NCBI GenBank assembly: GCA_951406725.2
Contig: OX597818.1
Location: 73,036,001 to 73,100,000 of the forward strand
Length of the DNA: 64,000 nucleotides
Source: Octopus vulgaris
Lineage: Eukaryota
Reading direction: 5' to 3'
Shown here: positions 1 to 64,000 of the stretch, piece by piece
Numbering within the stretch: the stretch's first letter is position 1
Layout of the letters: every line of letters starts with the position of its first letter
Translations under genes and position numbers: made by a program
The notes under the pieces: model-generated
Told to the model about the DNA's origin: nothing
The model's input: only the letters and a program-made list of their open reading frames with translations
Databases searched by the model: none

Positions 1-304
1 TAGTGACTGGTATGTGGTGTGTTTCTTATTCTAGTGTTATTTTGTGCTGTTATGGGGTGGTTATGTCTGGTATTGGTACGTTGTTGGTGTGTTCTCTTCT
101 TGGTGTAATCTATTTCATAAATGCATTGACTGTCAGCTTCTTCCCTGTTAAGTCTTGCGTGGTTCAGAAATAACCAGAGGAAATTTTTGCTGTTACGTTT
201 ACTTTTCGATAGAGAGGCGGGACAGACAGGCAGGGGGAGTGAAAGAGTGAGCGGGGGAGAAAGTGGTGATAGAAAGTGTGAGTGTGTGTGTGAATGTGTG
301 ACAT

Positions 305-981
<677 letters not shown>

Positions 982-1000
982 GCACACATTTGTATACTTA

Positions 1001-1970
1001 TCTATACATACATGTAAAGATATGTGAAAACTGTAAATCGGAGACGGGATTTTTATCTGTATATCTTATGAAACAAATTTTGAAATTGAAATAAAATGCT
1101 ACTCAAAATCTGGAGTGTTTTTTTTTTATCTCTGGTACCACTGACTTGCCGGATGCGCACATCCTGAAACAACGTGCGGTCGTCATGGTAACAAGCTGTT
1201 AATGACTTGCTGTCTGTTGATGGGCTAGAATTACCCAAATTTTCAGACTTTAATTCCAAATAACAATCAGATTCTTAATTTACGAAATAACGTAATTACC
1301 TGAGAATAATCAAAATTTAGAACTGCATCAATACACCAAAATTGAAAACAATCTGAGCAAAACTAAAGGGTTGTGATTTTGTGAGTGAAACATAGATGAT
1401 CCGAATTGCCTATAGCAGTCCATTTTTATCAATTTTTTTCTTCGTGTTTTGTATACATGTTATCTTGTACTTCTTTTGTTCTTATAAGCTGCATTCATCA
1501 TGAAACGGCGACAACATCGGGAAGCTGCTCGCGCGAGTATGAGGCTGTAGAGGCAGAGGATAATGGAAGAGATAATATGAGGGAAAGGAACAGCGTGCAC
1601 AGTACCACGAGTAGCAGAGACACTTATCTCAGCAAAGGGAGAAAATATGAATGAGGAACAGTGTGCACAGTACCACGAGCAGCAGAGAAACTTACTTCAA
1701 CAAAGAGCAGAGAAAAAAATCAACATGATAGGGTTATTAATCAGCAAAGCCAAAGGGTAAGATATCGAGAAAGAGTTCAAAATATGAATGCTGCCGAAAT
1801 TTAAGGAGACATCAGATGCAGCGGCAGCGTGTGAGAAGACATAGGCCAGAGCTAAACAGAGCTATTGTTAATGAATTTGAACAATTTAACATAGGAGAAA
1901 TGAACATTTTATGTGAATACTGTGGTGCACCTAAGTTTAGAAATGAAACTAACAGAATTAAAGTGAAAGA
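1001..1970 (+). mobile_element. Helitron remnant (N-terminal repeat and Zn-finger region of RepHel, decayed)
   Basis: Possible A|TCTATAC 5' end at 1001. Roughly 70-bp coding-like repeat (EEQxAQYHEQQR) at about 1574 and 1645. FNIGEMNILCEYCGAPKFRNET at about 1885-1950 resembles the Helitron CxxCGAxKF motif. 3' end not found. Confidence 0.55.
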
Positions 1971-3790
1971 ATAAATGTGAAACTATTACATCACATTACA
2001 ATATACGTGTTATTGTTTCACTTGTGTGACGTAATACCTAAGCATTCTAAGAGATTGCTCTTGGGCCACATTTGGCAAGGATTTGAAAATTGTTTGCATA
2101 ATCGTTCGATGAACTTTCCCTGTTTGTTACCTAACAAAAGCATGATTTACTGAGGTTTCACAAATATTTATTGTCAGAAACTACATAAGCCCACTGTATT
2201 GCGTATCTTCCTCTCTGACTCTCTGTCCCATTCTGTGAGTCCCTCTCTTTATGTGTTTATATCTGTCTATCAATTCATTTCTTTACCCAACTCTTTTATT
2301 GTATATGTGTGTGTGTGTGTGCTTATCTGCGTGTCTATTCTTCTGTATGAATTTTTTTAAACCCCAGAACCAATTGACAATCAGTGATGGTTTGTTTCCA
2401 TCCCTATAATATAGCGGGTCTATAGATAGAAAAATGAGTAAGTTAGACTTTTGAATAATTATTTAACGCGCTGTCATCTTGTTTCGGATAATTATCAGAA
2501 TTGATCATGCTCTGAAATGAAATAAAAGCATTAAATTCATAAAAAACTATGCAAAATTCTTCTTCTTAATATATAAAATCTGTACACTACTTCAAGCCAT
2601 CTACACACGCACACACGCACACGCATACAACATGTACAGGGAAATATGGCTTCAAGTTTTCGATGAAACATGTATTTCATTGTACAAACAGATAAGAGAT
2701 ACAGAGATACGACGATAAGCACGCGTTTGGCAAGTTACTCACATGCATTCTAAAAGCAATTTGATACAAGCTATTGCCTTCACTGTGTTTTCTGAAAAAT
2801 GATAAAACCTCTAACTGGGTTTCCTGATATCATGACAAGGAATCAGCAGGTATGAAATTAATGTGGACACCTCTGTTTCTTATTCTCAGGACATATTATA
2901 TCGGAATATCTTTTATGCAGTATCGTATAACAAACAATGATATCAGTATGTTTTTTTTTTGTAAGCCCCACCTTTTTGTTCATGTTTATTATTTTTAATA
3001 ATTAAAAACTGCAGAATAAGAAACATGTTTCAAAGGTGGGAACAAAGGAATCTGTTCCAAATGTAAGAAGGAAAAAAAAAAGTAAGTCAAAATATTACCT
3101 GCGTATATAAAAAAGGCGGGAAAAGAAATTTAAATGGAAGAAAATTTCTTTTATGTTAATATGATGGCGAGGAACGCAGGGAAAACGTGGTAGAGAGTAA
3201 TTGGAAAACAAGTGAAGTCATTTAATAGGCTTGCAGAGAAGATGAAGGTGAATGTTATATGGAAAATAAACGACTAGTATGGAAGAGGTATTTTCATCCG
3301 ACAGTATGAATCGGCGAGAAATCTTTCATATTTCTTTTTGTTTTTTGTCTTGTCTTCCAAACAACAGATGAAACATTTATTAATCAAAAGAATAATAACA
3401 AAAATGATATAAAATAAATACATAAAATGAAAATAAAACCGAAAAGGCATTTGACAAGAAGTAGAAGAATAAAAGAATAAAAGAAAATGAGATGAACGCC
3501 TTATTGTAAATATTGATAAAATCAAGCCTATTGGGTAAAATTTACGTTAACCTGCCATCACTTTTACATGGATAACACATTGGTATATAACCTTGCTTTA
3601 TAGATTTTTATTTTGAAAGAAAAACCGCTTTAGAATAATTCATTTTGTGTAGGACAGTATAGTATAATAGCATATAATCGAATCTATCTTAAAAAGACTG
3701 CTGGCATTAATATTGACATGTATCGAAATAGCTCTTATCACTTTTCCTCAATACTGTTTCCTATCAATACAGTTCGTTAAGTATAGATGC

Positions 3791-3847
<57 letters not shown>

Positions 3848-3912
3848 ATAGGATGAAAGTGAAATAGATATGTGTGTGTGCGTGTGTGCGCGCACAAACA
3901 TATATATCTATG

Positions 3913-3913
<1 letters not shown>

Positions 3914-4001
<88 letters not shown>
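3914..4001. repeat. (CTA)n microsatellite
   Basis: Perfect trinucleotide run. Confidence 0.95.
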
Positions 4002-4002
<1 letters not shown>

Positions 4003-4113
4003 GTTCTTTTACATCCTTTATTTCATTGAAGTTACATGGTTTGTCAAGGACTTCACACGATAGATTTTGAAAGGGCCAACTGAATTTTTTATCGTATATA
4101 ATTTGTTTTATTA

Positions 4114-4149
<36 letters not shown>

Positions 4150-4466
4150 AGAGAGAGAGAGAGAGGGAGAGAGAAAGAGAGATAGTTAGATAGATACATA
4201 GATACATAGAGCGAGTGAGAGAGAGGGAGCGACGGAGGGAGAGAAAGATAGATAAAGATATATCCGTTTTCATATTTTCTATTTTCCTCTACACATATCC
4301 TTTGTAATACTAAATACATTCCTTCAGCAATTTATTACATTTGCTCAGGTAGATATCCACCCTGCCCCGCTAACATACTTTTATTGGATATCTTTAGCTC
4401 TAAACTGCACATCGACTAATTTGCACCTAAAAGCCACTTCAGCAACAACAACAAAACGGTAACAAT

Positions 4467-4515
<49 letters not shown>

Positions 4516-4701
4516 GCCGCAGCAGCAACTACAAGGACTGCGGAAAAGAATAGGACTAAAAGTGATATTCACAAACAAATATAAAATTACATCTCATCCA
4601 CTACCTTCTAACCGAGTTTGTATTGCCAATATATCTCTTGAAAATATGCATGATTGCGTACATGGCTTAGTTGCATATATCATTCTGAAAACCGATTTGT
4701 T

Positions 4702-4736
<35 letters not shown>

Positions 4737-5151
4737 AGCAGCTGCATCAGCAGCAGTAGTAATAGTAGTAGTCGCAGTAGTACCAGCAGCAGCAGCAACA
4801 GTAGTAGTAATGATAATAAAATATTTGCAACAAATTACCTATTTTCGCTCAGGTAATATCTTCAATTCAAACTTCGATCTCTCGCATTTCTATAATGCAA
4901 ATCATGTATTCTTATCGATTGTAGAATAGGAACAATCTTCAAAATCGATTTTAGCAGGAATTGAACCACAGTCCTCAAATAACTGATGTTGCAGAAAAAA
5001 TTTGGAGTACCAGTGGGAATAATGTAATATATAATATTGTTTGTTATAATATTATTACAGGTATATGTAGCGCAACAGTGAGAGAAAAAGGGTACACTAA
5101 AATTATATAACGAAGGTCAAACACAATGGAGAATATACCAATAGTAAATAT

Positions 5152-5193
<42 letters not shown>

Positions 5194-5234
5194 CTTGCCG
5201 CTATTAGACATAATAACACGATAGTTATCCAAAA

Positions 5235-6193
5235 TGTGACGCCCCAAAAATATTTAAGAAGCAAGATGAAGGACAACGAAAAAACAATTGGAAAATGAAA
5301 ACAATACATGGACAGTACATCAGAGAAATCGAAGGAGAATGCAAGGCCAACACCTGAAGTTGGCTACGAAAAAGTGATCTGAATGAATGCACTGAGGCAT
5401 TGGTATCCATCGTCAGAAACATGCCCTGAGGACTAATTACACGAAGTTCCAAATAAATAAGAGCAGTGAATCGCCCCTTTGCAGGATGTGTGGCTGCCAA
5501 AGTGAAACAATTTCACATATTGTGAGTGGAGGTAGCAAGCTGTGCCAAAAGCACTATAAAAGGAGGCATGACTACGTGGCAAAGTCTATTCACTGGACAC
5601 GATGAAACGTACAGTCTCAGCACAGTACGGAACGGGTACAAAAATGAACCAGAGGGTGTTTGAGAACAATGAATATAAGATACTGTGCGAGTTCACAATT
5701 CAGTGTGAATCCATAATCGATGCTCTAAGACTAGTCATTGTCGTGGTTGATAAAAGAAACAAGGAAATCAAGATCATAGATATTGCCATACCTGGGGGTG
5801 CACGCGTAGATGACAGAGTTGAAAAAGATACATACAGACTGCTAAGAACGAAATTGCAAGAATGTAGGCAATGAGGAGAATAACTACTACCCTAGTAGTT
5901 GTAGGGTCACTCAGAGCACTAACAACCAGGTTCGAGAAATATGTCGGAGAAATTGGAATTGACATGAGGGCAGCGCAGGGCCCCAAAACTGATCTATGGA
6001 GGCAGTTAGGATTTTGATGGTGGTGCTTCATTGTTGAGAGTCTTATACGATAAGTTATCATTCAGGTACCAAAGCTTATAATTTGTGGAAAGAGGACTGT
6101 GAGTCCTCTGATAAGATGTTGATGTGGTCTCTCACACTAACAACTAGAGCAAGTAAAATCTGGATCTCTGAGAAGTAAAATAATAACAATAAT
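5235..6193 (+). mobile_element. R4/Dong-type (restriction-like endonuclease) LINE 3' fragment, decayed
   Basis: Translates with breaks to WKMKTIHGQY...SWLRKSDL...CRMCGCQSETISHIVSG...YKRRHDYVAKSIHW (zinc knuckle, RHD motif), then IVVVDKRNKEIKIIDIAIP (RLE). Ends in a (TAA)-like tail. Confidence 0.85.
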
Positions 6194-6212
6194 GCTAAAA
6201 TATATATCTTTC

Positions 6213-6430
6213 AGTGCGAATGGTTTTGTTATGCGGCACCGTGTTTTGAAATCCTGTAAATAATAATAATGGTATTTATATAAGCTTAAAGCTTATGGCA
6301 GCCATTGTACAATGACTAAGGAAAATATTCTAATAAAGGAGCATATAAGCCCTCAACAGAGAAAAAGATGGGCTTTCGTATCCGCGTACGATTCGAATAC
6401 ACATCTCTTTGTTAACGTGACTATGTGTTA
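6213..6430 (-). mobile_element. tRNA-headed SINE-like element, inverted relative of 7803-8168
   Basis: Reverse complement aligns to 7803-7915 and 8010-8168. Confidence 0.65.
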
Positions 6431-7742
6431 AGTTAAGTTAATTCTTTGGCTCAAAAGGCAAAAAGCAAGGCCATGTAGGGGGACATGGAGTTATGTACAG
6501 GGAGGGTGTTCATGCAAAGAGTTCAGGCCATTTATGGTCAAGAGAGACTTTGAACCGAGCGGTCGTTGGCATCTTCACTATCTCGTCCGGCAGCTTATTC
6601 CACGGATCCGCAACCCGGACGGAAAAAGTCCCTCTCCTTTGATTGAGGTGAAATCGTCGCAGATAGAGCTTTTCGGAGTGACCCCACAGCCGACGCTCTG
6701 GAGCAGGAGTGAGGAACAGCTCTTTCGGGAGGTTACACTTTCCGCTTATGATGTTGTGAGCGAGAATGAGATCACCACGGCGTCGTTGTTTTTCTATAGA
6801 ATAAAGGTCGAGCGTCTTCAGCCTTTCTTCATAAGACAAATGCTTGAGACCAAGAACCATGCGGGTAGCCAGCTTCTGGACTCTTTCGAGATGCTGTATG
6901 TCTTTGAGGAGATAAAGAGAAGAGGTTTGAATCCCGTACTTCAATATGGGTCTCACCAGCGTGACATAGAGCGGTAGGAATATGGCTGCTGTGAGCGTTC
7001 CGAATGACCATCGAATCAAAAACAGAACTCCGCGTGCTTTGTTGGCAGCATGGACGCACTGGGACAAAGGTGAAAAGGAAGAATCCACCAAGATACCTAG
7101 GTCCTTTACCTGGTCGGTCCTCTCCAGCAGCAGACAACCCGGCACGAAATCAAGTTGAGTTGCAGGAGAGGAGCCAACAGGCAGATGACAGCACTTTGAC
7201 ACGTTCAGACACAGGTCCATAGACCATCTTCAAACTTGGTGGAGTCATCGACGAAGATCGTCTATATTACCGCGAGGAGCGACCAGTTTGACATCATCGG
7301 CAAATAGAAGGGTGTGTTGCGTGAGGTCGTCGGGCAAGTCATTTATGAAGACTAAAAACAATAAGGGCCCAAGCACTAAACCTTGAGGCACGACACTGCT
7401 AGCACTGGAGACGTCGGACAGCGAACTATTAACTTGGACTTGGAAGGAGTGATCTGAGAGGAAGGCACCAACCCATCGTACAATATCCGGATGGAAACTA
7501 TATGCTTGAATCTTGACAAGTAATAGGCGGTATTTAACCGAGTCAAAAGCTTTGGCAAAGTCCAATAAAACGATGTCAACAGCATCACCCTCATCCAGGA
7601 TACGCATCACCAATTCTTCCATTACCAGTAAGTTGGTCAAGCATGATCTCTTCGGCACGAAGCCGTGTTGGTAATCAGAGATAGAGGCTGTGTTTTGGAG
7701 GTGTAGCCACATACTTTTCTTAAGGATGGTTTTGAACATACT
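6428..7742 (-). mobile_element. CR1-group LINE, 5'-truncated RT region with frameshift/stop
   Basis: QHGFVPKRSCLTNLL, LDFAKAFDSV, VPQGLVLGPLLF, LFADDVKL, KDLGILVD, LERVQKLATRMV, RRRGDLI. (AACTT)n-type tail at 6428-6443. Confidence 0.92.
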
Positions 7743-7802
7743 AGCGAATTAGCCTACCGGTCGATGTCAAATTCAAGAACTATTTATTTTATGTAAATAA
7801 AC

Positions 7803-8163
7803 TTCCTTAGTCATTGCACGGTGATCGCCATATGCTTTAAGCTTATATAAATAACCTTATTATTACTGACAAGATTGTAAAACACGGTGCCGTATAACAA
7901 AACCATTCGCAACGAAAGCACATAGAAAGTTTGTTTGCATAAAACAAATACGTTCTAATATAGTTCTTAAATTTGACGTCATTAGGGAGGCTAATTTGCT
8001 GGTGTAAATGTAGCACACTTAATCGCGTTAACAAAGGGATGTGAATTCGAGTCCCACGCGAATAAGAAAGCTTTCTTTTTCTTTCTGTCGAGGGATTATA
8101 TGCCCCTTTATTAGGGCATTTTCTTTAGTGATTGCACGGTGATCGCTTTAGCTTATATAAATA

Positions 8164-8168
<5 letters not shown>
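7803..8168 (+). mobile_element. tRNA-headed SINE-like element with partial tandem (permuted) structure
   Basis: A-box-like tggtgtaaatgtag and B-box-like attcgagtccc at about 8000-8056. Block tagt(c/g)attgcacggtgatcgc...agcttatataaata occurs at both 7808 and 8126. Confidence 0.55.
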
Positions 8169-8208
<40 letters not shown>

Positions 8209-8409
8209 TGTGTGTGTAATTTTTTTAGAGTAATGCGAATATCTCAGTCTGGGCTTCGGTTGGGGTATATTTAATCTGGATCTACTTGAAGAATTCCACA
8301 GTAATAGTTGAAACAATAATAAGTAATGAAGGAAAGAGAAGACAAATTTTGTATTAGTCTTTATCCTAGAATCAGATATATCTTCCGCTTCTCTCATTAA
8401 TTATTAATA

Positions 8410-8840
8410 TATCTCCCTTGCTCACGTGGCTCCAACTTGACCGTTGGCCATCTTTCTTTCTTTCTCTCCGTTGTAGCTAGAACAAGGAAGACTTGTTCTT
8501 GTTTATCTCTTGCCCTAGCTTAATTCACGCGTTTGCCATCACAGCCATGTTTGTTTTTATCTTCCTGTTTGTGTTAACTATTTTGGCCATCGGTAAAATC
8601 CCAAATTTTATTTATTTTCCTTTGCGGGAGCAACTGTTTTATCGAGAGCGTATTGTTGTTAAATACTCGAAATACGAGACTAGAAAACCGCTAACAACTG
8701 ATGAAGGGCCATTCTTTATGTTGTCTGTTTTGTATTTCTTTTGTGTCTTTCGTCGTTCGAAAGAATAGTTCATGTTCCATGTACCCGTGTTTCGTATTTT
8801 TGGATGGACACGTTTCTTGACGTCCTGTGCCCACATATGC
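8410..8840 (+). mobile_element. Short non-coding element carrying a rearranged hammerhead motif (family with 53612-54000)
   Basis: Shares aaaatcccaaattttattt...ctttgcggga and the 3' end cgttt...gtcct(g/a)t(g/a)ccca(c/t)atatgc with the minus strand of 53612-53870. Ends in (TA)n. Confidence 0.7.
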
Positions 8841-8865
8841 ATATATATATCATGTTTTTATTTTG

Positions 8866-8953
<88 letters not shown>

Positions 8954-9173
8954 GTGCGTGTGTATCTATATGTGCGTATGTGTATGTATGTATATATGCA
9001 TGTATTATGTGGCTTGTAAAATTTGAGGAATTAGCGAAGTCTCCAATGGCGAAGTCTCCGGAGTAGCGTTTGTATATATATGTAAATAAGAATATACGGT
9101 GGTGGTGGTAGGGAATGATATCATCATGAGTAAAGGTTGTATTCCTTGCAAATGAGCATCGGCCACCCGGGAC

Positions 9174-9356
<183 letters not shown>

Positions 9357-10174
9357 TTGAAGTTAAAAAGAATATTAAAAAGAGAAAAATAAGGATTCTC
9401 TTGATGACTTGGAAAGAAAAGAGAAACTAATCCATAGAAATGCGAAACGGCCGCCTACCTACAGATTATTAACCAATAAAATGAGACGCGAAACTAAACC
9501 ATAGAAACAATGTTGGTTATGAAACACGAGAAATACGTAAGGGGACGAATAATGATATATAATTGGATAGTTTCAAAACAACAATAACGTGGAGCAGTAA
9601 TGAATAAACGTCGATGGCAGATCTCTCAATGGACCAACAGAAGAACTGCACCATAGCATGGACAATATTTCATGATGATACTTTTGAAAGTACATTAACA
9701 ATGACATACAACAAAGCGATGTGAGCATCAATGTCAGCGGAATAAACCAGCTAATCAATACACAACCTGAAAACATTTCGTATAAAAACAACTACTAACC
9801 ACAGACAATTAACGAATAGAACCAACATACACAGAATGAAGGAAAATAATGGGAAGATCTTCCAATTCTTAAAATGAGATCGACAATGAATAAAAGGAAA
9901 TATAAACAACTATACATAATTGAATAAAAGACAAACGACAAAGCAATATAAACTACTTTCAAAAAAAGAATTGAAATAGCTGATATGAAGGAGGCTCTCA
10001 GAAAACATACATTCATTAAATCACCAATAATCTGTCTTTAGGAAGACGGACAATTTTTTTTTTTTTTTGCTTTATGAGAAAACAAATATTTCGAATCCTT
10101 CACAAAACGACGTCAGCGAAATCTAGGCAACGCTACATAGACATATATGCTACGCTGTATATATGGTAAGATAA

Positions 10175-10984
10175 TCTCTCTATATATAAACGGCAGTTTG
10201 TCTGTCTGTCTGTGTGTCTGTGTGTCTGTCAGGTTGTACCCTCACCCTGACCACGGCTTTCAAGCGATTCTGATGAAACTTAACACACACATAGCCCAAT
10301 GTCATAATTCAAAACTAACGCAGAGAAAATTTTGAAAAGTTCACCCAGTTCTGAAACGAAATCGATAAATTCGACATGGGTTGAGAATCTAAGCTTTTTA
10401 TATGCAACACATTTTCTACAGACTGTCTAGGGGACGCAACTCGACCTTTTAACTCTCGGAACACGTGGGGTAAGTATCCCAAAATGTATAAAAATGTACA
10501 AAAACGGCAAAAAAGCGGGCAGCAATGTGAGTGACAACAACGAAAAAGTCAAAAGTGACCAAACTGAACAAACGAATGGAAAAGGTTTTTTGGTGCACAC
10601 GACAAAAGCGGTTTATAATAAACCAAGAGTTTGCAAGTAGCGTCCGAGGACCCTTAGGGTACGTAAAAAAATTAAGGTAAAACGTTTGGGGTGGTAGTTA
10701 TAAAGAAAGTGTAAACAAAAAAAGTATTCGAATAACTTGCGGCTGCAGCAGCTATTAGCAGAAGTGGCGGTGTTGGGGGTAAAGTCTCGAATGTAATTTC
10801 TTCCTGGTAGGAATTGGTTGGGTTGAACTATCGATAGCTGTTTGATAGTTATTTGGGAGTGAAGAGAAGACATTGCAACCTACACATGCGCCTTCGTTCC
10901 CTAGAGGGAAAGGACTAGATTGGGAATAGTCGTTGCCTACTAGGGGCTCTTACATATACGGGCAACGCCGGGCTATGCTGCTAG
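10175..10984 (+). mobile_element. Non-autonomous Helitron
   Basis: 5' TC (a|tctctctatatataaa) followed by (GTCT)n. 3' GC-rich hairpin cgggcaacgccggg then CTAG. Inserted between A and T with no TSD. Confidence 0.85.
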
Positions 10985-11374
10985 TCTACATAGAAACGGA
11001 AATGGTCAGTGAAGTTAATATGCATTCGTAAATACATGCATACACACATACCTCACAACCTCACCCATATATATATATATATCTATGTATGTATGTATGT
11101 TTGTATGTATGCATGAATGTATACACACACACATACACACACACATATATATATAATCCAATAAAAGATGCGTTAAAGAATTTTCTTTGTTTTTTTCTTT
11201 TCATTGGTATATTTACTTTTGGCCAAACCCTATGACGGTATGATCGTCGTGAAACTTGGAATTTTTACACCACAAGTATTCTGGCGTTGGCTTGGATACC
11301 GACAGTTTTGATAGCTTAGTATTCCTGTTGAGTACTTTTCTTGAAGTACTTCCAACTGACTTTGTACATGTATA

Positions 11375-11693
11375 TCAGGTCAAACCATATGTTCTGTCCG
11401 AATTTACCATTTTCAAAATTAAATGAAATTTAATAGGAATTTAGAATGTCTAATGGAATCAAAAATTATTTTTATGCATTTTTGTACATTTAAACTAATT
11501 AAATATTATTTTACAGAATAACAGAAGTAAAATTTCTTTGATTCAAACACTTTTCTAACATGGAAGTATCCAAAGAGCATTTGAGGCATATAATGCTTTA
11601 TGAGTACAAAAAAGTAAACTCGAAACATACACTCAGTTTATGGGAAAGAATGCTTGAATGAATAAACTTGCAAAAATTGGTTTACAAAATTTG
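11375..11693 (+). mobile_element. mariner 5' fragment
   Basis: TA-preceded end. ATG at 11560 gives MEVSKEHLRHIMLYEYKK, later CKNWFTKF (mariner HTH region). Confidence 0.7.
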
Positions 11694-12155
11694 TACTACC
11701 CCTTCCTCTATGTATGAATAGAAAAATTGTTTGTTTGTCTCCATTGAACCAAGAAAAGAAACCCCCTCCCCACTGATAAATCTAAATAACAAAGTGAACT
11801 GAGTGATAACAAATCTACAGGTGGAGAAGGACATTCTACTACCATGTTCTTAATGATGAAATTAACCACTCTGTCTATATATCTACCCTCTTTGTAATGT
11901 TGGCAAATGAAATAAATATAAAAATGCATTGTTCATTTAATTAAAAAATTCAATATGCGGATGAAGATTGCTCGACATTTTAAAACTGATGTAATACAGT
12001 GTTTAATAAAATGAAGTAGCATGAAACGATTGTACTACACTACCTTGGATATCCTTGTTGCTTATTTTGATTATAATCACCCCATTTGATTTATATGGAT
12101 AAGAATATTAGTTCATCATTGAAACATATAGGTATATATATATATATATACATGC

Positions 12156-12207
<52 letters not shown>

Positions 12208-12229
12208 GCATATATGTATGTGTATATGC

Positions 12230-12268
<39 letters not shown>

Positions 12269-12373
12269 TGTGTGGTGTGTGTTTGTTTGTCTCTGTATAC
12301 ATATGTATATACAAAGTATGTACAATTGTATGTCAATATGTATGCATTCATGTAATAATATATATAATATATG

Positions 12374-12408
<35 letters not shown>

Positions 12409-12801
12409 ATAATATTAATATGTATATAACAGTTTGACACGAATCCACAAAGCTTACAGTTTTCCTGGGCTTATTAAGCCAACGTAGCTCGTTGGACTAT
12501 ACAACTGAAGTTTTTGCATATGGCTACTGCAGAAAGGATGTCTTGCTGTCCTGAGAACGAAATGAGAATTGCTTGCGATAACAGAAGCCTATCTACGCGT
12601 GCCAGTGGATATACCTCCTACATGCATGCGTATTGATGAATCTGGTGTATATGCATGTGTGTCTTATGTATGTACGTAAGTGTCAGGTGACGTCATCGGC
12701 ACTTTGGTTCGTATTTGCATAATTGCCCCAGTTTGTGCATCTAGTGCATGTGTACATGTGTGTGTATTACCTATCTGTGTGTGCTTAGACATATCTATCT
12801 G

Positions 12802-12873
<72 letters not shown>

Positions 12874-12961
12874 GCTAGCTAGCTAGCTATTTACGATCTA
12901 TCGATTTATCTATCTATGTATTTATCTATCTATCTATTTATCTATCTACCAATATCTCTCT

Positions 12962-13012
<51 letters not shown>

Positions 13013-13034
13013 TATATATATATATAAAATTTAA

Positions 13035-13520
13035 AATGGCGGCTTATTAGCAATTAGAACCTAAAAGCAAAATGAATATAGGTAAAAATAAATGACAAAG
13101 GTTACTGACTGGCATCACTTTTGCTAAATAGAATAGTTAAACTAAATCAAAAACCACAATAGCATATACCTTAATGACTGACAAAGGTATGTAAGTCCCG
13201 AGCGTACATGGATCGCGATTTCGGATTTTGATGTAGACCATGTTGATCCTCATTAGCGGCTCTTAACACCTAGGGTTAAACTTATCTACCGCTGTCAACT
13301 TATAACAAATCCGTTGAAAACATGTTCTTAATTTTCAGAACGGTGGTTTATTATCAATTGGAACCTAAAGGCAAAAATAATAGAGATTACAACATGGTCT
13401 ACATCAAAATCTGAAATGGCCATCCTATTATGTACGCTGGGGACGTAACTCCCTTTGGCAGTCTTTAGGTTGAGTGCTTTTGTGGCTTTTGAGTTATTTT
13501 AACTCTTATTTTTAGCAAAA
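13035..13520. repeat. Element with diverged inverted arms (13119-13245 / 13390-13520) and a direct repeat (13035-13077 / 13338-13382)
   Basis: atttcggattttgatgtagaccatgttg versus caacatggtctacatcaaaatctgaaat. caatt(a/g)gaacctaaa(a/g)gcaaaa occurs twice. Confidence 0.75.
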
Positions 13521-13785
13521 CCGTTGCAGACGTTTAAAGTAAGGAACGCACACAAACTAATGTAGTGAATATTTTAGAAGTAGATGTGAAAGTGTTATTT
13601 TCACCTGAAGATCCCAGAGTATATTAGTCATGCAGAGGGTGAAATCATTTGGTATTGTAATACATGTTAGTTACTGATGTAGTTAACGCAAAGGTAAGCC
13701 TATTTCTAATGTGTTCATTGCATTGCTCGTGTGTATCGTTATTGTGAGTTGATGGTGGTTTTGGAGCCTTGACTATATATATATA

Positions 13786-14035
13786 TATCGCATAAAAGAT
13801 CGTGGGTAAGGCTAAAACAATGCGAAGTAAATGCAAGGTAAATCACAAGAAAACATGTGAATTAATATAGACTTACCCTGTATACAATAATTCGTCAATT
13901 TCTTGAAAATGAGTTCATAACCCCGAAATATTGGATACAAGGTAAATCTACATTAATTCATATATTTTTCTTGTGATATCCCTTGCATTTACTTCGCATT
14001 GTTTTAGCCTTACTCGCGATCTTTTATACAATATA
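13786..14035. repeat. Foldback of about 250 bp with a hammerhead-like motif in the loop and right arm
   Basis: gtaaggctaaaacaatgcgaagtaaatgcaagg versus ccttgcatttacttcgcattgttttagccttac. TTGAAAA...GAAAtaTT at 13903-13932. Confidence 0.8.
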
Positions 14036-14394
14036 TTGTAGTTAATGCTTCATAGTAATTATTCCATATATTCTTTTTATAGATTATTCATATTTTGTTT
14101 ATAGATTATTAACATAGTATTTGTAAATATTATTTTATTTGGAACACTATATATTACTAACATAGTGTTTGTAAATTTTTGTATATTTTCGTATATCTTT
14201 TATATTTTTATTCCTTACTTTATTCGTGTAACTTTTATTTCTGTAACTTTTTATCTTTATTTGAATTTATATCTGAATTATGGCTTGTACTGTAGAGTCC
14301 AGCGAAACTAATTTAAACATACCTATTTTACACATATTTAAGTGTTTAAAAAAATTAAAATATAGTTTATTGTATTGAACGTTGATAAAGTTAT

Positions 14395-14457
14395 GTAAGG
14401 GCCTGATGATCGGGCTGGCATCTTGAGAGGGGTTCCAGGGAAACACGGAGTCCTTGC
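14395..14457 (+). ncRNA. Decayed minimal type I hammerhead motif
   Basis: gtaagggc-CTGATGA-...ctgg..ccag-g-GAAA-cacgga-gtccttgc. Stem I pairs over 8 bp including G-U. UH site mutated. Confidence 0.5.
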
Positions 14458-14464
14458 AAAAGCA

Positions 14465-15060
14465 AGGATCTTTTATTGTAATCCCCTTTAAAATGTTTCC
14501 ACACCAATAGCTAAATTATTTTTCAAAATACTGCAAAAATACTTCCAACTGAACTACAAATATTACAAACTGATACACGAATACAAGATAAAATTGTTAT
14601 ACTCCACTAGCAACAAATTTAAAAATATTATAGCCAAGTACAACCACCAGCGTGGCAAACCTAAAACATAGACACAAAAACGATTGCAATTGTAGAACTC
14701 TTTCATACTGCCATCGAGGGGAACAAATCCCAAATATAATCACGAAAAGGAGACCGACTACTATAACTACGGACATAGGATCTACAAGAAACCAGATCAA
14801 GGGACGATAGAGTCAATTAGCGCACCGTGTTCACAATCCAAGCAGAGAAAGTGATACGTCACTATACAAATATATATGGCAATTGATATCTCAAAACATT
14901 GTTGGGCATCAATTGAAAAATACTTTCACATGCACAAGAAAATCAAGGTAATAAGAATGTCAAATTTGTACTAAAGAATATGATCACATTCTAACATATA
15001 TGAACCAAATTCTGAATGAAAATTCGAACTGCTCTTTTCATTCAAGCCCAATCTCATGAA
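14465..15060 (+). mobile_element. Penelope-like element fragment (RT-EN linker plus GIY-YIG), decayed
   Basis: With frame breaks: NVSTPIAKLFFKILQKYF...KIKLLYSTSNKFKNIIAKYN, CNCR, IGSTRNQIKGR, DTSLYKYIWQL, CQICTKE. Confidence 0.75.
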
Positions 15061-16647
15061 AACTCTAAAACACTCTTGAAACAAACAATCTTTTCTAATG
15101 GTTAAACTTAATACCTCAGAAACTCCCCTCTATCTACCTACTCTGTAAACAATAAAACACATCATTACATCTTTACATTTTTACAGTTTTAGATTAAGCA
15201 AATACTTTGGATATTATGTTTCCCCAACTAAAATATTTACAAAATATGTTATAACTACACAAAACTACATACACACACATAATAAAAAGAGAGACCCATT
15301 TCCTTCTTCCGTTTGTTTTTTAAATTTCATTTTATTCCCATTTTCATATATGAATATATACACACCTTGTATGATGCCTCCACTTTAGTATATATCTAGA
15401 ACAGAATGTTTGAAGAAACTATACACAAAGAGGAAATAAACGCTATCTTAATAAAAGACAAAGGTTACAATTCCTATATACTAATCAAATTCCTTAGAAG
15501 AACGAACACCTAGAGATATACATATAAACATACAATCTTTGCCTAAATACTTTTGCGAAAATCAAAGCACAAGAGAAACAATTTTCTATAATAGCAAGGA
15601 CATGATATACCTGACTAATAAACCCATTTTACTACCTACCTACAGTCTTTTGTAAAAATAACTGACACTCCTAATTACAAAGAGCGTAAATATTGGACTT
15701 GTTTACATTTTAACTTTACTTTGTCAGAGCAATAATAATACAAATAGCAACAAAAATACTGCTACACACACTGCATACCCAACAAAATAGAAACACCTGC
15801 ACGTTTGTATACACAATTCTACATCCATGAATACATTAAAAAGTAGCATAACCCCATATTTAGTAAATAAAGAATTTCCCTTAATCATGTCTCCATAGTA
15901 ACCCAACCTAAAGACCTAATTACTTCTCCACTGAAACTCACGTACTCAAGGAAGATTTTAATTTAACAGCGACTATGTAAAGGCAAGACTATCATACATT
16001 TTTGTGTATATTAAGTGTGTATACTTGTTAATAAATCGTGTTAATATAGATTTCTTGCGCATGTGCATGAAGTGGGAGTTGTTAATAGAGCTGTACATCT
16101 TTACACTAATATATCTCAACATATACTTATAATATCTAATAATTTTATATCGCTTTGTTTGTTTCCCTCTTATATATTTCCGTTATATAAATCGTAGAAC
16201 TTTTCACGTTTTATGAGTTTTCAACATTTTAACAGTAATTTTTGTTTCAAGTATAATAGAATTATCCCAAAGTCTCTGGTCAATGTTCTTGCCTTTACCT
16301 TTCATTAATATCTATTATTTATCGCCCTTCCACATCTTTCTGCGCCCTTAAAATGCTCCAAGGTTCCTTAAGAAAAGCCATTCCTTAAGAAAAGCCATTG
16401 ATGGTAGTAAATTATGATAAAATAAACTTATAAGTTTGTTATGAACAGATCATGCAGATGAATGCAAATTGATTTACGGATTTTCCTGTATTTTTCATTT
16501 AATAATAATTCATTTATTGCTGATAATTTTGCCTTTAAGTGGTCCACATATGAATATATAATACTGCGTCTGATGCGTTTGTTTCTTTGCGTTTTAGTAT
16601 ACTTGATGTGAATAAATGCAAATAGTTCACACACATACACAATTATA

Positions 16648-16733
<86 letters not shown>

Positions 16734-16773
16734 TATATGTGTGCGTATCCAGATGTGTCTGTATTGTAAATTC

Positions 16774-16829
<56 letters not shown>

Positions 16830-17495
16830 CAATGAATAATTTCCGAACAACCAAACAAGATTGAAAAGATTTATCGTTTTCTGTGATTCATATACACGTA
16901 TACCTACACACAGTAATATATCAATATAATTGAAGATTTATGCATATATGTACACACTCACATATACATATACTTTTGTATGTATTTATAGATATATACG
17001 CACACACATACACACTCACATATATGCATCTATGTAATGTATGTATATATAGACTGTCATTCAGGTAAGAGATAAACAGACTTGGTCTCGTCTGCCCGAA
17101 GATTCTTAATATATTTTAAAATTTTAATGTGTTACTATGAAAAAAGTCGAATTTTGTGAAACGTGTGCTATATAGATTTAGAGAGTGTTTTATTTATGAT
17201 CTATTATATTGTGTTATTTCCTAGCAGTCTTCCGTCACCAAAAGATATAAAATACATTTTTTCTTGTTAATGTTATATCGCTATATAATAAAAGTTAGTA
17301 ATATTCGGAATCTTCTGAATATGGTTTTATGTAAGAACGCTTATAGAGAAATATTTATTGCAAAAAAGCCCCCGCTTTCTAGAAGTTTATGCTCTCCATA
17401 TATATCAGATATACTCAATGCTACGAAACCACGTTCGTTGCGACTTGTTTCTTCGGATTGTGAAATTGACACAAAGTCTCCCTTTCACTCTCTAC

Positions 17496-17548
<53 letters not shown>

Positions 17549-17654
17549 ACCTCAGTAAAAATATATTCATATTATCGCCCAAGGCCAAGAAATTTAGGCC
17601 AAAATGTTAGTCGATGACATTGAAGTCAATAATTTAGCAATACCTAAATTACAT

Positions 17655-17725
17655 ACTCCGAAAAGATGATAGGCGAATTTGAATCCGGCGGGATTTGGAC
17701 AAAGAACGTAAAATGTTGAAACCTT
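17655..17725 (-). mobile_element. Decayed fragment of the tRNA-SINE family seen at 42048
   Basis: Reverse complement resembles gttcaaattccgccgaggtcgactttgcctttcatcctttcg. Confidence 0.45.
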
Positions 17726-17759
17726 TTGTTCTCGCACTAATAATTCTGTCAGTGAGTAG

Positions 17760-17816
<57 letters not shown>

Positions 17817-19216
17817 TGTGAGTGTGAGTTTGTGTAGGAAAATAGAGACATAGCTTTCAGTTATATTTCTGGAAAAAGTTATTTTAATGTAATGGTGTTC
17901 TAACAATATTATATTATTATATTTACTTGGAAGTTTCATTTTAATTATTGAAATTCAAACCTTAATACGTATAATCTATGCGATTAAATTTAATTTGTAA
18001 ATAACAGAATATAAAATCTATAATATTTCATTAAAGTTTTGAAGTAAATAATTGTATTTTCTTATCTATTTCTATCGTTGCTGCTCTGTTTTAATTAAGT
18101 GATATATCTACAGGAAAATATTTCCAATTTATTACTAAATATGATTTCCATCTCCATCTCTGTCTCTGTCTCCTTCTGCAAAATCACTCTCTCAACCTCT
18201 TTTTAACTTCTTTCTCTCATTCCTACAAGGAACTTGCAAATAACTTCCAAATTACTATTCGATATTCACGTCTGTTGTTCTTTATATTATATATAACGCA
18301 TTGTAACTACCAACATCTAAATACTAACCGATACAGATACACGCACACGCACGCAAACATACACTCGCTTAGATCGTGTATGTATGTGTACCTGCATATG
18401 CTTGTATATATACAAACACACACGCGCACACGTACATGCACACAAACACGCACACGCGCACACACACCACACACACATACACACAAACACACACATATGA
18501 AGAAAAGAAGAGTATTTCCATGCTGAAAATAATATTGGTGAATCTGTTTGGGGATTTGAAGATGCATCTGAATCTCAAAACGTTTTTCAATTTTATATCA
18601 GATTCATGAAAACACCAAACCGGTTTCGAGAATTTCTTGTTTATGAATGGTAAAATGCAAAAATAAATAAGGGATAGGGATTAGGAGAGGTAAAATTTAC
18701 AAGTGAATATTCAGAAAAAAGTGCTTAAATGATCAAATGTTCTTACAAATACCAGTGAGTTTCAGAGATAGACAGTAATACAAGTTAAAATATTCGGTGA
18801 TGTTCATAAGTCATACATGATTGAAAAACGAGTTTATCTTATACTTTTTAAAAAACCTTATCGTATCTAATTCTTAAACTAGTACAATACTACTAAACTG
18901 TCAATATGTGTGTGTGTATTTTAATGACCTGTAGGAACACCGTATTTCGTTATGCAACTATAGTACACTACGAAGTATATTAAACGGTTTTATAAGTCAA
19001 TATCGTGTTCTACTGTGTTACCAGAGCTATTACATTGCTTGTTAAGGTCATCTCTACAGATTTTCTATAGACGTTATAGTCAACACAGACTTTTTATTGG
19101 CATATAAAAGCGTTTAATGTATTTTATTGTTCAGTTCTATATTTGAGTGATGAGGAATTATGTATATTATTTACATTATTTACATTTCAGGGATATTTGT
19201 CATCTTGTTTGTTGTT

Positions 19217-19262
19217 AACTTGACGTTTCGGCTGATGTACTCTCCAGCCTTCATCAGGTGTC
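19217..19262 (-). ncRNA. Minimal type I hammerhead (left arm, stem I damaged)
   Basis: gacac-CTGATGA-a-ggctg-gagagtacat-cagcc-GAA-acgTC-aagtt. Confidence 0.6.
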
Positions 19263-19336
19263 CTGGGGGAATTTCGAAACTGGGTTCTCATTCTTAAGGT
19301 ATTTTTGCGATGTTGTTGTTGTTGTTATTATTATTA

Positions 19337-19390
<54 letters not shown>

Positions 19391-19516
19391 TCACTGCCTG
19401 GAATCGAACTCGGGATCTTAACCACTACGCCATATGCCCACGAGCATATGGCGTATTGGTCAAGAGCGCCGGCTACTAACCCCAATATTCCCAGTTCGAT
19501 TCCAGGCAGTGACCTA

Positions 19517-19612
<96 letters not shown>

Positions 19613-19694
19613 AAGAAGAACAACAACAACAACAACAACATCAACATCGGAAAAATACCTTAGAAATAAGAACCCAGGTTCGAAATTCCCCCGG

Positions 19695-19740
19695 GATACC
19701 TGATGAAGGCTGGAGAGTACATCAGCCGAAATGTTGTGTT
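19695..19740 (+). ncRNA. Minimal type I hammerhead (right arm)
   Basis: gatac-CTGATGA-a-ggctg-gagagtacat-cagcc-GAA-atgTT-gtgtt. Stem I gatac/gtgtt, 5-bp stem II, loop III likely derived from palindromic AACGTT. Confidence 0.75.
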
Positions 19741-20044
19741 AACAGCAAACAAAATGGGGACAAATCTCCGTCAAATGTAAATAACGTATATTTTGCTGTT
19801 GTATTATGATTGCGGAATGAAATACGATGTCCTTACAGGTCTCTAATACTTACGTACCAGCTTCCAGCAATGTGTTTAATATATAGAATTGGTGTATCCA
19901 TTAATGTGCAACTCTTATATTTAGTGGCTATTTAAGTAATAAGTTCTTGGATGCTTAATAGGTTCTGTTGTTTATATTAGGCGTCTCGGATACAAAACGA
20001 CGTAGCAAAATCAGAGCTGGACATAATTTGTAAAGAAAATCTAT

Positions 20045-20110
<66 letters not shown>

Positions 20111-20189
20111 CATACATACACACGTGTGTGTACATGCCATGCTGTATACATCACTTTTAAGTTTTTAATATTTATAATAATAATAATAA

Positions 20190-20420
20190 ACTGAAGATCA
20201 AATGTCTTTCCCTAGTCATACACTCTTAAGGTCGGTTTCATCTCCCCTGGAGGGGACGCACCTCGTCGCAGGATCGCTCATGTTTGCCAGTAAAGTGGAC
20301 TAAAGCAAGGTCAACTGAAAAGTTTTGCTCAAGAAGACGAGTGGACAAGTTCATGATTCAATACGACGATCTAACGACTGTGAGTGCATCACCCTAACCA
20401 CTAAGCCACGCGTCTCCACA
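20190..20420 (-). mobile_element. tRNA-derived SINE (CORE-like), decayed
   Basis: Minus strand starts gtggagacgcgtggcttagtggttagggtg (A box), then cttgagcaaaac...ttgctttagtccact. Confidence 0.65.
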
Positions 20421-23400
20421 TTAATAATAATATTATTATATATCATCCATAACTTATTTGAGTCCTTTGCATTCTTTAAAAAATATATATGCACAAAGGC
20501 CTTTCTGTTGGCTGGGACAACAGAAATTTGAACACAATTTCAAACGTCTGAACAAGTGTTAATGTTTTATAGAAGAGAGGAAAATGTGAAATTTCAGAAT
20601 ATTCATGCATTTCACATAAATTTTAGTAATGTAGCGAGAAAGCTCTATTATTGAACCAAAAATCATGATGGTAAAATCTCAGTGGGGATGTAAACGTTCA
20701 ATCCGTTTGAGAGCAATTCATCTGATAGCAAACCATGTCTATTGTTACTTGTGGTAAGATTCATATACTGAATATTTCGGTCAAGGTTTTCTGCTAAGCA
20801 GTGAAGTCAATAGTATACATTTCTCATATAGGCATAAGAGCTCAACTCAATTGGAGGAGTGGAAATGTTGTGTTATATTGTTGCAGATCATTACTGCTAC
20901 ATTTTCATTATCTGCCAGATCAGAATTATGAACAAAGGACCCACTCTAAACTAGTGTCAATTCTATTATAAGCACAATGTTATTGAGGTCCGTTATCTCC
21001 ATTCCAATTGATATCGAACTCAGCAGAATGAGAAATAACGTTGACTGAGACCGAATCAAAGCCCATGTGAAATCTGAAATATTAAAACACTTTCTTGGAA
21101 TCATAACGTGATTTGAAGTATTGTATTCAGCATTGTGCAACAAAGTCAAGAAATTAATTGCAATTAGATTAATTTTAATTATTGATTTTGTAAAGATCGG
21201 AGTTGTATAGAATCTATAGCAATTTATTTGAAATTCATTTCGAAAATAAATTATTTAAATTTGGGATAAAATGAGATGGAAATATTTAAATCCATGAATA
21301 ACCGATTGGAATATCATATAGTGAATACGACGTCGATTCTGAACTGGTTTAATTGAATATACAATGTGCTGGTTGACAACTGGGTTGATACAAATGTGCC
21401 GTATTTTAATTTTATGACAAACAGATGCTTTTAATAGCTAGGGAGGAGATAACAGCGAGAAAATGAATATCCCTAGAAAAAATATAAATGGCCGTTGCAA
21501 TGTTTAAATTGTCTGAGTCCATATTTGAAAAGCTGAAATTATGGCAACAATTGATTTTACAGAAGAAAAACGTGTGCTGAGATGCCATCAGATTAAGATT
21601 CCCGTTAAACATCTTAAATAATCCATTTCCGTAGCCATTCTCATAAATATAAAATTTTCTTTCTTGTATTTCTGCTGTTGGCCATATTCTTTTATTGATG
21701 TGGAATTTTATTATTTTCAGCATCTCAGTTGAAATAATTGATATTAAGAAACATAACCTTATTTTATCGGGTTACATTTAATTAAATTGGCAATTTGCTG
21801 CTGTCATTGGTGTTGTTGGTTTTGCTCGGTATGATTTTGTTTTTCAGAATATCATATGTTTGTGCCAGTGAGTTTCCTTATGAAAATTCAAGAAAATCAA
21901 ATGCTTTAACGCAAAAGCCAGATTACAAAAGATAATGCCTGCAATATTCCAATTTATAATGTAGCATATATTTCAGAATTAACAGCCAAGAATTGTCGAT
22001 TGAGAGAATGAACTGAAAATCCTTCGCTAGAAATCTCTTTAACAAAAGTTTTATGCATCTAAACAATCTTTTAATTTTCTCCTCGAACGCACGTATGAGT
22101 GTATGTCTATATAAGATTTAATGCACTAAACAATCTTATAATTTATAAGGTTTGGTAATCTCATTTATAGAGAAATTCAATTCAAATTAATTAAGTTTTC
22201 ATTAGGATTACTTCAGAATCAATTGGCCAGAATTAAAAACGGTAGTGTATTTTTATTTTGAATTTTTAGTCTTCCTTTGTATGCATTTTGTTTTCAAATC
22301 AGAAAAGAGTTAAAAGTGCAATTTGCTCATTCATTCAGTTTACGAAGTCGAAAGCCAGACGTGATATGCTAATTAGAGCCTATAATTTAACAGTATTGTG
22401 TGGTAAAATATAATCCAAAAGGAATTGACGGCGTAAAAAGGCAATTAAAAGGTTAAAAGGATATTAAATTTTCCTCATCCATTATATTTGGCTCAATGTG
22501 TGTCACGTGGTATTAATTTGAAACATTCACAACGGCATGCATTTCATATTACTTCGTCAATGTGAATGTTAATATGCTGGACTTCAAGTCAACGATAATG
22601 AAGACATACTGTATAAGAGTGTTTGAAATTCTTTCAGCAGTAATTGCGACAGCGAAGACGCTTGCATTTCTCTCATTTCAATATCACATCATATGAAATA
22701 AATAAATTTATTTTATTTGTATCAATATTAGGGTGGTGTGTATATGGATATGAGCATTTTTGAATCTACATACGAAGCCTGCGGTGCATACCATGCAGGT
22801 GATCTTGGTGCATCTTTTGATAGTGCAGGATTTGTGTCTACAGAATAAAATGCACTCTTCACATGGACTGAAAGATGGGATACTTCCTGACATTGAAATA
22901 TTTCAAAGTTTTATCTAATTTGAGACAAGCATTAAGATCACGTTTAAGGAGATATTTCACATGCCTATTGTTATTCAATTCTATTGTTATTCTATTCTAT
23001 TGTTACCCAATGCTGTCGTGATGAACCAATTTATTTTGGATGTTAAATATTAAGACTTGTACAGCTAAATAAAAAACGAGGACCACTTAACTGTATTGAT
23101 ACTCTTAGGAGAAGTACAATTTTAGCAGAATGAAAATGTTGACCAACTGCCTTAATAAGGGAGAGAGATTCATTTCAATTACGGCCGCTTCCATATGATA
23201 AAGACTATTTCAAAATATCTTTGGGTTTAGACTGAATGTGTATATTTCACTTACTTGGTGTACAGAATAAAATGTATATTACTATGATGTGACATAGGAT
23301 ACGTGTTTCTAAGCCATAAACATTAACTGCTTGTGCCTAAAGATCAGTTGCGGAAATAGCGTTTATCTTTAGATCAGTTTCAGATTCAAACGAGTTTTGA

Positions 23401-24084
23401 GAAATTTTGCAACGATTTAATGCTTTCATTTGCTCGTATAGTCTTTTCCCATATTTGCATAACTAGATTGTGATCGTACAAGATACAACGCAGCCTTGAA
23501 GGGGTTAGACGAAAAGCTCACTAGCTATACTTTTATTTTTATGAATTTAAATTCTTATTGGACTGATCACTGTTGCCGAAGCATGAGATTACGAGGAGGT
23601 AAACTAAACATTTGTCGAAGCGGAGTATGGGTACAAGCACATACACATACACACGCACACACCACACATGCACACAGATGCACAAACAGGTGCACACAAA
23701 CAAAAACAAAACAAAAAAACAAACGGCAGACGTCCAGAGAATTTCTGTTTACCAAGTTCACTTATGAAGCATTTCCCCATGGCTGTAGTAGAAGTAATTT
23801 TACTAAAACGCAATGGCGTGGGACTGAACCGTAATTGCAAAGCAAACATCTTAACTACACATTCATACCTGTTGCACTTATAAGTGTGCGACTTGATATA
23901 TACATATATATATATATGTGTGTGAGTGTGTGTGTGTGTGTGTGCGTGTGCGTGCGTGTGTGTACGTGTGTGTATGTATGTATGTAAGTGTATCTATTTT
24001 TATATATATCCGTATACATACAGACACATACACACTCACGCACACACGCACGCACGCACACACACACATATGTACATGTATATA

Positions 24085-25344
24085 CAGGGGTTGGATAAAA
24101 TAATAGAAACGCCAGGCATCATAGCATCATAATTTTGAAATATCTATAAAACCGTCAAAAGCTTGTTTATTTTAATGTGTTTTGGATTTATTATGAGTGC
24201 TGCTTAATATGTTTTGCTAAAACGTCTGTTTCTTTTTAGATATCATTAGAAAAACGTAATTAAAAATAAATTCAATGACAGATCCATTGTACTTTCAAAG
24301 AGGTCAAATTGTTGGTGCTCATGTGGCAGGCGTTGGCGTAACGAAACCAGCCGAAATGTTTGGTGTATCAAGAAGTACTGCCTTGAAAGTAATGACAGCC
24401 TTTGAGAAAGAGGGAAAACCTCCTCGTCGAAACAAAACTCCGGAATAATCCAAAACTTTCAGATATGGACGCGAACTGTTAGAAAGGATCCCAACATTAC
24501 ATCTCCCAAAATTACTACAGAGCTTAATGACCACCCCGAGAATCCAATTTCCACAAAAAAACTATTCGCCGGGAGCTGCACAAATTCGGATTTGACGGGA
24601 GGGTTGCAATCAGCAAACTACTAATTTCAAAAACAAATATTGCAAAGCGTTTAGAGTGGAGTAAAAACCTACAGAAACGCTGCCGAGAGCAAAGGAAGAA
24701 TGTTATTTTCGCGGACGAGTCATGTTTACCCTATTTCCGGACACGGGCCGAGTATACCTGTGGAGGCAGCCAAAAGAGGCATTTGCCCCAAACTGCCTGC
24801 TTCCAATTGCTAAACATTGAAGAGATTCTGTGATGATCTGGAGGGGTATATCTTGGAAATCTTCCTCCCCAATGCTTTCCCTTCATGGCAAAATTAATAG
24901 TCAAGACAATTTACGCATTTTATCTGATAAAATTCATCCTATGTTTGCGGAACTGTTTCCGGAGGTAAAAAGCAATCTTTCAGGATAATATTGCACCAAT
25001 TCATACAGCTAAATCTTTACTGAACGGCACGAGCAACATTCTAGTGAAGTTGAACAACTTACCCGGCCACTACAGTCCCCAGATCTCAACATTATTGAAT
25101 ATTTATGGTGCATTTTAGAAAAAAAGTAAGGCGTCGATATCCTCCACCATCACCATTACAAGAACTGGAGACTGTTTTAACTGAAGAATGGACAAATATT
25201 CCTTTGGAAACCATTCAAACTTTGTACGAGCACATACCTCGTAGAATGCAAGGTGTAATATCTGTCAAAGGCGGTCTTACCCCCATATGAAAATAAATTT
25301 GTTTGAAATTTTTAAGGTGTTTCCATTATTTTATCCAACACCTG
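24085..25344 (+). mobile_element. Full-length Tc1-family transposon, transposase disrupted
   Basis: TIRs caggggttggataaaataatagaaacgcc / ggtgtttccattattttatccaacacctg with TA on both sides. MTDPLYFQRGQIVGA..., VIFADES, FQDN, PPLQSPDLNIIEYLW-like and VISVKGG motifs with stops and frameshifts (24275-25290). Confidence 0.93.
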
Positions 25345-25410
25345 TATATATGTATATGTATATATATATATATAAACATATATATATATATGTATATGTA
25401 TATGTATATA

Positions 25411-25452
<42 letters not shown>

Positions 25453-25500
25453 CACACACACGCATATATATATATGTATGTATATGTATATATATATATA

Positions 25501-26816
25501 TACATATATATATATGTATATGTATATTTATGTATGTATATATATATATATATTTATGTATATATTTACATATGTATATATATGCAAATATACTGAGAGA
25601 GTTATAGATACTCACACACACACATATTCATATACACGCTTATACACACATATACGGAGTTTCAAGAACTCAGAAATAATCACAATTATATATGAGTGTT
25701 CATCCATTAAATTTGATGATAAGCTAGCAGCTATAAGAAATGAATAATGAATAAATATATAAATATTTAAATGAAGAAAAATCGCGAGGAACACATTTTC
25801 CCATTAATGGTTCATAAAGACAATGACTTCAACTACCTGACAATCTATGGGACAGTTGTATCACGACTACACCTCTTACGCGACACATTCCATGCGTCAG
25901 AAACTATGGCACTGGTGGAATTTTATTGTCGCTTACGTGCTGGATACTCGAACAGCCACAACTGAATCTTTTAACACTTAGGTGGAAGTGTTTTAATCAT
26001 GTGGTACCACAAAGTTTTGCCCTCAAGAAATTGATATTGGGTGTTTTTCTCTGTCTTCCACACGGATGTATTAGTATGTATTAGTATGTATTAGTACGTA
26101 TTAGTATGTATTAGTTGGTGTATGTATTAGTATGGCACATCATATATGATGTGATGTGTGTAAAGTCGTGTGGTGTAGTGAGGAGAAGAGGGGGAGGGGG
26201 AGAAGAGGGAGGAGAGAAGGGGAGGGGAAATACATATATATATATATGTATATGTATATTTATGTATGTATATATATATATATATTTATGTATATATTTA
26301 CATATGTATATATATGCAAATATACTGAGAGAGTTATAGATACTCACACACACACATATTCATATACACGCTTATACACACATATACGGAGTTTCAAGAA
26401 CTCAGACATAATCACAATTATATATGAGTGTTCATCCATTAAATTTGATGATAAGCTAGCAGCTATAAGAAATGAATAATGAATAAATATATAAATATTT
26501 AAATGAAGAAAAATAGTGAGGAACACATTTTCCCATTAATGGTTCATAAAGACAATGACTTCAACTACCTGACAATCTATGGGACAGTTGTATCACGACT
26601 ACACCTCTTACGCGACACATTCCATGCGTCAGAAACTATGGCACTGGTGGAATTTTATTGTCAAGATTCCGTAGCTCTAGCATCACACCTTCGTAGTCAC
26701 CCTATGAACCTCTCAGCCTAACACTTAGGTGGAAGTGTTTTAATCATGTGGTACCACAAAGTTCTGCCCTCAAGAAATTGAGATTGGGTGTTTTTTTCTG
26801 TCTTCCACACGGATGT
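25501..26816 (+). repeat. Near-identical direct duplication (25501-26069 / 26231-26816)
   Basis: Same sequence and same ORF translations about 732 bp apart. Differs mainly in one internal 41 versus 56 nt block. Confidence 0.92.
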
Positions 26817-27070
26817 CTTAAGTGTTAGGATTCCATGACTGTGAGTGGTCTTACTTCGTTCTTCATATATACTCAAGTATTTGTACTGATGCGCTTTTGA
26901 TCAAATGTCAGAAGATGTGGATCCCACCGAGCAGAAACCATCCTGGCAATTTTATTGTGCAAAATATTCCCAAATCTCTCATAGCATTATCTAGTTTTTA
27001 ATCAATCGCTTCTCATCCATCACTATCAATTGAACATGATCAATGTTTCCTCGTTGGTGGCAGTTATAAG
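26730..27070 (-). mobile_element. mariner transposase fragment, decayed
   Basis: Minus strand MVSARWDPHLLTFDQKRI, corresponding to the WVPHEL motif. Confidence 0.6.
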
Positions 27071-27605
27071 ACAGTTATAAGTCTTGGGTCAGCTTAACAC
27101 ATTAACAAATGTCTCTTTTAACGTTATAAACACACTCACAAGCACATATGCTCTCAGAGGTTAGTCTGGAGGTTTCGATGTTAATTTTTGTCAATTTTCA
27201 AGGGAAGTCGGGACTATTAACTTTTGAAGTTTTATTTGAACTGTCAGATGTTAGTTTATCTTTGGAAAAGCTATGCAGTTATTAATAAGAAGGTTGGAAA
27301 TTCATGCATGTAAGAGAGTTAAAGAAGGTCGAGTTGCGTCCCCTAGACCGTCTGTGGTTTGTGTTAAATGCACGTGGGGTCATTTCTGTGTCTGTTTTTG
27401 GTTTATTTTTCTTCAGGAAGGGGTTATCCGATGCGTTTTCTATGTTAAACTGAGTTTCGTAGTTATTAAAGAAATTGGCTTGTTTATCCCAGCGTTGTAA
27501 GGAGTTAGTTTCTTTATCCACGCAAGTTGTTTTCCATAGTTTAAAAACACTTTCCAAGCGGGGACCGTCCGCAAGTTTCTTTAATTCATATATATATATA
27601 TATAT

Positions 27606-27656
<51 letters not shown>

Positions 27657-28236
27657 CATGTATACGCAGGGGGAAGAGAGGGAGAAAGAGACAGAGAAAA
27701 TAATGGACAAAGGTGACTAGGAAATCATACACCGGACTATCAAATATTACGTTTTGAAAGTAAAACTTGCAAACATAAGAATACTTAAGTAGCGGAATGC
27801 AAGTGACACAATTTAGCTTGTTAATTGATGAGGTGCTGTAAGAGTAAACGTAAAGGCCGGAGTGGGGTGATCAACAATAAGTAATTAAGGATTTCCAGGT
27901 ATCATTCAAGTATGAATTAAAGTATAACGTATAAGTGAGACACGGTTAATTTCTATCTTGTGTCTGTTTCAGTCCATGCTGAAGAAACGTCTTGAAGAAA
28001 CTCAGTCGAATGAACCGATCCCACTTCTGTGTTGTAAGCCAGGTATATATTCCATCGATCTTTTAGCGAACTGCTAATCCATGGGTGCGTAAACACATCA
28101 AGAGCGGTTGTGAAGCAGTGTTGGAGGAAAAACGCAGACATAAAGACAGAGACACTCACACACACATTCACACACAGAATAACACACATACGGACATACA
28201 CATACAGACACAATCACACACATACAGACATATAGA

Positions 28237-28380
28237 ACGAGCTTCTTTCTGTTACCATCTTCCAAATCACATCATCAGGCTTTGGTCAACTCGACGATTA
28301 GAAGATGCAATGCAGTAGGACTGTAATCAGAACCATGTACCTGGGAGGAAACTTCTCACTACACAGACACCACTGCGCCT
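28237..28380 (-). mobile_element. tRNA-derived SINE 5' part, decayed
   Basis: Reverse complement homologous to 37318-37475. Confidence 0.6.
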
Positions 28381-29879
28381 ACCTGAAACCGGATTAGTAA
28401 AGGATGACGCAGCAGCGATGTGCGCAGTGATCTGCGACCCGACCACGCACACGCTGGTAAATCGGGGCGGGAGTGTTAACGAACAACTGAAGCAGATGTA
28501 TGCGATGGGTACCCACGACATGCTGTCGTTCCGTACGAGGTGCGGCACGTTTTCGAGACCTGAATTGCGACTACAAGCTTTTCAAACCTAATAATTTTGA
28601 TGTTCACTATCGGATGTAATCACTGCAGCTACTGTACTGGCACCAGACATACCCTGCAGTCGATCTTCGCAAACGGAATTGAAGAGTAATCCCGATCGCA
28701 CAGCCTGGACTGAGTCCCATGCCGTAATCCTTCATCACTACTACGGCGTGCTGGGAGTGGGTAATTTAATAACTTACAAAGTACAGGTTAAATATCTGTT
28801 TAGATCTAAGAGCCTTAAGTAGTAAGTACTCGAATATATATCACACAGACACAAACACACACATATAAAAATACTATTCTCAATGTTAATTTTTCTGTTT
28901 TTACCTAGGAGTGAATATCTTTGTAACGATAGCATTTTAGTCCGATAAAATAAAAGTTACATACAGTAATAATTAAACGATTAAAATTTCTAATTTATAC
29001 TCAGCTGAGACAATCACTAATTTATACTCAGCTTATGTGTAAAACATATTGAATGATTTTAAAACGTAAACAAGATACTTTAGGTTGACAGGATAAGAAA
29101 TACAGCTTCATTAATTCTAATTCTAATTGCTAATTGAACCTTACAACTTAACATATCCTATGAATAAACATCGCATGTCTCTTTTGTAGGAACGCATAAC
29201 ATTTTCTCGAATGTGGTGTTTATAAGTCTATGTAAAGATGTTTAACAGCCTCATTAATACTAAATCGAAATTGGAGCATGGCAAAAATGTATTTAGAAAT
29301 GCTAAGCAAGTTTATGTTGTTCATGACATTTTAAAACGTGAATTAAATCGACATTCCTTCTCATTGATCAGACATTCATATTTTATATATCGCTGGTTAT
29401 AATGCGCTTCTATCATTGATTGTACATTTCTCTTTCCTTTGGGCTTGAATTATTCCACTCTGTCAACTTCGCACCATCTAGAAAAATTTCTGAGTAACTT
29501 ATTCCTGCTTTTTAGACACCATTCGACAACTGCATATACCAAACTGTTGCTGTGCTCCTTGCAATATGTATGGCCTAGCAGAACTTGTACTTTCAGTTGT
29601 CAACGATTGCATCAACCACTCCGTTCTCAACTTACTTCATTTCGTACGTGCACTAGCAAAGATATTCCCGTCGCAGTTCCAGCTTCTTCGTAGTAGCTTA
29701 CGCCTCACTTCCGCCTTTGGGAGCAAGAAATGCGGTATTATTGAAGACAGTGTTACACAGGATCTCATCTAGCTCTAATTGAAGCAAACATTATTAACCG
29801 AGCACTTACTCCATGCTACATTGCAGCATTTTAACACCAATTAATAGGGGAATTATTTAACGACAGCGTATTAGCGATA

Positions 29880-30252
29880 GTTGGAGGGTGAAGAAGCTCG
29901 CTCTGCAACTACGTGGCTTCAGTTCAGTCCCATATTGCAGCACCTTGAGCAAGCGCCATCTACGAATCCCCCGGGTCAACCAATGTCTTATGAATGAACT
30001 TGGTGGATGGAAACTGTGTGGAAATCAGTCGTATATATGTATGTGTTTGTGTGTGTGTTTCTTTGCGTTTGCGGTGGTCGTAAACTATCGTTTGACAATA
30101 CATTTTGGTTTGCTTACGTTCCGCTAGTATAGCAGTTCAGCAAAAGAAATATCACAGAATAAGTACCAAACTTTACATTAAGCACTAGATTCGACAACAT
30201 TGTCTAAATACTTAAAGACAGCACCTCGGTAAGACCGGAGATCAACTACTGA

Positions 30253-30255
<3 letters not shown>
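29880..30255 (+). mobile_element. tRNA-derived SINE with internal microsatellite
   Basis: gttcagtccca...gcaccttgagcaag..., then agaataagtacca tail. Homologous to 37318-37730. Confidence 0.65.
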
Positions 30256-30332
<77 letters not shown>

Positions 30333-31541
30333 CTTATCTGATTAAACTATCTTTGAACTTAATATATCATCATCACCAATCTTACAGTTATATCACATTT
30401 ACTTACTAAAATTCCCATGTCTTCGTTACACACGAATTGCGTGTTATAAATTGAAATACAGAGAGAGCAACTGAGTACAAAAATTTCTATATAGGTCTGT
30501 TATATGCCAAACTTTAGAATACAACACAATAAACGCCATGTATCTACACTTTCATATATACAGCCAAATGCAAAAAGCCAAATAGAAATACGCATAGATA
30601 AATATAAACATAAACATACTCACATACCGATGCTTAATCATTTTGTGGGGAATTACATTGTGGAAATATGTGCTTCTCGCATATTTTTAATAAAAATCTT
30701 GTATTAAATTTCATGTGTGGTATATGAGAATATCCAATACTAGGATACATTTTCTAACATGCAATCTAGAGATATTGCTTTTCGACCATGTTATATACCG
30801 TCATTTCAATAAATACAATAAAAAAAAGTTCCACGTTTTCTTTCATTTCCTATTGTAGCTACTTTTATTTTGTTTATATTTATTTTCAGTTTCTTGTAAA
30901 TTTTTCTTGTTTTTATTTCCCCTCATCAAAAATATGTTTCGCAGTAAGTCAAAATGTACTATATCTATACAACAATACACGTTATGGGAAGAAAAATTTG
31001 CTAAAATACAGTATTTCATACTTTACGCATTAAATGTTCACTGTTTTCGTAAATTGAAAGAATGATATAGCTTTTTCGTTCACTCTAATGGGCAGCGATG
31101 ATATTCCTTCAATATTTCTGCAAACTGTACTACATCGTTTTGTCTAAGATATGTTAATAACTTGACAGATATTCAAAAATCTTCCTTTAAACTTAGCAAT
31201 GTTGTGTCAGCCGAGAATGTCGACCATCAAACAATTATTTCATCTCAGTCTATAATGTCCTGTCTAGAGCTGCTCAAACAATATATTTACAATATTTTTT
31301 CGTTGTGTCTGTAAGTGTGTATGAGAATGCATGCGTGGGCGTGCGTGTATGTACAACAATACATATATAAATACATACATACATGCATACATACATATAT
31401 ACAGATATACATACAATTATACAATTATACAATTATACATACATATATAATACGCGGTGTGCCAAAGCTGTTACAGTTACTTATTTCTCAGTCTCACTCA
31501 ACATCACTTACTCTCATTCACTCATTCAATCACACCCTCTG

Positions 31542-31578
<37 letters not shown>

Positions 31579-31673
31579 TACACATATATAAACACAGACA
31601 AGCTCAAATACAAAGAGAGAGACAGACACACGCACACATATATACACGTACGTATATATGCCTCTGTATGTAT

Positions 31674-31728
<55 letters not shown>

Positions 31729-32197
31729 CATATCTTTAGATATGTAGACATAAACACACATGGACACACACACATACACACGCAAATGTCTGTGTGTGTG
31801 CGTGTGTATCATACACATATAAACACCGGCTTACATCATACACTTATAAGCATAATTCATTTCTTGTGCAAAAAGAAAAGAACAAACACTACTAAATATA
31901 AATATATATAGCCAACACATGTCCTCAGGAATAGAAACGTATTCCATCTTTTTGTGTTCTTGTATGTGTGATGTAAGTTGCATAACCTTTAATCATGAAT
32001 ACCTTCCCCCCTTTGACACCAGTATTCTAGTAAATGTCATGTCGACGAGGTCATGGTGATCTTTGATGTATGTTCTACTTCTTATTAAATGTTCTGTGCA
32101 GCAAAATACCGTAGTTAGATACACGTTTAAAAAAGGTTACAATCTTCTGAAAAAAAGAAAACGCTGCCAACCTTCTCTCGCCCTCCGTATATATAAA

Positions 32198-32261
<64 letters not shown>

Positions 32262-32339
32262 CAGCTAAAACAATGCAAAGCGCATTGTGACCAGCGATGT
32301 GTAGCAACATCTGATAGCCTGGTCGGTCACGGTGATATA

Positions 32340-32381
<42 letters not shown>

Positions 32382-32661
32382 GATAGGTAGATAGATAGAT
32401 ATTTTCGTGTGTGTCTGTTTCTGTGTTTCAACAAAAATCCGATAGAATAAGTACCAGGCTTTAAAAATTCAGCTAAAAACAAGTACTGGGTTGGATTCAT
32501 TCATACAACTAAAATGTATTCAAAACGATATGCCCGCATGGCAGCTTACTGAAACATCAATAACTGAAGCAATTGAACGATTAAAGATGAAGGATATATA
32601 CGTTTGTGTATGTGCGTGTGTGTATGTGTGTGTGTGTATGAGTGTGTGTGTGTGTGTGTGT

Positions 32662-32698
<37 letters not shown>

Positions 32699-33259
32699 TT
32701 TGTCTATGTGTATAAATAACTTTCTAATGTATGCTTTTCTCGGATTTATGAACTATATATATATAATTCATAAATCCAAGAAAAGCCTACAGTAGAGAGT
32801 TTTGGGAAGCAGTAATACTTGGATATTTGTTTTATCTCACTCTTCTCACCCAACATCAAATCTGTGTGCGGGGAATTTTTCTGAAATTAATAAATCAGCA
32901 TTTGATCTAATCCCATACGTAAAGACATTTATTTATCTGACACAATTTAAGAGTCTCGTTTAGGTGTGCGTCCAGTATCAAAAATATTTTAGTTTAACGT
33001 TTTGAACCCCTGCACAGAGGCAGAATGCTCATGTAGGGTTAACAGTTAATGCCTAGTAAGGGGTCGATGTGTCGCTGCGTCCGTGGTCTATGAGGAAGAG
33101 GTGGTGTCTGTCAGTAGCATCTGCAACAGCAGTAATAACAGCAGCAACGACAACAGCAGTACCACTAACAACAGTAGCAGCAGCATCAATGTGTCCAACA
33201 TTAACAGCAACAACGGCAACGACAGTAGTACAAACAAAACAACAGAAGCACCAAGAACG

Positions 33260-33570
33260 TAGGGTTGCATGCATGGAATTATATTGGATCAACGGAGGGT
33301 TCCTTTAAGCTGCGAATAGATTTTAGGATCCAGATACGCGCAGCTTTACGTCATTGATCAACTACATATGGCGATCAGAACAAGAGGAAATGCAAAACAG
33401 GATTAAATTGAAGTCCTCTGGACCATACCTCAACGGAAGCAGAAGATGGAAATTTTGCTTGGCCGAGAAGGCAAGGATTCTAATGAAAAATACTTCATCA
33501 GAGAGATTTCATCGTTTCGTGCCATGCTTACTCGTTTCTCCCACAATAGAAAATTCATGTTAGAGACATA
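33260..33570 (+). mobile_element. Penelope-like GIY-YIG endonuclease fragment
   Basis: NYIGSTEGSFKLR, then TSLINYIW...GPYLNGSRRWKFCLAEKARIL. Confidence 0.7.
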
Positions 33571-34347
33571 GTTTTCTCCGCTTGCTGACTAGTGAATGGG
33601 AAACGTATTTAAACTGTTCCCTTTCGGATACAACTGGAACCCCGTCTTACCCATGAGCTGTTTTTGGCTTCGAATATTTTCGTTTCAGGTTCCCCTTTCA
33701 CTACCATTTTGATAAAGACTGGATTCTTAACCCTAAGAGTTTTGTGTCTCCCAATAGCAGGTCTGGCAAGTCGCCTATATTGCTAAGAGCAATAAGATAG
33801 GTGAAACAATTGGCAACTTTCTGAGCGCCATAACCAACAACTAGACACACACGCGCGTGCGCGCAGACACATTCACGCACACACTTATGCATACACACAT
33901 ACAAACATGTATATATTCATGTAGTCGTATAATGAAATTTAAGCCTCAAGTAGCTTCACAATTTACCGGCATTAACAACTTAAAGTGAATTAGTGTTTGT
34001 ACATTATAATTATATCTCCTGTTGAATGCGGATTTCAATGTCTTCAGAGAATATCCAGAACAGAAAATAAAACATGAGTTGTTGTTTATACGATGCTTAA
34101 TTACACCATCTTACAGACGTTTAATAGTACAAGGTGATTATTGGTTATGTAATGTAAAATTGCAAATTACATGAGCCACCCTTGCTGACAAATAGTCGGA
34201 TACATCTAATTATTAATCGTAAGATCGTTGGGGAGAAAGTATGAGAGTTGTAACAGATATCTAAAAGACGGATTGCAAGTGTCGCGTAAGTTAGAGTAAT
34301 TAAACATTATAATAAAAAATCCTCATTTTATGTTCCTCTCTCTCTCA

Positions 34348-34406
<59 letters not shown>

Positions 34407-34468
34407 CAAATTTAAATGTATATAAATATTTATATTTGTGTAAGTCCGTATGTGAGTAAGTATGTATG

Positions 34469-34499
<31 letters not shown>

Positions 34500-34735
34500 G
34501 TAAATGTATATATATATGCTAATATATATATATATATACTTATATGTGTGTGTGTCTGTGTGTCTCTCTGTATGTATATGTGTCTGTGTGTATGTATATA
34601 TATATATATACATATATATAATGAAAAATATATATATATACATATATATATATATGTATATATATATACATATATCATCAAAATGATGAGGATATAACCA
34701 TTAAGGAAGCAGACAAGGGAAGTGCAGTTGTAATA

Positions 34736-36626
34736 ATGGATACATCATACTACAGAAATCTTGTAATTTCCTTGCTTGATGACGACCTACATTATGAAAA
34801 AATTACCAACTACACCCCACAAAAAATAATGAAAACTCTATCTTCACTAATGAAAACCCATGAAAAGGAACTAACAACCAAAGAGATTGACTTCCTAACA
34901 AACTTTACATGCAAACCTAGCCTTTTCTATGGTCTGCCAAAAATTCATAAAAGTCAAATTATAAATGAAACCATTAAAAAATCACCAAAGACATACATAC
35001 ACACACCTAACCCGGGGGACCTAATACTACGACCCATTGTAGCTGGCCCAACCTGTGAAACACACAGACTAAGTCTACTTATGGACATCCTCCTGAAACC
35101 CTTCCTTAAACATATCGATAGCCATATCAGAGATGACTTAGATATGTTAAACCACCTTCCAAAAAATGCCAAGGAAGAAACAATCCTGGTTTCATTTGAT
35201 GTAGTTAACTTATATACCAGTATACCTCATAATGATGGACTGGAGGCAATACAGTTCTGGTTAGACCAATTTCCGGAAGAAATACCAAAAAGGATCAGTA
35301 AAGAATTCATTACTAAATCAATTGAATTCATCGTACACAATAACCACTTCATGTTTGACAATACATTTTACCGTCAAAAATCCGGAATTGCTATGGGTAC
35401 AAGGGCAGCACCAGTCATTGCGAACTTAACAATGGGATACATGGAAATAATCATTTACCAGGAATCTTTATCAATCTTTGGAAACCCCTTTCTCAATACA
35501 TAAAGAGAATTGGAAACGATTCTTAGACGATTGTTTTATTCTCTGGAATGAAAACACAGATAAACTCCTAAAATTTAAAAACCTATTGAACAGCATAAAC
35601 CCAAATATACAGTTCACAATGGAATACAACCAAAAGGAGCTCCCGTTCTTGGATATACTAATTAAAAAAATTAACCTTAATATAGAAACAGACATATTTT
35701 ACAAAGCCACAGACGCCAAACAATACCTTCTCTTTAATTCATGCCACCCAAGACACACTAAAACAAACATCCCCTTCAACCTTGCAAGAAGGATATGCAC
35801 AATAGTGTCAGAACAAAATACCAGGAACTTTAGACTGCAAGAACTCAAAAACACCCTAATTGACAGACATTACCCAGCTCAACTCATAGAGGATGGGATC
35901 AGACGTGCAACAGAAATCAACATAGAAACTTTAAGAAAAGTTCAACACAACAACACACCTTCCCCGAAAATACTACCTTACATATCTACATACAACCCCA
36001 GAAACAAAGAAGCCTTCACCATCATCACCCAGAATTTACCAATACTTCATAAAGACCCCAAATTAAAGGAAATTCTAAACATACACCAAATCATTAAAAG
36101 CTACAAACAGCCTAAATCACTTAAAAAGATTCTCACAAAGGCAAAATTGTCTTCTGAAATTACGGATGCAAAAGTAAAAAAATGTGGTAGATCGAACTGT
36201 GCAGCATGTCCTAACCTGCTAGAAGGATCAGAATTCCTCTTTAAAGAGGGACAGAAATTCAAGATCAAATCTAACCTTACTTGTGCCTCTGAAAACATAA
36301 TTTATGTCATAAAATGCTCGGGCTGCCACCAAGACTACGTGGGTTCCACGGGACTATCACTCAGACGTAGATGCACACTGCATCGACAACAGATTGCATT
36401 CCCAGAATATAGAATGATACCTTTTAGTGAGCACATTGAGAAATGCGCAAAGCAACTACTAGCACAATTTTTAATCTTTCCATTTTACCAATGTGCTTTC
36501 GGATCATCAACACAAATTAGACTAAACAAGGAAACATTCTTCATTGAAAAGTACAAGCCCAGACTCAACCATCTGAACATACTGATACACAGAAATTCAC
36601 ACCAAGGGAAAGGAAAAAAAAATTAA
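34736..36626 (+). pseudogene. RT-GIY-YIG ORF split by one frameshift near 35495
   Basis: ORFs 34736-35503 and 35478-36626 join into one Penelope protein with no other stops. Confidence 0.9.
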
Positions 36627-36735
36627 GCGACTATCTCCCTTACACCGGAAGAAATCACTCACTACCTTCCCTTATTTAGAACTCTCCTGAACATAAACAT
36701 AACGATAACTCTATTCAACATAAACATAACGTCAC

Positions 36736-36774
36736 AAGAAATTTGAAAAGCTACACGCGAAACCGGTCTTTCTT
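36736..36774 (+). ncRNA. Minimal type I hammerhead with U3-A8 core in the Penelope 3' region
   Basis: aagaaa-t-TTGAAAA-gc-tacac-gc-GAA-accggT-C-tttctt with palindromic ACCGGT loop III. Confidence 0.6.
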
Positions 36775-37009
36775 TTAAATTATGTCATTATAAGAGAAAA
36801 TTTTTTTTTTTTTATTTTCTAATATTCTTCAGACATATTGACGCAAATATATATATCTTTTAACATTTAAGCCTTCTGTAGTTTTTTCACTCTTTACTTT
36901 TTCTATATATTCACCCACGTGCTTTCACAAACCAACTTTCTTATCTACATATATATATATATAGATAGATATAAACATAGACATATATATAAATACATAC
37001 ATACATATA

Positions 37010-37225
37010 AAGTTCATCCAAATATAAAAACACAATAAGAAAACACAACAATGCGAGGACGTGGAACAAGCATAGTGTTATTGGACGCTCAGAAAAGGAA
37101 CGAAAGAAGGAGGATTTAACGTTTCAGGTGGAGCTCTTCGTCAAAAGTTTAGGAAAAGGAAAGATCCAAGGAAGGGAAGAGGGAGTAAAACAATCGCCAA
37201 CGATACACTCGCGGTCACACACTCA
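37010..37225 (-). mobile_element. Short Penelope-pLTR-like element with decayed hammerhead (37113-37148)
   Basis: Minus strand ttTTGACGA-a-gagc-tccacct-GAA-acgTT-aaa. Flanked by TA/CA microsatellites. Confidence 0.45.
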
Positions 37226-37263
37226 CACACACATATATATATACATACTCCTATATACATATA

Positions 37264-37314
<51 letters not shown>

Positions 37315-37317
37315 ATA

Positions 37318-37474
37318 GGACCGGCTCTGTGGTAAGTAGCTTGCTTACCGACCACATGATTCTGGGTTCAGTCCCACTGCTTGACAACCTCCGCTAGTGT
37401 CTTCTACTATAGCTTCGTGCCAACCAAAGCCTTGTGATTGGATTTTGTAGGCCGAAAATGAAAGAATCCCGTCG

Positions 37475-37568
<94 letters not shown>

Positions 37569-37730
37569 GTTTGTGTGTATATGTCCCCCCTAGCTTGACA
37601 ACCGATGTTGGTGCGCTTCCATCCCTTCAAGAGGGACCCATCGAATAAGTACTAGGATTACAAAGAATAAGTCCTGTTTTGGATTTGTCTGACTAAAGGC
37701 CTTGTTCCGGCATGGCCGCAGTCAAATGAG
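37318..37730 (+). mobile_element. tRNA-derived SINE with internal (TA)n
   Basis: tgtggtaagtagcttgc...gggttcagtcccactgc head, gaataagtactagg, gcatggccgcagtcaaatga tail. Confidence 0.75.
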
Positions 37731-37862
37731 TATATATAGACTGATATATTAAACTATGGTTGCAGAAGAAACAAATCCACGTAACATTTCATATCTCGAA
37801 CATTTAATCATATAATGCTTTTCCTTGTAGATCGATATATGTATATATATATAAATATATGC

Positions 37863-37929
<67 letters not shown>

Positions 37930-38150
37930 CATATATATAAATATATATATACACATTTATATATACGCATGTATTTATATGTATATATATATATATGTAA
38001 ATATATATATATATGTATATATATGTATATATATATATACATATATATAAATATATATATACACATCTATATATACGCATGTATTTATATGTATATATAT
38101 ATATATGTAAATATATATATATATATGTATATATATGTACATATATGTCT

Positions 38151-38225
<75 letters not shown>

Positions 38226-38739
38226 GTATTCCATACAGTCCTGACATTCATCCACCGAACCATCGAACTATTCAACGTAAGGTCTCTTAAAGATTGAATG
38301 AGACAAACATCCTTAGAATCCGGTTCCTGATGTCCAACCAGCCGACGAAATGATAATTCCTTATTGCACTGGAACGAAAATATATATAATAAACGCATGA
38401 TAATACCCCAGTTATGTTCTCGATGCTGATATTTTGTATTATGTAAATGTGATTGTGCGACCACCTCCATTTGTTATTCATTGGTTTTTAAGAGAACGAC
38501 AGCAAATACTTTATACGCAATTATGAACAAGCTTATTCACTATGCGTTATGAGAGTTCATTAGAAAAACTCATGGAAAGTAATTAATATTTGCATGTACT
38601 ATTAACTAAATGTGATTGTTTTGAATTAAGATGAAACAATTACTGTTGTACATCCAAGTTGTAAAAGGACTTGCTCATCTCATTCTTCATATCTGCATAT
38701 ATACTTCTCATCCCATAAATGATGTATTATTTATACGTC

Positions 38740-39660
38740 ATTTATTTTTCAAAATTAAGATAGACGAAGTTCTTTTTTAGTCTAAAATATATTCTCCTTC
38801 ATTTTCTACAATGCTCTCCCATCTACCTCATCAAAGCTCCACTTCCAAAATTCACGTGTCCGTGACTAAAAATACTCCTCCAGTACCTACCTGACCTCGT
38901 CTACAGAATTCATATTTTTTCCGCCCAAATGATTTTAAAAACTACGGAATAAAAGGTGATCAGATGGGACAGTGTCCGGTGAATATGTTGGGTAGGGCAT
39001 TGTTGCCCATTCAAACTGCTCCAGCCTTTTGAATGTCATCCTCGCTGTATGTGGCCGAGCATCATACTGATGGAAGAAGACCTTTAGTCTTGAAACCAAG
39101 GATGGTCGTTTTTCTTCTAGTGCTGACTTAAACCATTAAAGCTACTCGCAGTAGATCTACTTTGTTATTGTTTGGTTTGGGTTCAAAAGTTGAAAGTGGA
39201 CTAAACCATTCGTATCCTACCAGATAACAACACCGTACGTGGGTAAAGGCCTTTTTAGCCTTGAGTGCTCGTGTTTCTCCTTCTCCTACCCACTGTTTTT
39301 GGTGCTAGACATTTTTTTAGAGAACCTATTTCTCGTCACCAGTCACTATTGTGTCTTAAAATGGTTTATTTGTGAGATATGACTGTAAAGAATAGCACAC
39401 ATCCACTCTCTGCGTGTGATTAGACTCGGAAAGTTTGTGAGGAACACATCGATCCAATTAGCTGTCTTTTCTTATGGCACGAAGGTATCGATGAATGGTT
39501 GAATGACCAAATCCAACCTTCTGTGACAGTTCTTCAACAGTTACGATGGGATTTTGTTCCATCAGCATTTGCACAACGTCCTCGCCGAGCTCTACATATC
39601 CTTCAAGACGAGGCTCGTCTTATATGCTGTAATTCCCGGCTTGCATTTGTCGTGCGATCC
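38740..39660 (-). mobile_element. mariner transposase remnant
   Basis: Minus strand IVTGDE (about 39330) and MPYPTYSPDTVPSDHLLFRS (about 38945-39003, the YSPDLAPSD motif). Confidence 0.8.
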
Positions 39661-40069
39661 GTTATGTAATAAAATGAATTTAATTAACCTGTAGTAAGAG
39701 TTCAAATAAACTAGCCCCGAAAAGGTCTTTAATATGTTCCTAGAGTATATAGAACATAGGAAGAAATACTAATAAGTTATGTATACTAAAATCTTGATAC
39801 ATGTTATGTAATAACAGGCTAGTCAGATATGAGATAATAACAGTTCAAAGTAATTATCTGTGAAAAAAAGCTTTTGTGCATTCCCAGAGAATATTACCCC
39901 CAGCAGCGATAGTGTTGGTATATTCATGAATAAATCGCTAACCGAAATAAGTGGATCTATTGTTTAGGAGAATACTTTTAACTTTCTTAAGCTTTGTACT
40001 GGATAAATTGAGAAAATAACTAAAATAGTTCAAATACTAAGAAATAAGTATATTCCATTTCCTTTTTAC

Positions 40070-40389
40070 CAAATAATTTACGAAGGAAGGAATGGATTAG
40101 TTCACTTGGAAGCTTAAAAACACTAATTTACGAAGGAGGGAATGGGTTACTTCCCTTGAGAGCTTAAAATAATTACGGCGCCGTTCAGCCGCGCTGAAAT
40201 GTTATTCCTCCCACCGTTTACCTGAACATTTTTCGAAAGATATTTATACTTAAAACCTCCCCAGACACATAAGCAATGTGCATGCGAAGTTTAAGAAAAA
40301 TCGGTGGCGCCGTTTTGGCGCAAAATGAGAACATACTGATACACACACACACACATCAACACACACAGAAGCATTTTCAATTTAAAAGA
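40070..40389 (-). mobile_element. Non-autonomous Helitron 5' part
   Basis: Minus strand a|tcttttaaattgaaaatg, (GT)n, ccgatttttcttaaacttcg: same architecture as 10175. About 50-bp tandem repeat at 40075-40170. Confidence 0.5.
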
Positions 40390-41029
40390 TGTTTATTTAC
40401 TTTACCGGTTTCACTCTTTGGAAAAAGATTGTCAAAAGTAACATGTGGAAGTTTGGTTGCGTTAATTATTGGTTGTTGCAAATTGCTACATTACATATAT
40501 ACAGTCTTTGGTAACAGGGACATGTTAAGGACATAAAAAAGTTCAACAAGTTCCTTAAAATATTGGGCACAAAAAATTACATAAATAATCGTTCTCAAGG
40601 ACATACTTAAGATAGTTTCCAGAAGGAATTGATATTGGTATTGTATCTGTATATTCAAACATGCACAGAATATTGGTTGACACAGAGTACTATAATCCAT
40701 ATAAATATACATCCTTTGGTGACAACAGTATGTTGAGAATATAAAGAAGTTTAACAAGCTCATTGAAATAATGGGCAGAAAAGATTAAAACAAATATAGT
40801 ATACATCTCAAGGTAATTTCCAGGAGGAATTATTAAAAAAAGTTCAGTATACAGACACGGAATATTATGAGTTCAAAAAGATTTACTTTATAATAGTGGT
40901 GAAGCTAGAACTGAGCTGTCCGTTTTAGGAGAAATGTGGACCTGAAAAGAATGTACCCTTTTTTTCTTTTTTTTTCTTTTTTGGCTCTCCTTCAAGCATC
41001 AATGAATTTGGGGTCAGGATGAGGTGAGT

Positions 41030-43100
41030 GTTTGTGTCTTTGTGTGTATGTGTGTGTGCATACATACATATGTGGTGTGAATAGATGTGTCTGTGTGTCT
41101 GTAAGATCAGGTAGGATGGTGTCTGTTTGTCAACCGCGTGTGTGGTTGTCTTGGTGTTGTGTGTGTGTATGTATGTATGTGTGTGGATGGCATTTGGTAT
41201 GGTGCTGCGGGTGTATATGTGTGTCTGTATGGAGGTGAGATTGGTGTGAGTGTGTGTGTGTCCTTGTGTGCGAGCATATACATGTATACATGTGTTTGTG
41301 TGTTTGTGGGGGCTGTTTTTGATTGGTTCCAGCGTGGTGTAAATAGATGTTTGTTGTTTAAAGAATTTTTGGGGGTAGAATGGTGTGTGTATATGTGTGC
41401 CCGTTTGTGTGCGTGTGTGTGCGCGTATGTGTGTGGTTAATGTCTATTCGTGTGTTGCGCGTGCGCTAGTGTGTATGTGTCTGTTCGCATACGTGTCCAT
41501 GTCTGTTGGGTGCATCCGTGTGTCATGCGTGTACATGTGCCCTGCGTATGTTGGCACTGAGTATGTGCCCGTGTGTGTGCGTGAATACGGTGTGGGTGCA
41601 CGCTTCCTTGTGTGCGCATATACATGCATACACGTGTCTACGCGTGTGTGCGGGCCATACACACACTACATATACATAAATATATATATACATACACACA
41701 TATACACATCATACATATACACACCACACACACATCACACATCACACACACACCACACACACACACCACACACACATACAACACACATATATACAATACA
41801 CACACACACAACGCACACACATATAATACACACACACACAACACACACACATATAACACACACACACCACACACACACACATATACATGCAAAATATATA
41901 TACAACACATATACACCTAACACATATATACGTACAATACACATACACAGCATATATATAATACACCTACACAATATATACATATAACATATATACACAA
42001 TACAGCGGCGAGCTGGTTATATACATATAACATATATACACAATACAGCGGCGAGCTGGCAGAAGGCGGCGAGCTGGCAGAAACGTTAGCACGCCGGGCG
42101 AAATGCGTAGCTGTATTTCGTCTGTCGTCACGTTCCGAGTTCAAATTCCGCCGAGGTCGACTTTGCCTTTCATCCTTTCGGGGTCGATAAATTAAGTACC
42201 AGTTACACACTGGGGTCGATATAATCGACTTAATCCGTTCGTCTGTCCTTGTTTGTCCCGTCTGTGTTTAGCCCCTTGTGGGTAGTAAAGAAATATATAT
42301 ACACAATACATACATATAATATATATATAGACAATGCATATACATATATACATATATACATATACATAATGTATACATACACATACATAAACATACCACA
42401 TATACACACAATATACATACATACAATGTATATATATATATATACACATACATATAACATATATACACATAACATACACATACGCAATGCATACATATAT
42501 ATATATACATATAATGTATATACATGTATACATGTATATAATGTATATACATGTATACATGTATATACAACACACATACAATATACATATATACAATGCA
42601 TATATACACATACATATACACATAATGTACACATACATATAATATACATATACACAATGCACATACATATAATGCACACACATATATATATATATATAAT
42701 GCACACACACACACAATATACATACATATAACGTACACACACATACACATATACATACCACACACACACAATGCATTCACATATACACATATACAATGTA
42801 TACACATACATATATATATACAATACACACATATATACATATATATAACATATATACACATAAATACATACACACAATGCACACACACATACACACACAC
42901 ACAACGCACACATACACACACACACATCACACACATACATACATATATATAATGTATGCGTGTGCGTGCCGTGTATGTGTGTGGTCAATGACTGCTAGTG
43001 TGCTGCATGTGTACTGATGCGTGCATGTGTTTGTTTGCATGATACGGTGCGAATGTGCGTGTGTTTTTGTGTGTTTGTTTTGGATGTGTGGTTGGGGGGT
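41030..43100. repeat. Long degenerate (GT)/(CA)/(TA) low-complexity tract
   Basis: Direct reading. Confidence 0.9.
42048..42293 (+). mobile_element. Young tRNA-derived SINE
   Basis: ggcggcgagctggcagaaacgttag (A-box-like), gagttcaaattcc (B box), CpG-rich. atatatacacaataca on both flanks is a candidate TSD. Confidence 0.85.
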
Positions 43101-43974
43101 ATGTTAGAGTATGTTTAGTTGTGGTCTGTATTTTTGAATAAGATTATTTTCCCTATTAATTCGTGTTTGGCCTGTGGTGTTGTCCGGGCATTGGTAGTGG
43201 GAAGACTAAGAATTTGGGGGACTTATTGTGTGCACAAAGGTCTAAGTGTCCACTTAGTGGTATCTGTCTTGTGGAGGGGTCCCACAGTTGTTGGCGGTGA
43301 ACTGTCTTTCTTTCTCTGAGGCTATATATATATATATATAAGATATATATAGAGAGAGACAAGTAGATAGATGTATCTATATATTTACATGTATATAAGT
43401 GTACTTATACATGAATAAACAAACACACAAACACATATATATACACACACGTGTGTGTGTTTACTAATCATTGCATAAGTGTGTGTGCGGTTGCGCACGT
43501 GTATATGTGTGCGTTATTGCATAGTGCGTCAAAAGGATTAATGGGACCTATTCATTTGGGCGTGTGCTGTGATTTGTCCCATTTATTTGAACTTACAACA
43601 ATAATCCATTGTCATGCCTTAAAAATGTGCAGTTTTATTTCTAGCAACATGGGGCATTACGTACTTTCATCGTAATACATCGGAAAGGACTACCGTAGAC
43701 ATTTTTGCAAACAGCTTGACTGGATAATGATTGTCAATGGAGTACAATACACACTAAGCGAACCTCACCACTAAAATGTTTTGTAAGTGGAAAATTTAAA
43801 ATCTTACAACATTATTTTAGTTTTCCAAGTCGTCAAAGACGACTAATATAAACTAGCACTAGTTCTGAACGGAATGTTTCATCATGTTTGCGATTTCATT
43901 GCTCCTATTATCATGCCTGGACGAGAGCAATCTTTTGTTTGAAGCCAGATGATCAAAAACTATTAAATGTCGCT

Positions 43975-44239
43975 ATTCCTTAGATATAACTCGACAAAAT
44001 TAAAACATTTCACTACGGGTATTTCCGTGGGTTGTGGAGTATAGATATAACGACGTTATGCCAGCAATGTCTCATTTTACACTTGATGAAATAAAGCCTT
44101 GCATATTTGTACTTACCTGTTTCATGTGTATATGTAAAATACGCAAATTTCAAAGCAGAAAACAGAATCGAATTGTCATTTGCATCCACAGAAATACCCG
44201 GTGAAATTTTTTGATGTTGTCGAATTATATCGAAGGAAT
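43975..44239. mobile_element. MITE-like element with about 60-bp imperfect inverted ends
   Basis: attccttagatataactcgacaa...gggtatttccgtgg versus ccacagaaataccc...ttgtcgaattatatcgaaggaat. Confidence 0.65.
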
Positions 44240-44341
44240 GCCAAACTGTCTCTATAGATTCTTCTAATATTTGAAAATAAATCTAAAATTTATAATAATT
44301 CACCGTGCGTATTTAAATATTTTGGAGTCTTCCAACACACA

Positions 44342-44386
<45 letters not shown>

Positions 44387-44658
44387 TCATATATATATAT
44401 ACAGTCACATACAAAACATACAAAGAGGGACAGACAGAAAGACTGACATACAGAGAAGGTATTCTTAATAATATGTTGGCTAAATTTAAAGATATCTTTT
44501 TTTGCGTTAAGTGAGAGTATGTCAATAATATTCCTCCTCTGTATATGTACTTATTATTGGATGTTTTTTGTAGTCACTCACTGTATATTTTAATACATAA
44601 ACGGTGTGATATATACAAAGGCACATATTTATACACATACACTTACATTCACACAAAT

Positions 44659-44723
<65 letters not shown>

Positions 44724-44804
44724 TATATACATATATATATGTATATATATATATACATGTATATATATATACATACATACATACATATATATATGTATGA
44801 ATGT

Positions 44805-45072
44805 ATGTGGCTTAGTTGTTCGGGCATACGGCTCACGATCGTATGGTCGCGATTTCGATTCCTGGTGGTGGGTTGTCTCCTTGAACGAAACAATTTATTT
44901 GACGTTGTTCCAGTCCACCCAGCTGTCACACTGTGTGTGTCACGCTGAATCTCTCTGAGAAGTATGCGAGGGGGTACTCGTGTCTGTGGGGTGCTCAGCC
45001 AATGATACGTTATCACACAAGCAAGGTGTTCCGTTAATCGGATCAACTGGAGCGTAAGTGACGGAGTGCCAC

Positions 45073-45075
<3 letters not shown>
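44805..45075 (+). mobile_element. tRNA-derived SINE (CORE-like)
   Basis: tgtggcttagttg (A box), ttcgattcc (B box), cttgaacgaaaca...gttccagtccacccagctg. Confidence 0.7.
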
Positions 45076-45124
<49 letters not shown>

Positions 45125-45255
45125 CGTGTGTGTGTGTGTGTGTGTGTGCGTGTGTGTGTGTTTGTATGTGTGCTTGTGTTCATACCTATGTGTTTGTAGA
45201 TATATATGTATACTTGTGCTTGCATGTGCATTTGTATTTGTGAACACACACACGC

Positions 45256-45286
<31 letters not shown>

Positions 45287-47199
45287 AATACAAATATATA
45301 TATATATGCGTAAAGAACTTTCCCATTGTCATAAGTAAAATTTAGGTAAATCAATCATTAGATTTTTGATTTTGTATTCTACAACTACTTCAGAAAAGTA
45401 ATTAGTTGAACTACTAGAAACTTTAATCACACTTGATGATTTATTTGACGAAATTATGACTTGACGTTTCTTCTTTGATTTTAATGAAGGAGCTAGAAAT
45501 ATTTATTAAGTCATTGAAGAGGATGTTAAGTTTCAGGAAACCCACTTGACAAATACTTTCAGATTTCCATAGTTACTTTCAATGTAATTCAGTTACTGGA
45601 ATGAAATTCTAAATTAATCACTTAGAAATAATATATTTTATACGTATTTACACAGGTATTTTCACGTATTCATTGCATGAAATAAACAAATATTAAGGAA
45701 AATCTACTTAAAAGGTGCTAACAGACAAAATGTGTAATTCAATATATTATAGTTGATGGCATGCTTTAATAAATATCTAGCATTTTTTTCTAACAATCAG
45801 TATGTGTATAGATAAATATACTTCTATATATAAAAGTTTCACTGTGGTTATAGAATTTTACTGCAATTTGATGATCATATCTATGAATTCTTTATAAAAT
45901 TTAGGCACCGACAAATGTTGCAAATATGTAATGAAAGTTTTACATTATAATGTTATTTAAGTTTTGGACAACGATTGATAAGTGTTGAATGTATGTGAGT
46001 AATAAATTAAGGCTATATTGTCTTGCTCATATTGTAATTAAATTGCAGTTATATCGCCTTGGAAGTTGATTTAGAAATCTCAAAGCATCTATTTCTCTTA
46101 TAAACCGACTTCACTTTTGGAAAGTTTTGAACGTCAAAGTATTTCATTTTTCCCAAATAAAATATAGCGAAACTTAGAAAATAGAACTTAATTATCTCAT
46201 AATTAATATGTCGCTACATTTTGCTGTGCTATATCTTCAATCAATGAACGTGACTCTATCATGTATGTAAACAAGCTGCCTCGTGTTAGATCAATCAATC
46301 TCCAGTCAAGCGAGTATTTATCAAGGAGCCGTTGTTAAGTTCTGTCTAATAAAACTCAAAATCTAACTGATGGTTAAATTGCCATACCAAAATACATTTT
46401 GATCTCCTCAGAATTCGATTTTGTATGTCCATTATTAAACTATATTTGTAACATAGCAACAGATATTGTTATTTAACATGACAGTAGATAGAAATATTGT
46501 GATTTACAACATTGCCTCTCTGATAATCTTCTGTGTTGACGGCTGATTTGTCAGAGTCCGATAGCATCACCTGCTCCATAACTTCTGGCTCCGTGTTAAA
46601 AAATTCTACCGTTTTCTTAATATTTTTTCTTCTTTATAGAGTCGAAAAATAAAGTACCATATCTGTACTGAGGTAGTTCCTACTGTTTCTTTCTCTTTCT
46701 CTCTCGCTATCACTGAATCTGTCTTTCCTGTATCTCTGTCTAGGAAAACTAGTTTGTGATAAAACTTCGAGCAGTTTGGACTCGACCAGAACTGAAATTA
46801 CCGCACTGACCGCCTGTCATGCGATGACATTTCAATAGTCTTTGTAGTTATGAATGCAAGGGAGGATGGGTGAAAGAAAGTAATATTGGATCAAGTTGTA
46901 TGGCTGATGGTGACCTCTCTATTAAGTAGCTTTTTCTACCACACGAATTTGGTTCAGCAGACTGAGAGCTATTATCTTATAGTAAGAGAGACAAGGGATT
47001 TAACAGAATGGAGATATTATAGGGTTGCAAACATACGTATTTAAAGATACAGGTACTCTGTAAATACTGACCCACTTTTCATTACATGGAACACTCACGT
47101 GCGAATGTCGATTTCCGCTCTTTGTCTTCCACATTTCTCACAGTGAAAAATAGAGAATATCTATGTTTAGTAGCATGATCATAGATATACCTCAGCTGA

Positions 47200-47790
47200 A
47201 GAAATAAAGCTCTGTACACGATTGAACACGAACAGTACTCAGCTGGAACAACCACTGTCGCTCCAAGTGCTGGGTCTCGTTATCACCAAGGAATTTAATT
47301 GGTGAAAGCAATCTATTCGCCTAGCTAGGACAACATCGAAAAACCTGTTCATTGGCAGGATCAGAGCGCATTTGTCACTCAAATATCTTACTAAGTATCT
47401 TTAGTAAAGTATTTCTCACCCAAATATCTTACGAATTCTTACAAGGTTTAGTAAGATGCAATCTATGATACTACTCCAACATCCTCTTGCAATGTACACA
47501 GACATTCTGAATCGTATTAGAGAAAGAATGTCATCTAGGATGTAGTGATTAAATACCAATGGATTGTCTGTTATCCAACCCTAAGTGACACCGCTCAACC
47601 TCTGGTTCACATATATGATGCTTTCTCTTTCCGATTTACAATTGTTACTATAACGTTTCTGCTTTTCTTAGCTGGCTGAATCACTCCTCTTTCAATCCCT
47701 GTCACACTGTTACCTCCAGCTTTCTGGTCTTACACACTAATCAGTATGCTCCACTCTTTCTTTCCAGGATATGAGAATCCTACAGTCTTC
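47200..47790 (+). mobile_element. Old LINE RT C-terminal remnant
   Basis: LGLVITKEFNW*KQSIRLARTTSKNL and YFSPKYL resemble the post-RT region of CR1/Jockey-group LINEs. Confidence 0.45.
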
Positions 47791-48829
47791 AAATTAATCA
47801 TGATCTTCATGCATAAGTACCTAAACTGGAAATTAGGAGCAATAAGCCCACACTGACCCCGATATAGGAGGTCTTGAAAACATGGGCTCTGCGTCATCTC
47901 TCTATACACAGACACAGCAAGTAAGGATATATAACAACTATAATACATATATAGAAAAATGATCAAATTTAATCGAGACTTTATATGAAGTAGGCATCAG
48001 CTCAGTTCTCATTACACATTGAAGCTAATGCATCAGAGTAACAATAACCCTGGATAAGAGTTGATTATCTAAAATATATCAGGAAGTTTGTCTACTTGAC
48101 AAATCAATATTTTATTTATAGGAAATATCGCTTACGCTTAAAAACTCTCATTAAACCATATTCTTAAATTAGTAATATCTTCTAATTACACACCGATATG
48201 AGAGCTCATACTAAAATGATGTTCTAAAATTGAACACAAAATGCATTCAAGTTATCAGCGATGACGTTTATAAATTGCAGATTTGCAAAATTATATTTAT
48301 TTATAACGTGTGATATGTTGTGTACAAAAATTACTAGTATTTGATAATTAATTGTAATTTAGTTAATACGCTAAATTAAATAAATTTAGCATGAACGTTC
48401 CTGTAAAATGCAATTTTATTTCATTAGGATTAAGGCTAATGATGATTTTTCTCGGTAATCAAATACGATTTTCCTAAATATAAACTTAACCGTTTTAAAG
48501 TTAATAATTCTCATGTTTCAGATCTTATCCAAGAAAAAATGTTTAATTATTTAATGTGTATGTGTGTGTGTGTGTGTGTATGCGAATTAGTGTGCGATTG
48601 TTTATCAATGCTTGCCTTTACGCATTTAGAGACAAATATATGCGTGTATATATATGCACACACGCACAAACGCAACACGCTCGCACATGCAGGTGAACAC
48701 TGACACACACGAACACAGATACACATAATAAGAAGGACAGAACGAGAGGAAAAAGAATTCGTTATTCTTTTATTGTTTTAATGTTTTCGGCCCGAGGATT
48801 GCGGCAATGTTGGAGCACCTCCTTGCTTC

Positions 48830-50770
48830 ATTTTCAAATAGTTTTGTCGCTTTATGTCTAGGAGTTCTGCATTTTTAGCAGTTGATCTTGCCTCAGTGTA
48901 TCCTTGAATGCTTGGCTGGTCCGGTATCGTCGTTAGGAGGTTATCAAATGTTCGTTTGAATGTTTAGGTAGAGATCCTTTGCAAATATGTGATTTTTTTA
49001 ACAATTGATGACATCTAATTATTACACTGGTACAATAACGTTTATGCTCGTGATTTCGAAGGTAATATCTTTGGAAACTGACATTGCCTACTTTGTGCAT
49101 TAAACTCTTTCTACTTACAAATTTTGGAAAATGCCCCTCCAGGATTTTCCATACGTGTATGAGAGTATGTCTCTCTGTTAAATGTTCAACAGAGTAGAGA
49201 CGACGAAATTTGAGACGTTCCCAGTAATTAAGACTGTTAACTGAAATTATTTTACTCATAAAGTTTCTTTGTAATCCTTCAATTTCCATTAAGAGACCGG
49301 ATAAATTTGGATACAATGCTGAGAACAGTAATCTAGTATGCTCAGAACTACGATTTTTCCATACTGTCAGCATAAATATGGGTTCTCTTGTCACGATATT
49401 TCGTAGGATTCATCCGATAAGATGTCTGCATTTAGAGGCTGGTTTGTGATGTGACTGATGAAGTGAGTACTCTGACACATTGTATTCTGGTGTTGAGTAA
49501 TGGGATTTATATGTATTCCCGCAGTAATGCAGAACCAGAAATTTTGATGCATTCAATTTCATATTCTTTTTATTTGCCGCTTGATAAATCAGGTTTAGCT
49601 AATTTTGGAGAGTGATGGGATCTTCAGCAGTTTCAGCAGCCATTGATATTTTTATGTCATTAGCATAACTCGCCAGGGTGGCAGAGTGTACTCTTGAGAT
49701 TACAACCGATAGGTGATAATGAATAATAATGGTATTCGTACTATTCTTTTATTACAGGTGACTTACCGGAGAGAAAACCATTTGTAGTAACAGATTGTTT
49801 TCTGCCATGTATGACGTCAAAGAGTCATACTCCGAGTTTACCTGAGATACCAATATTCCATTACCTATGAGAGATGATTCCCTGATCAATCTTGCCAAAC
49901 TCTTTACCATAATCAAGGCATAAACAGTCAGTGAGCATTCATCTCAGGAGATTATTGAGTATAGTATTATGGTGCTGCAATATTTGTGACAGGTTAATTC
50001 GTCCAGTTCGAAAACAATAATGTGCATTATCTGCTAACTTGTCTTCTAGTTACGTAATTATTCTTTTCCAGAGAATGTGATCGACAACTTAAGATATGTG
50101 AGATGTGATAAAACAGGTCTGTAATTTATAGCTTCAACCCTTGCGACCCACTTTATGTGTAGGTGTTACTATTACTTATTTTAGTGTGCCGCTCTCTAGT
50201 GACTTTTGAAATAGCATCTTTGTTGGTTTGGTGCGGCTGTTTTAGCACAATTTTAGCAATATGGCTGAGAGACAATAAAGTCCAGATAATGAGTTTGAAT
50301 CGAGATAATTCGTAGCTGCAAGCAGTTTAACTTCCGTAATATCCTTAATTTCTAGTCATGTATGTAGTTGAATTCTGGGGATCAAAGTATACGTTTGGAT
50401 TATGTACTATTTTGTTGGTTATTGTTTGGCTGGAACATTGTTGACTCGTGAGTACGCATATTTACGATGAATCATTTGTATTTGATTCATTTTTGTTCAT
50501 TAAAGGCCTATCTCGTTCTGAGTAGATGACTGTTGTTTAGCACAGCGGAAAAAGAACTTGGGATTAGATTTTATGTTCGCCAGTGCTCAGTAGTGAAATC
50601 TCTTTCTTATAAGATAATTTTATGTCCAGTCCAATGTTTTTTGTATTCTTATTTATATTCCGCAATCTCATCTACAGGAAGAGCTTGGTTATTTTTGTTG
50701 TTTAGTTTGGTTGGTTCTGTTACGCATCATCTTTTATTTACTTTTTACCCCTTTCTTTTCCTCATCTCTA
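48830..50770 (-). mobile_element. Old CR1-group LINE remnant
   Basis: Minus strand FRTGRINLSQILQHH, LDYGKEFGKIDQG, ASYANDIK (YADD relic), IEGLQRNFMSKI..LNYWERLK. Confidence 0.75.
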
Positions 50771-51056
50771 CTTCATCCTTTAAATCTCTCGCACTACTAT
50801 GTGAACTGCTTTTCCTAATTGTTTTTTCCTGACGAAGGAAGCCGGTCTTATGGTAAATATCTACGCGGCTATTTGCTGGTTGCAAACCTATGATATTTTG
50901 TACATTCCATCTGCTATACGTAATTCCGAGCTATCAGAAAACACTGTTGCGTCCAAAATAAAACAACTATGCATTCTCTCCTAAGTATTCTGTATTCATT
51001 ATGCTCTATGTAAATATATTTGACGATATATATGTGCTTGTACTTATATGTATTGC

Positions 51057-51113
<57 letters not shown>

Positions 51114-52280
51114 ATATGTACTCTTTTACTCTTTTATTTCTTTGTCCTTTGACTGCGACCATGCTGGAGCAACGCCTTTAAAGCGGAATGAGAGTGGCGA
51201 AACAAAGTAAAAGAGAGAGAGAGAGAAAGAGAGAGAGACATACACACATACACACATACATACAGATATGAAAGTATAAGTGTGTGTGTGTGTGTGTATA
51301 TATACACACGAACACACATATTCATATCTGTATGTTTGTGCGTTCGTGTGTATGTTTGTGTGTATGCATGTATATATATAATCACAGGTATAATTATTGC
51401 CATTATCAGGCAGGCACTGATGTTAAGGAAAAGAAGTGTCTAATATGCCTGTTATTGATTGATATGTCCTTTGTTGAAACTGAATAAATACAAAACTCAA
51501 TGTCTGTATATTATGAAAAGAAAATCGAAATATGAGGTAACTAACACATTATAACAGAAAATAGACCCCTGCAAGACTTCGGTCATTCAGTGCTTTTAAA
51601 ATATCAACGTCACACGGACACATTAACTATAATATAACGATTATAAATTAAACATAATACTGACCTTGCACTGTTTATTACGTCTCACTTTATGTTACTT
51701 GTGGTTGTTGATGTCTGGCAGAATACCTGAAGACAAAATATTCAGTGTCAGTTTATTATATATTACATACTTATTTTTGGCACAAAAATTTTACATAATA
51801 CTGTAATATTGCAAAATATTTTATGCAATGCAATTTCAGACAGACACGCATACACAAATATATACATGCACATAGATAAACATATACATAAATGCACACC
51901 CCACTACATATGTATATAAGCACATACTTGTACACATACACACAATGTCTGTTAATGTAATTTATGTGTGTGTGAGCGTTTTTGTGAGTCTTATTTATAG
52001 AAAGTGAAAAGCAATACCTTTTAGTAGAGTGCTTTATATAAATCAACAGATTGACAGTTAATTCAATGTTTAGCCTTGCTCGCCTTCATGACGAAAGTGT
52101 GCTGAAAGTGAATATTCAGAAACTATGGTGATTAAGTCAAAATCTAACAAGCGAAATTATAAGATATTTGTTACACTACTTAAAAGTATTGCGTTAATGC
52201 ATGATCCTTTTCCTTATGTAACAATACATAAAACTAACAGTAATACACGCGTATGTGTGAATGTATATATATACACCCTC

Positions 52281-52353
<73 letters not shown>

Positions 52354-52354
<1 letters not shown>

Positions 52355-52802
52355 GAGGGTGAGTCAAAACGTAATGCCATTTTGTTTACGACAGGTATAA
52401 TTACCAACACAGGAATATGTATCATACATCAAAATAAAGCTGGTATTCTAATTCTGTATATTGTCGTAGTTTCCCTCAATAACAATGTTCCATCTTCGAA
52501 TGAGACCCTGTTTTCCTGCCCCGTAAAATTATGTTGACTGTTCTTCGAGCCACTTCTTCAGTACAGTTTTCACTTCCTCGTCAATGAACTATCATCGTTA
52601 CTGGACTATCATCTCTTCGGCCCCATGAAAGAGCGTTTGAGAGGCAAACATTATTCCAGTCCTGAAAGAAACTGTGACTATGCTCAGAAGTAGGAATGTG
52701 GTCCACAGAGGACCAGCATCGTTTTGATATCTGATACACATTCCTGTGTTGGTATTTATACCTGTCCTAAACAAAATGGCATTACTTTTAGACTCACCCA
52801 CG
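52354..52802. mobile_element. mariner-derived MITE with about 90-bp TIRs
   Basis: cgagggtgagtcaaaacgtaatgccattttgttt versus aaacaaaatggcattacttttagactcacccacg, followed by TA. Confidence 0.85.
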
Positions 52803-52887
52803 TATAATATAGATTTATGTATATGTATGCATATATATATATATATATATATATCAATCAAAATAAAAACACGATGCCAAGGATTCA

Positions 52888-52965
52888 GCGGTACATATGT
52901 TTCGGGCTTTTATTAGACGGATTTATAACAATGCATATTGTGTGTCTATGGCCTTCTTCAGCCGC
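52888..52965 (-). ncRNA. Type I hammerhead (left arm)
   Basis: gcgg-CTGAAGA-aggccatagac...gtctaataaaagccc-GAA-acatatgT-A-ccgc. Confidence 0.7.
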
Positions 52966-53266
52966 GCACAATTACTACCTCAAGGACATGTATTACATCA
53001 AAAATTCTACTTTGGGGATGCAAATCCTCTCAGTCGCGTACGACATAATGCGGTACCAGCACAAAAATGAAGCGTCCATCCCGTCCTTCTCTCAATGTAG
53101 ATTCTACATTGTAGATTCTACAATGTAGATTCTACACTGAGAGAAGGACGGGATGGACGCTTCATTTTTGTGCTGGTACCGCATTATGTCGTACGCGACT
53201 GAGAGGATTTGCATCCCCAACGTAGAATTTTTGATGTAATACATGTCCTTGAGGTAGTAATTGTGC

Positions 53267-53344
53267 GCGGCTGAAGAAGGCCATAGACACACATTGTGCA
53301 TTGTTATAAATCCGTCTAATAAAGGCCCGAAACATATGTACCGC
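53267..53344 (+). ncRNA. Type I hammerhead (right arm)
   Basis: gcgg-CTGAAGA-a-ggcc-a-tagac...gtcta-ataaa-ggcc-c-GAA-acatatgT-A-ccgc with palindromic ACATATGT loop III. Confidence 0.78.
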
Positions 53345-53443
53345 TGAATCCTTGGCATCGTGTTTTTATTTTGATTAATTTACTACACGACCAAACGGTA
53401 TATACATGTGCTTACAATTATCAAGAACCACCTGAATTTTTAT

Positions 53444-53495
<52 letters not shown>

Positions 53496-53611
53496 AACTT
53501 ACTTGAAAGGGGATGCATGGCGTTCGATCATATAATAACAAATTAATAAATAAAACATATGTATACATACATATATACACATACCTACATCTATATGTAT
53601 ATATACATGCA

Positions 53612-54000
53612 TATATGGGTATAGGACACCTAAAAAACGTAGAACACAACGAGAAACGAAAACATAAAAACAAAAACATGGAAAAGGACTTTTTCAAACA
53701 ACGAAAAAACAGAGTACAAGACATACAACACAAGGAACATTCCCCGTCTTCAGCTGCCCCTGCTTTGACTACTCAGTGTTTCAAAGGTAAGGGCAAGGCA
53801 CGACTTCGTTGAAACAGTCCTTCCCGCAAAGCAAATTAAATAAAATTTGGGATTTTTTGCGAAGGGGTAAAAGTGGTGAGAAGAACAGGACAGTAAAAAC
53901 AAAACAAGACAGTAAAAGCAATACAAATAAAAATAGTAAAAGAGAGGACAAGGAGAATAACACAGTAAACACAAACGATAATTGTTTTTAAGCCGAGACG
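53612..54000 (-). mobile_element. Short non-coding element with rearranged hammerhead (family with 8410-8840)
   Basis: Homology blocks shared with 8590-8840. Ends in TA-rich microsatellite. Confidence 0.7.
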
Positions 54001-54199
54001 ATGGAAAAATTATGTTGAACGCATTGAGAAAACGGCTTACGACGACAGGAGAAGCCTTGTAGACTTGTTGAAGGCAGTAGTGAGAAAGAGTTACCCTCTG
54101 GTCAGCGACGAGAGGGAGGAAGAGGAGGAGGAGGAGTAAGAGAGAGGGAACGGTGAAAGGGAGAGGAGAAGAATGCAAAGACGCATACATATAATTGTT

Positions 54200-54882
54200 T
54201 TATGAATAATGGTTGAAAACGAAACTCCTTGGAGAGATTAGTCGCGGAAGAGAAAATCCGGTTCCATAACTTTGGCCCAGAATCCAAAACGCAGGGTATG
54301 CTATGGAATCTCCCGGGATATCCAGAAATCCAAAACGGAATTCAAAACGCAAAATTCCACAATAAAATTATACTAATTTTTGTTCGCTATGCAAAATGTT
54401 CTATACTGGAACATTACGCGGACAAATGTAGAAAACAGTGAAATACTGACCAACAAACTGAAGTATGTAATTCGTACCGAACGACGAAGTTTATTGTCAA
54501 AGGAACTGCTATTGCTGCACGACAATGCATGCACAAATACAGCTGTCTACATCATTGAAACCATTGAAAAATTGCGTTTCACATTGTTCGGGCAACCTGC
54601 ATACAGTTCAGATCTCAACCCTTTCGACTACCCCTCTTCGGATCGCTCGAACGTTCTTTACAAGGTGGTTGATCTGCTACAGACAAACAAGAGCCCCACA
54701 ACTAGCTTTGCGACCAGCCAAATGCTTTCTTCTGCGATAGAATAAGCAAGCATGTGAACGATCAAAGAAGTGCGTCGAAAAGCAAGGAGATTATGTCGAA
54801 AATGATGTGATTGTGTAACCTCTGCTTTCGTTTTAATAAATTACAGAATGAAGATTGCGTATAATTTCTGACTTGCCTTCGT
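54200..54882 (+). mobile_element. mariner 3' half, decayed
   Basis: ERLVAEEKIRFHNFGPESKTQGMLW, LLLHDNA, QPAYSSDLNPFDY. Ends ttctgacttgccttcg|ta. Confidence 0.8.
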
Positions 54883-55285
54883 ATACATGAGTCCGGAGTT
54901 TGGCTACTTCTCAGAGTATATGTAGCAAAAAAAAAAAAAGATATGAGACATTGTTTATATGATGCTAACTTACAGGATCTTATGCATATTTCATGACAAA
55001 TCATGCTTATTAATCACTTAACATAGATTGCAGAATCAAGACTAATTATGAAATCATCCGAGACGTGTGATTTTTATACAGTCACTCACCTCTTTTACAA
55101 TTGGCGACTCTATTAGCTTTTAATAATCCAATAAAGTATGGAAGTTACACGTCTCTGAATACTTAACCATAACATTTGAGTATGTTATTTGTTATATGTG
55201 CAATGAGATGTTATTGAAATGTTAACGAAATGTATATGAGATAGAGTAGCTATCATGTAAACAATCTCACTTGTTCTGTTTTAGC

Positions 55286-55333
<48 letters not shown>

Positions 55334-56705
55334 AAACACACATACACGCACACACACGTACACACACGCGCGCGCACATACACACAAAGACAAGCTAACT
55401 GACCGATAAAAACAAAATGTGAAAGAAAGAGATGGCGGAGTATTTTCCTTTCCATTTCTATGTTCGACTATTTTATTATTCTCTGAAGCTACAAATTATC
55501 TTATCCCAAATAATTTTATTTCTGAGAATAAATTGAACCTCAACATGTGTTTTAAATATTCGGTTTAAATTGCGCCTTGTTTTTGTCTCAGTTGCAATGT
55601 GGATATAAATTTAACTAATATCTCAACTTAGATTGCAATGACCATCTGGTTAGCTATGAATGCGAATTGCGCTTAATGACAACATAAAATAAAAAGATTG
55701 AGTTTAGATTTTATCACGCAGGTTTGAAAATATATGGTAATATATGAATCATCAACAAAATTGTCTTTTCAAAATCTATTTTATATGAAAGGAAACAATT
55801 ACATTGACTAGTTTCCGGAATTGAAATATGAATATTCCAAGATAAATAGGTATTCCATTGTTTCTGTCTAGATTTGATACATTGCTAATACGTAAAACAA
55901 TAGATAAGTTTTAAAACAGATTATATAAACATCAAAGCCCAATTTCCAAAGATAATTACTTTCTCGAAAATAAAGGAACAAGAAATATTGTGGAATAAAT
56001 CAAGCAGTAATTGCAAACACAGATTCAAATCAGAATACAATTCCAAACTGGAGTATAATTTTATCAAAATGATATCTCGAAACTCGAAACTTTTCTCATT
56101 TGACCAAAATTATGAAATTGAAAAATATCCATTCTTTCCGTCCTTAGAAACAACGCAATAGACAGAATTATTCTAACAGAAAGAAATGTACAAAAGGAAA
56201 TGTACTTTATTAGTAAAATTAATTTAAACAGTTACCTTATTTCATACATTGACAATTCCTGTCCAATATACAATGGGTTTACTGGAAACGTATATAATAT
56301 TCTGAATTTCTCCATTTATTCTCCATTTCTTTGAAAATAATTGGACGAATACATAGCAACAATAACGTCTTTAGGAAATGAACAGAAAATCTTGAGGCAT
56401 GTATATTGATGGCGTGGAGGAAAGGCTAATACGTTTCACAACTGAAAAATCTTTAGAGACCAAAAATTCTGTGAGTATTTTTAGATGAGGGACGTATCTA
56501 TCTTTTCCGAGTGACTATGAGTGCGTATACTCAGTGTGAGTGTATATATATATATATGAGTGTGTATGTATGTATGTGTATCTAATACATGAAACAGAAA
56601 TGTGTGTATTCACTTTTAATGCGAAAATTGTTACACAAATTACTTCCATACTTGTGATGCATGAATAATTTGTCCTCGGACAAATGTTAGGCTCTTCCTT
56701 TGATA

Positions 56706-57090
56706 TCTATATATATAAAGCTGAAGTTGTCTGTGTATGGCAGGTTTGGTAGCCTTCAACTAACACTATCTCCTCCGAGACACTGCGGCGCAAGTTGACC
56801 AAAATTGACAGTATGATAGAAGAAGGCTTGCTCTTCATTCCGTAGAAGAAAAAATGCAAATCAGACCATGTTAAGACCAAAAATTATTTAGATCAAAAAG
56901 ATGCTTTGTTTCTATGAAAATCCCTATTTTTTACGAATTTTTGACTGCTGTGTCGCCATTTTCCGGTGTATTTCAACCAGAAAAATGTTCACTTAAAGAG
57001 AATAACAAGCTACATAATGGAAATTTTTTACTTTTCAAAAATTCCAATTCTAAATGGTCAAAACAAACACGAGCAACATTTTTGCTTTGG
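56706..57090 (+). mobile_element. Non-autonomous Helitron 5' part
   Basis: a|tctatatatataaagctgaagttgtctgtg start typical of Helitron 5' ends. 3' CTRR not found. Confidence 0.5.
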
Positions 57091-57189
57091 TCATTCCTAT
57101 TTAAAGAAACCACACATTTATATACTACATCCTTTAAGTTACATTTGTTATTAAATTTAAAATTATTTTCGTCCCTACGATTACAAGTT

Positions 57190-57960
57190 TTTTAGTCACT
57201 ACAATTATTATTGGGAAAATTATTTAATCTATTAAAGTAATATTTATTTAACTTATGTTTACTTAGTGATGAAATAATATTAACTACATTATTAGTAGTC
57301 GAATATCCTACTCCTATATTATTTTTAGAAAAACTCTTATTGCATATTTTATTTTCGATAATAAATGATTCTATTGTTTTAGTGATTTCTTTTATAATAT
57401 TAATTTTAACCCGGGTCCCATAAGGAAATATCAACCAGTTTATTTTATTATTTGTATTTATATTTATATTATTATTTCTCGTATCCTTATTTACACTATA
57501 GTTATTATCATCGTTATCATTTATAATTGGATCTAATTTTTGCTTATCCTTTAATCTTATATATTTCCTTATATTTCTATTTTTATTTTTATTCGTCGTT
57601 CTATTTTAAAGTTTTTGTATGCTCCTTATATTCTATAAAATTCCGATGTGTTTCTCTATTATAATTATTATAATTGTTATTAATTTTGTTTTTATTTTTA
57701 TTTCTATTCCCATCTTCATTGTCATTTACCTTTTTATTTATATTAGTATTATCGGGGTCTTTAGCGTTGTTATTTTTTGTGTAATTGTTGCTATTTGTAT
57801 TATTATTGTATCCTTCTTAAAGCTTCAATATAGTAGGTTGAATGCTTTAGGAAGCTCTCATATTTCGATGAATGCATATTTGTTACTAGATACCATACGT
57901 ACCCTCATGAAACGCGTATAGTCCGTAATATGGAAAATTTGGGTGTTATGAATAGAAATA
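57190..57960 (-). mobile_element. Penelope-like thumb/linker fragment, AT-rich and decayed
   Basis: FLKHSTYYIEALRR and PYGTRVKINIIKEITKTIESF...NNIGVGYSTTNNVVNIISS, homologous to 14465-14640. Confidence 0.6.
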
Positions 57961-58046
57961 GTAAGCATAATATTTAATATTTTATGACTTGGTTGAGTTA
58001 ATACCGTTCGGAGTTGATGAAGTTGTGGGTGTCTCTATCTCTAACG

Positions 58047-58122
<76 letters not shown>

Positions 58123-59382
58123 GTGTGTGTGTGTGTGTGTGAGTATTTATATGGAGAAAGAAGAGAGAAATTGAGATAACAGAAACTGATAGAATGTCAG
58201 TGGTTCCAAATTTATAGAAAATGGAATAATCATATATGCGTACACTCATACGCACACACACACAAATACACACACACGCATCTTCACACGCACACAGGCG
58301 CAAACGCCGTAGACACACACTATACGTAAATAGAGATATGTACAGAAAATGAGAAATTTCAAAGCAGAAGTTGTCTTGTGAAGTAAATGTTTAGACTTTA
58401 TAATTACCCGTTTATAAATCTGGCTGACAACTTAAAACTTAAAGATAAAATTAGCTAATACCCTGTCTCTACTCAAAACCTATAAATGTTTATTTTACAT
58501 GACATTAATGGCTGTTTCTTTTGAAGCACAGAGTGGATATTTGTTGCTAGATAGCTATGATGCCATAATAATTCTCATCCAGGAGGCTCTCAGCCAATTT
58601 CTGAACGAGAACGTTAACGTCCTTATGTCAAAAACACTATATTACCGCTACAGATTTGATTTCGGTAGACTAAAGCAAATTGTTGTTTGGCAATGAGTTA
58701 ATCGTAAACTCGTCTTGTGTGATTCCCCCCTCTTTCTTATTTTTTTGTTTATTTTGTTTTGCTTTTTTTGAGGTGAACAATACTGATAGCATAGAGAAAT
58801 TATTCCACTCCTTCATTAAGAAGTTTGATTAGGAAACACATGGTTCTGCTTCAGATATCATTGTATGCTATCTAAGGCAAGTGTGATACAATGTAGATTA
58901 AGTTAGACAAAACACTTTAGAAATGAATTTGGAAAATGGAAACTATACGGACAACCGTGTTCCTGCCTCAATATCCATCCTCAGTTCATTGAGAATTTGT
59001 CTTGCATGCTATCTAGTATAACTTTATTTGCCTTTATTGTTCAAACACATAGCAATGAAGATTGTAAGATATTTCTTTGAGCATATTTGCTTGTCACCTT
59101 TTATTTTAAAGAGTGGTAAATGCGTTCTACTCAGTTTTGTATAAGGTGAAGTGTCCTGCCTGCTGGAATTGAGATAAAGCACTACATGTGTGCTGGGACG
59201 GGAAATTACCCAGAAACCATTGGTCTGTTGGTACTGCTAGTGGCTAGGAGGGTGTAGTACGATCCCTTGCTCAGAGTATATTTCAGACATAGGTCATGTG
59301 ACGATAACCAACCCGGAAAGGAGTTTTCCTCTGATTGTCCCATGCAGGACTGCCACCATACGTTGGCAAATAGATTTTAACG

Positions 59383-60240
59383 TGAGCAGGGATTAATCTA
59401 TCTTCGCTCCTTTGCGTCACATGGGATCAACTCTCTTACCCTCTTCAAATAACCCTACTCCCCTCTCCTCTCTCTTCTCTTCTTCTCACACCTACTTCCT
59501 CCCACCCACCTCTCCTCTCTTGCTTTGACACCTATTTCTTCTCTTCCCTCCTACCCACCTTCTCCCTACATCATCACACCTCCTTCGTTAACCCACCCAT
59601 ACACATCCCCAACCACGCCATCCCTATACATCCCATCCCAACCCACCCAATCTCTTAGAACCCCCCCTTGCTTCCCCTACTATCACCTTCTCCACACCCC
59701 AACACCACCACACCACACCACTCCACACACCACCACACCACCACACTACCACACAGCACCACATCACACAGCACCACATCACACAGCACCACCACACCAC
59801 ACCACACTACCCCACATACACTTGTACTAACCACTCCAATCACCCACACCAGCGCACACACTAACATTTACTACTCCCAAGCAGCTATACAATCATCCAC
59901 ACACCTACACATGCACACGCACACATGTCAAGGTCACCAGCTCCCTTCCAGAAGCACGTACAAGCTCTGACATAAACACTCACGCGCACCTTTGTTTTGG
60001 GATCACCACTATTTTATTATCTCCCCTTCTTAGCTCTCCTGTGTGACCCCTCTGTCCGGCATTCACCATGATAGATCGCTAGTCACTAAAACTTTTTCTA
60101 TTTTCTCTCCTGTGTTCCTTTCTGTCGAAGAACGTAGACTCGAAACGTAAAAGACTTTCTCACTTCCCGAGCGTTAAACTAATACATCTCTTTGTTGTGT
60201 ACACACCCGTCTTCGGCTTTCAGTTTTTGGGAAATTCACA
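59383..60240 (+). mobile_element. Penelope 3' end remnant (EN C-terminus, CA-rich UTR, hammerhead relic at 60116-60154)
   Basis: REQGLIYLRSFASHGIN, then cttt-CTGTCGA-a-gaacgtagactc-GAA-acgTA-aaag. Confidence 0.55.
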
Positions 60241-60309
60241 CTATACACACACACTCACATACATACAAACATACACACACACACCCACACGCCCCCCCCA
60301 TATATATAT

Positions 60310-60640
60310 ATGTTGTTTTTGTCTCATTTGGTCTAAAGTCGTAAGACAACCACCGTTATATTTTGATTATCGATTACTGTTTTCAATTTCGTTTTCGTCT
60401 CTTGTATTTACATCCGTCTCTTGCGTTTACATTCTTGTCTTCTACCAAGAAATCTAATGCTTACAGCTTAGTTTTTTTCTTGGGGCTGGCCGAGTTGGAG
60501 CAAATATCAGAATTGAACAGCCGAAATTTGCTATGATGATTCGGTGTCTGACTGAAGATTGAAGGCTTCGAATGATTTGTCTGTGTTCCGTGTTCGTCCC
60601 TTCCTGTATTTCACGTTCTTTATATATAAAAACATTTATT
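60310..60640 (+). mobile_element. Short (TA)n-flanked element with rearranged hammerhead (60499-60567)
   Basis: Upstream hairpin ccaagaaa/tttcttgg, HHR strands in III-I, II-III, I-II order, T-rich tail. Confidence 0.6.
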
Positions 60641-60861
60641 CTTATATATATATATATATATAAAGTCTGTAGAGATACATTATCCCTGCAGATATCGTGT
60701 TAGATCCCTCTTTGGTCCCAGATGCCGGCTAACCACAACAGTCAGTGTCCAATGCCATTGCTTACAAATAATTGTTAGTAACCAGTAAATTCTCTTTCTG
60801 CGTAATTCTATGTGACCTACTTAAGCCTGTAAAGGTTCCGTGGGGTGTATTATCATATCAA

Positions 60862-62059
60862 CCCTTTTAAAGCGGTTGATGTAAATTTACGCACGCAATG
60901 TATATGTTTTAAATCGGTCGACGTAATTATATTCTGCCTGACTTAGAACCTGTCAATTCAGTTGAGTTAGTACAGGTCCATCTACCAATAGGCCGATTGG
61001 ATGTTTCATGATAATATGTACAACCTGATAGGCTGGTCCTGCCTCTCTGGCTATGTCAGCTTCGTCATCGCGTCCTGTTTCATGATCACCGCGCCAAGTT
61101 ACACCAAGCACCACCACCTCACTAGTTGGTTTTTCCGGTTTGGACGATGACTCGGAGATTAGGTATTTTCCCAGTCCAGAATCATATGATTCCGAGAGCG
61201 ATGATGATATTCCGGTGAATTTAATGTACAAACGTGCATCACTGAATGGCTCTGGACAACAAAATAACGTGTGGCGAGCTAGAGACAACTTCGTCCGACT
61301 GAATGAGTTTACTGGTGCGCCTAGCATAAAGGCAAATCTTGATCATGGAAGTTCCCCACTGGAAATTTTCGACGAGTTTTTGACGGATGAAATGTTCCAA
61401 AATATAGCGGACGAAACGAATGAATATACTGAAAAACCATCCCAAGTATGTCAGACCGAGGCATGGCGGTGATTGGGTTCTAACTACAGGGAAGAACATC
61501 AAAGTTCTGCTTACCCTGATGATACTGATGGGCATCGTGAAGAAACCGACCCTGGCGTCATATTAGAATCGGGATCCAGCCAGGTCAACACATTTCTTTC
61601 CAGAAATGATTCCACGTGATCGAATTTTTGCGTTGATTGGAAATCTACATTTCAACTCAAGCAAGAACTAAGATGACAGATTGTGCAAAATATGTCCCAT
61701 CGTTGGCAAAGTGGCTGAAAAGGGAAACGTAAGGAACCTCGATACCATAGTTCACAATGTGATATTCCAGTGTGTGGTACCCTGTTTTGAACTTTACTAC
61801 ACAAAAGACAATTTTCGAATTCACGTGATTGTAAATACATGAAGTTCATCTGACTTGTGATGTCGAGTAATCTCATTCAGGAATAATAGCGTATGGGCGT
61901 CCTGCACTGGGATATAGTTTAGATAAAGAATCAGTACTTGCACCAAAGCGGGTGACGTAAATATACTCCGAACGTTATCTCTCACTGAGTGCTGACCTCA
62001 ATCGGCGGGATTACCGTTGTCGCGCGCAGGCAACTGAATGAATCACTGCTGTAAACAGG
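60862..62059 (+). mobile_element. Internally deleted piggyBac transposon
   Basis: Acidic N-terminus, SPLEIFDEFLTDEMFQNIADETNEY, LMILMGIVKKP, NLHFN, joined to C-terminal GKRKEPRY..CDIPVC..PCFELY. Imperfect TIRs cccttttaaagcggt / actgctgtaaacagg with TCAA/TTGA flanks. Confidence 0.8.
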
Positions 62060-62158
62060 TTGAAGCGGTTGATGTAAATATACACAGAACCATTGTCGTA
62101 CGCTAATTGCTGATCTCTACTGTAACTCAGCTGATTAAACGTTCAGAGTAGATTTGAT

Positions 62159-62214
<56 letters not shown>

Positions 62215-62239
62215 CATACATACTTACATACATACTTAC

Positions 62240-62271
<32 letters not shown>

Positions 62272-62287
62272 CACATACATACATACA

Positions 62288-62835
62288 TGGTGGTGGTGGC
62301 TGCCCCCTCGTTATCGAGTATGCTCATTGCACGAAGCTTAATCAATGTTGTTATCGTGCAATGCTTGTGCAAGAAGATTAAGTGAGGAAAGGCTGTGCAC
62401 TGAGTCAATCCCACTCACTAAGCAACAGCAGCCATAATCCGAAGAGAAGAACAAGTCAACATCATCAGTAACCACTGAGCCGCAAGTTTTATGTTGGAGT
62501 TATCCCAGTTACCTGAGTTACCTTCTCACGGAAGGATGCCCTAACAAAGGCTAGGAGTCCTTCACTCCCAATTGTTTAACCGCGCGATCGGGTATTCAGT
62601 CCGATTATTTCTATGTCCCCGCGCATGATACAGCCTTAAGACATTTATTGGATGGCCGTTGACTCTCAAGTGTTCCTCCACCCTTTGATGAGTTTTCATC
62701 CCGCAGGGTGTCCAATAAACACCCTCCTCCCCAAGCAAGCTTGGTGGGGTTGCCGATTTAGTCGCCGACGACCCGACCATGCAACAGGTTGTACTGGGTT
62801 GCATGTTAACAGTAGCACTCGAAAGTGACCTGACA
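62288..62835 (-). mobile_element. GC-rich non-autonomous retroelement, possibly RTE-related
   Basis: GC-rich non-coding block bounded by (CATA)n on both sides, with a short (CCA)n tail on the minus strand. Family assignment is tentative. Confidence 0.4.
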
Positions 62836-63896
62836 CATACATATATACATACATACATACATACATACATACATACATACATACATACATACATGAATAT
62901 ATACATTATAGATATAGAGACACAACTATACATATATTTCTTATAATTCATATATTTTTTAGTGTATTTGATAAACTTAATTACATTTATAATAACCTAG
63001 TATGATATTCTGATTTACATTTTAATAAACATATTAATATAACGAAATGCATATCAACATGATTATTTAAAGGAAACATTATGCAGAAGATACATCAAAT
63101 ATTGTCATGCTTCCACGTTACTGTGTGTAATTAATAATTCCCAATGTGAACTCAGATGAAAATATCTGAATAAATAAAATAAACATTGCATTTTTATGAT
63201 GTATTTTGTATAGTGAACGATCAGAAATATTACATTATAATGAAAATATAACAAATATAATTGGCTAAACAGAAGATTAAAAGAAATTGATTCTCGAATA
63301 GTCTTTAAATGTTTATTGATAGGCCGTGATAATGATAAATTAATGATATTTATTGTTCATATTTAAAGTTTATACGGACTGAAATCTCCTATAATTCTTT
63401 TTCGAAAACGCGTGGAATAATCTTGGAATCCCTATTAAGTGGAGTATAATCTTTATATTTCTTCTCTTGACAGTTGTGTAAATGTTATGATTTTAATCAT
63501 ATAAGGCTAATTTAATTAAATTAACGTTCTCTCATGGTAATTATTTGTCAATACGTTTCAAAGCTTCTATATCTATGATCTCTAAAATATGCATTCCTAT
63601 TTATTCAGCGTAAATTTCTGATATTGATTCAGTTCATTTAAGATTAAAAGCGTGCGTTATAAAACCTATGCTAATTGAGCTGTAAAATTAATTCCATGGT
63701 TTTCTTCAACGATGTCAAATTCTTAAAAAACATGAGTTTACTAAAGAAATAAATCAAAGACGATGTGTAATCAATAATAAGGAAGTAATGTGAAAATGAC
63801 ACACGAATAAAGGCTGGCATGTATTTTGGAATTAACTCATGAACATATATGTTTGTATGCAGTTGTGTGCATACACGCGTGTTCTTGTGTACGTAT

Positions 63897-63962
<66 letters not shown>

Positions 63963-64000
63963 ATACATTTACACACACAAACACACACGCATGCATGTTC

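Follow-up and report, generated by a model that had tools for sequence, protein, structure and literature searches.

The closest described relatives of the element analyzed here are the EN+ Penelope-like elements (PLEs). In the anole Poseidon element the ORF begins in a hammerhead ribozyme, and the sections of the same report on in vitro activity describe two internal starts of reverse transcription, nicking of both DNA strands, a predicted protein dimer and uncut RNA as the template (PMC11167929). The pLTR of Adineta Pen2a includes the first codons, and Adineta pLTRs begin with palindromes; the parts of that report on these elements make no mention of tRNA and list putative TATA/Inr-like promoters (PMC3846280). 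For Penelope of D. virilis, the corresponding section describes a DPE-containing promoter with an intron (PMC2377424). The Penelope promoters of these two reports resemble those of Pol II. Inverted copies, a one-sided tail and short target site duplications (TSDs) are described Penelope features in the relevant passages of two reports (PMC8557442, PMC3846280), and the text on metazoan PLE hammerheads notes dual motifs lying 100-700 bp apart on opposite strands (PMC4209133).

We analyzed a window of 64,000 nucleotides of Octopus vulgaris DNA containing a foldback that a sequence-only reading had taken for a SINE-ribozyme hybrid. The foldback is real: its two arms, 19132-19439 on the minus strand and 19436-19788 on the plus strand, align head-to-head around the centre GCCC-AC-GAGC, which lies where that reading had put it (Table 1), and the longest inverted pair between them measures 186 nt at 83% identity. 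Each arm has A and B boxes followed by a triplet run, a conserved body of ~145-175 nt that contains the CUGAUGA...GAAA core, and finally AT-rich sequence. The tRNA-like heads with their A and B boxes were confirmed on both arms, as was the 22-nt deletion in the left one. The A-box T and B-box G of the head are 45 nt apart, as in tRNA; the right arm has this spacing, and because of the deletion the left has only 23 nt.

Table 1. Features of the foldback locus, in positions of the window
Feature	Position	Strand	Remarks
TSD, left copy, 12 bp	19120..19131	+	10/12 identical to 19789-19800
Left arm body = Penelope ORF start, long 3' end (ORF nt ~154)	19132..19312	-	
Left minimal type I hammerhead, inside ORF	19217..19262	-	Predicted cut after 19222
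ORF start codon, intact in left arm	19289..19291	-	First codon of 835-codon majority ORF
Left leader (TAA)n(CAA)n	19313..19386	-	
Left tRNA-derived head, 22-nt deletion	19387..19439	-	A box 19432-19422, B box 19409-19400
Junction of the two heads, at the hairpin GCCC-NN-GGGC native to the element	19436..19445	.	
Right tRNA-derived head	19436..19518	+	A box 19449-19459, B box 19494-19503
Right leader (TAA)n(GAA)n(CAA)n	19517..19644	+	
Right arm body = Penelope ORF start, short 3' end (ORF nt ~126)	19645..19788	+	
Right minimal type I hammerhead, inside ORF	19695..19740	+	Predicted cut after 19735 (ORF nt 70)
TSD, right copy	19789..19800	+	Pairs with 19120-19131

Several features had escaped the earlier reading: a 12-bp target duplication encloses the whole pair, the 3' ends of the two arms are unequal, and the body is protein-coding. 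The left arm body, 86% identical to positions 1-174 of the family majority, translates to the N terminus of the ORF with one in-frame stop. The right arm body is 89% identical to majority positions 1-146; its peptide matches the N terminus of the protein P0008 (9/15 identical, E 0.002), and its start-codon site at 19666-19668 reads ATA. The locus is a dead, ordinary-looking Penelope pLTR insertion. We consider it quite probable that it consists of two short 5'-truncated terminal repeats of a Poseidon-type Penelope, laid down as one head-to-head insertion, and that the head sets the 5' end of the element's RNA. Elsewhere in the window, another tRNA-headed SINE-like repeat lies 400 nt downstream of the foldback, at 20180-20418 on the minus strand, with an A box TGGCTTAGTGG near 20407 and a (TTA)n tail. 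Stop-free frames of 501 and 717 nt at ~56252-57490 on the reverse strand (offsets counted on that strand) resemble a CR1/L2-type reverse transcriptase (RT) fragment.

The repeating unit almost certainly belongs to an autonomous Penelope element of Poseidon type, of which it represents the pLTR and the beginning of the ORF. Three of the first 29 related loci (L005, L021 and L029) have an RT/GIY-YIG ORF whose 3' end lies directly upstream of the head, and a search with this ORF-end region gave 30 loci, all matching; those inspected likewise had the ORF end immediately before the head. A search with the 5' part of the ORF yielded copies whose body is continuous into the ORF, with the head in front in L192, L204, L206 and L209. 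The supposed SINE body thus consists of the initial ~50 codons of the ORF in a Poseidon-type Penelope. Partial tandems have the head and body before the ORF (L192, L204, L209) or after it (L063, L064), and head, triplet run and body together are the pLTR of the element. The column-wise majority is a unit of 2,634 nt, the triplet run left out, in the order head, (TAA)n(CAA)n, 20 nt, ATG, RT/GIY-YIG ORF of 835 codons, stop, ~32 nt and next head. Its protein contains the motifs DKG, GLPKIH, YVDD, CxCxxxYxGET and HxW. It is 56% identical to P0008, which comes from another source, over residues 11-831, including the hammerhead-encoded peptide, and 37% identical to the Anolis protein P0100; the relatives P0001 and P0008 span 56-75% identity. 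Pfam RVT_1 matched both relatives, and a 189-aa fragment of the element gave no match to it. Judging by similarity, the element would belong to the Penelope/Poseidon clade. The Penelope-type machinery that the sequence-only reading had proposed is supported; the RT and GIY-YIG ORF belongs to the element itself. Contigs of organisms B, D, E and F cover all bins of an ORF-end/head/body locus, and piece X4 (record 25) spans the head and spacer to about the ORF stop; these contigs show presence only. Viral contigs contained no relatives.

Some copies carry other sequence. About 1.2 kb of another LINE lies inside the triplet run of L062 (minus strand), and similar cases were seen in L002, L011 and L025, where LINE 3' fragments with a restriction-like endonuclease end interrupt the (TAA)n run and separate head from body. 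We take these fragments to be Dong/R4-like; the (TAA)n run is a landing pad for them. Three ORF-bearing loci (L070, L081 and L087, in G000:C31) have their whole 4-kb flanks in common, which suggests a segmental duplication or a tandem array holding a copy.

Both minimal hammerheads proved real. Their cores, starting at 19700 (+) and 19257 (-), are the only two CUGAUGA...GAAA core matches in the window, and the predicted cleavage site on the right arm is the one claimed for it. A 34-nt hammerhead pattern had 4,177 exact matches in G000, the 2.8-Gb animal assembly in which the window lies (on C5), against 0 for the reversed control, so the motif is not due to chance. Both ribozymes of the window are damaged, the left being without the 3' strand of stem I and the right having a C-to-U change in the palindromic helix III. 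The family majority keeps the core, stems I and II and the palindromic helix III intact, as had been anticipated for the consensus, with GUU as the cleavage triplet; a search against Rfam returned no hammerhead match. The suggestion that the ribozyme is dimeric is not supported, since the two ribozymes of a head-to-head pair sit on opposite strands and no dimer can fold within one transcript. The arms moreover extend 53 and 90 nt beyond the predicted cut, so the end of the element is not set by the ribozyme. The hammerhead occupies ORF codons ~11-25. The N termini of the related Penelope proteins P0008, P0124 and P0163 retain PD[DE]G-x-R...KR[CR]V, the peptide encoded here by the hammerhead core, and the ribozyme-in-ORF arrangement is therefore conserved in this subgroup.

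Alignment to host tRNAs suggests that the head is tRNA-derived. Compared with tRNAs from 30 fetched host loci, which represent few isotypes, it matched tRNA-Arg best, at 51/79 alignment columns (z ~7 versus shuffles), and in the family majority the A and B boxes match the consensus at exact tRNA spacing. Automated searches gave no support: Rfam found no tRNA match for the head at gathering or E-value thresholds, ARAGORN detected no tRNA in the window and, in a relaxed run on the majority head, produced only a mis-registered fold, and a short tRNA 3'-end pattern had no match in G000. In 80 other Penelope loci, many of them cut short, no pair of A and B boxes was seen next to the ORF end; one pair lies inside a locus (L227). 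In L296, a tRNA-Cys(GCA) gene forms a cluster with two copies derived from it, one read as Cys(ACA) and the other as Ser(ACT); the element head has CT-ACT-AA where the anticodon would be. A second symmetric junction recurs at head position +9 in L010, L027, L133 and L147, centred on a GGTTA...TAACC inverted repeat in the former D/anticodon region. The octopus SINEs OK, OR1 and OR2, reportedly described by Ohshima and Okada in 1994, are said to have tRNA-derived heads, of Arg origin in OR1 and OR2. In the text of one report, OR2 is cited as a CORE-SINE (PMC4758252). Compared by description alone, an octopus SINE may have donated the head, or short copies of the element may once have been described as a SINE.

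The positions where the copies end bear on the role of the head. Among 149 arms, the 5' end lay within the body in 32 and within the triplet run (or at an insertion in it) in 35; the other 82 extended as far as the head. In 60 of these it fell in the interval from -26 to +12 relative to the A box, in nine it was further inside, and 13 continued into the ORF end. The end rate was ~0.04 per nt at -26 to +12 versus 0.002 elsewhere, an approximately 20-fold difference. Counts of exact pattern matches are in line with this, with 2,108 for the head and 347 for the stretch directly upstream. A finer pass over 101 heads included 47 arms joined to flank or to the body of the partner, with 30 ends at -14..-7 (seven of these arms carried short fold-back stubs and were assigned to -14 by rule), nine at -6..0, six at +1..+12, two beyond and none at -15..-60. 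The 5' ends of the copies form a sharp wall 13-14 nt upstream of the A box, and such an abrupt upstream limit, tailing off downstream, is the pattern that would be expected of a fixed RNA 5' end. A distance of 13-14 nt upstream of an A box is usual for a Pol III start. It is likely that the head marks the start of the element's RNA, in which case the RNA 5' end of the right head would lie near 19436; whether the polymerase at the head is Pol III or Pol II is close to an even choice. None of the listed sequence records carrying the family is registered as RNA. Three raw RNA runs of organism C covered head and body heavily on both strands equally, with no pile-up of starts, from libraries ill-suited to short or uncapped transcripts, and covered the ORF interior thinly. 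These runs and one contig set, with equal strands and no start sites, were read as passive read-through and count neither for nor against a promoter.

The head might instead be a captured passenger, with a Pol II promoter serving the element as in other Penelopes and the 5' ends arising from folding or annealing of cDNA at the palindrome. The head hairpin, at the very site of the 5' pile-up, ranks within the top 0.35% of windows along the unit for local hairpin strength, and Adineta pLTRs have 5' palindromes and inverted junctions in the sections describing them (PMC3846280); the pile-up thus need not mean a promoter. In the same direction point the 308 exactly symmetric junction sites in G000 (native read-through sites number 288), the second small fold-back cluster at another hairpin, at +9, and the DPE-containing internal promoter with spliced intron in the D. 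virilis account (PMC2377424). However, arms that join flank or body, and in which two heads have no chance to anneal, still show the -14 wall. An RNA stem should also stall reverse transcription at its 3' base (~+3) and not past the loop, the stronger hammerhead stem II shows no obvious pile-up, and both boxes of the majority agree with the consensus and are spaced exactly as in a tRNA. We therefore regard the passenger explanation as doubtful and prefer the reading in which the head sets the RNA 5' end.

The sense strand of the element is also poor in T runs. The 2,634-nt majority has 13 T3 runs and no T4, where 4.6 T4 were expected (P 0.025 by synonymous-codon shuffle of the ORF), and 54 long genomic copies had an observed/expected (O/E) T4 ratio of 0.19. 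For 80 other Penelope loci from metagenome contigs, which are single decayed copies from other hosts and not mutually independent, the ratio was 1.37, with T4 present in 79/80; all 48 of these control loci that measured at least 1,500 nt contain T4, the T-matched Poisson chance of zero being 0.0016. The thin host-matched controls were a Dong/R4-like 3' fragment of 1,162 nt, with one T4 run versus 1.0 expected, and 19 unrelated stop-free frames, many probably not genes, with a T4 O/E of 1.27. Runs of 2, 3 and 4 nevertheless number 87, 13 and 0 for G and 88, 13 and 0 for T in the element, C runs are enriched, and the G4 O/E of the copies was 0.22. Since G4 is as depleted as T4, which also speaks for the head as a passenger, the absence of T4 may reflect a general compositional bias; its conditional chance is 0.014 if the control ratio is applied and 0.13 with that of the element itself. 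The lack of T4 is a hint of Pol III transcription, not a demonstration.

We hold only tentatively, as something that leans towards the improbable, the idea that Pol III reads the whole autonomous element end to end from a tRNA-derived type 2 promoter replacing the Pol II promoter. If this were true, Pol III reading would account for a 2.6-kb sense strand without TTTT, the RT/endonuclease would be translated from uncapped RNA through a (UAA)n(CAA)n leader, run-off cDNAs would account for the ~10^4 short back-to-back copies and map the Pol III start to -13/-14, and there would be a route by which SINE-like repeats arise from a Penelope.

Across the family, head-to-head integration is the commonest form, as had been proposed. 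We classed 87 insertions anchored on the first listed exact hammerhead matches of contig C1, after three duplicate loci had been dropped, and found 55 head-to-head pairs and 32 single bodies (within ~1.5 kb). Neither a predominance of solo copies with TSDs and LINE-like tails nor loss of the hammerhead core, both named beforehand as observations that would speak against the proposal, was seen. Two clusters of 3' ends were seen, one at body position 174 and the other at ~140-149 (ORF nt ~154 and ~126). One long and one short end were combined in 46 pairs, four pairs were short/short, one was long/long and four were unclassified, so that long+short accounts for 46/51 classifiable pairs (P 1e-9). 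Flanking direct repeats, often of 12-13 bp, scored 8.7 versus 5.2 +/- 0.2 in shuffled pairings (69 pairs, all loci), and since the flanks share target duplications, each pair is one event. The 34-nt hammerhead pattern was exact in 10/34 and 10/43 independently fetched arms, which gives a rough family size of ~14,000-18,000 such arms, with young copies favoured. Head-to-head pairs, a one-sided tail and a short TSD are known Penelope behaviour.

A pair could alternatively stem from fold-back copying of a single cDNA by hairpin self-priming, a process proposed in the relevant part of PMC3846280, rather than from two reverse transcription events. Short stubs were found at 12/101 head junctions, and paired arms share more subfamily variants (1.17 vs 0.58) and rare variants (0.25 vs 0.11) than random arms. 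On the other hand, asymmetry is common among the pairs, one of the two arms breaking off within the body (26/101 head arms have a body partner), and the divergence between paired arms, 8.7%, is near the 9.6% of random arms. The combination of a long and a short 3' end also fits two reverse transcription starts, although trimming of the ends after fold-back is possible. On this evidence we think single-cDNA copying rather improbable.

In the mechanism that we favour, with two reverse transcription events per pair, TFIIIC/Pol III (or Pol II) would initiate transcription at a master copy's head. The element protein, probably dimeric, would nick both DNA strands 12-13 bp apart, and reverse transcription would start at two internal sites, as it does in vitro for anole Poseidon; the two 3' end sites observed here match the two internal starts in the sections of PMC11167929 that report them. 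Each cDNA, begun in whichever copy lies 5'-most in the RNA, would run off the RNA 5' end after 250-350 nt, and the two cDNA ends would be joined, often through the palindrome of the head. The short pairs would be dead ends. With uncut RNA as the template, the insertion would not be shaped by the ribozyme.

Regarding the proposed SINE-ribozyme hybrid, its A/B-box head and minimal hammerhead stand, and its independence as a SINE does not, all parts being native to the autonomous element. Of 14 columns polymorphic among 236 arms, none distinguishes head-start arms (97) from ORF-linked ones (39). At the three main non-CpG sites the variant occurred in 12/39 vs 22/97, 8/39 vs 14/97 and 6/39 vs 15/97 ORF-linked and head-start arms, respectively (Fisher P 0.38, 0.44 and 1.0), and divergence from the majority was 4.9% for head-start and 5.5% for ORF-linked arms. 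Without lineage-specific variants, the short copies look like by-products and not like a SINE family; the body lay near the head in 27/30 head-anchored loci. An independent self-propagating SINE, joining a Pol III head to a ribozyme tail of Penelope origin and mobilized in trans by a Penelope RT, is very unlikely: exact head-pattern matches do outnumber those of the stretch directly upstream (2,108 vs 347, short copies being commoner), a short copy with intact head and long 3' end lacks T4, so that Pol III could transcribe it, and a few heads are without adjoining body (L153, L154, L159), but the autonomous element itself carries head, triplet run and body as native parts, the short copies differ from it neither in lineage-specific variants nor in age, and, by extension from another species, they may lack the ORF past the reverse transcription starts that the anole Poseidon template needs in the portion of the published work describing it. 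Small secondary SINE-like bursts may have occurred within the family.

Two further classes were considered and rejected. A SINE2 with a LINE-derived 3' end and simple-repeat tail does not fit, as the 3' ends are two internal Penelope sites and the triplet run is internal; nor does a SINE2 lineage of its own, with parts native to the autonomous element, no diagnostic variants and the same age. Non-LTR retrozymes are defined by head-to-tail tandem units that each have a type I hammerhead (10.64898/2026.07.22.740005), and the 87 loci contained single copies or inverted pairs and no head-to-tail arrays of complete short units.

Foldback and ribozymes are ordinary Penelope features, and in repeat annotation the ~10^4 arms should be treated as Penelope pLTR fragments rather than SINEs. 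The family is an unusually large natural record of Penelope integration, with a long and a short reverse transcription start per event and a 12-13-bp duplication, and is the genomic counterpart of in vitro two-site initiation. The tRNA-type promoter module would matter if it is used; its use by Pol III would raise the question of how an uncapped RNA carrying an internal ribozyme is translated. We found no autonomous protein-coding retrotransposon driven by Pol III in the open-access literature, and no tRNA-headed Penelope in open-access titles and abstracts; the portion of the PMC13282606 supplement covered contained no family sequences.

As far as the published descriptions bearing on each point extend, the element resembles the EN+ PLEs (Anolis Poseidon PAc, PMC11167929; Adineta Pen2a, PMC3846280; PMC8557442) in its single ORF with RT and C-terminal GIY-YIG, in a pLTR that takes in the ORF start with a hammerhead in the first codons, and in an inverted 5'-truncated copy with a one-armed "tail", a short TSD and a palindrome at the inverted junction; unlike theirs, its pLTR opens with a tRNA-derived A/B-box module and a triplet-repeat leader. 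With the minimal hammerheads of metazoan PLEs, as treated in the pertinent text of PMC4209133, it has in common a 5-bp stem I, an unpaired base before stem II and a palindromic helix III, and its ribozyme, with GUU as the majority triplet, appears to be no different. The SINE-like schistosome repeats Sm-alpha and Sj-alpha likewise combine, within a short repeat, a promoter of Pol III type with a hammerhead downstream of it, but a review describes them as non-coding tandem repeats released by the ribozyme (PMC6765202), whereas here the module belongs to a protein-coding autonomous element whose copies are scattered as inverted pairs, with the cut site internal to the insert. Helenus, Ajax and Cassandra carry tRNA- or 5S-like sequence in a retrotransposon terminal repeat; they are non-autonomous LTR elements in the section that presents them (PMC10886601), in contrast to the autonomous Penelope-like element found here. 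Unusual in the present element, and not met with in the open-access literature searched, is a tRNA-derived A/B-box module at the Penelope promoter position, a short way ahead of the start codon.

What the first reader, a model, noticed from the sequence alone, without database searches (positions are those of the whole stretch)
60499..60567. Clearest non-circularly permuted (pseudoknotted) hammerhead: candidate new ribozyme-retroelement system
Seen: agcaaaT-A-tcaga | attgaac | agcc-GAA-Atttgct | 14-nt linker | tctga-CTGA(agat)TGA-a-ggct. Stem III is 7 bp (60499-505 / 60526-532), stem I 5 bp (60507-11 / 60547-51) and stem II agcc/ggct. Removing a 4-nt insertion restores CUGAUGA-A-GGCU. With 8649 and 53741 this gives three copies with different stem sequences but the same anti-cyclic strand order, a short I-to-II linker, a 14-15 nt III-to-I linker, an upstream hairpin, a T-rich tail and TA-microsatellite flanks. 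Established: types I-III are circular permutations, and stems I and II lie side by side in the active fold, so a short covalent I-II link is geometrically plausible. From memory, a rearranged hammerhead has been reported in Xenopus (should be verified), and I know of none from molluscs. Inference: a diversified family of non-coding retroelements uses a rearranged HHR that standard covariance models would miss. Each copy here has at least one defect, so activity is a prediction for the consensus only.
Basis: partly seen in the sequence, partly recalled or inferred. Interest (0 to 1): 0.92.

Follow-up and report, generated by a model that had tools for sequence, protein, structure and literature searches.

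The report
Re-wired hammerhead ribozyme in Penelope-like elements
This stretch is one of many thousands of genomic copies of a probably self-cutting RNA (a hammerhead ribozyme) whose parts are wired in a knotted order that I found in no paper; the same wiring sits at the tail of Naiad jumping genes from corals to octopuses, which were reported to lack such a ribozyme, but cutting has not yet been tested in a tube.

Summary
Real, and stranger than reported. The cleavage-site, GAAA, CUGAnGA order (non-circular, "type-SGC") is confirmed. Two motif searches give 10,528 and 6,865 matches in this genome, against 70 and 3 for reversed controls, and stems covary across subfamilies.

Two corrections. 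The 60499 copy is not defective: CUGAAGA (60552-58) is intact. Stem II pairs not with the GGCU after the core but with an upstream strand (60484-88), and a fourth helix (60489-96/60538-45) joins the linkers. One subfamily has lost the downstream strand. The backbone is thus open between A9 and G10.1, a wiring outside the six published permutations.

The copy belongs to a young 692-bp non-coding Penelope-like element (tandems, inversions, tail, TA targets). Published Naiad consensus sequences, said to lack hammerheads, carry this fold (cnidarians, an acanthocephalan, octopus) or type-CSG (nematodes). Genomic 5' ends pile up just 3' of the predicted cut (32 of 108, against 2 of 76 just upstream; scored by eye), suggesting cleavage in vivo. 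There is no biochemical or RNA test. The scan noted rearranged hammerheads in Penelope-like elements of two other genomes before.

The parts
60311..60647 (+). 5'-truncated copy of a 692-bp non-coding Penelope-like (retrozyme-like) unit, between (TA)n tracts; fixed 3' end about 141 nt after the cut
   Evidence: 98-100% identical copies; unit 692 nt between two cuts in L061; arrays of up to 4 units
60484..60488 (+). Stem II 5' strand (G10.1 side), placed upstream of the whole core; pairs with 60518-60522
   Evidence: lowest-energy fold of 60484-60558
60489..60496 (+). Fourth helix (P4) 5' strand; pairs with 60538-60545 and joins the far ends of stems I and II to stem III
60499..60506 (+). Stem III 5' strand, U16.1 (60505) and H17 = A (60506); predicted cut between 60506 and 60507
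   Evidence: pile-up of 5' ends
60507..60511 (+). Stem I strand 3' of the cut; pairs with 60547-60551
60518..60532 (+). Stem II 3' strand (60518-22), GAAA (60523-26), stem III 3' strand (60526-32)
60538..60545 (+). Fourth helix 3' strand
60547..60558 (+). Stem I partner strand (60547-51) and intact core C3-A9, CUGAAGA (60552-58)
60559..60567 (+).
   Evidence: absent in L462-L466
8628..8704 (+). Decayed copy of the same fold, clade A
53747..53823 (-). Decayed copy of the same fold, clade B

Best explanation
It is a hammerhead ribozyme with a wiring I found in no paper, sitting near the 3' end of Penelope-like retroelements. The 5'-to-3' order is: stem II strand, P4 strand, stem III strand, UH cut site, stem I strand, stem II partner, GAAA, stem III partner, P4 partner, stem I partner, CUGAnGA. 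This is the published type-SGC knot with its ends joined and re-opened between A9 and G10.1. Proposed cycle: the element is transcribed, often as tandem units. The ribozyme cuts after H17 (60506). The two products stay held by stems II, P4 and III, which should favour re-ligation and, in tandem transcripts, unit-length circles. A Penelope-type endonuclease and reverse transcriptase, borrowed in trans, nicks (TA)n DNA and starts copying at fixed internal sites (+141, or about 33 nt further, giving the tail). Copying stops at or just short of the cut when the template is cleaved, and runs on when it is uncut or re-joined, giving partial tandems. Shown by sequence: the fold's conservation, copy numbers, element architecture, presence in Naiad 3' UTRs, and the step in 5' ends at the cut. 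Inferred: catalysis, ligation, circles, and the identity of the mobilising enzyme.
For: Four-helix model on real copies: clade C, 22 sequences, 95% of cells paired, 10 of 23 pairs with two-sided changes, 0 of 500 shuffles reach the score, slid registers 13-50%. Clades A and B, 27 sequences, 92%, 15 of 21 pairs. Upstream stem II: 97% paired, 18 two-sided cells, nearly all Watson-Crick; downstream alternative: 77%, 6 cells, mostly G-U. Five of five fetched copies of one subfamily have no GG after the core but keep the upstream strand (L462-L466). In the supplement of PMC8557442, read by eye, the same split wiring with no downstream strand is in three Acropora Naiads, Naiad_Plae and the record before it (Naiad-2_Movir by the metadata order) and one unnamed record in part 9. 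Naiad_Ovul and the record before it have the upstream strand with only a weak downstream one. Six nematode-section records show type-CSG order with the same P4. This genome holds that Naiad 3' end (L108, L441-L452) and, at another locus, a decayed Naiad reverse transcriptase followed by the start of the same UTR (L454). 5' ends within 0..+13 nt after the cut versus the 14 nt before it: 20 of 68 vs 1 of 48, 12 of 40 vs 1 of 28, 4 of 25 vs 0 of 21. Penelope-type marks: partial tandems, inverted copy (L076), 30-35-nt tail (L064, L069, L076, L080), (TA)n flanks, matching PMC8557442 and PMC11167929. Extra bases between positions 9 and 10.1 are a known feature of Penelope hammerheads (PMC4209133).
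Against: No cleavage assay and no informative RNA data. The 5' ends peak at +6/+7 rather than at 0, were scored by eye next to microsatellites, and about 70% of copies read through the cut. In a canonical Penelope-like element, ribozyme mutants did not change insertion in vitro and no RNA-seq reads began or ended at the cut (PMC11167929); metazoan Penelope hammerheads cleave weakly in vitro. Subfamilies are related, so the shuffle controls overstate significance, and I chose well-preserved copies for the alignments. P4 is the least perfect helix (83%, partly a register shift in the 6 clade-A rows; 91%). The downstream strand also shows one two-sided change between clades A and B. Nested folding of 131-136-nt windows gives unremarkable z-scores (0.5 to -1.9) and other folds. 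The one Naiad reading frame I saw here is decayed, and the paper calls cephalopod Naiads long inactive, so the young family is probably moved by another Penelope clade. No long open frame was seen with clades A, B or C, but only one such locus was scanned for frames.
Confidence: 0.72

Rival explanations
1. Plain type-SGC hammerhead: stem II forms with the strand after CUGAnGA (1-nt or 5-nt bulge), and the upstream complement is an off-switch or coincidence.
For: A downstream complement exists in clades A and B and in most of clade C (97-100% paired over 4 bp). A 1-nt bulge there is typical of Penelope hammerheads. Eckert's tested type-SGC has this wiring.
Against: The downstream strand is absent in a whole subfamily and in Acropora and acanthocephalan Naiads. 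It is mostly G-U, and does not follow the stem II changes of L105 or L281, which the upstream strand does. The octopus elements may still use both strands in turn.
Confidence: 0.13
2. The fold is real but no longer, or only rarely, catalytic. It serves as the RNA element that the Penelope protein binds, and the pile-up of 5' ends comes from the reverse transcriptase stalling at a refolded structure.
For: Most copies read through the cut, and the peak is at +6/+7. Cleavage was dispensable for insertion in vitro in another element. In the young family 5 of 30 units also end at +15 to +56, inside the fold.
Against: All catalytic core positions and the not-G rule at H17 are kept across subfamilies and phyla while stems turn over. 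Several copies start exactly at the cut (L098, L102, L146, L295, L306), and almost none in the 14 nt before it.
Confidence: 0.12
3. Chance pairing in an AT-rich repeat amplified by transposition; one ancestral accident copied many times.
For: Copy number alone says nothing about function, and single windows do not fold unusually well.
Against: Two-sided changes in all four helices across at least a dozen subfamilies, and the same wiring with unrelated stem sequences in three phyla.
Confidence: 0.03

Closest known systems
Type-SGC and type-CSG hammerheads (Eckert et al. 2023, PMC10085705; main text read through the discussion, supplement not seen)
   Same: Cyclic order cleavage block, GAAA block, CUGAnGA block; short link from stem I to stem II; an extra helix tying stems I and II; double pseudoknot; about 75 nt.
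   Different: There CUGAnGA and the stem II strand are taken as one unbreakable block; here that strand lies upstream of the whole core. Theirs come from metatranscriptomes and metagenomes; these are in animal chromosomes in thousands of copies.
Naiad clade of Penelope-like elements (Craig et al. 2021, PMC8557442; passages, and supplement parts 1, 12 and 24 plus motif searches)
   Same: (TA)n targets, partial tandems, inverted copies, tail. The same fold is in the 3' UTR of their consensus sequences, and one family of this genome (L108, L441-L452) is that UTR.
   Different: The paper reports no canonical hammerhead in Naiads and marks Naiad_Ovul only as 'half core'. The window's element is non-coding, and beyond the ribozyme I showed no sequence similarity to Naiad.
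Non-LTR retrozymes and minimal Penelope hammerheads (PMC7229834 passages; PMC4209133 parts 1-2; bioRxiv 10.64898/2026.07.22.740005 parts 1-3)
   Same: Non-coding tandem units of a few hundred bases with one hammerhead each, thought to be moved by Penelope-like elements through circular RNA.
   Different: Those use circularly permuted type I hammerheads with a short stem III that work as dimers. This one has full stems and should work as a monomer, and units are longer (692 nt here; periods of about 830-1320 nt in clades A and B).

Membership tests
Hammerhead ribozyme | Core C3-U4-G5-A6-N7-G8-A9, G12-A13-A14, A15.1-U16.1, H17 | tested here: met
   60552-58, 60523-26, 60505-06; kept across subfamilies
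Hammerhead ribozyme | Three helices flanking the core, with covariation | tested here: met
Hammerhead ribozyme | Self-cleavage 3' of H17 | not testable with these tools
   only the indirect step in genomic 5' ends
Hammerhead types I-III (Rfam) | Circularly permuted order, no pseudoknot in the core | tested here: not met
   order is cleavage, GAAA, CUGAnGA; no Rfam hammerhead match listed
Type-SGC hammerhead (Eckert 2023) | Block order S, G, C | tested here: met
Type-SGC hammerhead (Eckert 2023) | Stem II strand follows CUGAnGA within 1-2 nt (block C unbroken) | tested here: not met
   five bases intervene in the clade of 60499; strand absent in L462-L466; upstream strand covaries better
Type-SGC hammerhead (Eckert 2023) | Helix joining the far ends of stems I and II | tested here: met
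   P4
Penelope-like element (non-autonomous) | Partial tandems, inverted 5'-truncated copy, 30-40-nt tail, microsatellite targets | tested here: met
   against PMC8557442
Naiad clade | Own reading frame with N-terminal GIY-YIG endonuclease and C-terminal reverse transcriptase | tested here: not met
   the 692-nt unit is too short for it; a Naiad frame is linked only to family D
Naiad clade | Mobilised by Naiad protein | tested here: inconclusive
   shared fold and (TA)n target, but the Naiad seen here is decayed; one chimera with another Penelope clade in 30 loci
Non-LTR retrozyme | Tandem non-coding units, each with a hammerhead | tested here: met
Non-LTR retrozyme | Type I hammerhead | tested here: not met
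   see block order above
Non-LTR retrozyme | Expressed as circular RNA | not testable with these tools
   only assembled contigs were served

The most novel reading that the evidence does not exclude
Naiad-type Penelope-like elements and their non-coding dependants across animal phyla carry one family of knotted hammerheads, opened at different points of the same circle: between A9 and G10.1 in cnidarians, an acanthocephalan and cephalopods (a seventh natural wiring), and before P4 in nematodes (type-CSG). They cut the transposition RNA in the germ line, and the three helices that hold the products together make them efficient self-ligases that form the circular template.
Probability: 0.5. Interest if true: 0.95.

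Novelty: new variant of a known kind. Interest (0 to 1): 0.89.

Why it matters
Non-circularly permuted hammerheads were known only from unassigned environmental RNA and DNA, and the six-permutation scheme assumes that CUGAnGA and its stem II strand cannot be separated. This finding puts such ribozymes in animal chromosomes at more than ten thousand copies and adds a wiring outside the scheme. It would overturn the statement that Naiads spread without a hammerhead, and it explains why type I descriptors missed them. The step in 5' ends at the cut gives a genomic read-out for the open question of whether Penelope hammerheads cut in vivo. Three natural openings of one knotted circle also give a testable route for how such permutations arise in tandem or circular RNA.

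Tried and rejected
Rfam: only microsatellite-driven microRNA and other weak matches. Penelope element at L078 as autonomous parent: rejected, since only 1 of 30 loci of that family carries the ribozyme and the family has its own CUGAUGA about 1.4 kb after the frame; read as a chimera. Penelope element at window 34625-36626 as parent: no such fold in its 3' UTR in 12 aligned copies. A type I reading using the hairpin after the core: no stem III or stem I partner seen by eye. Expression: no RNA holder listed; four runs laid were contigs only, with no joints and no end pile-ups; not evidence either way. Metagenome scan with a clade B pattern: stopped at 120 stretches with evenly spread spacing; 9 of the 80 fetched loci scored with model R1, and the three alignments shown had no convincing stems; treated as chance. 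Twelve family D loci did not reach a reading frame within 1.3 kb. Pfam gave only sub-threshold RVT_1 and GIY-YIG hits for the window element, none for the 980-aa frame and nothing relevant for the L454 fragment. Searches were my own errors (unoriented loci; structure strings off by one or two columns) and are not used; the intended register appears as slide -1, 45 of 45 cells paired, invariant. The script machine was lost, so tallies of 5' ends are by eye. The paper reader closed, so the supplement of PMC10085705 was not seen; it could hold variants with a split block C. Supplements of the 2026 preprint were not seen. Motif searches in the Naiad supplement were partial (15 of 25, 59 of 62, 15 of 43 and 15 of 23 places shown; line breaks can hide motifs), so they give examples, not a census. 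'Not in print' rests on searches of open-access full text only.

Full report
What is there. That order is type-SGC of Eckert et al. 2023 (PMC10085705, main text read). They showed such RNAs cleave, found them in metatranscriptomes, and found none in genomes of known organisms apart from one weak bacterial case. The word Xenopus does not occur in that paper.

Copy number. The window lies in a 2.8-Gb genome. The 60499 copy is 98-100% identical to the 40 best-scored matches, and a 23-mer from its tail has 418 exact matches. The copies at 8649 and 53741 belong to older families whose majority sequences have complete cores. Spacing patterns give 10,528 matches against 70 for the reversed control, 6,865 against 3 and 6,198 against 0. 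Of 72 hits of the first pattern that I examined, 71 looked like members or truncated members, and one (L084) belongs to another family.

First correction: the core is intact. All 100 listed matches have a contiguous CUGAnGA, then five variable bases, then GGCU.

Second correction: stem II. Every family has, 17-27 nt upstream of the cut, a five-base strand that is a Watson-Crick complement of the strand before GAAA (window 60484-88 with 60518-22). In 27 copies of clades A and B it pairs in 97% of cells with 18 two-sided changes; the downstream alternative pairs in 77% with 6, mostly as G-U. In L105 and L281 the stem II strand changes and only the upstream strand follows. Five of five fetched copies of one subfamily have no GG after the core yet keep the upstream strand, and three of three copies of another have a changed downstream strand. 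The two long linkers pair with each other as a fourth helix (60489-96 with 60538-45), which is the lowest-energy fold of that stretch. The four-helix model gives 95% paired cells and 10 of 23 pairs with two-sided changes in 22 clade C copies, and 92% and 15 of 21 in 27 clade A and B copies. No shuffle reaches the covariation score, and slid registers give 13-51%. The copies were picked as well preserved and are related, so these are not probabilities. The wiring equals type-SGC with its ends joined and re-opened between A9 and G10.1 (inference from the description). It breaks the assumption behind the six-permutation scheme. It is plausible because extra bases at that junction are usual in Penelope hammerheads (PMC4209133).

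The element. The unit is 692 nt, forms arrays of up to four, has a fixed 3' end about 141 nt after the cut running into (TA)n, has variable 5' ends, and sometimes has an inverted copy and a 30-35-nt tail at one end. These are the marks of Penelope-like elements (PMC8557442; PMC11167929). Clades A and B show periods of about 830-1320 nt.

Link to Naiads. PMC8557442 says Naiads lack canonical hammerheads and flags eight families, Naiad_Ovul among them, as 'half core'. Reading its consensus file by eye, Naiad_Ovul and the record before it end in the complete fold with upstream strand and fourth helix. So do three Acropora Naiads, Naiad_Plae and the record before it and a record in part 9; these last have no GG after the core that could form stem II. 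Six records in the nematode section show the order CUGAnGA, stem II strand, cleavage block, GAAA block, that is type-CSG, with the same fourth helix. In this genome, L108 and L441-L452 are that Naiad 3' end. L454 holds a decayed reverse transcriptase that matches the published Naiad frame by eye, followed by the start of the same UTR (91% over 135 nt to L449). The near identity to the published octopus Naiads points to an octopus-type host (inference). No single locus I fetched joins frame and ribozyme.

Does it cut? Reverse transcription copies the RNA from its 3' end, so a cut template should leave copies that begin at or just after the cut. By eye, 20 of 68 clade A and B copies begin at 0 to +13, against 1 of the remaining 48 in the 14 nt before the cut (four of 72 hits left out, one non-member and three singletons). 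For clade C the numbers are 12 of 40 and 1 of 28 (36 loci in list order without the young family, four picked for diversity). For the young family they are 4 of 25 and 0 of 21, with 5 of 30 ending at +15 to +56. A hand chi-square on the first two sets pooled is about 21. L098, L102, L146, L295 and L306 start at the cut itself. Against this: the commonest start is +6/+7, microsatellite flanks blur the boundary, about 70% of copies read through, and in another Penelope element cleavage was dispensable in vitro and unseen in RNA-seq. No RNA run could test it.

Mechanism. Most likely the ribozyme cuts tandem or read-through transcripts. The products stay paired through three helices and can re-join, and a borrowed Penelope enzyme primes at fixed internal sites on (TA)n targets, as proposed for retrozymes (PMC7229834; PMC4209133). 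Which enzyme is open. The Naiad seen here is decayed, whereas other Penelope families have long open frames, and one chimera joins the young element to one of them (1 of 30 loci). Clade names for these other families (Neptune-like, Hydra-like) are recalled from motifs, not tested.

Novelty. Searches of open-access text listed no paper with these permutations in animal genomes or Naiads; I saw only listings for most of the hits. Two earlier notes of this scan mention rearranged hammerheads in Penelope-like elements of other genomes. I saw them after reaching this reading and could not check their wiring. Verdict: new variant of a known kind, interest 0.89.

Noticed in passing
window 19226-19257 (-) and 19700-19731 (+): Inverted pair of hammerhead-like motifs in the ordinary order (CUGAUGA, one extra A, stem II hairpin, GAAA); 2 matches against 0 by chance. 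A stem III complement lies about 55 nt upstream; L084 looks related.
   Followed up: partly
window 34625-36950 (+): Frameshifted Penelope-like element (reverse transcriptase, then GIY-YIG) of a large family, 93-97% identical in protein. Its 3' UTR has GAAA, a palindromic stem III and GUC, but no CUGAnGA on that strand.
   Followed up: partly
L078 4165-5868 (-): Chimera: the 3' part of another Penelope element joined to the young ribozyme element; possibly a template switch.
   Followed up: partly
L241 1026-3968 (+): Open 980-aa Penelope frame with a long asparagine-rich insert and no Pfam match; its family has CUGAUGA about 1.4 kb after the stop.
   Followed up: no
PMC8557442 supplement, parts 13-16: Nematode Naiad consensus sequences carry clean type-CSG hammerheads, a type published from only two metagenomic sequences. 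One record in part 16 shows the S-G-C order with a hairpin inserted and no clear stem II.
   Followed up: partly
window 60559-60575, and the same place in clades A and B: A short hairpin can form right after the core, and in clades A and B the upstream stem II strand can also pair in a local hairpin; possible on/off switching.
   Followed up: no
window 61086-61472 (+): Broken frame that resembles a piggyBac transposase (recalled motif, not tested).
   Followed up: no
window 6510-7748 (-): LINE-type reverse transcriptase fragments.
   Followed up: no
window near 52961 (-) and 53271 (+): Near-identical stretch in inverted orientation about 310 nt apart.
   Followed up: no
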